Shown piece after piece: positions 1 to 64,000 of a stretch of DNA of 64,000 bases; within the stretch, counting starts at the first letter, position 1; each line of letters starts with the position of its first letter. The notes below the pieces were generated by a model. It made no database searches. It saw nothing but the letters and a program-made list of their open reading frames with translations, and had not been told where the DNA came from. Source of the DNA: Oopsacas minuta (lineage: Eukaryota > Animalia > Porifera); NCBI GenBank assembly GCA_024704765.1, contig JAKMXF010000301.1, forward strand, positions 451,143-515,142, read 5' to 3'. The position numbers and the translations under genes were made by a program.

Positions 1-139
1 AATAAAATTATGAAACATAATTATTTTTATCTAAAATAATAAGAAAATTTATCTAAACAACTATGGCACAACTGCACAATATTGCACACCTCCTACTATG
101 TGACAAGAATTGCTATACATCGATGTTTGCGCGTCTAAG

Positions 140-242
140 ATCAAAATATTTTCTGGGGGCGCTTGCCCCCAAGACACTCCCTTACAGTAGCTTGCTTCGC
201 TCACTCAAGAGCACCCCTCACGATAATCTGGATAAGCCACTG
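140..242. mobile_element. Right end of a GC-rich MITE-like element (ends ...GGATAAGCCACTG; left end not located)
   Basis: GC-rich island with a GGGGGCGCTTGCCCCC hairpin, ending in a CAGTGGC-type terminus on the minus strand. No partner TIR found in the window. Confidence 0.35.
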
Positions 243-2222
243 AAATGTACCGATGATATTATAGAGAATAATCAAAATGTGATTAATACATGGGTAATTA
301 TAGTGAAAGGTATATAGTTACGGTGTCTGTATATTCCTAGAATGTAAATATTTAAATTTGATCTTTGCGAAAAATGCGTCAATTACACAAAATTTAGAAC
401 AGAGTATAATTTGAGAAATTTGTTCTTTATACTTAACACAGTAGGCATCTAGATAGAAATAGGATAATTATTCGTAACTCCAGATTAATGAATTCATTGT
501 CTCTATTGAATTTACCATACTTTTAAACATCTTTTCATATTGATTCATGTATTTTCTGGTAGAAATGTTGTGGCCAATATCATCATTATTTTAGGAATTT
601 CAGTTATTGCTTCAAAATATGTGTACTTCAATCACATAATACTAAAATACTCCTTTGATATTGATAGAATTTCTACTCGAACATTTGAACAAATATTTGA
701 TCTTGTAAGGTAATTTATTCCTATGAATCGAACATCATAAGTAATGTGTTTAGTTTTCATCTAATTGTGGTGGAAAAATTTGTTTCCTTTTGTTACTCAT
801 AATCTCTTTATATATATAATGCATATTTGATTTTATAGTCAATAATTATATAGGTTTTATCCCGTATGGAAGTGCACAATATATTCTGTACCATTTGTAA
901 GCATCTATGTATCTTCTTAAAATTCAAATGCGATGCTATTTAAATCTCTGAATGCAATCAAAGATGAAGTATGATTAATGAATATAATTACCTCATTTAT
1001 AATCTTTATGTGTTTTTAATTCTCATATAATCTATACATCATCTAACTGTTTCTTAGAAAATCTACCTAAAATTATTAGTAAGGTAATTAAAATATCATT
1101 CAACAGATATATAACACAGAATCCATCCATACAATTGTGTCATTGCTGTTTCGGTTATACTCAAGGATGGAAATACAAATACTTTTCATAGTGCTGTTAA
1201 CACCATAAGTAAAAGGTTGCTGTTCACAACAAATCTCAAATAGTTTTGTAGACCAGGACAATTTGTTTAAAATCATGCTGATGAGAATATACGACATACA
1301 GTCTACAATATGTGAGTTCCAAAAGAGATGGATACAGTTATTCTAGTGTGCATACTAATGAGATATATAACGGCGTAGTCAAATTGACTTCTCGACGATT
1401 TTTTGAGGAAAAGTTTTTCTGTTCACTCCAACTATCCTACTTTTATTTTAAATTGTTTTCAACTCTTACCAGCTACAAACCCTCTTTTTGCAGCTTAGAA
1501 CACCAAGCATTTGGAAATTGCCGTGGTTAGTTCTTGAGAAAGGTGATATTCACTTTTAACAATGCTGCTAACAACAATTTTCATCCTGTTACCAGTTGCC
1601 AGTTATATCATCTCTTCCAGAACTTTTGTATTACAACTGTTAAAAACTTGAATAGAAGGCGAAGGACGGTGCAAGTCATTCCGTGAGAATTGCTCTGAAA
1701 TAGTAATGAGAATATTGCACTAAAATTACAATAATGGAAATATTTTGATTGTGTTCATTTCCACATAACTCTTTAATCCTCTTATACTTTCAACCTACGA
1801 TAATGATACCTTGTATTCGACCTCTACGCCATTTAAGCTCTATAACTATAAGGTTTGTTAATCTCTCCTAAATTTTACGTACATTCGAAGCAAATTATTT
1901 GGCCCGTTTGGCCCACCCTATACTTATCATTTTAAAAAATATTAATTCATTTAGAAGTAGCGATCGGAAATCTGACCATTTTAACAAAGTGGGGATTAAG
2001 AATAATAAGCTTCTGATCATAAATAGTCGTTGAAAGTAGCTAAGCCATAACTTACTAACCAAAGGGAATGCAAAAAAATATTTGGTATTATTTCCTAACA
2101 CGAAAAGGGAAACTTTATTCCAAATATAATGGAATGAACTTCTTTACTCGTGTAATAATGATTCCCGTGAATATCTCAGATTAAGCAAATATCTTACCAA
2201 AATATTTCCCTTTACATACGTG

Positions 2223-4070
2223 CATAGCCTACATAATATACTGCTATATATGTTACAATTTATAGACCCATAATAGAAGCCAGATTTGCGAAATGTAAAT
2301 TGACAAATGGGGGTGTTCAACCTTACATTGTTATTTTCTGTTATGCGTTTTCAACTTCTTTCTTACTTATGATATGTTTCCTTCTGAAATTTACTTCAGC
2401 TGATTGAAAATGGTGAACCATTGGGCTGCAGTTAAATGCAAAACTGGTTACACCAGTGATAGTAGTTAGAAAAGCATTGCACATTTCTTTTCCACCAAAC
2501 CCAGATGTATATAAACGAAGGATCCTTTGAATAATCTTGCTATTTGGAATCTAACCAAACACTCAGTAATATGCGAACTTCGCTTTAAAGAAAGATTTCT
2601 TAGTCTTGGTGAAAATGCAACCTAAAATGGCATTTGAATCATGTACCATCAATATATCTGTCGAGTTAATGCAGAGTCTATTGTCCATTCCAATACCAAC
2701 AACTAGCAATCCTCGAAGAAAAAGAGCCTATTGGGAAGATGAATTAGAGACATTCAATGAAATATCATTGGTACTATATATGCTCTGAAAGATTTAGGGA
2801 TAAATTACACCAATCTGGAGAATTATTAGGTTTTCTGGAGGCAACCATAGCTATGGAATAACATAGTATGTTCACAACTTTGGGACTAGAAATTCAGTAC
2901 AGTAAATAATATTATTAACATAAATATTAACAATTATTATATGAATGTGGCTGGGAAGCAATAAGAGCAACATAATGCATGTTAACACCGACTTGTCACA
3001 GTGAGCATTTTAGTAAACCAAAATGAAGTAATGAAGCTTTTGACAATATTGTTAATAGACGAAACGCTAATGCACTAACACCACAGTAGTTAATGAGGTC
3101 GGAGTAACGGTAATGCTGTGAGCTCTGAATCAGTGTATTCATCAAACTTAATTGCAGACCACTGCAATATGAATTTCAATAATTTAGTAATCGACGAAAC
3201 GCTCAATTTTCTAAGATTTCGAGTCGATTAAATCAACAGAAAATTACACGTTCAACTCCAATACAATTGTATTCTACTTACACTACCACAATGGTTTGTT
3301 CAAGGACATAACGTACAACTCCAAAAAATTAGCATGTTAGTAAATTTTCCTTCATATATAAGCAATACAGCAGCTGAAAACTAGTATTCCATTTCCGAGG
3401 AACTGAAGAGAGGCAGTATTATCGAGCCAAGGTAGACCTGCGTATTTTGTAGCTATTATTCACTATACTCTTCAGTTAAGACATACCGCCTTACAAGCAG
3501 ACAAGTTGTCACTGGAAATTACTCGGATTTCCAAATAATATAGCACACCCCAAAAATAAAGGTTAGAAGAAATACCCATTCAATGATATTGTGCATGGGG
3601 TTAAGAACATTCGAAACAATTTATTGAATTGAACAAAATTGCTTCCAGAATTTATCTACAATGAAATTTGCACATTAAAATTCATTACCCAGCAGGCTAC
3701 ATTCGTTTGGGGGAATATATAATTGAAAAATAAAGAACTGAAAGGAAATCTGAGAAGAACCACGAAACTATAATATCGAGAACTACATCCTGGTGAGAAC
3801 AAGTAAAATCCACCTCTAGCATTAGCTATAATAGATGAAACCTCCATTGCAACTACTAAAAGTTATTTTCTTGGCAGACCGGATGTGATCAAAATCATAA
3901 TGCAGTTACCTTTATTTATGAAATCTTTCCCAATCGAAACAACGAGATTATCGAAAGAAAATTGACAAAGCGATAAAAAATGCGAGGAGTGCAAAGCTTC
4001 ATTAGCTGCACGTGATAATGATGTCAACAATGATTCTTATCTAGCACTCCTATCTCGTTGCGGTCTATTC
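2223..4070 (+). pseudogene. Degraded, internally deleted THAP/P-element (THAP9-like) transposase remnant
   Basis: Manual translation across frames gives MVNH[W]AAVKCKTGY...LTKHSVICEL[R]F...LKWHLNHVPSIY (THAP, from 2410), LPQWFVQGHNVQL...ENxYSISEEL (about 3280-3400), DIVHGVKNIRNNLL (about 3585), and LHPGENK.NPPLALAIIDET (about 3780-3840). CATAGCCTACATAA at 2223 resembles the terminus of the P-like element at 16626. Confidence 0.75.
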
Positions 4071-5082
4071 GTGCTATTACAAATTCTTTCTCAGTTTGTT
4101 TGCATAATACTAGATATCATTGAAAAGGATATTCTAACGACTTCAATTCTTGTTAAATAAGCAGCAACTGTTTACATGCAAGGAACACATAGATTCGGGA
4201 TTTACTTTGCCACTAAACAGTTATAAATAAATAGTTCAACAGCAACAGAAGATTGCAGCATATTAATTTCGAAAATATACTATCAGCGGATTCAAGAAAT
4301 AACAGTAAATAAATAAATATTAAACTTTAGGATTTCTGTTTAGCGAAGTAGATTAACTTCAAATATTCCCTTCGTTGTTTCCATATACCAAATAATGCCA
4401 TCCTTCAATTATTCCATAAGCTATCATTCAAAGTGGCCATATGGGGTTGGGAATTCATGAGTTCTAATTAAAAAACTGGTCTTATATTTTTGCCATTAAA
4501 ATGTGACATCCAAGGCCATATATTTAGTTGACCATGAATGAACCTATGACATTGCAGCGAATGAGTAAATTTCAATCTGAAGTAATACGAGCCCTTTGCT
4601 CGTCGCTTCTCGATGAATACGGCGCATTGCACCTCGAGGTATCCATAATCCTCAAAATAGATGGCCCCTTTGACTATTATAACATAAATATATCTAGAAC
4701 AATGAAATTCACATATATACTATAGAATTATTTTGTAAGATCAAACCTCTTTATAGTCTTTGAGACCAAGTATCTATGGAAATTTAGAGATTTTGTTAAT
4801 ATGCTTTCTATATATTCAAGAAAACAACAATAAATTAACATATGAGAAACTTGAAAATGCGAAAATTGGATTAAGCACACTGTGTTACCCCGTGTATCCG
4901 ATTAGAGCAAGCCTATTCATAACAACAACAATGCATTTACATATCAACGGACAACAACAATTGAGATCGAATAATATAGATGTTGTTTACAATATCAAAT
5001 TCACAGCATACACGATTACCCCAGTATAGTCGTTGAAAGTATGATTTTGCCCCAATTTTGAATATGTTGCAGTGTATTAGAG

Positions 5083-5130
5083 TTTAGTGTATACGCGTAT
5101 ACACTAAATGTTTCGGGTGTACGCGTACAC
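5083..5130. repeat. Two adjacent perfect palindromes (26 bp and 14 bp) centred on ACGCGT
   Basis: TTTAGTGTATACGCGTATACACTAAA (5083-5108) and GTGTACGCGTACAC (5117-5130) are each self-complementary. Confidence 0.9.
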
Positions 5131-8100
5131 ACGAATATAGGAGCGGGAAAGAGTATACAATTTATGACAATATATTTGTGTGTTCGAATACTTTTGTCCC
5201 CTGACTGTATATGGATTAAGGAATCATAGGAGAGCTAGTAGCTCCTCTAGATGGATGGTCATTGACGATAATATATTGGGGAGCGGAAAAATCGAGGATA
5301 TTTCACTATTACCACAAAACAAATGGGCCCACGTCACACATCATCCATGCTATCAGGCATTTCCCCAAATAAGTTTGAACCCTTCTTTAACAATCATTAG
5401 AGGGTTATGCTACAATTCGTACAAGTGAACTTGTAACAAGTTCTAACATAAAGATTTTATTCGAACATGGGTCAAATCAGTCTGAAAATGAACTTGACAT
5501 GCTCTAAGATGTTAAATCCACCCAATGATAAATCTTAGTGTTAGAGGAGCAAAAAATTCCAAAAATGTCCGATTCTGAAACTTTTCTGAAAAGAAAATTT
5601 CAGAAATCCAAAATAGATTTTAAAACTATAGGATGGAAAGTGTTGTAACTTGCGATACAATATAATAGTAAGGGACTTATAGTGTGGAATGTTTCAAACA
5701 ATCTGAAGATGTTTGCTGAAATCATTAAATGGGTTGACAATAATTCCCCAGAGTAGAAAATCATAATATATTACAATTGACCTAATATCTGGCACCTCGA
5801 GGGAATAAAATGTGGGGTCTTTAAATAATAACACACAGTAAATTACGAGAAAGAAATTTCCAGCAATTCCAAAGCATAGATATCGCGAGATGACAGCAAA
5901 AACTAAAATAGATGTGCTATTATGAGATAGTTATGTATTGTTCTTACGATTCACATATCATTAGGCAAATATATCTACTGTTAACAAACTTGATAAATCG
6001 TGAGTCTAACTTGATACTTTTTAAGACACTTTCTTAAACCATTAAAATTATATTTTCATAAATTTCGCTCCTCCTCGACCTTGATTCGATAAGAATATTA
6101 TTATCTCGTTATAGGGATAGTTTAAAGGAAATTTAGCTTTCAAGGGTGGTAAACTTTCAGAATGATCATAACACAATTTAATGGTACAAAGATAGAATCA
6201 ATTTCGACGTAGCTTGGCGCTATGACATATTCCTTACGAAACTGAAAAATATGCGTACATATTTTTCGATTTTAGAAATTAATCTGACGAAATGGCAGAA
6301 GGACAGGGCACAATTATGGCGCATGTAGAAATAATCATCCCGTTGTTGAATATGCAAAAGAATTTATCCCAATCAAAACGCATAATGAAGACGTTGTTAG
6401 CCACAGTTTTGTTGTAAACCTTGAAGGGGAGATGAAAGATATTGGAATATATCGCAATTTTTGATTGGGCGTCATAACTGACAAAAAACCTGGCAGTCAT
6501 AGTCACCACAATCTCAATTTTTCGTATTCTCTTTAAATTATCAGTAATCGAACGACCAGCAAGATGGTCTAAATACGTGGAAAGACCCAATTGACTCTTT
6601 TGAGTCAGCTGAGGAAATGACATCGGGTAAATTATGTCGTTAAAGTGGCCAGATAACCGAAAATGCATGTCCTTTCGCTCAGCAAATTGTAAACCACACT
6701 GTAAATCAATCACTGAAAATTGAATTGAAACCACAAATTGAGATAATGGATGACAATGACTGAGAATTTGTGCCACTTTAGGGGCTAAAATCATAAATTG
6801 AATATATTCCAAGATTCTTGATCTTCCGTATGATCAAAATCAAAACTGTAACCCACGGTGTTGTCTTGAAAAGAAAATGGGTCGATATGAATCAATACCT
6901 TTGAACATTCAAGAAACGGGAACATTATCTCTACAAGCACAAGAAATTATGAACTGCCCTTCTGCATTCTCCCTCGTAAAATTCACCAAAATGAACATGT
7001 TTACATAAATTATTCATTTTCATCAAGGTATAAGCTTTCCCAAAAGATATAACACTCCCTTCTACAAGATTCGGGGGAGAATCCTACTATGATTTATAAA
7101 AAGTTTAGGATAAAGCAGAAAACGTCATGCAATCACTCATGCAACTGTAGTATATCAATACAAATATCTAAGAAAACTTATCCTGACAAATATGACAGAA
7201 ATGCCTACATATACCTTTTACAAGAGATAACAATTTTAGGAGTGTGCTCGGATAGTGATGAATCAGCGATAACTTTGGGGGGATTTGTTTGAAGTGTGTT
7301 CTCTGAAGAAGCAATAAATACCTCAGTGGTTGAGTTAGGTATCCGAATTTCTCTTAAAGCGTATAGATCGGAGTCGCACCATATCATATTTAACTGTCGA
7401 ATTGATTGAATCTATTAGAAAAAATAATAAGAATCTACAGAATTTACATTAAGTTTAGGAATGAGGTTTCTATAATGAATCGGGATACACAATATTGCTA
7501 TTTCCAATAATCAAGATATCCAATAATTATGCTAAGAGGGTTTTCGGAGGCAAAAACTATACCTTATAGCTATTTTTCTAATCAAGACTTGAAAAGTATT
7601 TCAAAATCTGAAACCTGAATAGGAATTAGTTTATGCACAATATTCACATTATTGCAATCAATTTATCGGGCTGGTTTGAAACAAAATGTATACAGGCAGC
7701 CCTTGCAGGGGGGGGTTACGTTACTCAAAATCGTCTCGATTGGCAAAATCGCCAACAGTAAGAAGTTAGTTCAGTTAAATAGTGGGGTTAAGTTCCTAGA
7801 TTGCAAAATTACTAACAATAAGTGAGACTAAACATGATCGGAATGTATAATTACGCAATAATAATGAGTAATCAATAGGTGTGTGAACAGAAGAGGGTGA
7901 ACTAGTTGATTTCATTAAGAGAAGGTTATTTTCACGTGTTGAAAATATCACAAAAACACCAGAATAGTTGAACTAGATAAAATGTCCAATGTGAGTCGGC
8001 TGTTTTTCGAGAAAATAAATTGAATTACTATCAGAGTGAATACATCGCGAACGGAAAACTAGCGAACTGCGAGGAGTGCTGTACAATATCAAAATGGCCT

Positions 8101-8322
8101 TAGCCAGGTTCTCAGGGCAATTAGGCAAAAATACAGTGTACAAAATGGCAAATCGGGTAGGATTTATACACCATCTAGGGCAGTGGTTCCCAAACTTATA
8201 TACCTAGCGACCCACTTTTAATTCACCAAAAACCTCGCGACACCCCAAAGTTAACTAGGATTATCTAATAATTCATGATCAATTCAGTAGTATTATGATA
8301 TGATATCATTAATAAATGTTTT

Positions 8323-8404
8323 CTAATGTGAAGGATGTAGTTGTTTCTGCTTAACTAACTCTTGTATTTCGGACTCTGTGGTAGAGAGTGCTCAACGTAG
8401 GTCG
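8323..8404 (-). pseudogene. Separated C-terminal tail of the Buster transposase
   Basis: The minus strand reads DLR*ALSTTESEIQELVKQKQLHPSH*, the typical Buster C-terminus continuing from ...VEDD on the far side of the nested element. Confidence 0.88.
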
Positions 8405-11400
8405 CACAGTGGTTTAATAGGGTAGTTAATAAAGAATAGCTATTTTGGTGTGAGATAGCCATATGAAATGTATCATCTATAATAGATTATTATATATAAG
8501 GAACCAATACATCTTGTGATAACAAGTATATGGTCTAAAATTTCCAAGTCATGACGTCATTGATATATGTAAAATTTTAAATTTTCTTCAATAAATACAT
8601 TTTACTCGACTTTATCACCAAGAAATCTATTAATTACATATGGGTTATCCGTATTTGGCAATCACCTTGAACTTAAAATTTTGTTGTAGGGCTTGTATTT
8701 ATAGAGTCATAACGTCTTCAGAAATATGACGCCACACTTATGATGGAATTTATCTTATTGATTTACAAAATATACATCATATTCCTACTTAAGCTCATGA
8801 TAAGTAATCTGTATTGGAGGTTAAAGTCGTGAATAAAGTCTGTATACTAGTTTTCTGATTGTTCATAGCATTGCAGCATTTAGATCTCGTTGTGTGTCCA
8901 GATCGACCACATCGTTCACAAGTCAAAATTCTTCGATAGTCTACTAAGTTTGGATCACTTTGAGAGGTTAATCTGACGAAGATATCCATAATATTGGTCT
9001 CAAAACTAACTTTACGAGCTAAATTCTCCCGATATTTTCTAACTAATTTGTTGCATGATTCTGTGCCTTCTTCTGAAAATGCCTTTAAGCCATAGCTAGA
9101 ATTCGACTCATGTATTAACTCCTCGGAATGGGCCAAGAGCTTGTGCAGGGTTGGAGTCATGCTACTCCAGGGAAAGAATCTAAGATGACAAGGTAGGTAT
9201 CCTTGCACAATTTCTCCAATTCCAAAGTGTTAACCTTGTGACTTGAATTGAAAACTCGAAGAATGGCTGAAACCTGAGTATGTATCTTTGATAAGATTGG
9301 GCGATATTGTATTGCTACAGTTGATAGAATGCATTCAAGGTATTCAATTTCATCAGAAAAGGCTCTTCTAGCAACATTCCCTATTGAGGTGGTTCCACCG
9401 CTAGAATTGGCTGGTCAACCTTTAATCCTGCCTTCTCCTGAATAAATGTTTGAAGTAATTTCATTGACTCCTTGATAACTGGTGAAGTTGGGGACCAAGG
9501 AAACTTTTCGATGCGAAGATGATATACCAGCAAATTGAACCACCTAAAATTTGTTTAATTATGTGACGATTAATTCTGAATGGTTAATTGAGTACTAGAT
9601 TACTTACCTAAATACGCCTGTGTATGAATGAAGTGGAGATGCTGGATGTATGTTAACCTCTAAAATTGGTTGATGAGTTAAATTGAAGCGTTCATTAGTC
9701 GAAAGAGCAAAGAACGACTCAATGTCATCAATGTACGAAAATAACTCGATTGCATCTGTGATATTTCTGTTGATGGGGAACCCTTCAAGAACTAAATCCC
9801 GGTGCTTCAAATCTTTATATATGGCAGTGTACATCTGACAACTGACTCCTCCAGCTCCAGAGAGAATGGCTGCCATCTTCCCATCAAACATTGAGGGGAT
9901 AATATCGACATTGACAACACCATTTTCTAAAGGAATCCTATTTTGCAACATCGCTGTATCGGGATTAATCATAGTTTCCATGAAGGAACGAATATTTTCT
10001 TCGCATTCTGTCGCAGCGCAGAGAAAAATAGGTCTTTGAGAGAAGGGTGAATTAGGGGATTTATTCTGCCAAACAATCCTGTGTTGTTACAGTGTGGATG
10101 AAGATGGGCTCGAAACAAAACAGAATGAAGTTTTTGGTGAAAGTATTAGTTATCTGCTGGTTATAGATAGTGTGACAACCAGAACCATCTAAGCCATCTG
10201 CGATTTTAAATGTGAGTTGGAATTCTTCATTTGTGGGGCGATCTACCATTGACAATATTCTTCCAGGGTTTTCTGAACTTGAAGAAAATATGGTGCGTGT
10301 GTACCTATTGGTTTAGCTGGATTAGGATATAAAGTTATACTGGATCGCGAAATCATGATATCTCTCAGATTAGCTAGCTTGCTGTAAGATGGGAAATGTA
10401 TAATGTCTGGTAGAAGTGTTTGACGTAGTTGAGTGTATTTTCGGCTGCCCACTTAAGTAAATCCAGCAGAAATAGGGCTTTATCAACTGGAATATGCTTG
10501 TTACTGAGGTAACAGAGTCCTCCACTGACAATAATCTCTTTGGCTACCGTAGCAACCTGACGATTATTCTCCTCATTTGCCAATAGTTGTAATGAGAGTG
10601 CTGCAATGCATATTTCTGTAGTATTCTCAATAACTGAGAGTGACTTAATGCATCCTAGCAGACTTGACAATCGAGTACGCTGTTGCTGCAGAGAGAGATC
10701 ATCAAGATGCTTCCTATGACTCACTGAATGAATGGGAACTCCACCATCATCAGAAGACGACTCTAGTAAATCAGAAACACGATTTTTCTTTAACTCAGGT
10801 TTCATGGAATATTAGAATGCCACCATTCTCCTTCTAAACAATCTAAAGATCTCTTCGCCTTCTTGAATCTGTGCCGAATTCTTAACAGCAACGTTTCCAA
10901 GAGTTTCATGTTATCAGAGTTTATTTCAAAGTGTTCTTTGAAATATTTTGTCGTTTTCAAGACACCTATTATTGTCTTTCAGGATACTGGTCAATTCAAG
11001 GCGGGACTTGGGAAAGTTAACTCTTCTGTCATCGTTTTCAAGAAATTCAGAAAAATATTTTGTATTATTCAGTAGATTATATATATAAGTACTATAATAA
11101 ATTTCAAGAACCAAATTCAATACTATTTCATTCCATTGTTGCAGTATGCTACAATGGGAATTTCATAGCAACGAAAAGTTGTAATGGAATTTCATTGAAA
11201 ATTATAGGTTGCGCACTGTTTTGGGTTTGTGGTTTTAGATCATGTTTTTAGGAATCGTAATGCTTGTATACGATTAATTTTGCGCTGTTGTTTTGTGTTG
11301 TTATTTTCCTGACATTTTAAGTATTACTCCTTGCAAAAATTCTGTACGGATTTTACTAGATCTTAGAAATCTTATGTTCACGAAATATATACAAGATACA

Positions 11401-11710
11401 GTCATGGAAACAAGATATTTGGAATTGGCATAGTCGAAATGTATAAACAATAAAGTATACCAGATTAGTAACATTCGATTATGTAATTGCTCTTACAGGT
11501 TCATATGAAATTGGGGCTAAATTTAGAAATCATGAAGCCGCAATTTTCCTATAAATATTTCGCATCTTTGCTGAAGAAATTTTACAGCTTCTAGGGTCTC
11601 AATCGCTTAGATATTTTAAATGAGAATCATTTAAACAATATAAAATGAAATAAAACCATCAAAATGCGGAATCAATTTTTCGTCTATTAATTGCTTCTAA
11701 AACCACTGTG
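8405..11710 (-). mobile_element. RAG1-like / Transib-superfamily DNA transposon
   Basis: Both ends begin CACAGTGGTTT (8405 plus; 11710 minus). Flanks GGTCG/GATCA are a degenerate 5-bp TSD. The element encodes a RAG1-core-like transposase. Confidence 0.9.
8795..11120 (-). pseudogene. RAG1-core-like (Transib/RAG1L) transposase with at least 5 frameshifts and one GT-AG intron (9544-9607); 5' end uncertain
   Basis: Motifs in RAG1 order: RKHLDDLSLQQQRTRL (NBD-like), FKIADGLDGSG (D1), WQNKSPNSPFSQRPIFL, SMFDGKMAAILSGAGGVSCQM[Y] (D2, Zn CxxC), SPLHSYTGVFR|WFNLL, GNVARRAF, TPTLHKLLAHSEELI (Zn HxxxxH), SEEGTESCNKLVRKYRENLARK (E), SDP, CERCGRSGHTTRSKCC. Confidence 0.9.
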
Positions 11711-13344
11711 GATCATCTTCCACTTTTAATCTATTCCTAGTGCTACTTTTTAGCTGTAGAAGAGTGAGAAAATTTGATTCATAGAGGTAAGTTGTGACAA
11801 ATGGCAGAAGTTTTCGCAACACAATTCTTGTCAATGTGGGATATGAATCTTTCATTAAGCTCCAAAAAGTACTCAATTCCTCTCTTTCAAAGACTTCCTT
11901 TGCAGATCCATCATTGATAAGTTCTATTAATTCATCCTGAGCCCGATCATCCTTATCAGGTATTGTTTGAGGAGATACAATGAATGGATTTCTGAGTAAA
12001 GTAAATTCGATGTCACCACATTCAGGAAAATAATGGGAAAATCAGATTCCATAGCTGCAAGGTGTCTAATGATAATACCTTTGATGTCCTCGTCTAGCCT
12101 GATATCTTTCTTCTCGAAAAGTTCAGATAACCCTTCGAACATACAAATGTTTCTATTTTCAATTTCTCTTTTCCAATTCTTAAGTTTCATTTGGAAAGCA
12201 TTTAGTTCTCCATTCAAATCAAAAATATCGACAAGGTAAGCAAGATGCACTTCGCTCCTCTCATCTGAGATTATTGCCAAAAATTTATGTTTTGCGTTTT
12301 GGTCAAGGAATACCTTTATCTCCGAAAGCAATATTTGGAATCGTTTAAGAATATTTCCCAATGAAAGCCAACGTACTTGAGTGTAAAAGAGTAGTGTTTT
12401 GGTGACTAGCGGTCATGTCCTCGCATAGTTCTCTGAATAGCCGTGTGTTAAGTGCACTGGATTTGATAAAGTTAACTATCTTTATTATTGTAGACATCAT
12501 TTCTAAGAGCTGTGGCGGCATAGTTTTACAAGCTAGCGCTTGTCTATGGATCACGCAGTGTACTCCTGTGACTTGTGGTGATATATTTTTAACAAGCTTT
12601 CGAAAGCCTGAACGCGAACCAAGCATAGCTGGTGCTCCATCACTACAAACGCCACACAAATCCTTTCCCTCGAGTTTATTATCTTGGAAAAAACTGTCAA
12701 TCAATTCAAAGACATCCTGTGTTCTGGTTGTGGTTTCAAGTTCACGACAGGACAAAAACTCGTACTTAAATTTATTATTGTGAATATAACGGCAGTATAC
12801 CATTAATTGTGAGCATGATGAAACATCTGTAGACTCATCAAGTTGCAGTGTAAACAACTTAATAGGAGAAACGAGTAATTGTTTCACAATCTGTTTCAGG
12901 ATATTATCCGACATATCAAAAAGAGGGATGCATGATAACTTTTGGCGAATTCATTTGTAAAAATAAGTTGAACCATGTCCTTTGCACAAGGAAGTATGAG
13001 GTCCTCTCCAATTGTGTGAGGTTTGTACTTTCTTGCTATTCTTAAAGATACAAGGTATGAAGCTTCAATACAGGTGAACGACTGTTGTTGATAAGTGCCT
13101 GTTGTATCAAGTCTTGATCGCTTACAATTTCCATCCTTTTGAAAAATGAAGGGTCTTTAGATGAATGTTCACGATGACGAGTTTCGAGATGTCTTTGTAA
13201 TTTACTCAGTTTCATTGAGTCGGCTGAGAGAGTCTCATTACATACGACACATTGGGGGTTTAGAATTCCCGAATTTTGAATACAGGCAAATCCATAGTTA
13301 ATATAATCTTCTGCGTACTTCCGCTTTTGTGGAGCCGTTGTCAT
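11711..13344 (-). pseudogene. Buster-type (ZBED8/FAM200-like) hAT transposase, frameshifted
   Basis: BED finger (PQCVVC...LQRHLETRH), LQLDESTDVS, CSDGAPAMLG, HCVIHRQALA, and hATC dimerisation region (FWSLMKDSYP...LLPFVTTYL...RNRLKVEDD) spread over several frames. Confidence 0.92.
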
Positions 13345-14351
13345 GATAGTTGATTTTGATTTTAGAAAATTTCTATTACATAATTATTGCGTAAATGTAC
13401 TTAAATAACATTAACTTACTAATGATACTGTAATAAATATATACTATGCATATTGTTCAGTATAGTTGTTATAATTACATCATAAGTAAGTTTACACCAT
13501 TCAAAATAATGTTTTGAAGTAACACCATAATACTATATGTTTTCAGACACTAAAGTAACCATAAACAGCTTGGTCAAACGAAACAAAGATAATTGACAAC
13601 TTGCTAAATTAAATCCCTCAACTGTTTATGAATTCGAGCTGACGCAATGTCCCACGACCCCCTCGAAATTGTTCAGCGAGCCTCTGTTTGGGAAACACTG
13701 ATCTACGGAGAAAATGTGTATGGAGGAAGGATAGTAGGATATCGTACAAAAGAAATCCAAATGAATTGAAAATATATATTTCTTGCATATAAATATTAAT
13801 CACGCGATAGAAAAAATTCAATTTTAGAAAATACAAGAAAACTTCGCTTTCTTGCGCTGCGGTGCTGGTGAACACTTTGTGTACGCGAGTTGCATCCTTC
13901 GGGTGCTCTTGTATTCTTTTTGAAATAGGGAGCAGGATAAAAGTAACGTGCCGCAAATTCCATAAATTTTCATACCTACTACCTGCATCGCACTTTTCAA
14001 CCGTTTGGTAATACAAAAGAATGAGCTGTCAGAATTCGCATACTACCCCTCCCTTTGTAACGTTACGTAACGCTTGAACAGCTCTGATTATAAATAGTAT
14101 AAATATAGAGTATACCAGTATATATAAACCATTATAACAACTTAATTTAGAGGTTCTAGGTCACTCATCCTACTATATAAAGTTGAGGAGACGTTTGTGA
14201 AACAGGTCAATATTTACCTGGTTGTCACGTTTTCCTTGGCCATTTTTCGCTAATTTTAGTGTTCTACTAGTTAAAACAATTTGAAAATTGCTTAGATATG
14301 TACCCCAATAAATTATTATATAATGGTTGCGTTTGTCATGTATTTATACAC

Positions 14352-14774
14352 TAGAGCTGGGCTCTAGTAAAGCTCAGATCTGTTAGAGCACAATTTTCCC
14401 ATATTATTGGTAAGACAATAAAATCACGGAAAATATCATGAACCAACTAAAATTATTCAATTTAATGTAATCTACAGTCAAAATAGTAAAAGCAGGGGTG
14501 GGACCCGAACAGAGGGCAGCAGGTTATAAAACAATGATCTTAACAACTACGCAATAAAATACACTGATAAATAACCACTAAATACAATATGTTAAGAGCA
14601 CAGGTCCACATTATATAGCAGAAAACACATAACCACAATTAAGAAGCATAATCAATTGATCGAAACAAATTTCCATTAATATGAAACCAACAAAATACAA
14701 GACTTCATATTATGTATTGCATTATACTCACAACAAATATGGACGAAATTATATTCTAGTAGAGCTCAGCTCTA
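14352..14774. mobile_element. Probable hAT-type MITE (TAGAGCTG termini)
   Basis: Inverted termini TAGAGCTGGGCTCTAGTA / TAGAGCTGAGCTCTACTA. No clean TSD. Confidence 0.5.
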
Positions 14775-15470
14775 TATAAATTAATTCTTATACTCAATGA
14801 AAAAACAGTAGTTAAATATAAATAGTAAATTAATAGACAACAAAACATAGGTAAAGATTCATACCTTTGGCATATTTAAAAATTACAAAAATATACTTAG
14901 TATGTACGTACATACCTTCCATAATATTGTCGTGGTTACTTTGGCTAATTATCGCGTAATTTATAATTAACAAACCATGGCTACAAGTCTGACAAAGTGT
15001 AATTTGAAAATTCTACGCAATATGGACTATAGAAATCTATTGTATCCTAATTGAACTGAGTTAAAGCCTAGCATATCATAGGGCCAATTGATAAACACTC
15101 GAGTCTGATGGGTCAATACATTTTGAAATCTATCTCAGAGAGTTCTTAGGATATCGCTTAGATCTTAGGACATTTCCTAGAATAATGACATTTCATACAC
15201 ATGCCAAATTTTAATTTTGTAGTTCTTGTCCGTTCCTTAATCAATTTCCGAACAAAATCCATCGAGAAATATTTAATGGAGAAGATAAATCACATAATAC
15301 AGAGAATAGCAAATAGGTAGATTAGACCCTCGATTATCCGACATCTCGGTTATCCGAACATTAGGGAGAGCATTTAGTATCTGAAAATTGTTCAAATTTC
15401 ATCTTAAAGAAATGTTTTAGTCTACTTTTCACTAACAAGGCTAAACGGAAACAAAAATGTGTTTGGTTGC

Positions 15471-15977
15471 CAGACATGGGGTTAAATACATATGTATTTG
15501 TATTTGAGAGTATTGAAATACATTTTTCAAGTATTTGTATTCAAATACTTTATAAATACAATCAAATATGTATAATACACCCATAATAAGTTCCAAGCAT
15601 TCTTATATGAGGTAGATGAAATTAGGCAACAATATACATAGTAGAATATTATGCAGCTACATGGTAGTTATTAGGTTATAGTATAGTATTGGGTTTATTC
15701 ATAGTTAGATTAAATAATACAAAAGTGAATTGTATATACTGCATCATTTGTCTATTAATTAGAGACGGGTACGGGGGATGGGAATTTTGTTAATATAATA
15801 ACCATGGTCCAGGCAGAACACATCAGAATTTACATCGATTTTGGCGAATTGTATTTGTATTTGTTCTTGAATACATTCCAAAGTATTTGTATTTGTGTTT
15901 GTATGTAAATACATTGTCATTTAAGAGTATTTGTATTTGTAGTTAAATACTTTTCAAGGTATTTTACCCCATTTCTG
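15471..15977. mobile_element. Non-autonomous hAT-type MITE with GTATTT/AAATAC subterminal repeats
   Basis: TIRs CAGACATGGGGTTAAATAC / CAGAAATGGGGTAAAATAC. Perfect 8-bp TSD TTGGTTGC at 15463-15470 and 15978-15985. Confidence 0.9.
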
Positions 15978-16846
15978 TTGGTTGCCAATTTTGAATTCAT
16001 TAAATTCATTTTTATTCACAACACTAAAATATTCCTGCATTATGTCCATCAGCTGTAAGGGTTAGAATGAATGCATTGATACTTGAACTGAGCTCGTGGA
16101 ATCGCTGAACAATTTCAAATCCTCTGAATCACTCGGAGGTTAAAATAGTTACCAAAAGTTTTAAGACTAAGGAAATCTGACTCTACTTCCTCCTACTCTT
16201 CCTTGGCTCAGTCAGATCGTCCAAAATTGGCTCAAGAAAATAGAGCACTATGAATAATTACTTAAGAAGCGTGAACTACAGGCAGCCTAACAACAATTGG
16301 ATGGAGAAAAGTGGACGTGGTAAATCCTTATCCTAAAGATTATCTATCTTGTCCATAATATTCTGAAACAGATCCAGTTTTCTTGAAGTAATTCATTATA
16401 TAGTGATTGGTTCAAGTGCAATCATCACTCCGAGATTCGATACAAGCGAATCTTAAACAACGAAATTTAGCAAAGAGTTATTATCTAAACGTAAACTAGA
16501 ACTTAGTTTTGCTGTGAAAAGTAAAGCCTAACCGGGAACAGACGAAACTTTAAAATCATTCACTTTATTGTGTTAAAATATTTTTTACGCCCAAAAAGCA
16601 ATTATGTATGAATAAATATTTCTCTCACAGCCTACATAACTATAGCCTATTCACGCTCTCAATTTTTCATAACCATGGATTACTTCAAGTCTATCTTATT
16701 ATTGACCCATAATGTTCAAATACAATTTTATTAATATAATTTTGATACAGATTATATGGAGGATAATTATTATTCACTTGTTTATATTGATAACACACAA
16801 TTATAAGCCAAGACACAACCTAAGTTGTCTGTATCAATGGGGTGCC

Positions 16847-17010
16847 TGCATTAGGTCGAATTACGGTGTTGGCATTAGGTCGAATTCCGTGTGTTGGCAT
16901 TAGGTCGAAATTTATATGTATGCATTAGGTCGAATTTCGTGTGTTGGCATTAGGTCGAAATTTATATGTATGCATTAGGTCGAATTTCGTGTGTTGGCAT
17001 TAGGTCGAAT
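16847..17010 (+). repeat. Left subterminal array of GCATTAGGTCGAA units with alternating spacers
   Basis: Seven units of about 24-25 bp. Spacers alternate between ...CGTGTGTTG and ATTTATATGTAT. Confidence 0.95.
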
Positions 17011-17121
17011 TCTAGTTGCATGTAGTAGGTTTCGTTCAAATGTTTACTTTGTTACTAATAATAACAATTTTGGTGTTTAATCCATACTAACAGTTCCTAT
17101 TGTTCATTTAATATAAATTGG

Positions 17122-18759
17122 ATGATGATTATAATATGTACATTATTGTGTACGTGCATCATGGAATATTCATTCGACCAATACAAACGTAATACTGGAA
17201 AAGTTTACACCTCCTCTGATGGCTACAAATACTTCTGTCATAAATCTATAGAAAATATTCTCTACTTAAGATGTGTACTATTCAGGAAAGGCTGTAAAGG
17301 AAGTGCGAAATTGGAAAAGGCTACGAATTTGATTTATCCTAAGTCAGAACATAATCATGGGTTACAAGACTATCGTGCTGAAGTATATGCAATTAAAACA
17401 AAGTGCAAAACAACATCTCAAACCTCGCAACACAATCTGAGACACATATTCAACGATGTTACGAGATCAAATCCCTCTGCTTCTCAAGTCACATTTAAAG
17501 AATGTGAATCGTCAATGTTTCGGGCAAGGAAAATATTACAACCTATGATCCCACAGTCTGCTAGTAAATTTAGTGAAGTTCTACCCACAACAACCTTTGC
17601 AGTAAATCATAAGGCTACTGTCATTGTAGATGGTCGGATAGCTGTCATTTTCTTTTCTGACAAATTATACGATCTACTCGCAGATATTACCAATATCCAA
17701 TTTGACCGGACATTCTACACCGTACCTAAACAATTTTACCAATTGTGGACTCTTTTTCTTACAGTTGGGAGACATGCAATTCCAGCCATTCACTGCTTGC
17801 TGACTAATAAAGATGATGAGCTATACGTGGCAGTTATACAGAAGATACGAGAACTTGTTCCTCAGCTAGAACCGGATTGCGCAATGTCAGATTGGGAACA
17901 AGCAGCTCGGAATGCTGTCAAGCGAGTTTATCCAGGAATTAGGATGAACGGGTGCTGGTTCCATTATACGCAAGCTATTTGGAGAAAAACTCAAAAGTAT
18001 GGTTTGGCTTCGACTTGCCGAGGAAATTCGGAATGTGCATCATTCGTTAAGAAGATTATGGCAATTCCGTTTCTTCCAGCTGAATTGATTCTTCCAATAT
18101 ACAACCTTCTTCAAATTCCAACGTTGCAACAAAGTCAAATGAAGAAACTTGAAGTATTTTTGAATTATTTTGAGAAGCAGTGGCTAACTAAAATTGGTCC
18201 TGAAGAACTGTCAATCTTTAACCTTAAATATGTAACAAACAATGCAGCAGAAAGTTATCATGGAAAATTAAAGTCCATCATAAAATCAAGCCATCCAAGA
18301 ATTTGGAATTTCTTGACTGTCATTAACAATATAATTGCTGACTATGATAATGAAATGGCCGGGATACAGGAAGGAAGAGAGATAACGAGACCAAGCAAAA
18401 AGAAGAACGTAATGAATAATGAACATCGAAAGCGCTGCAAAGAAAAACTGTTAAGTGGGAGTTACTCTCCCATACAATTTCTCGAAAGAATTAGTTGCTA
18501 TATAGGCAATGCTACTTCATTAGAAGACACAATTAATTCAGATGATTCTGATATGTTAGAGGAGCCTGAATCTTTTGGTAGTATTGAAACAAATAAATGC
18601 GTAGTTTGCCTACAAACAAGGAGCAGCACATGGGTATTCATGCCTTGCAGGCATGCAAATTGTTGCACACAGTGTAGCGACACAATTGATCAACTTCAAC
18701 AGACTTGTCCAACGTGCAGAGGCATAATTGAAGGCAAATTTCAAATTTTTCTTAATTAA
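17122..18759 (+). CDS. FLYWCH-MULE transposase fused to a C-terminal C3HC4 RING finger (IAP/MDM2-like); start may be 17161
   Basis: Uninterrupted 545-aa ORF: DGYKY...LRC...CKGSA...HNH (FLYWCH), QFDRTF, MSDWE, GCWFHYTQA, TNNAAESYH (MULE DDE), then CVVC...PCRH..CCTQC...CPTC...KFQIFLN*. Confidence 0.92.
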   Translation: MMIIICTLLCTCIMEYSFDQYKRNTGKVYTSSDGYKYFCHKSIENILYLRCVLFRKGCKGSAKLEKATNLIYPKSEHNHGLQDYRAEVYAIKTKCKTTSQTSQHNLRHIFNDVTRSNPSASQVTFKECESSMFRARKILQPMIPQSASKFSEVLPTTTFAVNHKATVIVDGRIAVIFFSDKLYDLLADITNIQFDRTFYTVPKQFYQLWTLFLTVGRHAIPAIHCLLTNKDDELYVAVIQKIRELVPQLEPDCAMSDWEQAARNAVKRVYPGIRMNGCWFHYTQAIWRKTQKYGLASTCRGNSECASFVKKIMAIPFLPAELILPIYNLLQIPTLQQSQMKKLEVFLNYFEKQWLTKIGPEELSIFNLKYVTNNAAESYHGKLKSIIKSSHPRIWNFLTVINNIIADYDNEMAGIQEGREITRPSKKKNVMNNEHRKRCKEKLLSGSYSPIQFLERISCYIGNATSLEDTINSDDSDMLEEPESFGSIETNKCVVCLQTRSSTWVFMPCRHANCCTQCSDTIDQLQQTCPTCRGIIEGKFQIFLN

Positions 18760-18884
18760 CATCTCTTATACATTTCACAATGAATACCTGGTTAAGTAGT
18801 ATTTTACACATTTCATATTTCACATTAAATTTCAATTCTCACATTTATTTAGAAATTAATCAATTAATGAATAAGACAATTGGA

Positions 18885-19090
18885 ATTCGATTTAATGTAA
18901 ACAATGAAATTCGACCTAATGCATACATATAAAATTCGACCTAATGCCAACACACGAAATTCGACCTAATGCATACATATAAATTTCGACCTAATGCATA
19001 CATATTAAATTCGATACATTTTCAATTCGACCTAATGCCAACACACGGAATTCGACCTAATGCCAACACCGAAATTCGACTTAATGCAGC
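18885..19090 (-). repeat. Right subterminal array (TTCGACCTAATGC units), inverted relative to the left array
   Basis: Repeated AATTCGACCTAATGC units with the same two spacer types. Confidence 0.93.
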
Positions 19091-19184
19091 GCCCCCGTAT
19101 CAATCACCAACTAGCTGTACATCCTCTGACCTAGTTTCAATAGTTCAATTATTATTTACCGATATTTCCTTACTCCTTAGCAAT

Positions 19185-22100
19185 ATGCCTAATAGGTGTA
19201 GTGTGGCCAAAAGCTCTTGCAATTATGACGGAACTAATTATACTCCAGTGTTTGAAATGGCGAATCATTGGCCAAAAGAATTACAGGATGAATGGTAAAG
19301 ATTCCTCCATAGAGGTAATGCATGGAAATTGGCAAAAGTCTTCATTTGTTCGAAACATTTCAATGACGATAACGTGTTAATTCACTTCGATATTCCTATG
19401 GGTGATGGTATAATGGAGAAAGTTTCAAGAAAGCCTGATCTTAAGAAAAATGTCAAGCCCGTCAATCTACCCACCTGCCATTCGTATATACAAGGATCTT
19501 GCAAACAACCTGATCGTTTGGACCGAAATGAAATTGATATCCGACATTTTAGTTATGCTCTTGAGTTGAGTCGTGCTGAACATAAAAAGAAAACGATAGC
19601 TTTCTGTTTCTAATATTGATGAAATCCAGTTAAAGTATACAACAATTAACTTAACTGAAAAATCGACTTTTAATCCCTCAAGCCAGGGTACATTGCATAT
19701 TTTCAAGAATGAACTCTCTGGATCACTATTGACTATATCTCATCAGATCTGTATTGATGATGCTTTACATGTAGTGTTTTGTAAATGAAGTTGAAGTTCC
19801 ATCCATAATCACTCGCCTCTATGATATTCATCAAATTTATCAGTTAACTAAAGCTTAACACACATGAACAAGATAAAGTTGAAATTGGTATCAATACTGC
19901 TATTCATTCGGTTAGATCTATCATAGAAAAATTTAGAACTTGTGAAGAAGATTCCCAGAGCATTAAAATTTTCAATTGTCTTCATTATATTTTGTGTCAA
20001 CTTGAAAATTTGAAGGTTTCGAAGAACAACCACCGTATTAACATTTGTCCTACTTCTCAAGGCTCAATTAATCTCTTCATGTTGCTAGTTATCTGCAATC
20101 ATTAGACTGTATCTCTCTGCCTCATCAATCCACTCTCAAACGTCTCTATTCAAATATAGGTTTAGGCACAAGTTTTACAGATTATCTGAAGGTAGTATGC
20201 CAGGACTTCAACAAATTTAAGAAACATGAAATTCTACAGTTGGACGAAATTCACGTAGGTCAGATTACACTTATAAACGGGGTAACATCTACGGTGCTTC
20301 TTTTCTACAAACTGATTCAAAACATCGAGAGAACAATTCTTTTGTATCTGATCCTGCTAAGACGGTTCTAGCATATCAAGTTTCAAGCCTTTTCACAAAG
20401 TGGCCTGAAATGGTGAAACTTCTACCTTGTTGTAATGCAAAATCTTCTGACTTACTTCTAGTAGTGAAGCAAGTTATTATTGACATCGAGAAGTGTGATC
20501 TTAAGGAAGTAGTAATTTGTGCATATGAGTATCGACAAAACATGAGTTTATTAAAGTCTCTAGCTGGTAGTACAAGTTTACAGCTAACTTGCCCTAACCC
20601 ATCAGATCCTACAAGATCCATTTTCTTTATGTTTGGCCCGGTTCACATAGTGGAGCGTATCCGAAATAACTGGATAAATCAGAAGGATATTATATAACAT
20701 TTATCTTTCCATCAATCGAGCAATACTTTAGTGAAATATTTCCTTATTGCCTTTCAACGCTTGATTCAAAGATCTCAGATATATATACAAGTCCGAGCAG
20801 TACTCCACTGCTAAGATTGCTCATAAATTATCATCAAAGTTGTATGCCATCAGTTCTTGAAAGGCAAAGTGTCCCTTTAGCTCTTGCAGTTTGGGATCAG
20901 TTAACAACAATGCTGTGTTGATGTATAATGAAAAGAATAAGATACAACCAAACATATCAATTTATTTATCTCATTACCAGATTTAGGAAGATGTGTAACA
21001 TTCATAGTCCAGGGAAAGATATTCGACTACGCGACCCCTGATTCAAAGTTGTTCCAGCTTGTAGATGATAGTTTTGTGTTCGATTCAAAGTTTGTATCTT
21101 GGCTTCAGGATTAGAAGAGCTATAGTTATAGTCTTAGAGCTGGAAAAACTTAGTTCACAAACATTTACGAGCTAAATTCACACTTGTTATGCTAAGAATC
21201 ATCGACTATTTAACAAGCAGTGATTGTGGATTTTCTTAGGTTGACAGGATTTCTACAAAACGCTTCTCTTGAAAAACACTTTGGGGTTTACAGATTAATG
21301 TCTGGCTGTAATTACGACATTTTGGTCTGCCAAATACTTGAGAGCGAATGTAGAATTAAAGTATCTAACATCATAAAGTTATGCAGAGCTCAAGCAGCAA
21401 ATTTGAGACTTCAGTGAAGGAATTTGTTAAGAGTTTCTCATGTAACAATGAACCTGATAATACTGAAATACTCCAAACAGACCTGAGCACAGAGTCTTTC
21501 TTCTCCATCAGAACTTTGATTTTCACTGATGACAGAAGTTCGCCAGTCCTTAGCTTTCATTGCTGGATATGCGATACAAGTTATTTGCAAATCAAAATTG
21601 TATTCAAAGAAACTTATTTCCAATCCCACCACTCCCACCACTCCCACCACTTCATTATGTAATAGTTGTGTATCTTGGCTCGCATACAATGAATCATTTG
21701 CCCTGGAGAGTGAAGATTCTGACTTGAATCTGATATACTTAGCTGACCGAGAAGGCATTAAACATCCTTCAGATGAAGTTGTCAATGATAACTATGCGGA
21801 ATATCCTATATAGAATCGAACAGGACAATCGACTGATGAGACACTTTCTTGCTGGTACCAATAAAACTATTCTTATTCAACTCACAATTTCGAGGATAGA
21901 ATTTGGCAATTTTGATTTCTGGAGATTTGAGTGCCAAAGTTGTCAAACACCATTCCATTGATATCTCAGCAAAATACTACAGCAATTATTTATTGAAGAA
22001 TAAAGTTTGCAATCTAAACTCGAAAAGGAACTTGGAAAATTCCGCAGGGAATTAAAGAGGAAACTACCAAAATTACAGTCAGAATAGTGCTTGTATTTTC
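19185..22100 (+). pseudogene. Degraded THAP-domain P-element (THAP9-like) transposase
   Basis: MPNRCSVA...W...FICSKHF (THAP), ILQLDEIHV (about 20230), MFGPVHIVERIRNNW, LEKHFGVYRLMSGCNYDILVCQILESE. Many stops and frameshifts. Confidence 0.85.
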
Positions 22101-22492
22101 TAGTGCATATGTATATTGTGTTCATAATTTTCATACACAGTTTGTTTATAGTGATAAATAATCATCACCACTATTCACTTCTATTGTATAAATTCATTGT
22201 GGACTATAATTAATATCATTTCATCCTGTATCGCTATTGTTGATATTTTGGATTTAAGACTTGAAGTAATCTATGGTTCAATACCGTGAATAAGCTATAG
22301 TTAGGTAGGCTGTGTATTTTTCTATATCGAATTTTAGAATGTTTCCCTCTAAGATTATGATGAAATGAATCTTTCCTTGGTTTCACAATATTGGCTAAAA
22401 TATTGGATTCTAGTGTTTGATTCCGTTGCCCAGTGATGACAGGCAAATGGTGTACTGATCAACCTGCTCGTCAATATCTGTATAGCGGTATA

Positions 22493-22673
22493 CAGTGGAG
22501 TCTCCCAAAACGGACACTCAAGCGGACAACACCTCTACAACGAACAAGCTGTTGAGACGAAATAAGTTAATAATAAAGCTAAATAATACTTAAGCAATAT
22601 CTGAGAAGCTGACATCTCACCAACGAAGGACATAATCTAATCCTATTATGTCCGTTTTAGGGAGACTCCGCTG
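22493..22673. mobile_element. pogo/Tigger-type MITE
   Basis: TA|CAGTGGAGTCTCCC...GGGAGACTCCGCTG|TA. Same terminal family as the 35806-39036 element. Confidence 0.88.
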
Positions 22674-23040
22674 TATATCATTTTGTTGTGCCAAAATATT
22701 TTAATAAAGAAGCGCAGAATAGAAATGGGTGCATTACTTTGTAGTACTGTGATAGTGACGACTACAAATTAGTTACCCAGTTATGAAATAGATTGCTGCG
22801 CTTAGACACCTCAAATTACAAGAGATTAAGAGCTCAAATCTACCTAAAATTGCTTAGAAGATCTCCTTTCATAGTTGGTTCGAAATTAGGATACAATTTG
22901 ACACCTATCAAACTTTTATGGCCTTTAGCAAATATTATAAACCATAATTACATACCATTCGAAATTGAACTTAATTATTCACCAATCAATTTTCAACAAT
23001 TCGATTTGATAATATTAGGGAATAAAATAAAAAATTGTTA

Positions 23041-23207
23041 CCTGTGCCGACAGCTTTGTCTATTAAATTCAATTGGTGTAAAAATTGGCACTATTAATTG
23101 GAGGCACTATGAAAGGTTAGGTTTAATCCCAATGCACAAGGTGCTTCCAATTAATAGAGCCACTTTTTAAACAAATTGAATTTAATAGACTAAGCTGTCG
23201 GCACAGG
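23041..23207. mobile_element. Hairpin MITE with TIRs of about 67 bp
   Basis: CCTGTGCCGACAGCTTTGTCTATTAAATTCAATT... matches the reverse complement of ...AATTGAATTTAATAGACTAAGCTGTCGGCACAGG. Confidence 0.85.
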
Positions 23208-24567
23208 GCGTAATTGTATATTATTTCGTCGCTCCGCTCGAATTTAAAATCCACCAAACAAGATATTTACAAATTAGTATGATCATCCAGCCAATAAATT
23301 GTTCAATTTGTTTGCACTAATTATCTGTCGACTAAATAATATTAATAGAAGGGAATACTGGAGGAGATTTCATCGGTACAATTCAAGAGTGTGAAAATCG
23401 GAATCAGCGTATTGAATTACCCCCTTTTGGTGTTTAGAAGAATCTTCTACGATTATTCAAAGGTTATATTATCGGGAAATACATGTCTTCTAAATTATCC
23501 ATGGTTAATTTCAAAAAATATTATATTCATAAATATTATCGAAATAATTAGTGCTACCGATAAATTTAGACAATTAATGAATGCATAGTATATACAACAC
23601 TAGAAGTACCTACTGTATGACTAGTAAATATTTAACATCTAAGAACAATAGAATTATTACCGATGACATAGTGCTATATAATGAATATTTTTCATTTGCT
23701 TTCAGCAAAAAACCATAACCAATATAAAATTCTAGAAGAGTAGGAAGGTGTAGAATTTTCTTTTTCGAAAGGTGTGAAAATTTTCGCACTTTTCCTTTCA
23801 TAATTTTTGCTAGAGGCCAGACAAAAGTTTGACCATTGTGAAATAGTGGCACTTGGTGTCCGATTGATTAGCAAAGGGGAGAAGCACACCCGACGAATAT
23901 CTCCAATATTTTTCACACCACATATCACCTTAAATCACCTTAATTCTATCCAATTTTGGCTGCAGGCTTTTACGGAGAAAAAGATAATAATAATATAGGC
24001 ACCCATTCAATACTGGGCCACTATACTAAAGTATAGTCGGCACAGTAAAAATAGATGATTCAACTGAGCACAGAACTAATAAAGATTTGAAGTACTTCCC
24101 GATGTCTGAATCACACATAATTGGTATAAAAAGAAATAAGAAGAATGACGTTTATTATCAATTAAAAAATTTTAATATCCAAATTTTGGCGACGAAATGA
24201 TATTATCAAAATGAGTATCACTCTTCCTATTAATCGACAATCTTCATGGTTCATTTCGAATCGGAAAGTTATATATATTTATTCCTGAATAGATGACGCT
24301 TTATGATAGCGAAATTTCAAATATTCTCACACTAAACTGTTTCAGTTATAGTAGAAATTCGAAAATTGACCCTATTTTCAACCATATTTGCTAGGATTTG
24401 TTCCTGAAGTCATATTATATATATTAGTTGGAACAAAAGAAAATCAAGAACAATAAAATATAATTAATGAATATATTAATCAAACTGATAAAATAAGTAA
24501 TACAAAAGATAAATATAATATTATTAAAGAAAAATACAACAATGATTAATTATAATTATAATAACTA

Positions 24568-26053
24568 CAGGTGAGCCGAAAGTTCTGCAACAAATTACAA
24601 TTAATACATATTCCAAAGTTTTATGCTATTATTTTACAGGTATCGTTGCATATGGATAAACTAATTATATAAAATATTTCTAAATGCTTGAATTCGTAAA
24701 TTATGAGATCTAATTCATTCAAATCTCTTCCCTTTGGCTTTGATGCACATTTCAATCTTACAGGGAATTTAGTGCATGCTCGCGCTACTTCTTCCTGGTC
24801 TAAATCATTCCATGAATGAACAATTGCCCTTTTCAAACCTGAACAGATTTATGTGAGTGATTGTTCACTATTGCCTCCATTCTACCCCACAAATAGTAGT
24901 CACAGGGATTGAGGTCAGAGCTAGAAGGGGGTCACTCATCTTTGTTGAAAAAATCAGGAATGTTGCTAGAAAGCCAGTCCTGATTAATCTTAGCTGTATG
25001 AACTGGGCTCCGTGCTGCTGAAGCAACCAATTTTCCCCCTTCATGAAGATATGACTTATAGGTAGAACATGTTTTGATAGAATCAGGTTCTGGAATGAAT
25101 TGGCATTAATTTTCGAGCCCTCTGGCACAGAAATCATTCTTGTTTTCCCTTTTTCCGAAATTCCAGCTCAAACCATCACTGACTTGGGATGTAAAAATTT
25201 TGTAACATGTTTACATTCCTCAGGTATATTTTCACGCGATATAGAATACACAAGCGAGTTTTGACTGTTGTACTTTTCCTCGATGCACCATATTTTCTCA
25301 TCTGAATAAACGATATTTCATGATCAACATTTTTGAGACGTTTCACGAGCATACGACAACGTTGCAATCTTTTCCTAATCGTGAGAGGAGTTAGGGCTTC
25401 GGTTTTAGTTCTCTTGAATTACTTAACACCTAGATCGTATTTTAGAATTCGCAGGACCGATGTGCTAGAAATTAAAGTCCTACTTGCAATTTGTCTGTAG
25501 GATGTCGTGGGCTTTCTGATTATCATCTGCTTGACCTTCCGCTTGGCTGCTGTGGTACGAACAGAACATGGTCGACCAGAACGAGGTACGTCTTTCACTA
25601 TCCCACACTTGTTGTAATCTGGAAATAGTCCGAGAAATGAAAGATCACGTGTAATTTTTCGAACCGAGTGAGTTCAATATTTCTGTCTGTCGATGTCCAT
25701 TCAACCAAAGTTGGATAACTGCAGACCTCTTAGCCTCAATAGGTTTAGTTTCGGACATTATTGCAGTATTGTGGGTATCAATGCTGTAGTATGATATATA
25801 TTCGAGTCACATGGAATAGTTAATCGTATATGACATGCCAAAAGGTTACCCAACAAAGTTTATGAAATTCGAATTTCAGAGGGTTTATGTATAGTATGCA
25901 AACTTGGATAACATACTTATGCTTGTGGGGCGGAAATGTCAACTAAATTGAACAAATTGTGCGATTTGCAACAAAAGCACGCAAAATTGCCACAGTCGTG
26001 AATATTGTACTAGAAAGGAGTTTTAGCTATGGAGACATTTTCAGATCACCGTG
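24568..26053 (-). mobile_element. Degraded Tc1/mariner (maT-like) element; transposase remnant about 24690-25758
   Basis: Minus strand reads MSETKPIEAKRSAVIQLWLNG...DVPRSGRP (HTH), YSDEK, WLLQQHGA, and LKRAIVHSWNDLDQE. Left TA|CAGGTGAGCCGAAAG is clear; right end (CACCGTG|TA) is tentative. Confidence 0.75.
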
Positions 26054-27321
26054 TATCAACCCTGGCTAAAATTTTAATGTGACACTTTTGGACACAATGT
26101 TAATATGCCACTTTTAGAAATATAAAATGACTAAAAATTTTACAATATGCATATCATATTCCATAATTATATCGATATTTGCAATCAGCGTAAAATTCCG
26201 CTTCGTTCGATTGGTCACTCGAATATATTTGGAATATTTTTCCCTAGCAACGCTAGAAAGTGTCAGGAATGTAATAACATTCCAGTACAAAAATTTCTTA
26301 ACTCCATCGAGTGACCCTTATTCGACGCCCCCAGGCTTGCTGAGTCTATTTATACATATAACGACACTGTAAATGGTTTATTTACACGATTTTCCAACAT
26401 CGAACTCCCCGGGTACCTCAATTTCCTGATAGTTCTTACATATTTCAGATGAATACACGGTTATCGTCTGTTTTCTATTTAAATCCGTAGTCATAGATTG
26501 AGTACTATCCAGATTTCGGTAAGTGACCAACTATTTATGATAAAATGTGAAAAATATTGTGATTTGAATAGTCTGTAATGCCAAAACCTTTGACTCTTCC
26601 TAAGAGATAAAGCTTCTTTATGGAGATGAACTAAATTCTATGCTACTGTGGGAAGTTGTTTGATTGTCTCAACAAAAACATGTGATAGTTCGGAGCAATA
26701 ATACAACTTCACACCGGAAAGAATATAGTTTATCCACATGCAAACGAGTATCTTTCAGGATGAAACATAAGTATTGGGAATGCAGACTATACACATTCAC
26801 AATGTTTCTCAAATTTTATCATATATATTTGCACCAGTTACCGAGATCTAGACAATCTCGAAAATGTAAAATAGCAGGAAAAATGAGGAACTGCGGAGTT
26901 CGATGTTGTAAAATCGTGTAAATAGAGCACTGTAGATGTATGTAATTATATATAAATAGGCTGAGTAGCCTGGCAGCGTCGATCAAGGGCCATACGATTG
27001 ATTTAGGAGAAGTTTTGGACTGGAATGTTGTCACATGACTGACATTTCCAGCGTTGCTAGGGAAAATATTCCCAAATAATTCGAGTGACCCAATCGAACG
27101 AACCGGAATATTACGCTGATTACGAATATCGATATGTATTAATGGGATCAGATAAGCATTTGTAACACTATGGCCATTATTCATTTTCAATAAGTGGCAC
27201 ATTAAATACCCGCCAAGGTTGATATACGGTGATTTGAAAATGTCTCCAGAGCTAATAGTCATTGCTAGGACATGATATAGGACTGTGCCAATTCGCAAAA
27301 TATAGTAAATCCCACACTGTA

Positions 27322-28631
27322 CAGGGTGACAAATAAGTTCTGTCCCATATGTTTGATGTAGTGTAGTTCCTTATTAAAGAACCAGATTAAACAGTTATAG
27401 TGTAAGATAAGTAACAATGTATATATTTAAAGTATTCAATGGTAATCTGTACATTCTGAACAAGCTAAAAGATTCTAGGCAAAATGGAGAAGAATAGGGT
27501 GGCTATTGTTAAATTATATTTGCAAGGGAAAGCCAAAGCGAAATATTGAAGATTCTCAATTTCCCCAAGTCGCGCAGGAAATTGATATATCGTACTATTA
27601 AAAGATATAAGGACACTGGTAGTACCTCAGACAGGCAGAGAAGTGGACGTCCAATATCTGCGACCACTACCCAGAAGAGAAAGGTTATCCGTAGTCGGAT
27701 TCAGCGAAATCCGCAACGTTCGATGCCAAAAATGGCGCTAGAACTCAAAATATCAAGAGAATCGGTCCGAACAATTGTGAAGAGCGATATGGGCCTATTT
27801 CCTTACAAAAAGAGGAAGGTTCACTTTATTTCGCCACAGATTAAAGAAAAGAGACTAGCCAGGAGCAAGGCCTTACTCGCCCGGCTCGCAAGTTTTGGCC
27901 TTGATGAAATTTTATTCTCGGATGAGAAATTATTCACGGTCGAGCAGGCGTACAATCGTCAAAACGATCGAGTATTGTCTCTTCTCCATCTTCCATACCA
28001 CAAGAGTATCGATGCGTCCAAAGAGTTCAGCATCCTCAGTCAGTGATGGTTTGGGCGGGGGTGTCCGCAAAAGGCCGTACCCCACTGGTTTTCATCCCAC
28101 CGGGCGTAAAAATAAACGCTGTTAAATATCAGGAGCTCGTTTTAGACCCAATAATGAGAGGCCTTGGTAAGACCATGTTCAATAATCGTCCATTTTTATT
28201 CCAGCAAGACGGTGCGCCAGCCCACAAAGCGAAAGTCAACCAACAGTGGTTACGAAACAATATCCCAGACTTCATCCCCAAGGAGGAATGGCCTCCTTCC
28301 AGCCCAGATCTCAACCCGATGGACTTCTCGTTGTGGTCAATATTGGAGACAAATGCGTGCACTACTTCCCATAAGAGTATCAAGTCTCTAAAAACGTCTT
28401 TATCCCGAGAATGGGCAAAAATCCCGCAGGAAAAGTTGCGCGCCGCTGTCGAGTCCGTCCCCAAGCGGCTAAGAGCTGTCATCAAAAAGAAAGGGGGCTA
28501 TATCGAACAATTTAATATATTATGAATCTATATTTAGTTTCCTAAGTTATAGCATAATTTCAAGTCAATATCTTAGTTCATAGCTTAGTTATAATAAATT
28601 TTCAATGGGACAGAACTTATTTGTCACCCTG
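27322..28631 (+). mobile_element. maT / DD37D (Bmmar1-like) Tc1-mariner element, young
   Basis: Perfect 27-bp TIR CAGGGTGACAAATAAGTTCTGTCCCAT, with TA on both flanks. Confidence 0.95.
27484..28525 (+). pseudogene. DD37D transposase with two frameshifts
   Basis: MEKNRVAIVKL / RSGRP / FSDEKLF / VMVWAGVS / FQQDGAPAH...SPDLNPMDF. I count 37 residues between the second and third Asp. Confidence 0.92.
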
Positions 28632-30837
28632 TATTTACAGAGATACACCCCCAATAAGATAATACGGTCAGGTATATGAAAGCCATGTCATCCATGTTTA
28701 GAAAGGAAATCGAGCCAGTTGTGAGTAGGTTATTACGAAAGTCCTCAAATAAATACATTAGTAAAAGATAGCTGTGCGTTTAAGCGAAAGGTATAGAAAA
28801 TTCCAATTAAAACAGAATTTAGAGTAGATCAATTTTCAGTCTATGCATTTGCCAATGTGGTTAGGCTTTCTCAAGTCCACGTAGTTTAGTAGTCAGTGTA
28901 ATACTAATGCAGTGTTTCCAAAAATTGGGGAAATTACAATGGTGATCTAGGATAAGGACAATTACATTGAAGGTATAAATGCTGAATGGGGGGGTTTATC
29001 AGGAGATTCTCCGTCCCAAACTCTCTCACTCATAGATTCTACTATATTTGGTCGGGCCGGACAAAAACAACACTGGCCATACATTTCGTGACATACATTT
29101 TAACAAATATATGCAACTAGTGAATAAAATTTCTATTCATGAGAAAAAGCAAATCTTAAAATCTTAAAACCGGGCGGAAGATGGAGCAAAAAGAACTATG
29201 GGGCGCTCGACCCCATAACTCCCCTAGAAACGTCACTGGGAAATTAGCGTCCCGGAGTAATATGGCTCTTATGAAAGTGTAAAGGGTAAAGGGTAAAGTC
29301 GAGAAATTGTAATTGAAATAAATTTGTTCTATGATAATATGCCATAATCCGAATGTCTTTGCTTTCCATGTCTAAAACTTTATTGATTGTCGGATGGATA
29401 TGATAATAGATTAATAATATTACTACGATACTTTTAAATGATTTTTCAATGTGCATGAAGAAAAAGGTAAATTGGGTGGAGGCAGGGGCGGTCCGATGAT
29501 CTGACAAACCCAAGGCATAATCCAGTGTATTATAGTAGAGTTGTTCCCGTGGCAGGCGCTGGGCTGTCAGGGAAAGGGTTTTTCCATGTACAAACGCCCC
29601 GTTTTCCCCACTTGGAGCGCAGCTGGTTATCAGGGGTAATGGATAGAAGAAACTTATATGATTTGGGTAACGAGGTGAAAAAGGTTGGGGAACAGTGTAC
29701 TAATCTGAAATAATTATGGCTGGAAATTCAATCAATACTACAAAAACGCTTATAATCTGTATGTATATATGTTGTATATATTTGTTCCATGAATTGATTG
29801 TAGAAACTGGAGGACCCCAGGGCTAATTTTGTATATACAACCGTATTTTGGGCCTGGCTAGGACAAGTTCGAGGATTGGACAAAAATTCACAACTATGAC
29901 GAAATTATGACGTCATTGTAACCTTTTTGGATTTTTGAATATTCACATTAATAACCACTGCTCAGCCAATATACCTGATAGAGTTTGAAATTAGAACCAC
30001 AGGTAACCCCAAATATGTCAAATGTCCTGACGTCATCAATTTTGACCAAATACTAATTGATCTTGGAAAATTTAATCCGATACACTTAAAGTATATCTAA
30101 ATGTGTAATACAGATCACTAGCCTGATGGAAATTAAAGAAAGCTATGAGATTGAAAAATTACCGTTACATTATACTTGATAGCAAGGTTAATCAGGGTGT
30201 CGGTCATCTCAACACTATGAAGAAAATAACTTGTAGTAGATAAACATGCTTTCTGCATAACTTCAGATGATGTACCATATGTCTTGTGTTTGGAATGGTT
30301 TAGAATACTACTCATGTGTTTGAGCAGTCAGGATATCAGTTAAATAATATCTGTTGAAAAGATAAATATAGTAACCATAATAAGAAAATGTGTTGACAAA
30401 TAATATATATATTAGCAAATCAAGACAATACTGTTTGTTTTGAACTGGGGCGAGGCCAGCCTTACATATATTTGGAGGGGGCTTAAGCCCTGGATGTATT
30501 CAGGCTATCGAATACGGCTCATCAATTGTGAATGTTTACTCAACTTAAGCTACACAGGCATTCACGATAATACAATCGCAGAATCTTACAAGCAGGGCAT
30601 AAGGATCTTACGATTAAAAGATCGTACGATTCGGATCTAGATCCTTCTTAAGAGCAAACTCTAATTATATTGCGAGATTTCAACTATTTGTTTACATTAT
30701 ATTCATAAAAACAACAATATATTTACTTATGATAAATTCGAAAGCGTGAAAATCGGAATCAGCACACTCGATTACCCCAAAGTGATTATATACTTCTCCT
30801 ATATAGTCAAGAGAAGCATATGTTATTCCCTATATTA

Positions 30838-31790
30838 CAAGGGGTGTTCAATAAATACCAATCACTGTGCCTAAGAATTACTCGTTCTGTATAAAAATTC
30901 CTAGTTTTTATTAAGGATGCTTGAAATAGTCTCCTCCACACTCACAAACTGGATTCAACCTCTTAATCCAATTTCTAATGTCATTTTGTACTCTTCTTTA
31001 GGTATGTCATTGAGGTAATGATAAATAGCTCTTCCGAGGCTGACTTTATCCTCAAAAGCATGTCCAGAAATGTGGTCTTTCAACTTGCGAAACAGCCAGA
31101 AATCACATGGAGTTATATCTGGTGAGTAAGGAGGGTGTAAGACCTCTTCCATCCCCATATCCTGAATTTTTTGTTTTACAGCCAAAGTTTTATGCGGCCT
31201 GGCATTATCGTGAAGAATCTTCGATCTACAAGTACTTGTTTTTGGACCACGTTTGGCATAATACTTTTCAACTTTTGGTAATACTATTTAGGTGTAAAAT
31301 GTCTTAGTAAGTGTCTGGCCCTTTGGCACAGGTATCTGAGTACTGGGCCTAAGGCTTCGAAACATATTCAATAGAGAAACTTCGCTGCGCGAATGTCTGA
31401 CACACAGAGGGCTGGAGGTACCTCTCCTTCCTTGAGCCAAACCTTCCCATCCTGCTTTCTAATTGGTGGACTGAGTGGTATCCAGGTTACATCTCCTGCC
31501 ACAATTTCAAATAGTCTCCTTGGATCGACTCGCTCGTAAATTTCTGGGTTTCTTTCACACATTTTGAATCTATCTTCCTTCTGTTTGAATGTTAAGGAAA
31601 GTGGTACCCATCGTACTTGAACCTTCCTCAACTCTAATCTGTCATAAGAATTGTATGAGCACTTCCTGTTGAGATGTTCGCATACCTAGCAATTTCTCCA
31701 ACAGAAGAACCAGGGTAATACTCAAGCAATGTTGCCACCCTGACCTTCTTTCTTCATTACTTGCTCAAACTTTTCAGAAATTGAACAACG
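30838..31790 (-). mobile_element. 5'-truncated, degraded mariner (DD34D-type) element
   Basis: TA|CAAGGGGTGTTCAATAAATA terminus. Minus strand reads RWVP, IVAGDVTW, HDNA, HPPYSPDITPCDFWLF. Confidence 0.85.
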
Positions 31791-31809
31791 TACCTAACCC
31801 CATTTGTAG

Positions 31810-34760
31810 TTTACCTAAAGGATGGCAGTTACTCACTGGAATCTCCGATGCCTGTGTCCATCTCCCAGTAACGAACACAAGCTAGGCCAATTGAGGCTGT
31901 CAATTCAAGGTCACCCGAAAGAAACTAATATCCTGGGAGTTATTGAAACTTGGCTCAATATGAAATTTCAAACCATAGAAATATGCATATGCAAATTATG
32001 GATGTGAAAGATAGAGTTTTTGGTAGGGGAGGTGGTGTCGCCACTTATATCAGAGATAATAGTCCATACCAACGACGTCGGGATCTTGAACACTCTGGAA
32101 GACTGAAACTATATGGATTGAAATCTTTCACAATGGTGCTTCTAAGATCCTGATCTGCATAGTGCACCGTTCTTCAAATGATCCTTTAAGTACATGGAAG
32201 CCATTATTCCTAAATGAGGTTGAAATAACCGTTTTCGAGAAAAACAAATTATCCTTATTGGTGATTTTAATATGGACTTACTCAATCCTAAATACTAAGG
32301 AAATTGAATTGTTTGATGACACGCATCTTATGGGGGTGAGTATAGTCTAGAGACATGCAATAAGTTCTAGTTGATCGATCTCTTTGAAATTTTACCAGGA
32401 TTTTGGATCATCTTCTAGCATCCAAAAATGCAGTAATATCTTAACAACTAAATATGATTTAAAAATTTTAATTTTAAATTCGTAAACTTTCAAAATATAT
32501 TATGAAAAGTGATCAAGGCTATAACTGTCGTCAACAAGCTATTTGTTTGAAATCGCCTAGAAAGAAAAGTAAGTTGATTAGATTTCGATCATTGAATGAA
32601 GCAACAATATACCTCACTCTTTGTCTATCAATCTATCGGCTAAATATTCTGAAAATTCACTAATTCTTACTATTCAACTTATATCGTATATCCTTTAAAC
32701 TTACTCTACTCAGGGGTGTAAGATCTCCCCACACCGTTGAGTCTTTGATCCTGGCATATATGCATGCCAAATTATACAATTTTCGACATGGAAAATGGCT
32801 ACTCACAAGTTCACACGAAATCGAGGAAGATGAAACACCACTTTTCCAATGGAAAATGGTCATTTAATGCAAATAGTTTACAAATTACATTAAATAATAG
32901 CATAAATAGCCGATATAATTAGTACAATATAGCATGGTAGATACCCATCCATACAGTGGCAATTCATGAAGTATTCTCATGGACGCCCCCTCTGGAGGTC
33001 AAAATCTGTTATACAGAGGGACGGGGAAAAGTTAACATTTGGGAGCAAATATCATAAAACTATCTAAGACAGGGCTATAAAATTTATACATCATGTTATA
33101 AACATATTGTATATACTATCCATGCAATATTTCATCAAGTTTTACTAAATGTGTGTATATTAGGGTATAGATTTCTCTTAGGGCCGAGTGGTTTGAGGCC
33201 AAAATTAGGGGATGCCAGCCTAAATCTAAAATATTTCCAAAAATATTTATATACAGCTTTAATATTTTTACCACTTCTAAATCAATTTGTGGGGGGGACG
33301 GGGGAACCTAGAAATCCAGGGTACACTAACCCCTTAAACCAATTATTAATGTCCCCATCTGAGTAACTACCTGTTCCGAGAAACTGGTAGATCATAGTAC
33401 TTAAATGATGTGAACATACTAGTGAGAGTACCATGTATTGAACTCAGTGACCACTTTCCTATAGAACTTCTCTTAATGATAAGATATATCATTTGATAAT
33501 TCAATGCAGGTCTTATATACATTTGCTTGATGACAACTTACTAGCTGATATTGAGAGCTGTTAACTGGGATGGCCTTGTCATTTATCAAGATCCAAATGA
33601 AGCATCAAAAAATTTGTATACATTTTCAAAAACATCTGTGATAAACATGCTCAACTTGTTAGTAGGAGAGTAAAAAAACACATAGGCAACCTGACTGGTA
33701 TACCAGACAAATTGCTAAAAGCTATATCCAACAGTGATCAGTTTAAGTATTTCCAGGATTGTGAAATTATAAAATATGGTGTAATAGATGTACAGGTAAA
33801 CCTCCGTGATACGCCGTCATTGGGAGAATAATTTTGAGCTGTATCTCGGAGGTTGCTGTATGTTAGAGGTTGGCCTTATACAAGCTTAATATACTATTTA
33901 AGGCCGAAATAGCAGATCTGAATAATAATAAGTATTAGTAATGGTTATTGAAAACAGATTAACCGAGGGGGCAAGTTTTGGCGGAGAGATTCAGTGTATA
34001 CCGTCTCTAATCCATATGTACCTGAGATATAAATAGATAAAATGAATGATATTCCCCCCCCCAGTCTTCAGACAAACTCCTCCAATTTCCAAAATTTCTA
34101 CAATTAGATATCAATAAATAATATAGAATGCAAAATTTGGATGGTTAAACTGACTATTTGTAAAATTATTTATCAAAGGTTTGATTGTAAGAGTGATATG
34201 TAATGTAAGATGTATACATTATATCAGTTTATTGTCGCATCTCGGAGGTATTTTGCATGAAAATATTCAATCCAGAGTTCATTCAATTGCCGTATCTTGG
34301 ACATTGTCGCATCTCGGAGCTGTCCTATCTCAGATGTTCAAGAAGTACTATTAGCATAGGAAAATCAATCGGTGGAATCGGATTGTCCCGCTTTGGGAGG
34401 TTTACCTGTATAGCAATATATAGAAAAGTGTTAAACGTTTCCAAGAAGGATCCTAAGAAATTAAGGAAGCACTTACGTGATCTGACCCCAAAATTATTAG
34501 CAAACGTTCCCTCTGGTAATTGATATTGACTCCAGGTCAGTAACTGATCAAAAAAAATGCTAATTGCTTTAAAAATTACTTTATATCAATCGCGGAAACA
34601 ATGTCTCCTTCATATCCTATCAATTCTTCAAATTCCAGGTTTACATACTAAACCAACGTATTTCTAGAATATTAGACTCATTTATACTTACGCATTCAAA
34701 AGTTCCCATCTTTGTTTAATAGCTTACACTATAACTACTTACTAATCAAATTTCTACATA
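31810..34760 (+). pseudogene. Degraded CR1/L2-like LINE ORF2 (APE endonuclease plus linker), interrupted by MITEs
   Basis: HWNLRCL..., ILGVIETWLN, DRVFGRGGGVATYIRD (endonuclease, 31820-32350); DKHA...RRVKK..QPDWY (about 33640-33710); KDPKKL.KHL and IANCFKNYFISIA (34440-34600). Confidence 0.7.
33793..34408. mobile_element. pogo/Tigger-type MITE inserted in the LINE remnant
   Basis: TA|CAGGTAAACCTCC...GGAGGTTTACCTG|TA with a perfect 13-bp TIR. Confidence 0.88.
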
Positions 34761-34769
34761 TAATGTTCG

Positions 34770-35190
34770 AAATAATGCCCTCTACATCTTTGCCTAGTTG
34801 TAGCCTTTCAATCCACTTCGAAATGTTTTTTTATACTCGTCTCTGTGCACTGAATGAGGTAGTGGCAAATTCCGTTTCCTAGCTCTTGTCGGGTATGAAA
34901 TAGCAGTTTTCCGAGATTTTCTTCAGCTCAGGAAATAGCCAGAAATCACAAAGTGATAGATCTGGGGGATACGGAAGTTTCAAACCCGATATCTTCAATG
35001 ACTTACCTAATGTATTTTGAAAGGTCTGGCAAAATCGTAGAGAATCTTGATTCCTCCAGTTCCTGTTTGCAGACGGTGTTTCAGGGACTTTCTCCACTTC
35101 TCTCAGGCATTTATGGTTCTCCTTTATGCACAGGTTTTTGAGCCACTGGCCCATACGCATCAAAAATATGCTGTAGGAATATTTTTGCCA
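34770..35190 (-). pseudogene. 3' fragment of a mariner transposase
   Basis: LPYPPDLSLCDFWLFPELK and KWIERLQLGKDVEG.YFE on the minus strand. Confidence 0.75.
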
Positions 35191-35267
35191 TTATCTCGCA
35201 AAAATATCCTTACAGCATATTTTTGACACGATTATCTCGAATCTTTCGATATTCGAGATAATCGTGT
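35161..35267. repeat. Two back-to-back hairpins (28-bp and 17-bp stems)
   Basis: 35161-35188 pairs with 35198-35225 (2 mismatches). 35226-35242 pairs perfectly with 35251-35267. Confidence 0.9.
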
Positions 35268-36151
35268 AGATTTGACCATTTCTAACATCTAAGAGTCTGA
35301 TTTTCTAAAGAGGTTTTACTCTTTTAGTACCTCTTATTGTTGAAATTTCGGACTATAACCCTTTAATACTGGGTTTCTAGAGTTAGACAGATGTTTTGTG
35401 GAATACCAACTTAATGAACTGACATGTTTGTTTATATAAGAGATTATGAAAGAGAATATTATTAATAACAAATCAATATTCATTTAGATATTATGATCAA
35501 TGTTTATACCTAATTAGCTGAAAAAAGGCAGAAAAGACCATAAAAGACCGTTTTTTCCCGAACCACGGGTAAATTTAGCTAAAATCATGAAGAATATACC
35601 ACTATCACTGTTATACATCTGAGATTATCGGGATCTATTCAGAAAATTTTCGATCCGATCCCTATCTCGATCCCATTTTCTCAAATAGATCGACGAACCT
35701 CTTCCGATCCTTAACAGCAATACCTGGGTATTTGAGTACGTTGAATCAGAATTTAGTTCTGCCAAGTTTCTCATATGTAAATTAAACAAATAATTGAAAT
35801 ATACACAGTAGAGTCTCCCGAAAAGGACACTCCGAGAAGCGGATAACCCCCTACAACGGACAAACCTCGTGGCACGGATTGAATTAGCCATGCATGTAAT
35901 ACTTAATCAGTCTCCGAGGAGCGGACAACTCCGAATTCCGAACAACGGACAGGGAACAAGTCCCGAATGGTATGTCTTAATACAAAATGAACTACCAAGA
36001 AGGACAACCAGAAACTGCAACCGATAATTTTCATAGACATCACAAAAGTTTACATAATAATATGAGTGCTATACAAGTCCCACATCTTACACTATTCAAA
36101 TATATATCATTGTCTGATGAAGCCACGCAGTAGAAGTTAATAAAATGATAC

Positions 36152-37149
36152 GGGTCTAGCACATTTGCGTACATCACATTTGCGTACAAGGTTTGTCATA
36201 CAAATTTGCGTACATCACACTTGCGTACAGTATGTTATTATTTGTTGAATTTTGTTCGGGAGTAGCGTGTATACACATGATAATAAATGGCCATTTTCAA
36301 AAGGATTGGGTCCTCCAATAAGACAATGAACTGTGTATAGTTGGCAAAAGAGAGTAGGGACTGTTTTGAATGTGCCATCGGCTAGCCAGATCTTTGACAT
36401 GGTCAAAAATTCTATGTTCTCTTTAGTTGCAAATATCACTATCCTATCGGGGCCAATGCCAGAGTCGTAGAATAGAAAATTCCTGTTAGAAAATGTCTTG
36501 ATGTTTTCAGCGTCTAATTGAAGTTCTTCAAGAGATACTGGATTAGGTGGAGCAATACGTTGCCTTTTATACATCATTTTCAGGGCGTGTTGATTTGAAA
36601 GCAGAGACTTCGCAGATTCAGACAATAAACTAGTCATCTCTCCTATCGCAACGTGTGGATTGTCATTAGTTTCTCTCCCTCGCTTCCTCATTAAATCTTC
36701 CATGACTGTTACCTCATCTTTACCGTATTCCTGTGGGTGAGAATGTTCCCCAGACTTTTTGATGATTGTCTCATCAACGGAGTGTATTCTAGCTTTACAT
36801 CCTCGCACTTCACACCGCCACTCCTTTTTGATAGCTCCCCGATGGAAAATATACAAATATCCGTCGTGGGGTAATTTGTTAGTCCCCTTTGAAGATTTGA
36901 CTATTTGGAATGAAGTATCGCTATTAGCAGACATTAGATACTTGGTGATAAAATATCCAGCTCATCCAATGGATTTTCTAGATCTCGAAATAATTTTGTA
37001 ATTAGGGTTTATTTATCTGTGAAACCTTTAATTAACTTGTCAAATATACATTAAATTGTACACAACTGTGATGTACGCAACTGTGAACTATAAAGATTGT
37101 ACGCAAGTGTTATGTACGCAAGTGTGATGTACGCAAATGTGCGGCTCCC
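36152..37149 (-). mobile_element. Internally deleted MULE inserted in the Tigger element
   Basis: TIRs GGGTCTAGCACATTTGCGTAC / GGGAGCCGCACATTTGCGTAC with TGCGTACATCACA repeats. Perfect 9-bp TSD AAATGATAC (36143-36151, 37150-37158). Confidence 0.93.
36215..36934 (-). pseudogene. Truncated FLYWCH-MULE transposase (stops after the first catalytic Asp)
   Basis: HDGYLY...WRCEVRGCKARIH...HSH (FLYWCH) and WLADGTFKTVP...QLYTVH. The ORF then runs into the subterminal repeats. Confidence 0.88.
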
Positions 37150-37249
37150 AAATGATACAGATATACTTGTATCCCAATTATTTCTAGTGAGATAACTTGT
37201 GGTTTAATTCCTATAATTGAAGTTATCTTATTGCTGCGATTCAGCTTAT

Positions 37250-38830
37250 ACTGCCAGAGCATCCACCAAGAAAAACTACCTGGAATTGAAGAAAAAGATA
37301 GAAGTGATCAAGACACTTGAGAAAATCCAGGAATTAGTATTAGAGCTCTAGCAGGAATTTTTCAGTGTGGAAAGAGCCAAAATGACAAATACTCAAGAAT
37401 AAAGAGTATTTGCTAGCGCGTTCGAATCTAATGCTTCAGAGAATAGAGTTACCATCAGCAAGAAACCTCGTAAATCAGACTATGTTGAAGTCAACATAGC
37501 CCTATACGAGTGGTACACTCTTGCATTATCAAAAAATATATATATCCTGGTGTCCCACAACTAACAGAAAAGGCAAAACAGATCGCTGCATACTTGGAAA
37601 ATCCAATTTTAAAGGTTCAACTGGCTGGTTGGTGAAGTGGAAAGGAAAGTACAATATCAAACAGTTTACAATTTGTGGAGATCAGGAAATGTACAAGGTA
37701 AGACAGTTGATTCTGGAAAGAGAGGCTTCCTGATTTAATTCAAGATTATGCCAAAGATAACATATGGAATATGGACGACAGGTGTTTTTTGGCAGGCTTT
37801 ACCTGATCATGGGTTTTGCCAAATGGGAATCAGTGTAAAGGAAGCAAAAACGTAAGCAAAGGATAACTATAGCATTTTTTGTTACCGCAGCAGTACAAAA
37901 GAAAGTCTTGTGATAATCTGGAATCCGAAAATCCACGATGGTTTAAAGGGTTTGATAAATCACTTTTGCCAGTTCATTATTTCAGTCAGAAGAAAGCCTG
38001 GATAACTGGGGAGATACTGGAATCTATTCAGACGAAATTAAATCACAAATTTTCATGTAGCAATCGCTGTATCATTCTATTGATGGATAATGCAGGCTGC
38101 CACCCAGAGAGTCTAAGCGCAAAATTCAGCAATATAAAAGTTATATTTCTACTAGCCAATACTACTGCCAAACTTCAGCCTCTCGACTAGGCATAATTCA
38201 GAACTTTAAAGTTCACTGTCGTCATTTGTTTTGAACTTACATTCTTTCAAAGATAGATGAATGCGAAACTGCCTCTGATGTGGTGAAGTCTGTAAATATA
38301 CTTGTAGTAATTAGGTGGGTAGCCGAGGCTTGGTCAATAGTAAGAGCAGAAACCATTTCAAATGTTTCAGAAAGGCTGGAGTCTTGGACAGTGCAATGGA
38401 AGTTATTCACCGTGGACTTGAGGAAGATGAAGATCCATTCTTGGATTCTGATTTACTTATGCTGCAGAGCCTCATTGACAAAACAACGACTACTCAAGAA
38501 AATTATACTCTAGACGAGTACTTGCATGGGGACGACCATCTTCCAGTGTGTGTGGATTTAGATAACGAGAACAGGGACGATAACCTCTTAGCACAGCTTG
38601 GACATGATGTCCTGGAAATAAATAAGACAGATGGGTCAGATAAAGAGATTGAACTGGAAGACGAATCCTCCCCTCTGAAAGTGCAAAGTTTTAAAGAAGA
38701 AATAAACTCACTTAAAGAAGTAGGACGATTTCTTGAAAGTCGAGGATATTTCGAGGTACTATGGACATTGGCACCACAATAGATACAGTAGCTAGTCTGC
38801 AAGTGTCAAACAGTAGACAAAGTTATCTAC
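37250..38830 (+). pseudogene. Tigger (TIGD/CENP-B-like) transposase, degraded
   Basis: KKIEVIK (psq HTH), ALYEWY, FKGSTGWLVKWKGKYNIK (CENP-B HTH), WITGEI, LLMDNAGCHP...NTTAKLQPLD (DDE_1). Confidence 0.88.
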
Positions 38831-39478
38831 CTGACTTATTTACGCACCCATTATAGTATAGAGTACTTGCGACTTCTCCCGTAACTATTCAACTTTAATA
38901 CATGTAAAACTGCATTCAAAATGATACATATTAGGTATTTTGATAAAAAGATGGCCCAGTCTCCGAGATGCGGACAATTCTCTACAACGGACAGAAGCCA
39001 TGTCTCCAAAGTGTCCATTATTCGGAGACTCCACTGTATTTATTAATTCGTTTTGCAATTTTAAACTACGGTAAATTCGACTCACGAAGTGCAGATCGAT
39101 GCCACAGTATGCCAAAATCGCCAAATGGCAGATTAGGGTAACCATTACAACTAGACATGTTTTATGTGGTCTATATAGTAAATCGACACTTAAGTTTCAA
39201 TAATCTCATTTAAATTTCCATAGTATTACCACTATTGGGAAAATGACATTAATTCGGTGATTATATAATATTTAATATTCATGGTTCAATATTATTATTT
39301 CATTTATCGAATTTATCGTATCAAGTAAAGTTTCCTAATAGATGGATTATAGTATATATATAACTAGCTATTATAAAATAATGAACCATGGGGTAGTTTT
39401 CCCTTTACTACAAATTTGGCCTTGTGGAAAACTTTTACTAAATATAGAAATTCAATCCCTAATTTCTGTAGTTAATTA

Positions 39479-41100
39479 CACTGGTCAACAAACAATTTGT
39501 TGCCTAAGATGTTAGATCCGTTTCTAGGCATATTTACCTCGAGGAATCTGAAAATGGCATCGGCTTATCCGAATTGGCTCTAGTTTTGCGATACCTAATG
39601 TTAAATTTGGCGTGATAAGTATAAAAATAATGAAGATATATTACACATAAATTTCTTCACATTAAATAGTGGCATGGTGTTTCAGTGGTGACATCCAACT
39701 TTTATGCTTCCAAGTGTAAATTTGAATTATTGAAATTTGTAGTTTTTGAATGTAATTATCAACAGCAAAACCGAAAATTTGGGAAGTATAATTTTATCAT
39801 TATAGCTACTCCGTATGAAATACATTTATCATTGTCAAAACAATTAATCAGTTAAAAGTAATAATATTAAAAAGAATACTAAACTTGTTTATTGAAGGAC
39901 ATCTAAAAATCGTCTCTTATTTGATTTTCTGTTATGGGATATCAGAGGGCAATCTCGCTGGAGGCTCCAACAGTAATCTGCCATCATGTGGGTTTCCCAC
40001 CTGCCTTGATATCTCTCTTCAATGACTTTGATGTCCTGATGAAACCTTTCCCCTGTTCCTCACTTAAATCCCCAAGGTTTTCAGGGAAACGATCCAGGTG
40101 GGTAAATAGATAGTGAACCTTGATGTTAACATCTAAATCTTTAAATTTGTAAAGCATGTCATTGACCAAATCTATGTAGTTGTTAGCTTTATTATTACCC
40201 AAGAAGTTATTGACTACCAAAACAAATGCACACCATGCAGAAGATTCTAAAATTAGTCATGGATTGGACGAACCCAGTGTTTCTGATGAGGCTGCGGATC
40301 TGAGGACCATCAAAGATCCCTGCTTTCAGTATTTCATTGCTCATTCCTGGGAATGATCTGCAAATGTACTTGAAACAGGGGCCGTCTTTGTCTAGAAATT
40401 TTACGAAATGCTTCATTAAACCCAGCTCGATGTGGAGGGGTGGAAGAATGATTTTTCTCTAGGAACCAATGGTTCATATAGAATGTTTGCTCCTCCAACT
40501 GTTAGATCAGTTCTCAAGGGCCACATTTTATTCACCCAATGATCTTTGCGGGCTCTGCTGTCCCATAAACATACAAAACAAGGGTACTTAGTGTATCCAC
40601 CTTGTTGGCCAAGTAGAAAGTTTACCATCTTGAGATCAACACATATCAACCACTGGTGTTCATGATATTTCAATTTTTTGCAATACCATTTAAATATTTT
40701 CCTACTCCACCTTAAGCTTTGTTGAATGTCCAGTTGGAATAGATACATATTTATTTCCATTATGCAATAAAACGCACTTCAAGCCTCCCTTGGAACTATC
40801 AATGAATAGACGCCAATCTTCTGGTCTATATTGTTGACTCATCAAATTGATGGAAAATTGATGCTGGGTACGAATCTGGCGGTAAAGTTGATTGGATAAG
40901 ATTTGGAAAAGGTTATCACTTGGGAGATCTATAGCGAATTCGCCGCAACCGCTATTATAAAATCATTTTTGAATGTCAATACGTCATATCTCAGCTTGGG
41001 TACGATGATTTCTGGATTTGCAAGCAATCCTTTCTTCTAATTCTACTAGTAAATTGCCAAAAGGTTAATTTCATTGTAATAGATTTAAATAGAAACTATT
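39479..41100 (-). mobile_element. Degraded, 5'-truncated Chapaev3 (CMC) element
   Basis: TTA|CACTGGTCAACAAA terminus. Minus strand reads DWRLFIDSSKGGLKCVLLHNGN, CVDLKMVNFLLGQQGGYTKYPCFVCLWDSRA, LPPLHIELG, GIFDGPQIR, and DLSEEQG.RFHQD. Confidence 0.85.
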
Positions 41101-42562
41101 GTTGATATTCGTCATTGAAATTGGGCTAATTGATATAATGAATATTAAAAAAAGGAAAAATACCTGAGAATATTGTGTAATTTTGGACGAGTGTTATCTT
41201 AGCAGTCAATTCAAATCCCCACTAAAACATCTTTTCTCAAAAAGTATGGGTTCTATTTTGAAAAGAGCCATGCCAGTGTAAAGAAGAAAGTTGCTACATT
41301 GAATATCATCACTCATAATTACCAAATTTACATTTTGAGTAAGCAATTTTGTATTCTATTTTGGTCGAGCTTTTTTATTAATATCTCCCAAAATAATTGT
41401 GATAACAACTTATCATTTTAATCATATTTACATCTTACTTGGTACATTGTGTATATCCAATTTGAAATAAAAAAGATTATTTTTGAAAAAGTTATGATCG
41501 CCCGAACTTTACATAGGAATTACATAGACGACCAATTTGTACTATAAATAATGAAGTATGTATGACAATACAGTGTCGTAAATTATGATAAGTACTTAGT
41601 ATCATTTTCAATTCTATAGTTCCAATTCTATTGTGGTTTCTAGATAATAATCAGGAGATATTTGAAATATACTAAATAACACAACACCATTGTAATGACA
41701 GTTATCATACATTATATATTAGTTATTGATAGAAGAGAGTAAACAAATCAAAGAAATGCAAGATATTAATTAACCAGATTTTACAGTTTGCCTGTCTATA
41801 TTTTCTGTAATGAACTGATTGATGAACTAATGAGAAATACTGATCGAATTTCCCATGTATATTAGAAGAGGCTAAACCTAAAACAGGTGGTACTATTTAT
41901 GCAAAATCTTTACAGCTATATAAGGAAGAGTAACAAATGTCTTGGCCAGATAAGATTTGAAGAGACGATCAACACTTCGATTTGTAATTATAAATGCCAG
42001 AATGGTAAGAGAATCGAGAGTTAACTCCAGAGATGGGTCTCCAAATGAATGCTCCAAAAAATAGATAGTAACTTCTTTCTGATTCAAATTTGTACAAATT
42101 GTAAGATAAACGTTTGTAAGAGAGTTTGGAGATATAATTCCTAGATTGATTAAGATAATTGTAAGGATAAGAATATAGATTTCATGTTCATTGTTTACTG
42201 GGATAAGAATATATCTTCAAGAACTTTGCATATAGGTGTTGTGTTAGATTCCAAATCCTGGGTAATATAATCTAGCTTTTAAACATATCTTGGTTAGAGA
42301 AAAGGTCATATAATTGTTCCATATAATCCAACTTTCGATACAAATACGTATATACTTACATTTGTGATCTTTGTCACAATCAATTTACATATTTGGATGA
42401 GATCTCACAAAATATTCAACAATCAACTTCTATCAAAATGTTTTTTGATAGAATTTCTCACAAAATATTCAAGTTCCATTTATACAGATGTCATGGTTGG
42501 AAGTAAGAACACAATCTATGCCAAAAGAACGACTAATTTTCTGACAAATTTCCATATAACTA

Positions 42563-42662
42563 CAGTCAACTCCCCTTATATCGGAAACAAGGGACCGCAA
42601 TAATTACTTCGATATAGCGAGGAAATCTAAATATCTATGTTCGATATACCGGGAGTTGACTG
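42563..42662. mobile_element. 100-bp pogo-type MITE
   Basis: TA|CAGTCAACTCCC...GGGAGTTGACTG|TG. Confidence 0.8.
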
Positions 42663-43245
42663 TGTATCATTACAAGATTAACTAAGAAAGATACTCACAT
42701 GATTGAATTGAAATGAAATTTAGTAGGACTGTTGTATGAAGAAAATTTGTGGAAGAAATGAAGTTGAAATAAAATGAAGTTGAAGAATATCAAAAGTATT
42801 AAGGTTGTGAGAAACGAAATAAATCAATTACAGTGTTACAAATGCTTGTTGATTGATATTTACATATTAATTCTTAATTTAATACAAAGTTCAAAAATCT
42901 AAACTGACATAACTGGTCCTAATAATTGAGAAGGAATACATTTGACCTCAAGAATTTAGTTATGGTAAATAAATTTACACTAAGAATATTCAAGTAATCA
43001 ATACATAGCTACAAAGGATACAAATCATCTAGCAAATAATTCCTATGTAAAGTTCGGGCGATCATAACTTTTTCAAAAATAATCTTTTTTATTTCAAATT
43101 GGATATACGCAATGTACCAAGTAAGATGTAAATATGATTAAAATGATAAGTTGTTATCACAATTATTTTGGGAGATATTAATAAAAAAGCTCGACCAAAA
43201 ATGTAATACAAAATTGCTTACTCATCATGTAAAATTTGGTAATTA

Positions 43246-45541
43246 CACAGCCCTGCGGAAAAACAAATTTTATTTGCTGATTGTTATTGCAAAACATTTT
43301 CTAATCCACATTTTAATACTGATTTTGAATAATTTTGTAAAATATACGTATCACGTCTAGTTTTTTTGCAAAATTATTTTTAAATATTGGTATATTTATC
43401 GATGAATGCATGATACCTCTCCAAGTAAAATAGTGAAAATCTGCCATTTATAAATTTTTATTGATAATATAATCTTAGTTAATAAATAATTTGAATATAT
43501 TAGTCTGAATCAGGAGTAAATTTCCGTTTTTTTGACATTCTAGCATGAATAACATCAATACAATCTCTCTTGAGGCAGCAGCAGTAATCAGCCATCATAT
43601 GAACGTCCCACCTCCCCTGATATCGTGTTTCCATTGTTTTTATATCTTGGTGGAATCGTTCACCTTGCTCCTCGGAAAACAGCTCCAAGATTCTCTGGAA
43701 AATAGTCAATATGACTGTGAAGAAAGTGAACTTTTACACTCATATTGCAGCCGAGATTCTTGTAAGATTCAATCAACTCATTCACAAGTATTTTATAATT
43801 AGGAGATTTCGTATTTCCCAAGAAGTTTTTCATGACATCTACAAATGCATTCCATGCACATTTTTCTTTGCATATCATAGAATTTGAAAAATTATCATCT
43901 CGAACAAGTTGTCTTATCTGAGGACCGTCGAATATACCGGCTTTTCTTTTTTCATCACTTAGGTAGTAAAATTTCTCGGTAATATATTTGAAACAATTTC
44001 CTTCTTTATCTAATGCCCTTACAAACTGTTTCATCAATCCTAATTTTATATGAAGTGGTGGAAGCAAAATCTTGAGAGGATCCACTAGAGGCTCGTGAAT
44101 AATGTTCTTATCTCCAACATTAAGATTGGTTCTAGCTGGCCAGCTCTGTCTAGAATAGTGTTCGCTCTTTGCACGACTGTCCCATAAGCATAAAAAACAA
44201 GGGTATTTTGTATATCCTGATTGCTGTCCTAAAAGAATGCATATGATTTTTAAGTCACCACAGATTACCCAATTGTGCTGGTTATAATTAATTTTATGAA
44301 GCACAATTTTCATGTTATCATATCGTTCCTTTAAACTTACTGAATGTCCAATTGGTATGGAACTAAATTTGTTGCCATTATGAAGTAGAACACATTTCAA
44401 ACTTTGTTTTGAACTATCAATAAAGAGTCTCCAATCATTAGGTACATACGGACATCCAAGAGCATTAACTAGCGGTGAAACATCATGACAAAACACAAAT
44501 CCGTCTTCCATTATGAAATATTTCAAAAATTCGATCTCTCTGTTCCTATATGAGTAAAATTTTGTTTCTGGGAGAAGCAAGTTTTTTTCTTTTAGCCTAG
44601 AACCTAACAACTCCGCAGATTCTTTAGGTAAATCTAAATCACGTACCAAATCATTTAATTCAGACTGATTAAATAACTGTGGAGAATTAGAACGAGATAA
44701 TACACACGGAATAAAATCCTCATCTTCTCTAATTAATGAATCTCTAGTTTCACAATCATCAATTTCCGAGATAACACCCAAATTAGTAAATTTTGGAACA
44801 GGTACATCAATAGAATGGGGAACGGGTCGTATTGCTGAATGTAAATTTGGATACTTGATCAATGACTTGGTTTTAGCATTGAATCCGGAAATATTCGCCA
44901 TACAAAAGTAACAATCGCTAATGTGATTTTGTGGCTCTCTCCATATCATTGGAATTCCAAAACTTAAACTCTTTCTGATTCCTTTTGTCCATTGTCTCAA
45001 ATTTTCTACACAAGATCGGCACACTGTATGTGGAGCCCATGTTTTGTCTTGATCACCTAATCTCATTCCAAAATATCTTAAATATGCTTTTTTAACAAAT
45101 CCTGTTATTGCCGTAGTTTGTTTAGAAGTCATAAAACTCCCACAAATATAACAAAAGACGTCTGGATCATTACTGCACCTTCTCCGATAAGCCATATGAT
45201 AATAAAATATCAAAATAGTAGACTATAGTACAATAAAGCTGTATATAACAAAAATAAAAATAAAAAAATTATGTAGAAAAGAATGGAGTTAAAGGGACTA
45301 ATTAGAAAATGCAATAAAGCACGCATCTGTTTATTTCAAAAGACAAAAATTCACACATGTATCAAATATAATCATTTATTCTAGGGAAGTGTACTTAAAA
45401 AAATCGACTTACATTAAAATGACATTTGAGTAAAAACGAGACGTGATAGGGGAAATCTGATGACAGATTGAGAATCAGTATACTCAAGTTAACTAAAAAC
45501 AACCCATGGATAATAATCAGCAAATTTGACGCAGGGCAGTG
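43246..45541 (-). mobile_element. Chapaev3 (CMC superfamily) transposon, near intact
   Basis: TIRs CACAGCCCTGCG / CACTGCCCTGCG. 3-bp TSD TTA, confirmed by the empty site in the opposite foldback arm. Confidence 0.93.
43500..45213 (-). CDS. Chapaev3 transposase (517-aa ORF plus C-terminus after a single +1 frameshift near 43680)
   Basis: FCYICG...WAPHTVCRSC...WREPQNHISDCYFC (Chapaev Zn domain), WRLFIDSSK, ICGDLK, LPPLHIKLG, HFLHSH, then SEEQGERFHQD in the next frame. Confidence 0.9.
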
Positions 45542-46283
45542 TTATGAGTGATGATATGAAATGTACCAACTTTCCTCTCCACACTGATATGGTTCTTTCA
45601 AAATAGAACCCATACTTTTTGAGAAAAGATGCTTTAGTGGGGATTTGAATCGACTGCTAAGATAACACTCGTTTTTTGGTTGGCATTTCATTTTTAGCTA
45701 ACCACTATTATTGGATAAATTAGAAATATGTAGAATTACTTTTTTGATTTGGGAAGTAATTTTCCACAATACTGAGATGGGCAGAGCTTTCCAGTCTGAA
45801 AAGATGCTGACCTGTTATAGCCATGGCAACCCTCAGATTGCGGCTTAAATGGCATCAATATGACCACTTTATGACTCAGCAATAGCCAAAATTACTCTAC
45901 TAGACAATATTCTGGTAATCCTAATCCCCCAATTAACTAAACAAGAGGGGAGCTAGAATAAGTATATTGGTGTTGCCAGAATGAAACCAAGTGCTATTAT
46001 ATATAATTTTCCAAGTATCCATTGGGAGCAAGCGAAAATAATTTCTCATATATATACATCATGAATATTAACACAGCCGTTGTAGGCTCTTGGAAATTGT
46101 GGCTGCTGAGTAGTATATAGCCAAACTAAAATTTCTGTTAATTGGGGCTGCTAGGAAATGATAACTCCATCAGATTCTAAATTACTGACCCGTTTAGCGA
46201 AAGGTGGGGCTGAGACCCCTCCCACAAGGTACGCCTCCAGTCCTTTACGTATACAGAATGCAGATATCATTTTGAATAATTAA

Positions 46284-47996
46284 CTAATTATTTAATTCTT
46301 GTAAAATAGGTATAATATGAGCTTCTGTGTTGAATAAAATAGAATTTAATGGTAATAGTGATTCATCTTCTGAAAAAAGTAGAAACAAATATTTTAAAGT
46401 TTCTCCTAGGAAAAAGGATTCCATCAAGTCTCTGTAGTGAGGATGAGTTTCAGATCTCACATTGTTTATAGAACTGTATCCTCCAGTGGCAATTCTAGTA
46501 ATTTTCTCGAATGCATTGAATATTTCCCATCCCCATTCTTGGTATATTCTATCTCCTGTGACCTTGTACAAATAGTATAATGATTCAACTGTTTCTGGTC
46601 TCAATAAATTATGTGCGTCTAAGTCCCGAATAATTATATCCTCACCTCCTCCAGACTGAAGATTGAAATATACAATTTCAGGACTGAGTTTTGTAGCTGT
46701 ACGCGCATACATTTGATAGCATGTATATGCAAGCTCTTTGCCTAAAATTAAATGTTCAGGAGAAAGTCCATGATAATATCCTAATGTAAGAGTACCTGGA
46801 TAGAAACACACTAAATGATCCATCTTAGGGGAAAACTGATTATTGACAATTTCTCCAATCAGAGCAAGCCTACTAGGCTCTGAATACCTCAGTAGCCGCT
46901 TTGTCACCCCATCTACAGTCTGTAAGTACCATTCACGATATCGATCATCGGTTTTACCAGCCATTATCCATTGTTTGAGCAAATACTCGTAATAACTGTC
47001 TGCACGTGATCCCATTGTCAATGTTCTAGCCCCAGGTTTGAAATCACCAGTATCAGCAGATATGAATTGTGGAACCAAAAAGTCGGTTTTGGGAAGACTC
47101 TGTATTTGAATCATTACACGTTCTACTGCATCAGAATACATTTTATCACCTGTTAAATACGATAAGTACTTGAATTCAAGTTGTATGGATGTGACTTCAG
47201 ACACAGTTGAGTGTTTGTCCCATTTGGGATCGCTTGACACACCTGTGTGCAGGTTTACATCTGACCGCGGTATGCCTGATGGTGTGTTGAAAGATGGCAT
47301 TAGCTTATCTCCTAATATCCGAGCTTTTTCTAGGAAAATAGGATCTCGAGATAAGTAATAAGAACTAAGCAAGCCACCTAAAACTCTAATAGTTGTTTCA
47401 AACAGATTTACGAATATATTCCTATCAAAGTTTAGGCTATGTTGTACCCAGTCTCTAGCTTGTTTAAACTCACTAGTAAGATTCATAATAAACAATGTAT
47501 CTAAGGCATCGATTAGGGTTAAACCAAGTCCAAACCATTCTTGACTAGAACGTGAAATTGGTTTGAGCATATCCTTTCCCCATGCATACTCTACATATCC
47601 ATTCCAAGCATGCTTCATGGCAGATACTACAGCTTTCTGACGGTCGGTTAAGATAGACTCACTTATATGATTTCTAGTTGGGGTTATAGGAGGATATGAT
47701 CGCGATGTTTGGGACTGAAATTCTGAAGTTTGAACGTTTTCATTCTGTTCTTCGAAAAGGTTATTGTAATCAGTAAAGATTCTATCTATGGCTTGATTCT
47801 CTGGCAGAGCACTATCAGAAATACTAATTATTTGTGTAAAAAACAAATAATATACCAATAAACTAAACAGGAAGAGCATTAAAATAATATTTTTCTGGAA
47901 GCTAGTAAGAGAGTTCCACACACGTCGTATCTGTTTCCGTTTTTGTAGGTGATTTATTTGAATATTAGATTCTACATCAACTTTACGTGGATCCAT
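46284..47996 (-). CDS. MAN1B1: ER mannosyl-oligosaccharide 1,2-alpha-mannosidase (GH47, type II membrane), intronless
   Basis: RRVWNSLTSFQKNIILMLFLF (ERManI-type N-terminus and TM), NLFETTIRVLGGLLS, GSRADSYYEYLLKQW, LRPETVES, ESFFLGETLKYL, NTEAH. Confidence 0.93.
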   Translation of the reverse strand: MDPRKVDVESNIQINHLQKRKQIRRVWNSLTSFQKNIILMLFLFSLLVYYLFFTQIISISDSALPENQAIDRIFTDYNNLFEEQNENVQTSEFQSQTSRSYPPITPTRNHISESILTDRQKAVVSAMKHAWNGYVEYAWGKDMLKPISRSSQEWFGLGLTLIDALDTLFIMNLTSEFKQARDWVQHSLNFDRNIFVNLFETTIRVLGGLLSSYYLSRDPIFLEKARILGDKLMPSFNTPSGIPRSDVNLHTGVSSDPKWDKHSTVSEVTSIQLEFKYLSYLTGDKMYSDAVERVMIQIQSLPKTDFLVPQFISADTGDFKPGARTLTMGSRADSYYEYLLKQWIMAGKTDDRYREWYLQTVDGVTKRLLRYSEPSRLALIGEIVNNQFSPKMDHLVCFYPGTLTLGYYHGLSPEHLILGKELAYTCYQMYARTATKLSPEIVYFNLQSGGGEDIIIRDLDAHNLLRPETVESLYYLYKVTGDRIYQEWGWEIFNAFEKITRIATGGYSSINNVRSETHPHYRDLMESFFLGETLKYLFLLFSEDESLLPLNSILFNTEAHIIPILQELNN

Positions 47997-49312
47997 CTAA
48001 TTCATTGGCTAGAATATAGGAATTGAGCAGTAATAACGTCCCTCGACTCTCTTTCTCGACATAGTTAATGAAACTTAAAAAAGATTAATAAAATACATGA
48101 TAGATAGATTTCCAAGTTTAGTTCATGGGCTCTTACAAGGGATATATCAAAGTGTGATAACTATACATGATCTTACTATAGAAGGCCAATGCCAGTTGAC
48201 AATACTGCTAAAGTACTTATGTAATCTCTTAATGAATATTATGTAAGGAACTCATAGGCCAGAATAAAAGGCAATTCTGATACGACAGAGAATTAGAATA
48301 TACATTATTAAGACCACAATACAGGATTCAAACAAAGTGCATTGTGTATTTTGAATTTTCCATGTCAATTGATACATGATAATTGCGAGGAAAAATTTGT
48401 TGTATGCAACATTGTTGCACCGCGTATAGTAACTTTTGGCAAGAGTTGCATGCTAAAACAATGTTGCAAGAAACTTGTTGCATGGAAATGGTAAACGGAT
48501 ATTTCGTTGCAGGACCTTTCGTCGCATGGATATTTCGTCGCTAGGTTATACCCAAGATAGCACTGTTCTCTCAATCAATATGTAAATTGTTGACTATAAC
48601 TGATCCTAGTGTCTCTATACCTCCTGGTTGTTGGTTGGTGTATTTAGGAGCGATTTCTAGCCAGTTACTGAACAGGCTCTTGACCGAATTAATTAATGAA
48701 ATTGCCCCTAATCAATGATTATGTATTTTCGTTCACTAATTGAGTATAATGGAGAGATTAGCCTTCCATTAGTGGCAGGGTTCTCCTGGGTTGTCATGTC
48801 TAACTACCTCAGGTTTTTGGATTGCGTCTGTTGCATAAAATAATGCCCCCGCGAAAAAGTCATTCCCATACCATGGATACTGTTGTTGGAAAGGAGACAA
48901 ATCTCACGCTACTACTAGCATGAGAATTTGCCCTACACCAAGGATATGCTTGATTTATCTTATCTTTAATGTACTTGTGAATTTTGTACACTACTCAATG
49001 TATGGTTAAACTATTTTCTTCACAATTAATTAATTAACTTTCATTGAAAAAATTATAAATTAAGTTTCACTGATGATGGACACTAATTGATAAAATGTTT
49101 GAACTCTACCCCTTAGCACGCAAATTATACTTTATTCTATACCATCATTTCTTTAGGATTTTAGCGATTATTGTATCAAATTTAATATAAAATAGTATAG
49201 TGTGTGTTTATAAAGAAGGTTGCCTATAAGGTGAGCCATGAAAGCTAATCCCAAGAACAATTTTGTTATTGCCCAAGGGGGTGAAAATATAATTAATCAT
49301 ATGATAAATAAG

Positions 49313-49448
49313 CAGGGTTGCCGTGGGAAATGAATTTCAATTCCCATCCCCACAGGATTCCTGTGGGAATTCCCATGGGATTCCCATGGGATTCCCATAT
49401 GGTAATTCCCATAGGATAAATACGATTCACATTCCCACGGTAATCCTG
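49313..49448. mobile_element. Small hAT-like MITE with TTCCCATGGGA repeats
   Basis: TIRs CAGGGTTGCCGTGGGAA / CAGGATTACCGTGGGAA. No clean TSD. Confidence 0.7.
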
Positions 49449-49637
49449 AGATACTAAAATAAGTGTATATACACTAACGCGGTTATTGACCAATAGAATT
49501 GATCATGTTAGCAGTCGAAGTTCAATACAAATACTTTAGTGGTCATCACACTCGACCAGAACCAATTGGATGCTAGTATGCCTCTTTGCCATCTGATTGA
49601 TCCAAAATGAATTTGTGAAAAGCTGTGGCAATATATA

Positions 49638-52606
49638 TGTTATGGGCAATATGAGAAATTGGGCATTATGCATAATGCCCAGGCAATATGCATAATGCTA
49701 CTTTTTTAGTCAATATGCATAATGTCCAGGCAATATGCATAATGCTACTTTTTTAGTCAATATGCATAATGTCCAGGCAATATGCATAATGCTACTTTTT
49801 TAGTCAATATGCATAATGTTACTCATATTGGACAATATGCATAATGGTACTCATATTGAACGATGTGCATAATATCCAGGGAATATGCATAATGCTAGTT
49901 TTCGAGTGCCTCGTAATAATTATGCGACTTTTAATTAATTCAATTCATGAAAACTGATCGTAGATATAGGATATTCTATCATGCTAGATTCCGCTATATG
50001 CATTCTGGTCGGACAATCTACCTCGTAAGTGGTCCTTCTGAACCTAGTACGTCAACTTTATGTGGTCTCCCTTGGACCCTTTATATTTGGCCATGTGTCT
50101 TGCTAGTACTTTGTATTGCATACTTGAACACTGAATAAACATACTTTCCTGAATATAGCCTAATTACCAAATGAATACTCGGGAAATATTTATGAATAAA
50201 ATAGCTGAAGCTGTGAAGAATAAAGCAGGGAACATGTCATTTTTCACCAAAGATGATTATCAAGCAACAATAGAGCGAATACAAAGCCTGGATGAAGATA
50301 AAAGTATTCAAAAAAATCCAAAGGATTATAGACTAGTGAAAAAATTCGAAATTTTGGAAATTCAAGTTGATGGTATCATAATCAAAAAGCTTAAGAAACA
50401 AGCATCGCAGCAACAATTCGTTTTCTTTGAGGAATTATTTGATATTATACATGCAGCTCACCTGTCAACTGGACATAGTGGTAAAATACTCATGGAACAT
50501 AAATTGTCAGAAGATTATGCAAACATTACGAGAGAACATATTTGTACCTATTTGCAACTTTGCGAAAAATGCCAGCTCAAGAAAAGTAAAGTCAGAAAAT
50601 CTCTTGTCGTCAAGCCAATCATTAGCAATCAGCTCAATTCGAGATGCCAGGTGAGGTATATTGTTTATCTATACAAATTTCGCATTGTAGCTGCAAAAAT
50701 CCGACTAGTGAAGCATTGTTTTCTACAAGTATAATGAACTGGACATGTAAATCGGAGAAATATTTCCAGTTTGTATTAACTTATTTCTATCAAGGTTGAC
50801 CTTATTGATATGCAAAGCCAACCAGACGGCAAGTACAAATACATTATGACATATCAAGATCATCTTACTAAGTTTGTAACATTAAAAGCGCTAGAATCGA
50901 AACGTGCAGAAGGGGTAGCTTATCATCTGATTGATATTTTTTGTGATAAAGGGGCACCTCATATTCTACAGTCTGATAATGGCCGTGAGTTTGCGAATCA
51001 GGTATGTTAAATTGTGTAGAATGAATATTATCAGCCTATACATAGATTTATCATTTGATTAATCTTATTTTCACACCTTTTGGCTACATTCTTAAGATTG
51101 TGAAGGAAGTAATAAATCTCTGGCCTGAGTGTCGATTAGTCCACGGAAAACCTCGACACTCCCAGTCACAAGGCTCAGTCGAGAGGGCAAATCGGAGCGT
51201 CGAAGAAATACTTGCTTGCTGGATGCGTGACGAAAATTCAACCAAATGGTCAGAAGGACTTAGATTCGTCCAATGGAAAATTAACACAAGACTACATACA
51301 GGTATTATTCTATATTTAAGATAAATAATTATAACAAAAATGTACAATAAAATAGTATGTATGCATTTATACTTGGACTATCTTAGGAATTGGAAGGACT
51401 CCTTATGAAGCTGTTTTTGGGATAAGACCACAACTAGGAGTAGTTTCAACCAACCTCACAATCGATGCAGCTTCTATTCTAGATACTGAAGAGCAATTAG
51501 AAGAAATTTTGAATTCAGAAGAAGAATATTCGAAGCAACAGATGTTAGGACAAGACGATATAGCCCCAGACACGGCATCAATCACTCAACAATCTGAAAT
51601 AACAAACTATAATTGTGTATCATGTCAACAAATATCCAGTGGAGCGCACACTTGTATGTCTTGTGGGCTTTTTTGCCATGCTATACCACCATGTTCTGTA
51701 AACAATGGAAGTGAAGAAGAAGGATTTGGTTCAGCTGTATTATGCAGGCTATGTCATCAAGCGAATCAAATTACGCAGCAGCGAAAAGGAGCGAAAAGAA
51801 TACAAGGAGTGCAGGCTGATAAAATGTTCGAGCAATCTAGAAAACGATTCAAACAAGCAAATATTGGGGATACAGTAATGGTCCCTTTACCCGACGTAGA
51901 TCGAGGTAAAGGTGACTTTCGAAACATTAAAGCAGTTGTTGTGGCAGTTGAGCATAATGGTACCTACAAGCTAGGTACAAAATACGGCCAATTGAATTCG
52001 CATTACACCAGAAATCAATTTACTCCATGCCTGGATAAATTCTTGGAGATAAATGATGTCCAAACAGGAAAAGAGATTTCTTTGCGACAAGTAGCACGCA
52101 ATGAATCAGTTGGGACAGGTCAAGGGATGTTTCATTGCTCTTGTAAGAAGACATGTCTTCGTACTACGTGCAAGTGTTATCGTTCAAATCGACTATGTCA
52201 CAGTAGGTGTCACAACAACCAAAGCTGCAGTAATAAGTAGAGTTGTGAAAATAGAGACCTCATAGTACTATTAGCAAAGAAGAAATGTAAGCCAAGTAGC
52301 TGAGTATTTATAGAAGAATAATTAGCCAAAACATATTGTTATATAAAAATTACTGATAACAAGATAAGAAAATTGTATATTGCGTATGGATAATTGTATT
52401 TCGTATATTATCCAATGAGAGTAGCATTATGCATATTGTCCAATATGAGTAACATTATGCATATTGCCTGGACATTATGCATATTGACTAAAAAAGTAGC
52501 ATTATGCATATTGCCTGGACATTATGCATATTGACTAAAAAAGTAGCATTATGCATATTGCCTGGGCATTATGCATAATGCCCAATTTCTCATATTGCCC
52601 ATAACA
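49638..52606 (+). mobile_element. Ginger2/TDD-type (integrase-like DDE) DNA transposon, young
   Basis: TGT...ACA ends and a 4-bp TSD TATA on both sides. The TIRs are identical for about 150 bp and built from GCAATATGCATAATG repeats. Confidence 0.93.
50171..52240 (+). CDS. Spliced Ginger2/KRBA2-like integrase-type transposase, about 581 aa; exons 50171-50650, 50795-51001, 51097-51301, 51387-52240
   Basis: Three GT-AG introns (phases 0, 0, 1) join the ORFs into a stop-free frame of 1746 nt. HHCC finger (HAAHLSTGH...CEKC), VDLID, QSDNG, GSVERAN, TPYEAVFG, plus Cys-rich C-terminal modules. Confidence 0.9.
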
Positions 52607-55550
52607 TATACATAGGAAAATTTCAAATGTCAGGTGCACACAACTATAGTTCACTACGAGTATACATACCAACCTTGGCGTCTTAATCTCTAAATATGTG
52701 ATCAGGAGACTGAACAGACTATTTTACAAGCATCCTAGTTTTGACAAATTAAAATTGAGTATAATTGTTAAACCATACATTGGATAGATACAAAGATCAC
52801 ACGTATACTAAAGTTAATGAAAATCAAGCATAACCTTGTGTAGGAGGCAAAATTCATGCTAGTAGTATCGTGAGATTTTGCACCTCCCCCCATTCAACTA
52901 TATTATCCATGGTGTGGGCTGACTTTACACGGGGGCATTTTATTAACTTTTGTTGTTTAGTCAATATTGCCTATAATTGATGTCTGCAATTATTCCTCTA
53001 CCCTTGACAAACTATATCAGGCCAGGACCACTTGTGGTCAGCCATATCTGGTTCCGTGACTATGTAAAGTGTCAATTTAAACAAATTTGGTCATAGATTT
53101 AATTCATTCAAGTAAATAAATTATGTGATGAAATGTCTATACGACGAAATATCCGTATGACAATGGGTCGCCATTCCATGGAAATAGGATTAAGATATAT
53201 TTCCTGCAACAATGTTGCATGAAAATTTTGAACTTTTTCATACAACATTGTTACACCGCGTATGTTATCTTGTTGCATACAATAAATAGTATATAACAAA
53301 GTTGCACCATGTATGGTGAGCTTAACTAAATCACTGTTAAATTCCACCCCTGCTAGAACTCAAATATTGTAAAGGTGTACGCAAGCTTGTTGTATATTTA
53401 ATTAAAGTAAGTTATTGCGCACATAGGGATGTTTATTAGCTGCGACAATATTAATATAGTACACTTTCGCAGAAAAAATATGTTCATGAATAAATCAACA
53501 ATACAGTCGAACCTTCTTCCAAGATCCGGGCACCTCTCTGATCAGGGCACAATTTTTCCAAAAAGTTGAAATATTTTTGCAGTACAGAGATTTATTTATG
53601 CGTTATATTTAATCGTGCGAGCATGCGGTTTGCCGCATTTCAGACAATTTATTAACGAAAAGTTGTATCGCACAAGTGTATTCCCGTACGATAAAATATT
53701 ATGCAAAAATATCATCAAATCTAAGGCATTAGGATCTTTCGATCCATTGGAAAAATAGGATCGTGATCGAATTGATTTTTCTGAAAAGATCCGATCTTTG
53801 TAAATATCTACAAGTATTAGGGCTATCCTAGACAAGTTGTTACTAATTCGAAACTCCCAATTCAATCCATACTTCTTGTGAATTAGCTCAATGATCCACA
53901 ATCAAAAAGGAATATTAGAATAATAACTGACAATCGAAAAGTATTTCATACCTATCAGTTGTTTGAACTTTATGTATGCCTCAGATGGTAAATAAGGTGG
54001 GATAAATTTATAGTCCATCGTTTTTCTTACTACATTAGCCTCCAAATTACTGTTGGTAAATACTAGTTTCGGCAGTAAGTAGAATTAAAGTCGTTACATA
54101 TACTAACAATATTTAGGTGTAAAAGAGTGCTTTATCACCTACATAGAATGACTTAAATATACAGGGCATCACCTCTTCTTTTTGAAATGATGTCCCGCAA
54201 ATTATGTACGAATAAATAGATAATCAAATCATAACTTATATTCGAAAGGTCCAGCTGTAGTATTTAAAATATCAACTGTACTTCGAATAATGTATCATCA
54301 ATTCATAGATTACTGTAATAATGGACTGTAGGCTGTCAGGGTCCATTGTGTTTTCTTGATATCTCCTGATCCACTAAAGTTAGACTAGGAAAATGTATTA
54401 TTGCTGGATAGGAAGTCATATGTTGGGCTTCGATTGACCATATTACCTTACCTGAAATATTTGTGGAATGTGAGTTATGTGGTTTTCACACCTTCCCAAA
54501 TAATGTTGATATTATCACAATATCGCTTCCAATTGGGCTAGACATGATGTATTATACGATGGGGACCTATGGGTAACGACTCCTTCAGTCAAATTTCCTT
54601 ACCTCATAGCCAATTATATATAGTCATCAAGGTAAATTGTGAATTTAGGGTTAGGGATGTTGTTGTTGGCCGAGGAATTTATATGGGGTATTTGTATCGT
54701 AGAAACGGTGCATTTTTGCCAGAATAAATGTAATACACATTTCAGGAATGTGCCAAAATATTTATCTAGTAACTGGGGCGTCGGAATCGCCGCGATTGCC
54801 GCTACAATAATTTCCGAAACCTTTATTACCTTACACTTGTTTGATGTTTTTCAACTGTGAAAGATTCTTTTGTGGATCAAATACGGATATAATGTATTCT
54901 TCATTATTTGACTAGCAAATCATTATTGATCAACCTATCTCAACTTCAATAATATAAACATTGGATATTATTTTCGTTGTATAATAACAGGTTTATCATG
55001 TCTACCCCAAATTGGAAGCGATATTTTGACATAATCAACATAATATAGAAATGTGTGAGAACTACAGAACTCATATTCTACAATTATTTTGGGTAAGTCA
55101 ATATGAGTAATCGACTCCCAACATATGTCTTCATATCCAATAATAATGCATTTTGCAGTCAAACTCTAGCAGATTAGGAAATATCGAGAAAACACTATGG
55201 GCCCAAGATCCAGGACCCATCCGGCAGCTTGAAGTCCTTTATTCTATTAGTCAATGCATCAATTAAAAGATCGTAAATTGGATCGTGATCGGATGGTATA
55301 TCCTTTCAGAATTTAGGATTGGAATCGGGAACGTTGATCATAATTTCAGCCGGGATCGGGATCGGGATCTAGTCCTTTAATTAAGGAAAGTCTAATGTCC
55401 TAGTCATATCGCACAAATAAAGCTGTATACTGTAAATAATAGAGTTACCTTTATTGTACAATGGATCCCGATTAACTGTATATATATATATATATTCGCC
55501 TACTTGTAAACACCTTGAGGCTCTAGATAAAGGCGTACTAAATGCTCCAC

Positions 55551-55580
<30 letters not shown>
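55551..55580 (+). repeat. (TAT)10 microsatellite
   Basis: Direct reading of the sequence. Confidence 0.95.
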
Positions 55581-55581
<1 letters not shown>

Positions 55582-56189
55582 GATTCATTTCGTATTTCCA
55601 CCTTTTAAACAAATATCAATATTTAACGTTCTACAATCTACTTAGCTTCAAAGATGGAGTGATTTTGAAGTAATCGCAAATTAAGGTTTACTAAGTTAAT
55701 AAATTGGCATCTTTTTGACAAAGTTTTTGCTTCATGTAATGAGCACATGTATTTCTACAAGTATCTACTCCAGGATAATAATCTCAAACGGAATTAACCA
55801 ATCCCTGGTCCTTAACACATTCCCCGCGCCATTGCCTTAGTGCATTAGCATGCTATGGGGGAACCAACATGATCTACGAGGTCATTATATATGAATTCCT
55901 ATTCAACGATAATACATTTCATATATCTAGCTAGGGATAATGACGAGATTTTAATATGAACAGGGTTAATACGAACTCCAGATAAGGCCCACAAAATTTG
56001 ACCATCCGTTGGTATTCCTATTAACGAGGTTCCACTGGATATCGATTCATGAACATGGGGAAGTGACTGAAGAATTTGGTAAACCACCATGATTTTTATT
56101 GGTCCCTGTCAAATGGTTGGGAAGAGTAATTGCTTTTTTGAAGGACACAAGTCTATTTTAGTTCACTTGTGTAGTTAATTCATTTTCAA

Positions 56190-59100
56190 ATGTTTATCTA
56201 TTTTAGCCTTGCTATGCGACGCCAAAGATCCTCACTATCTGATCCTGTAGTTTGCACAAGAGGTTTCAAACTCATTTCTCAAATAATTAACATCACAGAC
56301 ATTGACTTTAGAAAACGTTCTATTAGTCTTAACACACAGCTTAGCTTTATTCCACAAAACCCGTCAAAACCGACACGTCTATTCCTCAATTGTCAACAAA
56401 TTTGCATCCTGAAACTATTAGTAAATGGCAATGAAGCAAAATTTACATATATTGATCCATCTTTAGAAATTTGCTATAACAACAAAAACCGGCGTGATGC
56501 GAATTACTTTTTCCAATCTAACAGAGAAAATGTGTTATCTTCCGATTTAGATTTACCTAACGGTGTGGGGGAACTTATAGTTTCAATTCCACAATCTGAA
56601 ATTCATTCTTCAGAAATAATCAAGCTCAATATTGAATGCAAACTAGATAAGCCAAAAGGGGGAATTCAATTCGTTCTTCCACCTGAGTCTCACTTTAGCG
56701 ATAACCAAACTTTACCTCAAGGATCCCATCTGTACACTTCTACTCATGGAAATACTTCTAGGTTATGGTTCCCATGTGTAGACTGTTATTCAGAACTGTG
56801 TACATGGGAAATTAATATTTGTTGTCCCAGTGCTTGTTTCGCTCTGTCTACAGGTGATCTAATTGACCATAAATTCATGGTTGAAACTAAGAGAAAATTT
56901 TTCAAATATAAACTCAATATTCCAACTTCTGCGCCTAATATTGGATTAGCTGTTGGTACATTTGAAGTATATCCAGACCCGGCCTACTCTCAGGCAACTT
57001 ATTTCTATCTTCAAGGCTTGTTTCCTATTGTAGAACATACAGTATCATTCCTAAAGAGAGTTTATGACTACTTACAGGATCTATTGAATTTGTCCTTACC
57101 GTACCAAATACATAAGATAGTTTTCGTATCTGACTGTACTTTTAACTGTTTATCCTACTCTTCACTTACGATTTGCGATGTAAATCTGTTACATCCAAGA
57201 GAAATAATTGAGCAAGCAATCGAATCTAGGAAAGTATTTATTCAAGCTATCACGGCTCAATATTTTGGTTGTTTTCTATGTCCTGCCACTTGGGATGACT
57301 TCTGGATTGTCCATGGCATAAAGGGTTATGCTTCTGGATTGATTTTTAAAAGTGTATTCGGAACCAATGAATACAATTATTTTATTAAAGAAATGATTGA
57401 ATCTGTTGTAGATTTCTACTCACAGCCTGGGGCAAGCACATTCCCCCTCTATTCCTGTTCAGGGCCATTACCAACTTTTGCTCCCACATCTACGCACCCT
57501 ACGAAATCTTACAATACGACAGATAAAGGTCATTCGCTTACATACATGGAAAATCTCTTCCATCCTTTGTTGTCTACTTATGAAGAACTTTACATCTTTC
57601 AGAACAAGGCTGCTTTAGTGATAAGAATGTTATCACTTCGTATAGGTAAAGATATCCTTCTTAAAGTCTTACAAAAGATTCTAGCTCTCTGTTCTCAAGC
57701 ATCTAAGTGCCCAAATTCTTCTGAGTGGACTATGATGCTGGTCTCTACGGTTGGATTTTTACGTCTTATTTTGACAGTTTCAGGCAAAGATATTAGCAGC
57801 TTTATGCACAACTGGGTCTGTTCAAGTGGTATTCCAAGTCTCTCAATAAGTTACTCCTTCAATCGACGTAAGAACAGTCTTGAAATGGAAGTTAAGCAAG
57901 ATTCAAATTCGAATATTAAATCTAAATTCACTGGTCCTTTAGCCATTGTTGTACAGGAAATTGATACTTTCTATTTACACACAATTCAGATTGAAGACGT
58001 AATATCTCGTCACGAAATACAGTTCCATACCAAATTAAAGAGGACAAAACGTAAACAGAAATGTATATTATTTAACGGACTAGAAATTGAAGTTGATCTG
58101 ACCTCTAGTGAACTTGAGTATCCTCTACTTTGGGTCAAACCTGACCCTCAGATGTGTTGGATGAGTAAGATTTCCATTGATCAGCCAACACTAATGTGGA
58201 TGAATCAATTGAAGCATGAAAGGGATGTTATTAGTCAGAGGGACGCAATCAATACTCTAACAAGAGTATACGCGAAAGAAGTGATCTCACATTTAGTGGA
58301 AATGCTTTTAGATACTAGTGTCTTTTATCGTGTAAGAATTCAATGTATAAAATGTTTGATTCAACTTCTAAACAAATTCTACTATGATGAAAACCCTATA
58401 AGCATGTTAGATTGTTTCTATAAATTATACGGTAGTAAAGAAACCCCTAGCATTATTGCACCTAATGACTTTAGTAACTTTGGACATTACTTATTACAAA
58501 AGGAAATGCCAAAGACAATAGCTGGATTGCGAAACCAACAGCAACAAACTCCGAGAGATGTTTTGAAATTCCTAATAGACCTCTTAAAATACAATGAAAA
58601 TGCTTCAAATGACTATTCTGATGATTATTATGTCGCCTCATTAGTTGATGCCATGCGTAGTTCTCTTACCGTCCCACTTAGTTACTTTTCTTCAAAATCA
58701 GCTTTACTTAGCCCTCAACAACACTTTTCTACCCTCTCTAAAGAAATAATAGAGATAATACGGGCTGTTATTCATCTGCTAAACACTGAAAAACTATTAC
58801 CTTCGTACCAATATGTTATTACTTGTAGTTGTATAACAACCATTAGGCTTTTCCAAACCTACGGGTTTATACCCATGAACCTAGATTTCTTTTACACTTA
58901 TATCAATGGTCAGTATTCCCATGTTCAATTCGTAGCACTCATCGCGATAATTGACATATTGTCTTCAATTCAGGATTATCAGATGTTTAGTGATTTTTTG
59001 AATTATATTTTGAACCACGATTGCATAAGTTTCAGGTGTAAAGCTATACAATTGCTGATTTCAACTCCTCCTTTCGTTAAAAAGAGGGCTTCAAAATTAA

Positions 59101-59297
59101 ATAAACCAGATTTGGTTGAAAGATTATGGACATCGCTGAATTTTTTCACAGCTTTCAATCCTCAAGAAAGAATCCTCTTAGCCAACCTCTATCTGGTTAT
59201 GTATGGCAGGGTTACACCTGCGTGCTTACCTCAGTCGCTGGGGGTAGTTATAGATTTGAAGGAAAAGACAGCTCATTGTAGTTTACATCCAGATTAA
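56190..59297 (+). CDS. TAF2: Transcription initiation factor TFIID subunit 2 (M1-aminopeptidase-like fold, no HEXXH), intronless; likely start at 56214
   Basis: FKLISQIINITDIDF, SRLWFPCVD...CTWEI, SAPNIGLAVGTFE, QYFGCF, LLWVKPDPQM, QLKHERDVISQ, FYRVR, NDFSNFGHYLLQKEMP, DLLKYNEN..NDYSDDYY. Confidence 0.95.
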   Translation: MFIYFSLAMRRQRSSLSDPVVCTRGFKLISQIINITDIDFRKRSISLNTQLSFIPQNPSKPTRLFLNCQQICILKLLVNGNEAKFTYIDPSLEICYNNKNRRDANYFFQSNRENVLSSDLDLPNGVGELIVSIPQSEIHSSEIIKLNIECKLDKPKGGIQFVLPPESHFSDNQTLPQGSHLYTSTHGNTSRLWFPCVDCYSELCTWEINICCPSACFALSTGDLIDHKFMVETKRKFFKYKLNIPTSAPNIGLAVGTFEVYPDPAYSQATYFYLQGLFPIVEHTVSFLKRVYDYLQDLLNLSLPYQIHKIVFVSDCTFNCLSYSSLTICDVNLLHPREIIEQAIESRKVFIQAITAQYFGCFLCPATWDDFWIVHGIKGYASGLIFKSVFGTNEYNYFIKEMIESVVDFYSQPGASTFPLYSCSGPLPTFAPTSTHPTKSYNTTDKGHSLTYMENLFHPLLSTYEELYIFQNKAALVIRMLSLRIGKDILLKVLQKILALCSQASKCPNSSEWTMMLVSTVGFLRLILTVSGKDISSFMHNWVCSSGIPSLSISYSFNRRKNSLEMEVKQDSNSNIKSKFTGPLAIVVQEIDTFYLHTIQIEDVISRHEIQFHTKLKRTKRKQKCILFNGLEIEVDLTSSELEYPLLWVKPDPQMCWMSKISIDQPTLMWMNQLKHERDVISQRDAINTLTRVYAKEVISHLVEMLLDTSVFYRVRIQCIKCLIQLLNKFYYDENPISMLDCFYKLYGSKETPSIIAPNDFSNFGHYLLQKEMPKTIAGLRNQQQQTPRDVLKFLIDLLKYNENASNDYSDDYYVASLVDAMRSSLTVPLSYFSSKSALLSPQQHFSTLSKEIIEIIRAVIHLLNTEKLLPSYQYVITCSCITTIRLFQTYGFIPMNLDFFYTYINGQYSHVQFVALIAIIDILSSIQDYQMFSDFLNYILNHDCISFRCKAIQLLISTPPFVKKRASKLNKPDLVERLWTSLNFFTAFNPQERILLANLYLVMYGRVTPACLPQSLGVVIDLKEKTAHCSLHPD

Positions 59298-59351
59298 ACT
59301 TTATTTTTAAAATGATAACCTAGTATATAGGACCATAGCATTCTATATATA

Positions 59352-59503
59352 CAGTCGAAACCGGGTTTTTCTTACTATTTTTTCATGCTCAGATTGTAGA
59401 GAATGTGGAATTTACATACATTTTCCATCGGTATATTCTTACTATAGGTTTTATTACTAAATTTTCCTGCAAAGAAATACTAAGAAATGATTGGTTTCGA
59501 CTG
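59352..59503. mobile_element. pogo-type MITE
   Basis: TA|CAGTCGAAACC...GGTTTCGACTG with an 11-bp perfect TIR; the right flank is TC. Confidence 0.7.
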
Positions 59504-60925
59504 TCTAAGGCAATTGTAATCCATTGAAATTTTGGACCAGGGACAGAGATATATAGTGGTGCTAGGACGCTTTGACGAAAGGACATCTTTCTAAAGACCT
59601 CATGCTGGAAAGACAAACTCAACTAAAACACTAAATTTTTCCTATTCTCATAAGACCGAACATAGAAAACTTTACAATAGGATCTCAGATGATTTATATA
59701 AAATATCATTTTCTCATGCTTATAGACTCCTTTAGATATAAGGACTGTAGGTGCTCCTTTCTCGGGTCCATTGGTATTTTGTAATTGGTTAAAGTTAGAC
59801 ATACAAAATGTATCATTGTGGAATAGGAGGTCATAGTTAATGAGTCACTTGATCATATTGGTTTTCCCGAAATATTTGGGGAATGTGAGTATGCGGTTTT
59901 CACACCTTTCCCAATATTGTAATTTAGTTAACTTCTGTATTCTAACTTTAAAAATTAATGATATATCGGTGAAGTTAACACGAAAATAACAGTGTTAGAT
60001 CATTATGGTAGCTAAAATCGCATTACTAATCGATATTTTTAGCCAAAATAACGATAATCTTAACCACCTCACGGATAGAAATTTTCAAAAGTTGACAACT
60101 ATGCAAGTGCAACTTTATACCAAATTTGGTCCTCTACCCGACTTGTTTCGATAATCGTAAAATTCTATGCTAACAGCCATGACTATAACAGGGCTCTCAA
60201 CTCACATGATCTGGTCGTGATTCACACTATTTTGGGCCAAAATTCACAATCACACGATTATCTGAGAGTGTGATTTGTTGGAATCTCACACGATTTGGTC
60301 GTGTGAGTTTGGAATCTTAGACAAGATCATACCGTGTGATTTTCCAATTTCACTTTATAAGCAGATATTTGTATAAATGACTATTATTGTAGTTACTTCC
60401 ACCAACCTATTTTCCAGTTAATCTGATGGAACATTACTTGTATATTTCTCTTCCTCTGTTATTCTACCTAATCCATCATTTTCGAGCAAATGCTACAGGG
60501 ATAGGGGATGTCATATTACGGACAGAAATACTAAGTAATACTTTTTCAATGCACTCAAACAGTCTGGGGATTTGGACTTTTCAATATATAAAATATCAAG
60601 TAGTAGAATATTTCGGGTTTCATTACTAAAACGATGAGTCAGCCCTTTCAGATAATCCGTCCGATATCACAAGATTTGCTGTGATGTAAGGTGAGAGCCC
60701 TGCTATAATTATCTCAAAGTAAACTCTTAAAGAAATGAAAAAATGACTAATATGAAGCACTGATTATGGAATATTTCACACATTAGTACATCCCCAAACC
60801 AAACGCCTTGCAACCCTACCCGCTGTCAGACTACCCTCCGTACCTATAATAACGAACCGTGATTCCTTACCAGCCAACAGCGTGTAATTCATAATGAAAG
60901 GATGGAAATATTTTATACTCATATA

Positions 60926-61400
60926 CAGGGTGTAATGAAGTTTTGTCGGGTATGAATTATTAATGTCACTTATGATTGTATAGCAACCACAAGTAGGAAT
61001 TGATCACTAGTATTTTTCCGATCTAAGAAAGTAACATAACTACTATTATTCTGATTTATCATATTTCTGGCTCTTTAGGATTAGAAATTTTAATTATTTT
61101 CGCATTTTTCTACAAAATGAATCTCAAATATCAAGGTTTGACGGTTCGTTCGTAGGCTATTGGGATGCTGAAGGCTGGTGTGACTCAGAAGATCGTAGCT
61201 AGTAGGCTTCAAAGATCAATAGAACGGTGGTGGCACAACAAAAAGCTGGGAACTCTCAAGAAACCAAACTTGGTTCTGGAAGACCTGAATCTCTAATCGG
61301 TGAACAAAAATAATATTTCAACGTCACTTGGCAAGAGGTGCAAATCCACTTGGATATTGGCGCCTACTTTGAAAAAGAAGGGCTATCCATAGCATTCTAT
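60926..61400 (+). mobile_element. 5' fragment of a Tc1-like element
   Basis: TA|CAGGGTG terminus. From 61117: ...AIGMLKAGVTQKIVASRL..RWW...SGRP (paired-like HTH). Confidence 0.7.
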
Positions 61401-63792
61401 ACACTAAGGCAATGGTGCTGATTAATGGACTTGGACCAGGGATTGGGTAAGTCAGTTCTAAGGAAAAAATGGAGATATTATTAGTTGCAATAAAATTTAT
61501 ACGGTACATTTTTGGCCCGAATGTATATATTATTGATATTTGACATTACTCACAGTCTACATCTACAAACTATTTTCAGGACAAAATGACGTCATCTGTT
61601 TGCTTAGTTAGCAAATATGTCAGAAAAATGCTCCTGTTTTGGAACTACGTAGAGAGGAAATTCATACATTCACGGTTTCAAAATTTTTACCATAGAATAT
61701 ACGGATGTTGCTGTGCAAAATATAAAATTTTGTTATTATAAAGTTCTCGCGTTCCAGAGTTATAGTAGTGACCGTGGGTGACATATTTGAGCCAATACTC
61801 ATCCATAACTTGACATCCTTCAATGTTACGGCCAAACCTACTTACACACATATAGTATATACTCAACTTCCCATACCCTAATAATACATTTTGATATGAT
61901 ATCTCTGATGATTATGAAGCAATCTTGAAAATGACCATATATTGTATTAATGATGACTGGGCAGTATTCTTTGGAGATATCACACCAAAATGTATTATTA
62001 GGGTATGGGAAGTCGAGTATATACTATATGTGTCTAGTTTAGGCGTAAAAAATACTTCAAACGGGAGAAAAGACCCCGATTAAGAGACAAAAATTTTTCC
62101 AAAGCTCGCAGGGATTGGAAAAAGATTATATGGAGTGACGAATCCCCATTTGAAATATTTTGTAACATAAATTGACAGATTGATCAGGTGTGGGCTCAAA
62201 ATCAGAGCTAGTCGAAACAGGTCAAATTTCCAGCAAAGGTTCGCGTATGGGGAATGATATCCTATCGTGCCCTGAGCAAATTGATTATTGTTCATCCAAA
62301 ACAATTGATAATTGGAACTTATTATCGGGATTTTATCCTAGAAGAGTTGCTTGTCAGCTCTTGAGCGTAAAGCTGAAAATGGGTCAGTTCTTTAGAAATC
62401 AATGCACTCAAACATGTCAGAAGATTAATTTAGTAAACCCGACAAGATTTTGTATAGAAATTCCTACAGCTCAATGCAGATACATAAATACAAATCATAA
62501 ATCAATATTTTATGATTATAATCTAAAAATTACGTCATTAGTCGATCACCAAATTAATGATCGCAATTACAATTCCAATCCTTGCACCAAACATGATCGC
62601 GCTCACATCACGATTCTTTTTTCCGATCACATTCTGAAATTTATAAGCACCTCATATAGGGAGATGTTTATATTACCTGCAGCAGTCAGTCCGTCCGTGC
62701 GACCATGCGAAATCTACCAGTCCGATTGCCATGAAAATTAGTACATACATTTTGGGGTCTAAATTCGTAAATTTTCAAATTCTGTCTAAAAGATCGAAAA
62801 ATCTTTCGGGAAAAAATGATCCCGATCTTACAATCGATCACTGTTTGTGAAAAGATCAGTGATCATCCTCCGATCGTGAAAACAGATCGCGATCATGATC
62901 GCAAGATGCTATTGCCCTATGTAAAATATTGTCAATCATTCAATACTGAGATACAGTATTAGCTTACGGACAGTAAATATGATTGATAACTAAATAAATA
63001 AACAAGATGGGTCAGTTATGCGAGGTGATACTAATTAATGATACCTGCCTATATTTAAGAAATTTGGTAATAATACATATGTTAATTTATCAATCACCAT
63101 TGTAAAAGTTTGTACATAGAATTCTATACACTAAAGCAATGGTGTTGATTTATGGACTTGGACCAGGGATACATTAAGTCAGTGCTAAGGATTTTATTAG
63201 TGTGGTAAAATTTAAAGGGTACATTTTGGCCCTAATAAATGTATTATTGATTTTTGACATTACTCACAGTTTACATCTACAAACTATTTTAAGGACAAAA
63301 TGATCTGATTGCTTCCTTAGCATATATATCAGAAAAAAGCTCCAGTTTTGAAATTTTGTAGAGGAAATAATACATTTACGGTTTCAAAATTTAAACCATG
63401 GATTTGAAGGATTTTGCTATACAAAATATCATCATTTTGTCATTAAAGGTTTTCGCGTTCAAGAGTTATAGGAGTGATCTTGGATGGCATATTCTTGCCA
63501 ATATTCACCCATAACTTGACAACCTTAAATAGTATGACCAAATCACTTTACTGACATTTAGTATAAACCCGACTTCCTATACCCTAATAATATATTTTGT
63601 TATGATATCTCTGATGATTTATATGGCGCAATCTTGAAAAATGACAATATTATTTACGACTACGCAATATTCTTTGGAGATATCATATCAAATGTATTAT
63701 CAGAGTATAGGAAGTCTGGTATATACAATATGTCTGTTGGCCATTACATTGAAGGTTGTCAAGTTATGGGTGAATATTGACAAAAATATGCT
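61401..63792 (+). repeat. Two diverged direct copies (61401-62033; 63121-63792) of a repeat with an internal foldback hairpin
   Basis: Both copies start ATTCTATACACTAA(G/A)GCAATGGTG. Copy 1 has arms 61846-61905/61974-62033; copy 2 has longer arms, about 63487-63610/63677-63792. Confidence 0.8.
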
Positions 63793-64000
63793 TTCCACGT
63801 GACCTACGTTATAATAAGGCCTATTCACTAGTGCGATTTTTGGACCATGGATGTCGTTTAAGTTCATTAAACTTTATTTCAAATAATCATGTATTTGATG
63901 GTATTCACCCAAATCGTGAACTTAAAATTGTTCTTAAGCGATTTTGAAGACCATGGATGCATTTAAGTCCTTATTTTTACAATAAATGTTATAGTTAGAG

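Follow-up and report, generated by a model that had tools for sequence, protein, structure and literature searches.

A dead copy of a RAG1-related Transib transposon with Subgroup I-like features in the glass sponge Oopsacas minuta

Introduction

Transibs are related to the V(D)J recombinase but lack RAG2. According to Tao et al. (2022; PMC9435367), Subgroup I Transibs keep the ZnC2 'alpha11-alpha12' region, the CTT1 tail (Cx2Cx3GHx4C) and asymmetric terminal inverted repeats (TIRs), whereas Subgroup II has lost the ZnC2 'alpha11-alpha12' region. Subgroup I includes MleTransib_3931, PbaTransib_8175, HvuTransib-9_HMp and the bacterial CthTransib_0091; its bacterial, ctenophore and Hydra sequences stand closer to RAG1L than do those of Subgroup II (PMC9435367). 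The CTT1 'CCGHC' tail motif was defined in two studies (PMC7204232; PMC9435367), and asymmetric TIRs, the CCGHC tail and an NBD have already been observed in Transibs (Martin et al., 2023; PMC10629977). HzTransib from Helicoverpa zea (PDB 6PQN, 6PQX and related entries), a protein of about 500 aa with the catalytic residues D125, D224 and E435 (bioRxiv 10.64898/2026.08.26.747230), has another tail type, CTT2 (PMC9435367). In RAGL elements, such as ProtoRAG of amphioxus with BbRAG1L (PDB 6B40), RAG1L is joined by RAG2L in convergent orientation, and the N-terminal region is of the RING/zinc-finger type. Sponges are absent from the paper of Tao et al. and its supplements (PMC9435367), and no report of Transibs in sponges was found in the searchable literature.

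Here we describe an element in a 64,000 nt stretch of the Oopsacas minuta genome (contig JAKMXF010000301.1, positions 451,143 to 515,142; hereafter the window). With a probability that we put at about 0.9, positions 8405 to 11710 are a dead copy of a Transib DNA transposon with a single gene and multiple copies; this copy is nested in an older hAT element. A sequence-only reading had proposed a decayed transposon related to RAG1, with heptamers at its ends and a 5-bp duplication, possibly in a non-bilaterian host; the proposal is supported, and the host is indeed a glass sponge. The find adds a host to the record but no new kind of element, Transibs of the Subgroup I type having been published already.

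The ends and the insertion site

The element is 3,306 bp long and contains a single minus-strand transposase gene of the RAG1/Transib type (Table 1). The sequence CACAGTGGTTT is present exactly at both tips, at 8405-8415 (+) and 11700-11710 (-), without a third exact match in the 64-kb window, which confirms the CACAGTG heptamers that had been noticed at both termini; seven related loci share these tips. The two ends are unequal. In three sponge families, heptamer and shared 9-mer are separated by 10 nt at the 5' end but by 19 nt at the 3' end, and within a family the 9-mers of both ends vary together. The 3' TIR layout of the window copy is common to the related copies L002, L003 and L004, and it recurs with family-specific 9-mers in L005, L007 and L001. 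At the 5' end, the window copy has a degenerate 9-mer, AATTAATAG, and a spacer of 11 nt, versus AAAGAATAG and 10 nt in the sister copies. Two random 34-nt pieces of the window would have one 9-mer in common with a probability of about 0.005.

The flanks GGTCG and GATCA are identical at three of the five positions. Contigs with the empty site, obtained from two organisms, join 8399 directly to 11711 and skip 3,311 bases, that is, 5 + 3,306. Because of this joint, and because the sister copies have perfect duplications, GGTCG/GATCA is a true 5-bp TSD, so that the proposal of a degenerate duplication is upheld. A comparison with other copies, suggested at the same time, revealed heptamer ends as well as perfect 5-bp TSDs in four related copies (L002, L004, L005 and L007; the sequences are TAACA, AAGAC, AACTA and CTTCG). 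The Transib copy sits within an older hAT element, the transposase of which is decayed. The flank depth of the insertion site is higher than single copy, and the summed contig depth is several-fold greater inside the element than over most of the flank.

Three sister copies were found in GCA_024704765.1, with identities of 91.3-94.5% by BLAST and 92.7-95.8% by MAFFT alignment. In each of them the BLAST homology extends to the 3' tip or stops no more than 2 bases short of it, and it reaches the 5' tip in both full-length copies, the third being 5'-truncated. The multiple copies, the TIRs and TSDs and the decay of the element led to the rejection of a domesticated host gene as an explanation.

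Table 1. Positions of the element, its flanks and the features of its transposase gene within the window.
Feature	Position	Strand	Remarks
Left TSD copy	8400-8404	.	GGTCG, mutated from GATCA; missing, with the element, from contigs joining 8399 to 11711
3' TIR (gene orientation)	8405-8439	-	Heptamer CACAGTG 8405-8411, 19-nt spacer 8412-8430, 9-mer AAAGAATAG 8431-8439
Exon 2, stop codon included	8795-9543	-	Holds GN.AR, ZnH2, catalytic E, CTD
C-terminal tail motif	8873-8920	-	CERCGRSGHTTRSKCC (Cx2Cx3GHx5CC), variant form of CTT1, the 'CCGHC' motif of RAG1L and Subgroup I Transibs
Catalytic E in EGTESCNK, exon 2	9059-9061	-	
ZnH2 HKLLAH, exon 2	9128-9145	-	
Frameshifts, exon 2	near 9409, 9173	-	
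Spliceosomal intron, 64 nt	9544-9607	-	Predicted; GTAAGT...TTTTAG, phase 2; joins exon frames exactly
Exon 1	9608-11032	-	ATG 11030-11032
ZnC2 segment absent from HzTransib, exon 1	about 9637-9828	-	
ZnC2 CQMY, exon 1	9829-9840	-	Second Cys lost
Catalytic D in MFDGK, exon 1	9883-9885	-	
Catalytic D in DGLDGSG, exon 1	10187-10189	-	
NBD-like region, exon 1	about 10530-10718	-	
Frameshifts, exon 1	near 11010, 10966, 10808, 10455, 10263, 10083	-	
5' TIR	11675-11710	-	Heptamer 11704-11710, spacer 11693-11703, 9-mer 11684-11692, A-rich run 11675-11683
Right TSD copy	11711-11715	.	GATCA, the original target
Interrupted host sequence: decayed hAT transposase, dimerisation region at its C-terminus	11712-11876	-	PF05699 Dimer_Tnp_hAT, 21.8 bits (cutoff 21.4)

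The transposase and its intact relatives

The translations of the minus-strand gene contain the transposase motifs in RAG1 order, as the sequence-only reading had it. That reading needs correction in three points: the inner 9-mer of the 5' end is mutated, the gene has eight frameshifts and, although MFDGK is present, the CxxC that was read downstream of it is CQMY in the window copy. The second ZnC2 Cys was lost (Cys-to-Tyr) through a substitution at 9830 that is private to this copy. The eight frameshifts are indels of 1-2 bases and are all private except one, a 2-base deletion near 10966 that overlaps a larger deletion in L002. With eight frameshifts, a lost zinc-binding Cys and one damaged inner end motif, the window copy cannot make transposase. 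The reading-frame pieces were searched separately and natural intact relatives were used, while an X-joined read-through represented the window copy in the tree. None of the four copies compared is an intact copy of its exact family.

The C-terminal piece matched HzTransib (1.8e-8), BbRAG1L (1.4e-5), RAG1 (3.9e-4) and the Pfam family RAG1 (PF12940, 5.6e-6), and it was the only piece to reach RAG1 in Pfam; the 160-aa central piece by itself had no match in the PDB. HzTransib, BbRAG1L and RAG1 were the only meaningful PDB sequence matches. Profile positions 1-155 and 396-446 align to RAG1 and RAG1L and are without counterpart in HzTransib, in which only about 11 residues stand opposite positions 396-446. 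The distance from CxxC to LH is 66 aa in the sponge element versus roughly 25-30 aa in HzTransib. In RAG1, counted on the mouse sequence, it is about 65 aa.

In the intact relatives, the transposase is about 720 aa long and has the architecture of a RAG1-like core; there is no RAG2-like partner. The order of its domains is NBD-like, DDBD, pre-RNase H, RNase H with D-D-E, complete ZnC2/ZnH2, CTD and CCGHC-type tail. In 19 diverse full-length relatives, the catalytic D, D and E, the ligands of the zinc and the Cys and His residues of the tail are invariant or nearly so. For P0178, one of the intact relatives, the AlphaFold model (pLDDT 83.5) resembles HzTransib with a TM of 0.81 by target and BbRAG1L with a TM of 0.76, and its alignment with RAG1, including the NBD, comprises about 650 columns. 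The ZnC2 segment (396-446) was modelled as short helices (pLDDT 71-94). A tail motif of the form Cx2Cx3GH followed by a Cys after 3-6 residues, mostly four, was present in 74 of 150 representative homologues; in the sponge relatives, GH is followed by four to six residues and then by CC, with five residues in the window copy. The NBD-like region has HRK and lacks the GRPR motif. Neither a zf-RAG1, RING or other zinc-finger Pfam match nor a Cys/His pattern in the N-terminal 100 aa or so was found in the intact relatives.

If an active enzyme worked as HzTransib and RAG do, which is suggested by homology, it would bind two unequal ends, one with heptamer, 10 nt and 9-mer and the other with heptamer, 19 nt and 9-mer, nick at the heptamer border and form hairpins on the flanking DNA; excision would then be followed by insertion through a 5-bp staggered cut. 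The 9-mer would presumably be read by the NBD-like region.

Comparison with known systems and classification

HzTransib is the best match by sequence and by fold. It shares the equivalents of the D-D-E triad, the C2H2 zinc site, the GGTT.(D/T)GN.AR block, CACAGTG-type ends and the 5-bp TSD, but it lacks about 150 N-terminal residues, with the NBD-like region, and about 40 ZnC2 residues of the sponge protein. ProtoRAG/BbRAG1L and other RAGL-B transposons share an NBD*-like region, the full ZnC2, the CCGHC tail, heptamer TIRs and the 5-bp TSD, and the profile alignment with BbRAG1L is unbroken from ZnC2 through the CTD. Vertebrate RAG1 and its RSSs share the heptamer CACAGTG, the order of the motifs, the core fold including the NBD, and unequal spacers. 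However, the RSS spacers are 12/23 versus 10/19 in the sponge, the inner motif is ACAAAAACC versus AAAGAATAG, the sponge protein has Thr at the residue aligned to RAG1 R848, and vertebrate RAG1 is a host gene whereas the sponge element is mobile and multi-copy.

The features expected of the Transib superfamily were found, namely, a RAG1-core-like DDE transposase as the sole gene, TIRs with CACAGTG/CACAATG-like heptamers and a 5-bp TSD. Beyond these, the element shares with Subgroup I the retained ZnC2 'alpha11-alpha12', the asymmetric TIRs and, as a spacing variant, the CTT1 tail. By these three diagnostic features, as predicted from sequence, it fits the Subgroup I diagnosis. The placement relies on features and not on phylogeny, because the tree included no named Transib, RAG1L or RAG1. 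In this tree, the sole named anchors of which are krill and copepod relatives, the window copy falls within a clade that has full support and consists of only O. minuta and sponge-like assembly proteins. These two sources also accounted for all matches in searches of the whole protein database with P0155 and with a 19-sequence profile. Compared with published Subgroup I Transibs, the sponge element differs in its hexactinellid host, the GH-x5-CC tail and, in one family, the 64-nt intron.

The sequence-only reading had also suggested a family intermediate between Transib and RAG1L. This holds insofar as the NBD-like N-terminus, the full ZnC2, the CCGHC-type tail and the asymmetric ends are concerned. 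It does not hold for a new class or for a RAGL element: there is one gene and no RING/ZDD, HzTransib scores higher than RAG1L, and the features equal the published Subgroup I diagnosis, so that the 'intermediate' class is already known.

Alternative readings

It is improbable, although of the alternatives this is the one to be taken most seriously, that the element is not a primary Transib but what remains of a RAGL transposon (RAG1L + RAG2L) after loss of the RAG2-like gene. In favour of this are the NBD-like region, the CCGHC tail, the asymmetric ends and the ZnC2 segment, which in RAG1 contacts RAG2, and a possible origin of Transibs from RAGL via loss of RAG2L was raised by Martin et al. 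(2020), as cited in PMC9435367. However, the TIR-to-TIR copies in four sponge families are all 3.2-3.5 kb long with one gene each, and the RING/ZDD N-terminal region is lacking. In the window copy, no RAG2-like kelch/PHD gene was found within the TIRs, the 393 and 678 nt that remain beside the transposase gene have no such ORF, and there is no other ORF of more than 70 aa inside 8405-11710. Furthermore, the profile scores 236 bits with HzTransib but 167 bits with BbRAG1L (and about 105 bits with RAG1), and the GGTT(S)TGN.AR block resembles that of HzTransib.

Even less probable is an intact and possibly active copy, the frameshifts of which are assembly errors. All eight are small indels, some of them in short homopolymers, and the extra base at 10083 is missing from every aligned contig. 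Yet several indels lie outside homopolymers, in relation to its private substitutions, the copy has about as many private indels (8/82) as sister copies from another assembly (10/68 and 10/108), and the zinc-site change and the mutated 5' 9-mer occur in the same copy. At some frameshift sites, every aligned Logan contig has the intact version; since rare variants are lost from Logan contigs, this speaks neither for nor against the base calls of the window. An ordinary insect-type Transib (Subgroup II, HzTransib-like) without RAG1L-like features, the outcome that the sequence-only reading had named as its refutation, is highly improbable, even though HzTransib is the top PDB match, since the ends are asymmetric, the tail has the CTT1 motif and not CTT2, and the protein is longer than about 500 aa by N-terminal and ZnC2 residues that align to RAG1/RAG1L.

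The Subgroup I-like Transib reading extends the host range of Transibs with RAG1L-like DNA-binding modules and unequal ends to a further non-bilaterian phylum. The window copy alone adds little, being a dead copy of an element type already described. By its NBD-like domain, full RAG2-contact ZnC2, CCGHC tail and 10/19 ends with a co-varying 9-mer, the sponge Transib radiation might conceivably be the nearest present-day equivalent of a RAGL ancestor without RAG2, although we consider this rather unlikely. If it were true, nonamer-type reading and a '12/23-like' two-length rule would predate the capture of RAG2, in one of the earliest-branching animal lineages. Natural intact relatives of about 720 aa, for example of the P0178 type, are suited for tests of whether, with no RAG2 present, a rule of two end lengths is imposed by an NBD-like domain.

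The intron

The splice proposed at 9544-9607 is also predicted here, as removal of the GTAAGT...TTTTAG interval puts both exons in frame. Its recurrence as a repeated 'introner' was considered and rejected, no further copies having been found. The intron is kept in L002, L003 and L004 and is used in the NCBI gene models P0189 and P0218. It is private to the family of the window copy; the sister families lack it, and their site reads AG|GT.

Transposase and its relatives

The minus strand of the element (window 8405-11710, 3,306 bp) carries, in seven stop-free pieces with shifting frames, the transposase motifs in the RAG1 order listed by the sequence-only reading. Queried with the C-terminal piece, a full HMMER scan retrieved 1,001 relatives; among the best 150 of these, 74 have the tail Cx2Cx3GH followed by a cysteine after 3-6 residues (mostly x4). 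The closest full-length proteins come from O. minuta, where the NCBI names are 'Dna-mediated transposase' and 'V(D)J recombination-activating protein 1...', and from large ENA assemblies. Four relatives (P0178, P0181, P0176 and P0180) are intact single open reading frames of 723-725 aa. Conservation was read from a 19-sequence alignment of relatives, in which the D of DGSG, the D and K of DGK, both cysteines of CxxC, both histidines of H.(L)LAH, the E of E.(C)NK and the Cys/His residues of the tail are (nearly) invariant. The catalytic residues of HzTransib, D125, D224 and E435 (bioRxiv 10.64898/2026.08.26.747230), were mapped onto the element (see table).

The profile scored 236 bits against HzTransib, 167 against amphioxus RAG1L (BbRAG1L) and about 105 against RAG1. 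Its positions 57-155 align to the nonamer-binding domain (NBD) of RAG1, 89-205 to the N-terminal (NBD*) region of BbRAG1L, and 396-446 to the ZnC2 segment between the CxxC and LH motifs; positions 1-155 and 396-446 are without counterpart in HzTransib. The AlphaFold model of P0178 (pLDDT 83.5, pTM 0.70) matches the folds of HzTransib (TM 0.81 by target), BbRAG1L (TM 0.76) and RAG1, with about 650 aligned columns for RAG1 chains with the NBD and about 575 without it. Neither Pfam nor the 19-sequence alignment revealed a RING or zinc-finger N-terminus in the intact relatives, and there is no second gene within 8405-11710.

Features of the element, its copies and its surroundings (positions of L002, L003 and L004 are those of their own loci)
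Feature	Location	Detail
C-terminal piece vs HzTransib (6PQN)	8798-9229	E 1.8e-8
C-terminal piece vs amphioxus RAG1L (6B40)	8798-9229	E 1.4e-5
C-terminal piece vs RAG1	8798-9229	E 3.9e-4
C-terminal piece vs Pfam RAG1 (PF12940)	8798-9229	E 5.6e-6
Catalytic D (HzTransib mapping)	10187-10189	
Catalytic D of MFDGK (HzTransib mapping)	9883-9885	
Catalytic E of EGTESCNK (HzTransib mapping)	9059-9061	
Dimer_Tnp_hAT (PF05699)	ORF 11712-11876	Pfam match
DUF4371 (upstream in hAT gene)	ORF 12348-12914	weak match
Sister copy L002	3108-6369	92.0% identical to window copy (BLAST); TSD TAACA/TAACA
TSD of L002	3103-3107 and 6370-6374	TAACA/TAACA
Sister copy L004	3326-6616	94.5% identical to window copy (BLAST); TSD AAGAC/AAGAC
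Sister copy L003		same family, 5'-truncated
64-nt intron, L002	5165-5225	
64-nt intron, L004	5430-5493	
64-nt intron, L003	2545-2608	
9-mers of sister family L005	5' end; 3' end	AGGAAATAG; AGGGAATAG
9-mers of sister family L007	5' end; 3' end	GGGAATAG; GGGAAGTAG

Termini and empty site

CACAGTGGTTT stands at the start of the element and its exact reverse complement at the end; these two tips, the heptamer (CACAGTG) ends recognized earlier, are the only exact occurrences of that sequence in the 64-kb window. The flanking pentamers, GGTCG and GATCA, are identical at 3 of 5 positions. When contigs of four public runs were aligned to window 7700-12400, the summed depth was several-fold greater within the element than over most of the flank, and contigs from two organisms joined 8399 straight to 11711, that is, they represent an empty site. 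This joint omits 3,311 bases, exactly 5 plus the 3,306-base element; therefore, the insertion took place at GATCA, and GGTCG on the left is a copy that has mutated since. Together with the perfect target-site duplications (TSDs) of sister copies, the empty site shows the previously suspected degenerate 5-bp duplication to be real. The sponge copies have AT-rich TSDs (GATCA at window 11711-11715, TAACA, AAGAC, AACTA and CTTCG); those of RAG, ProtoRAG and Transib are GC-rich in the literature (Martin et al., 2023, PMC10629977).

The insertion site lies in the C-terminal dimerisation region of a decayed hAT transposase, and both the repetition of the flanks and the contigs with an empty site are explained by this nesting. 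The hAT gene spans 11712-12914 (minus strand) and continues left of 8404, its reading frame running on across the insertion site (...VEDD / LR*ALS...). Elsewhere in the window, 40038-40455 and 43684-44109 (minus strand) match the first 160 aa of P0285 (LOD99_5464), a gene model of O. minuta, with 53-64% identity. Because the remainder of P0285 is Transib-like, it looks like a chimeric model, another repeat joined to a Transib fragment.

Sister copies and decay of the window copy

In Oopsacas minuta, the NCBI assembly GCA_024704765.1 contains three further copies of the family (L002, L003 and L004). Homology to the window comes within 2 bases of the 3' tip in all three and reaches the 5' tip in both full-length copies (L002 and L004). 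By these matches, the host is O. minuta or a very near relative. As anticipated for the ends of other copies, CACAGTG tips and perfect 5-bp TSDs are found in L002 and L004, and also in the sister families L005 and L007.

Relative to its three sisters, the window copy carries coding indels of 1-2 bases near 11010, 10966, 10808, 10455, 10263, 10083, 9409 and 9173. Seven of the eight are private to it, the exception being the 2-base deletion near 10966, which overlaps a larger deletion in L002; the 1-base indels match indel positions in the aligned public-run contigs. Private indels and private substitutions stand at 8/82 in the window copy, comparable to 10/68 and 10/108 in sister copies of a different assembly; ordinary decay is therefore the better explanation of the frameshifts than assembly error. 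In addition, the zinc-site motif reads CQMY, with Cys at the mutated position in all other copies, and position 9830, in this Cys codon, shows T>C relative to the window in every aligned contig. Judged from its sequence, the window copy is dead, and the earlier description of it as decayed holds, given the eight indels and the altered zinc site.

Copies 85-95% similar to the window element occur in public runs labelled as two other organisms, B (X5 and X6) and C (X7), and the hAT empty site is also present in X5; both repeat families, Transib and hAT, would thus be common to related sponges, or to differently labelled samples.

A family-specific intron

The splice proposed earlier at 9544-9607 is supported: this 64-nt GTAAGT...TTTTAG intron joins ...LHSYTGVF(R) in frame to WFNLLVYHL, is kept in all three sister copies, and is spliced at exactly these junctions in the NCBI gene models P0189 and P0218. 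The sister families L001, L005, L006 and L007 lack it and have reading frames that run through without a break; in two of these four (L005 and L007), the site reads AG/GT. The intron looks like a recent gain at a proto-splice site within the transposase gene. A search for other copies of the 64-mer found none.

Asymmetric ends and classification

In gene orientation, the 5' end of the family consists of CACAGTG, 10 nt, AAAGAATAG and an A-rich run, and the 3' end of CACAGTG, 19 nt and AAAGAATAG. For two such pieces of the window, chance alone would give a common 9-mer in about 0.5% of cases. The 10/19 layout recurs in related families, where both ends carry a family-specific 9-mer. One T has been added to the 5' spacer of the window copy, and its 5' 9-mer has decayed to AATTAATAG.

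Transibs fall into two subgroups (Tao et al., 2022, PMC9435367). In Subgroup II, to which HzTransib belongs, the alpha11-alpha12 region has been lost and the tail is of the CTT2 type; Subgroup I, known from ctenophores, Hydra and bacteria, kept this region, has a CTT1 tail and asymmetric TIRs, and is nearer to RAG1L. The CTT* motif is Cx2Cx3GHx4C (Martin et al., 2020, PMC7204232), and each of three traits, asymmetric TIRs, the CCGHC tail and an NBD with GRPR/K, has been observed among Transibs (Martin et al., 2023, PMC10629977). The sponge element has the alpha11-alpha12 region, the CTT1 tail and asymmetric TIRs of Subgroup I, and lacks both the RAG2L gene and the RING region specific to RAGL. 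By these sequence features, it is a Transib, not a RAGL element, and fits Subgroup I. Nor is it of the HzTransib type devoid of RAG1L features, the outcome against which the sequence-only reading had staked its case. The family intermediate between Transib and RAG1L posited there is borne out in its RAG1L-like features, but this class is already published, and the sponge family is an additional member of a described type. The host, O. minuta, is indeed a non-bilaterian, the circumstance singled out earlier as notable. In the searchable literature, we found no mention of Transibs in Oopsacas and no description in sponges; sponges are likewise absent from the text and supplements of Tao et al. 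(2022, PMC9435367).

Whole-database protein searches for relatives matched sponge copies only. In an unrooted tree, the window copy adjoins the relative P0155 (100% support) within a fully supported clade of 26 proteins, solely from O. minuta and sponge-like assemblies. A krill protein falls in the sister group, itself weakly supported (87%). Of the groups outside sponges, the krill type lies nearest in this tree. Transib transposases with a CCGHC-type tail (P0060, P0088 and P0131) occur in marine crustaceans, namely the krill Meganyctiphanes norvegica and the copepod Oithona nana, and marine assemblies of ENA and Logan contain them in abundance.
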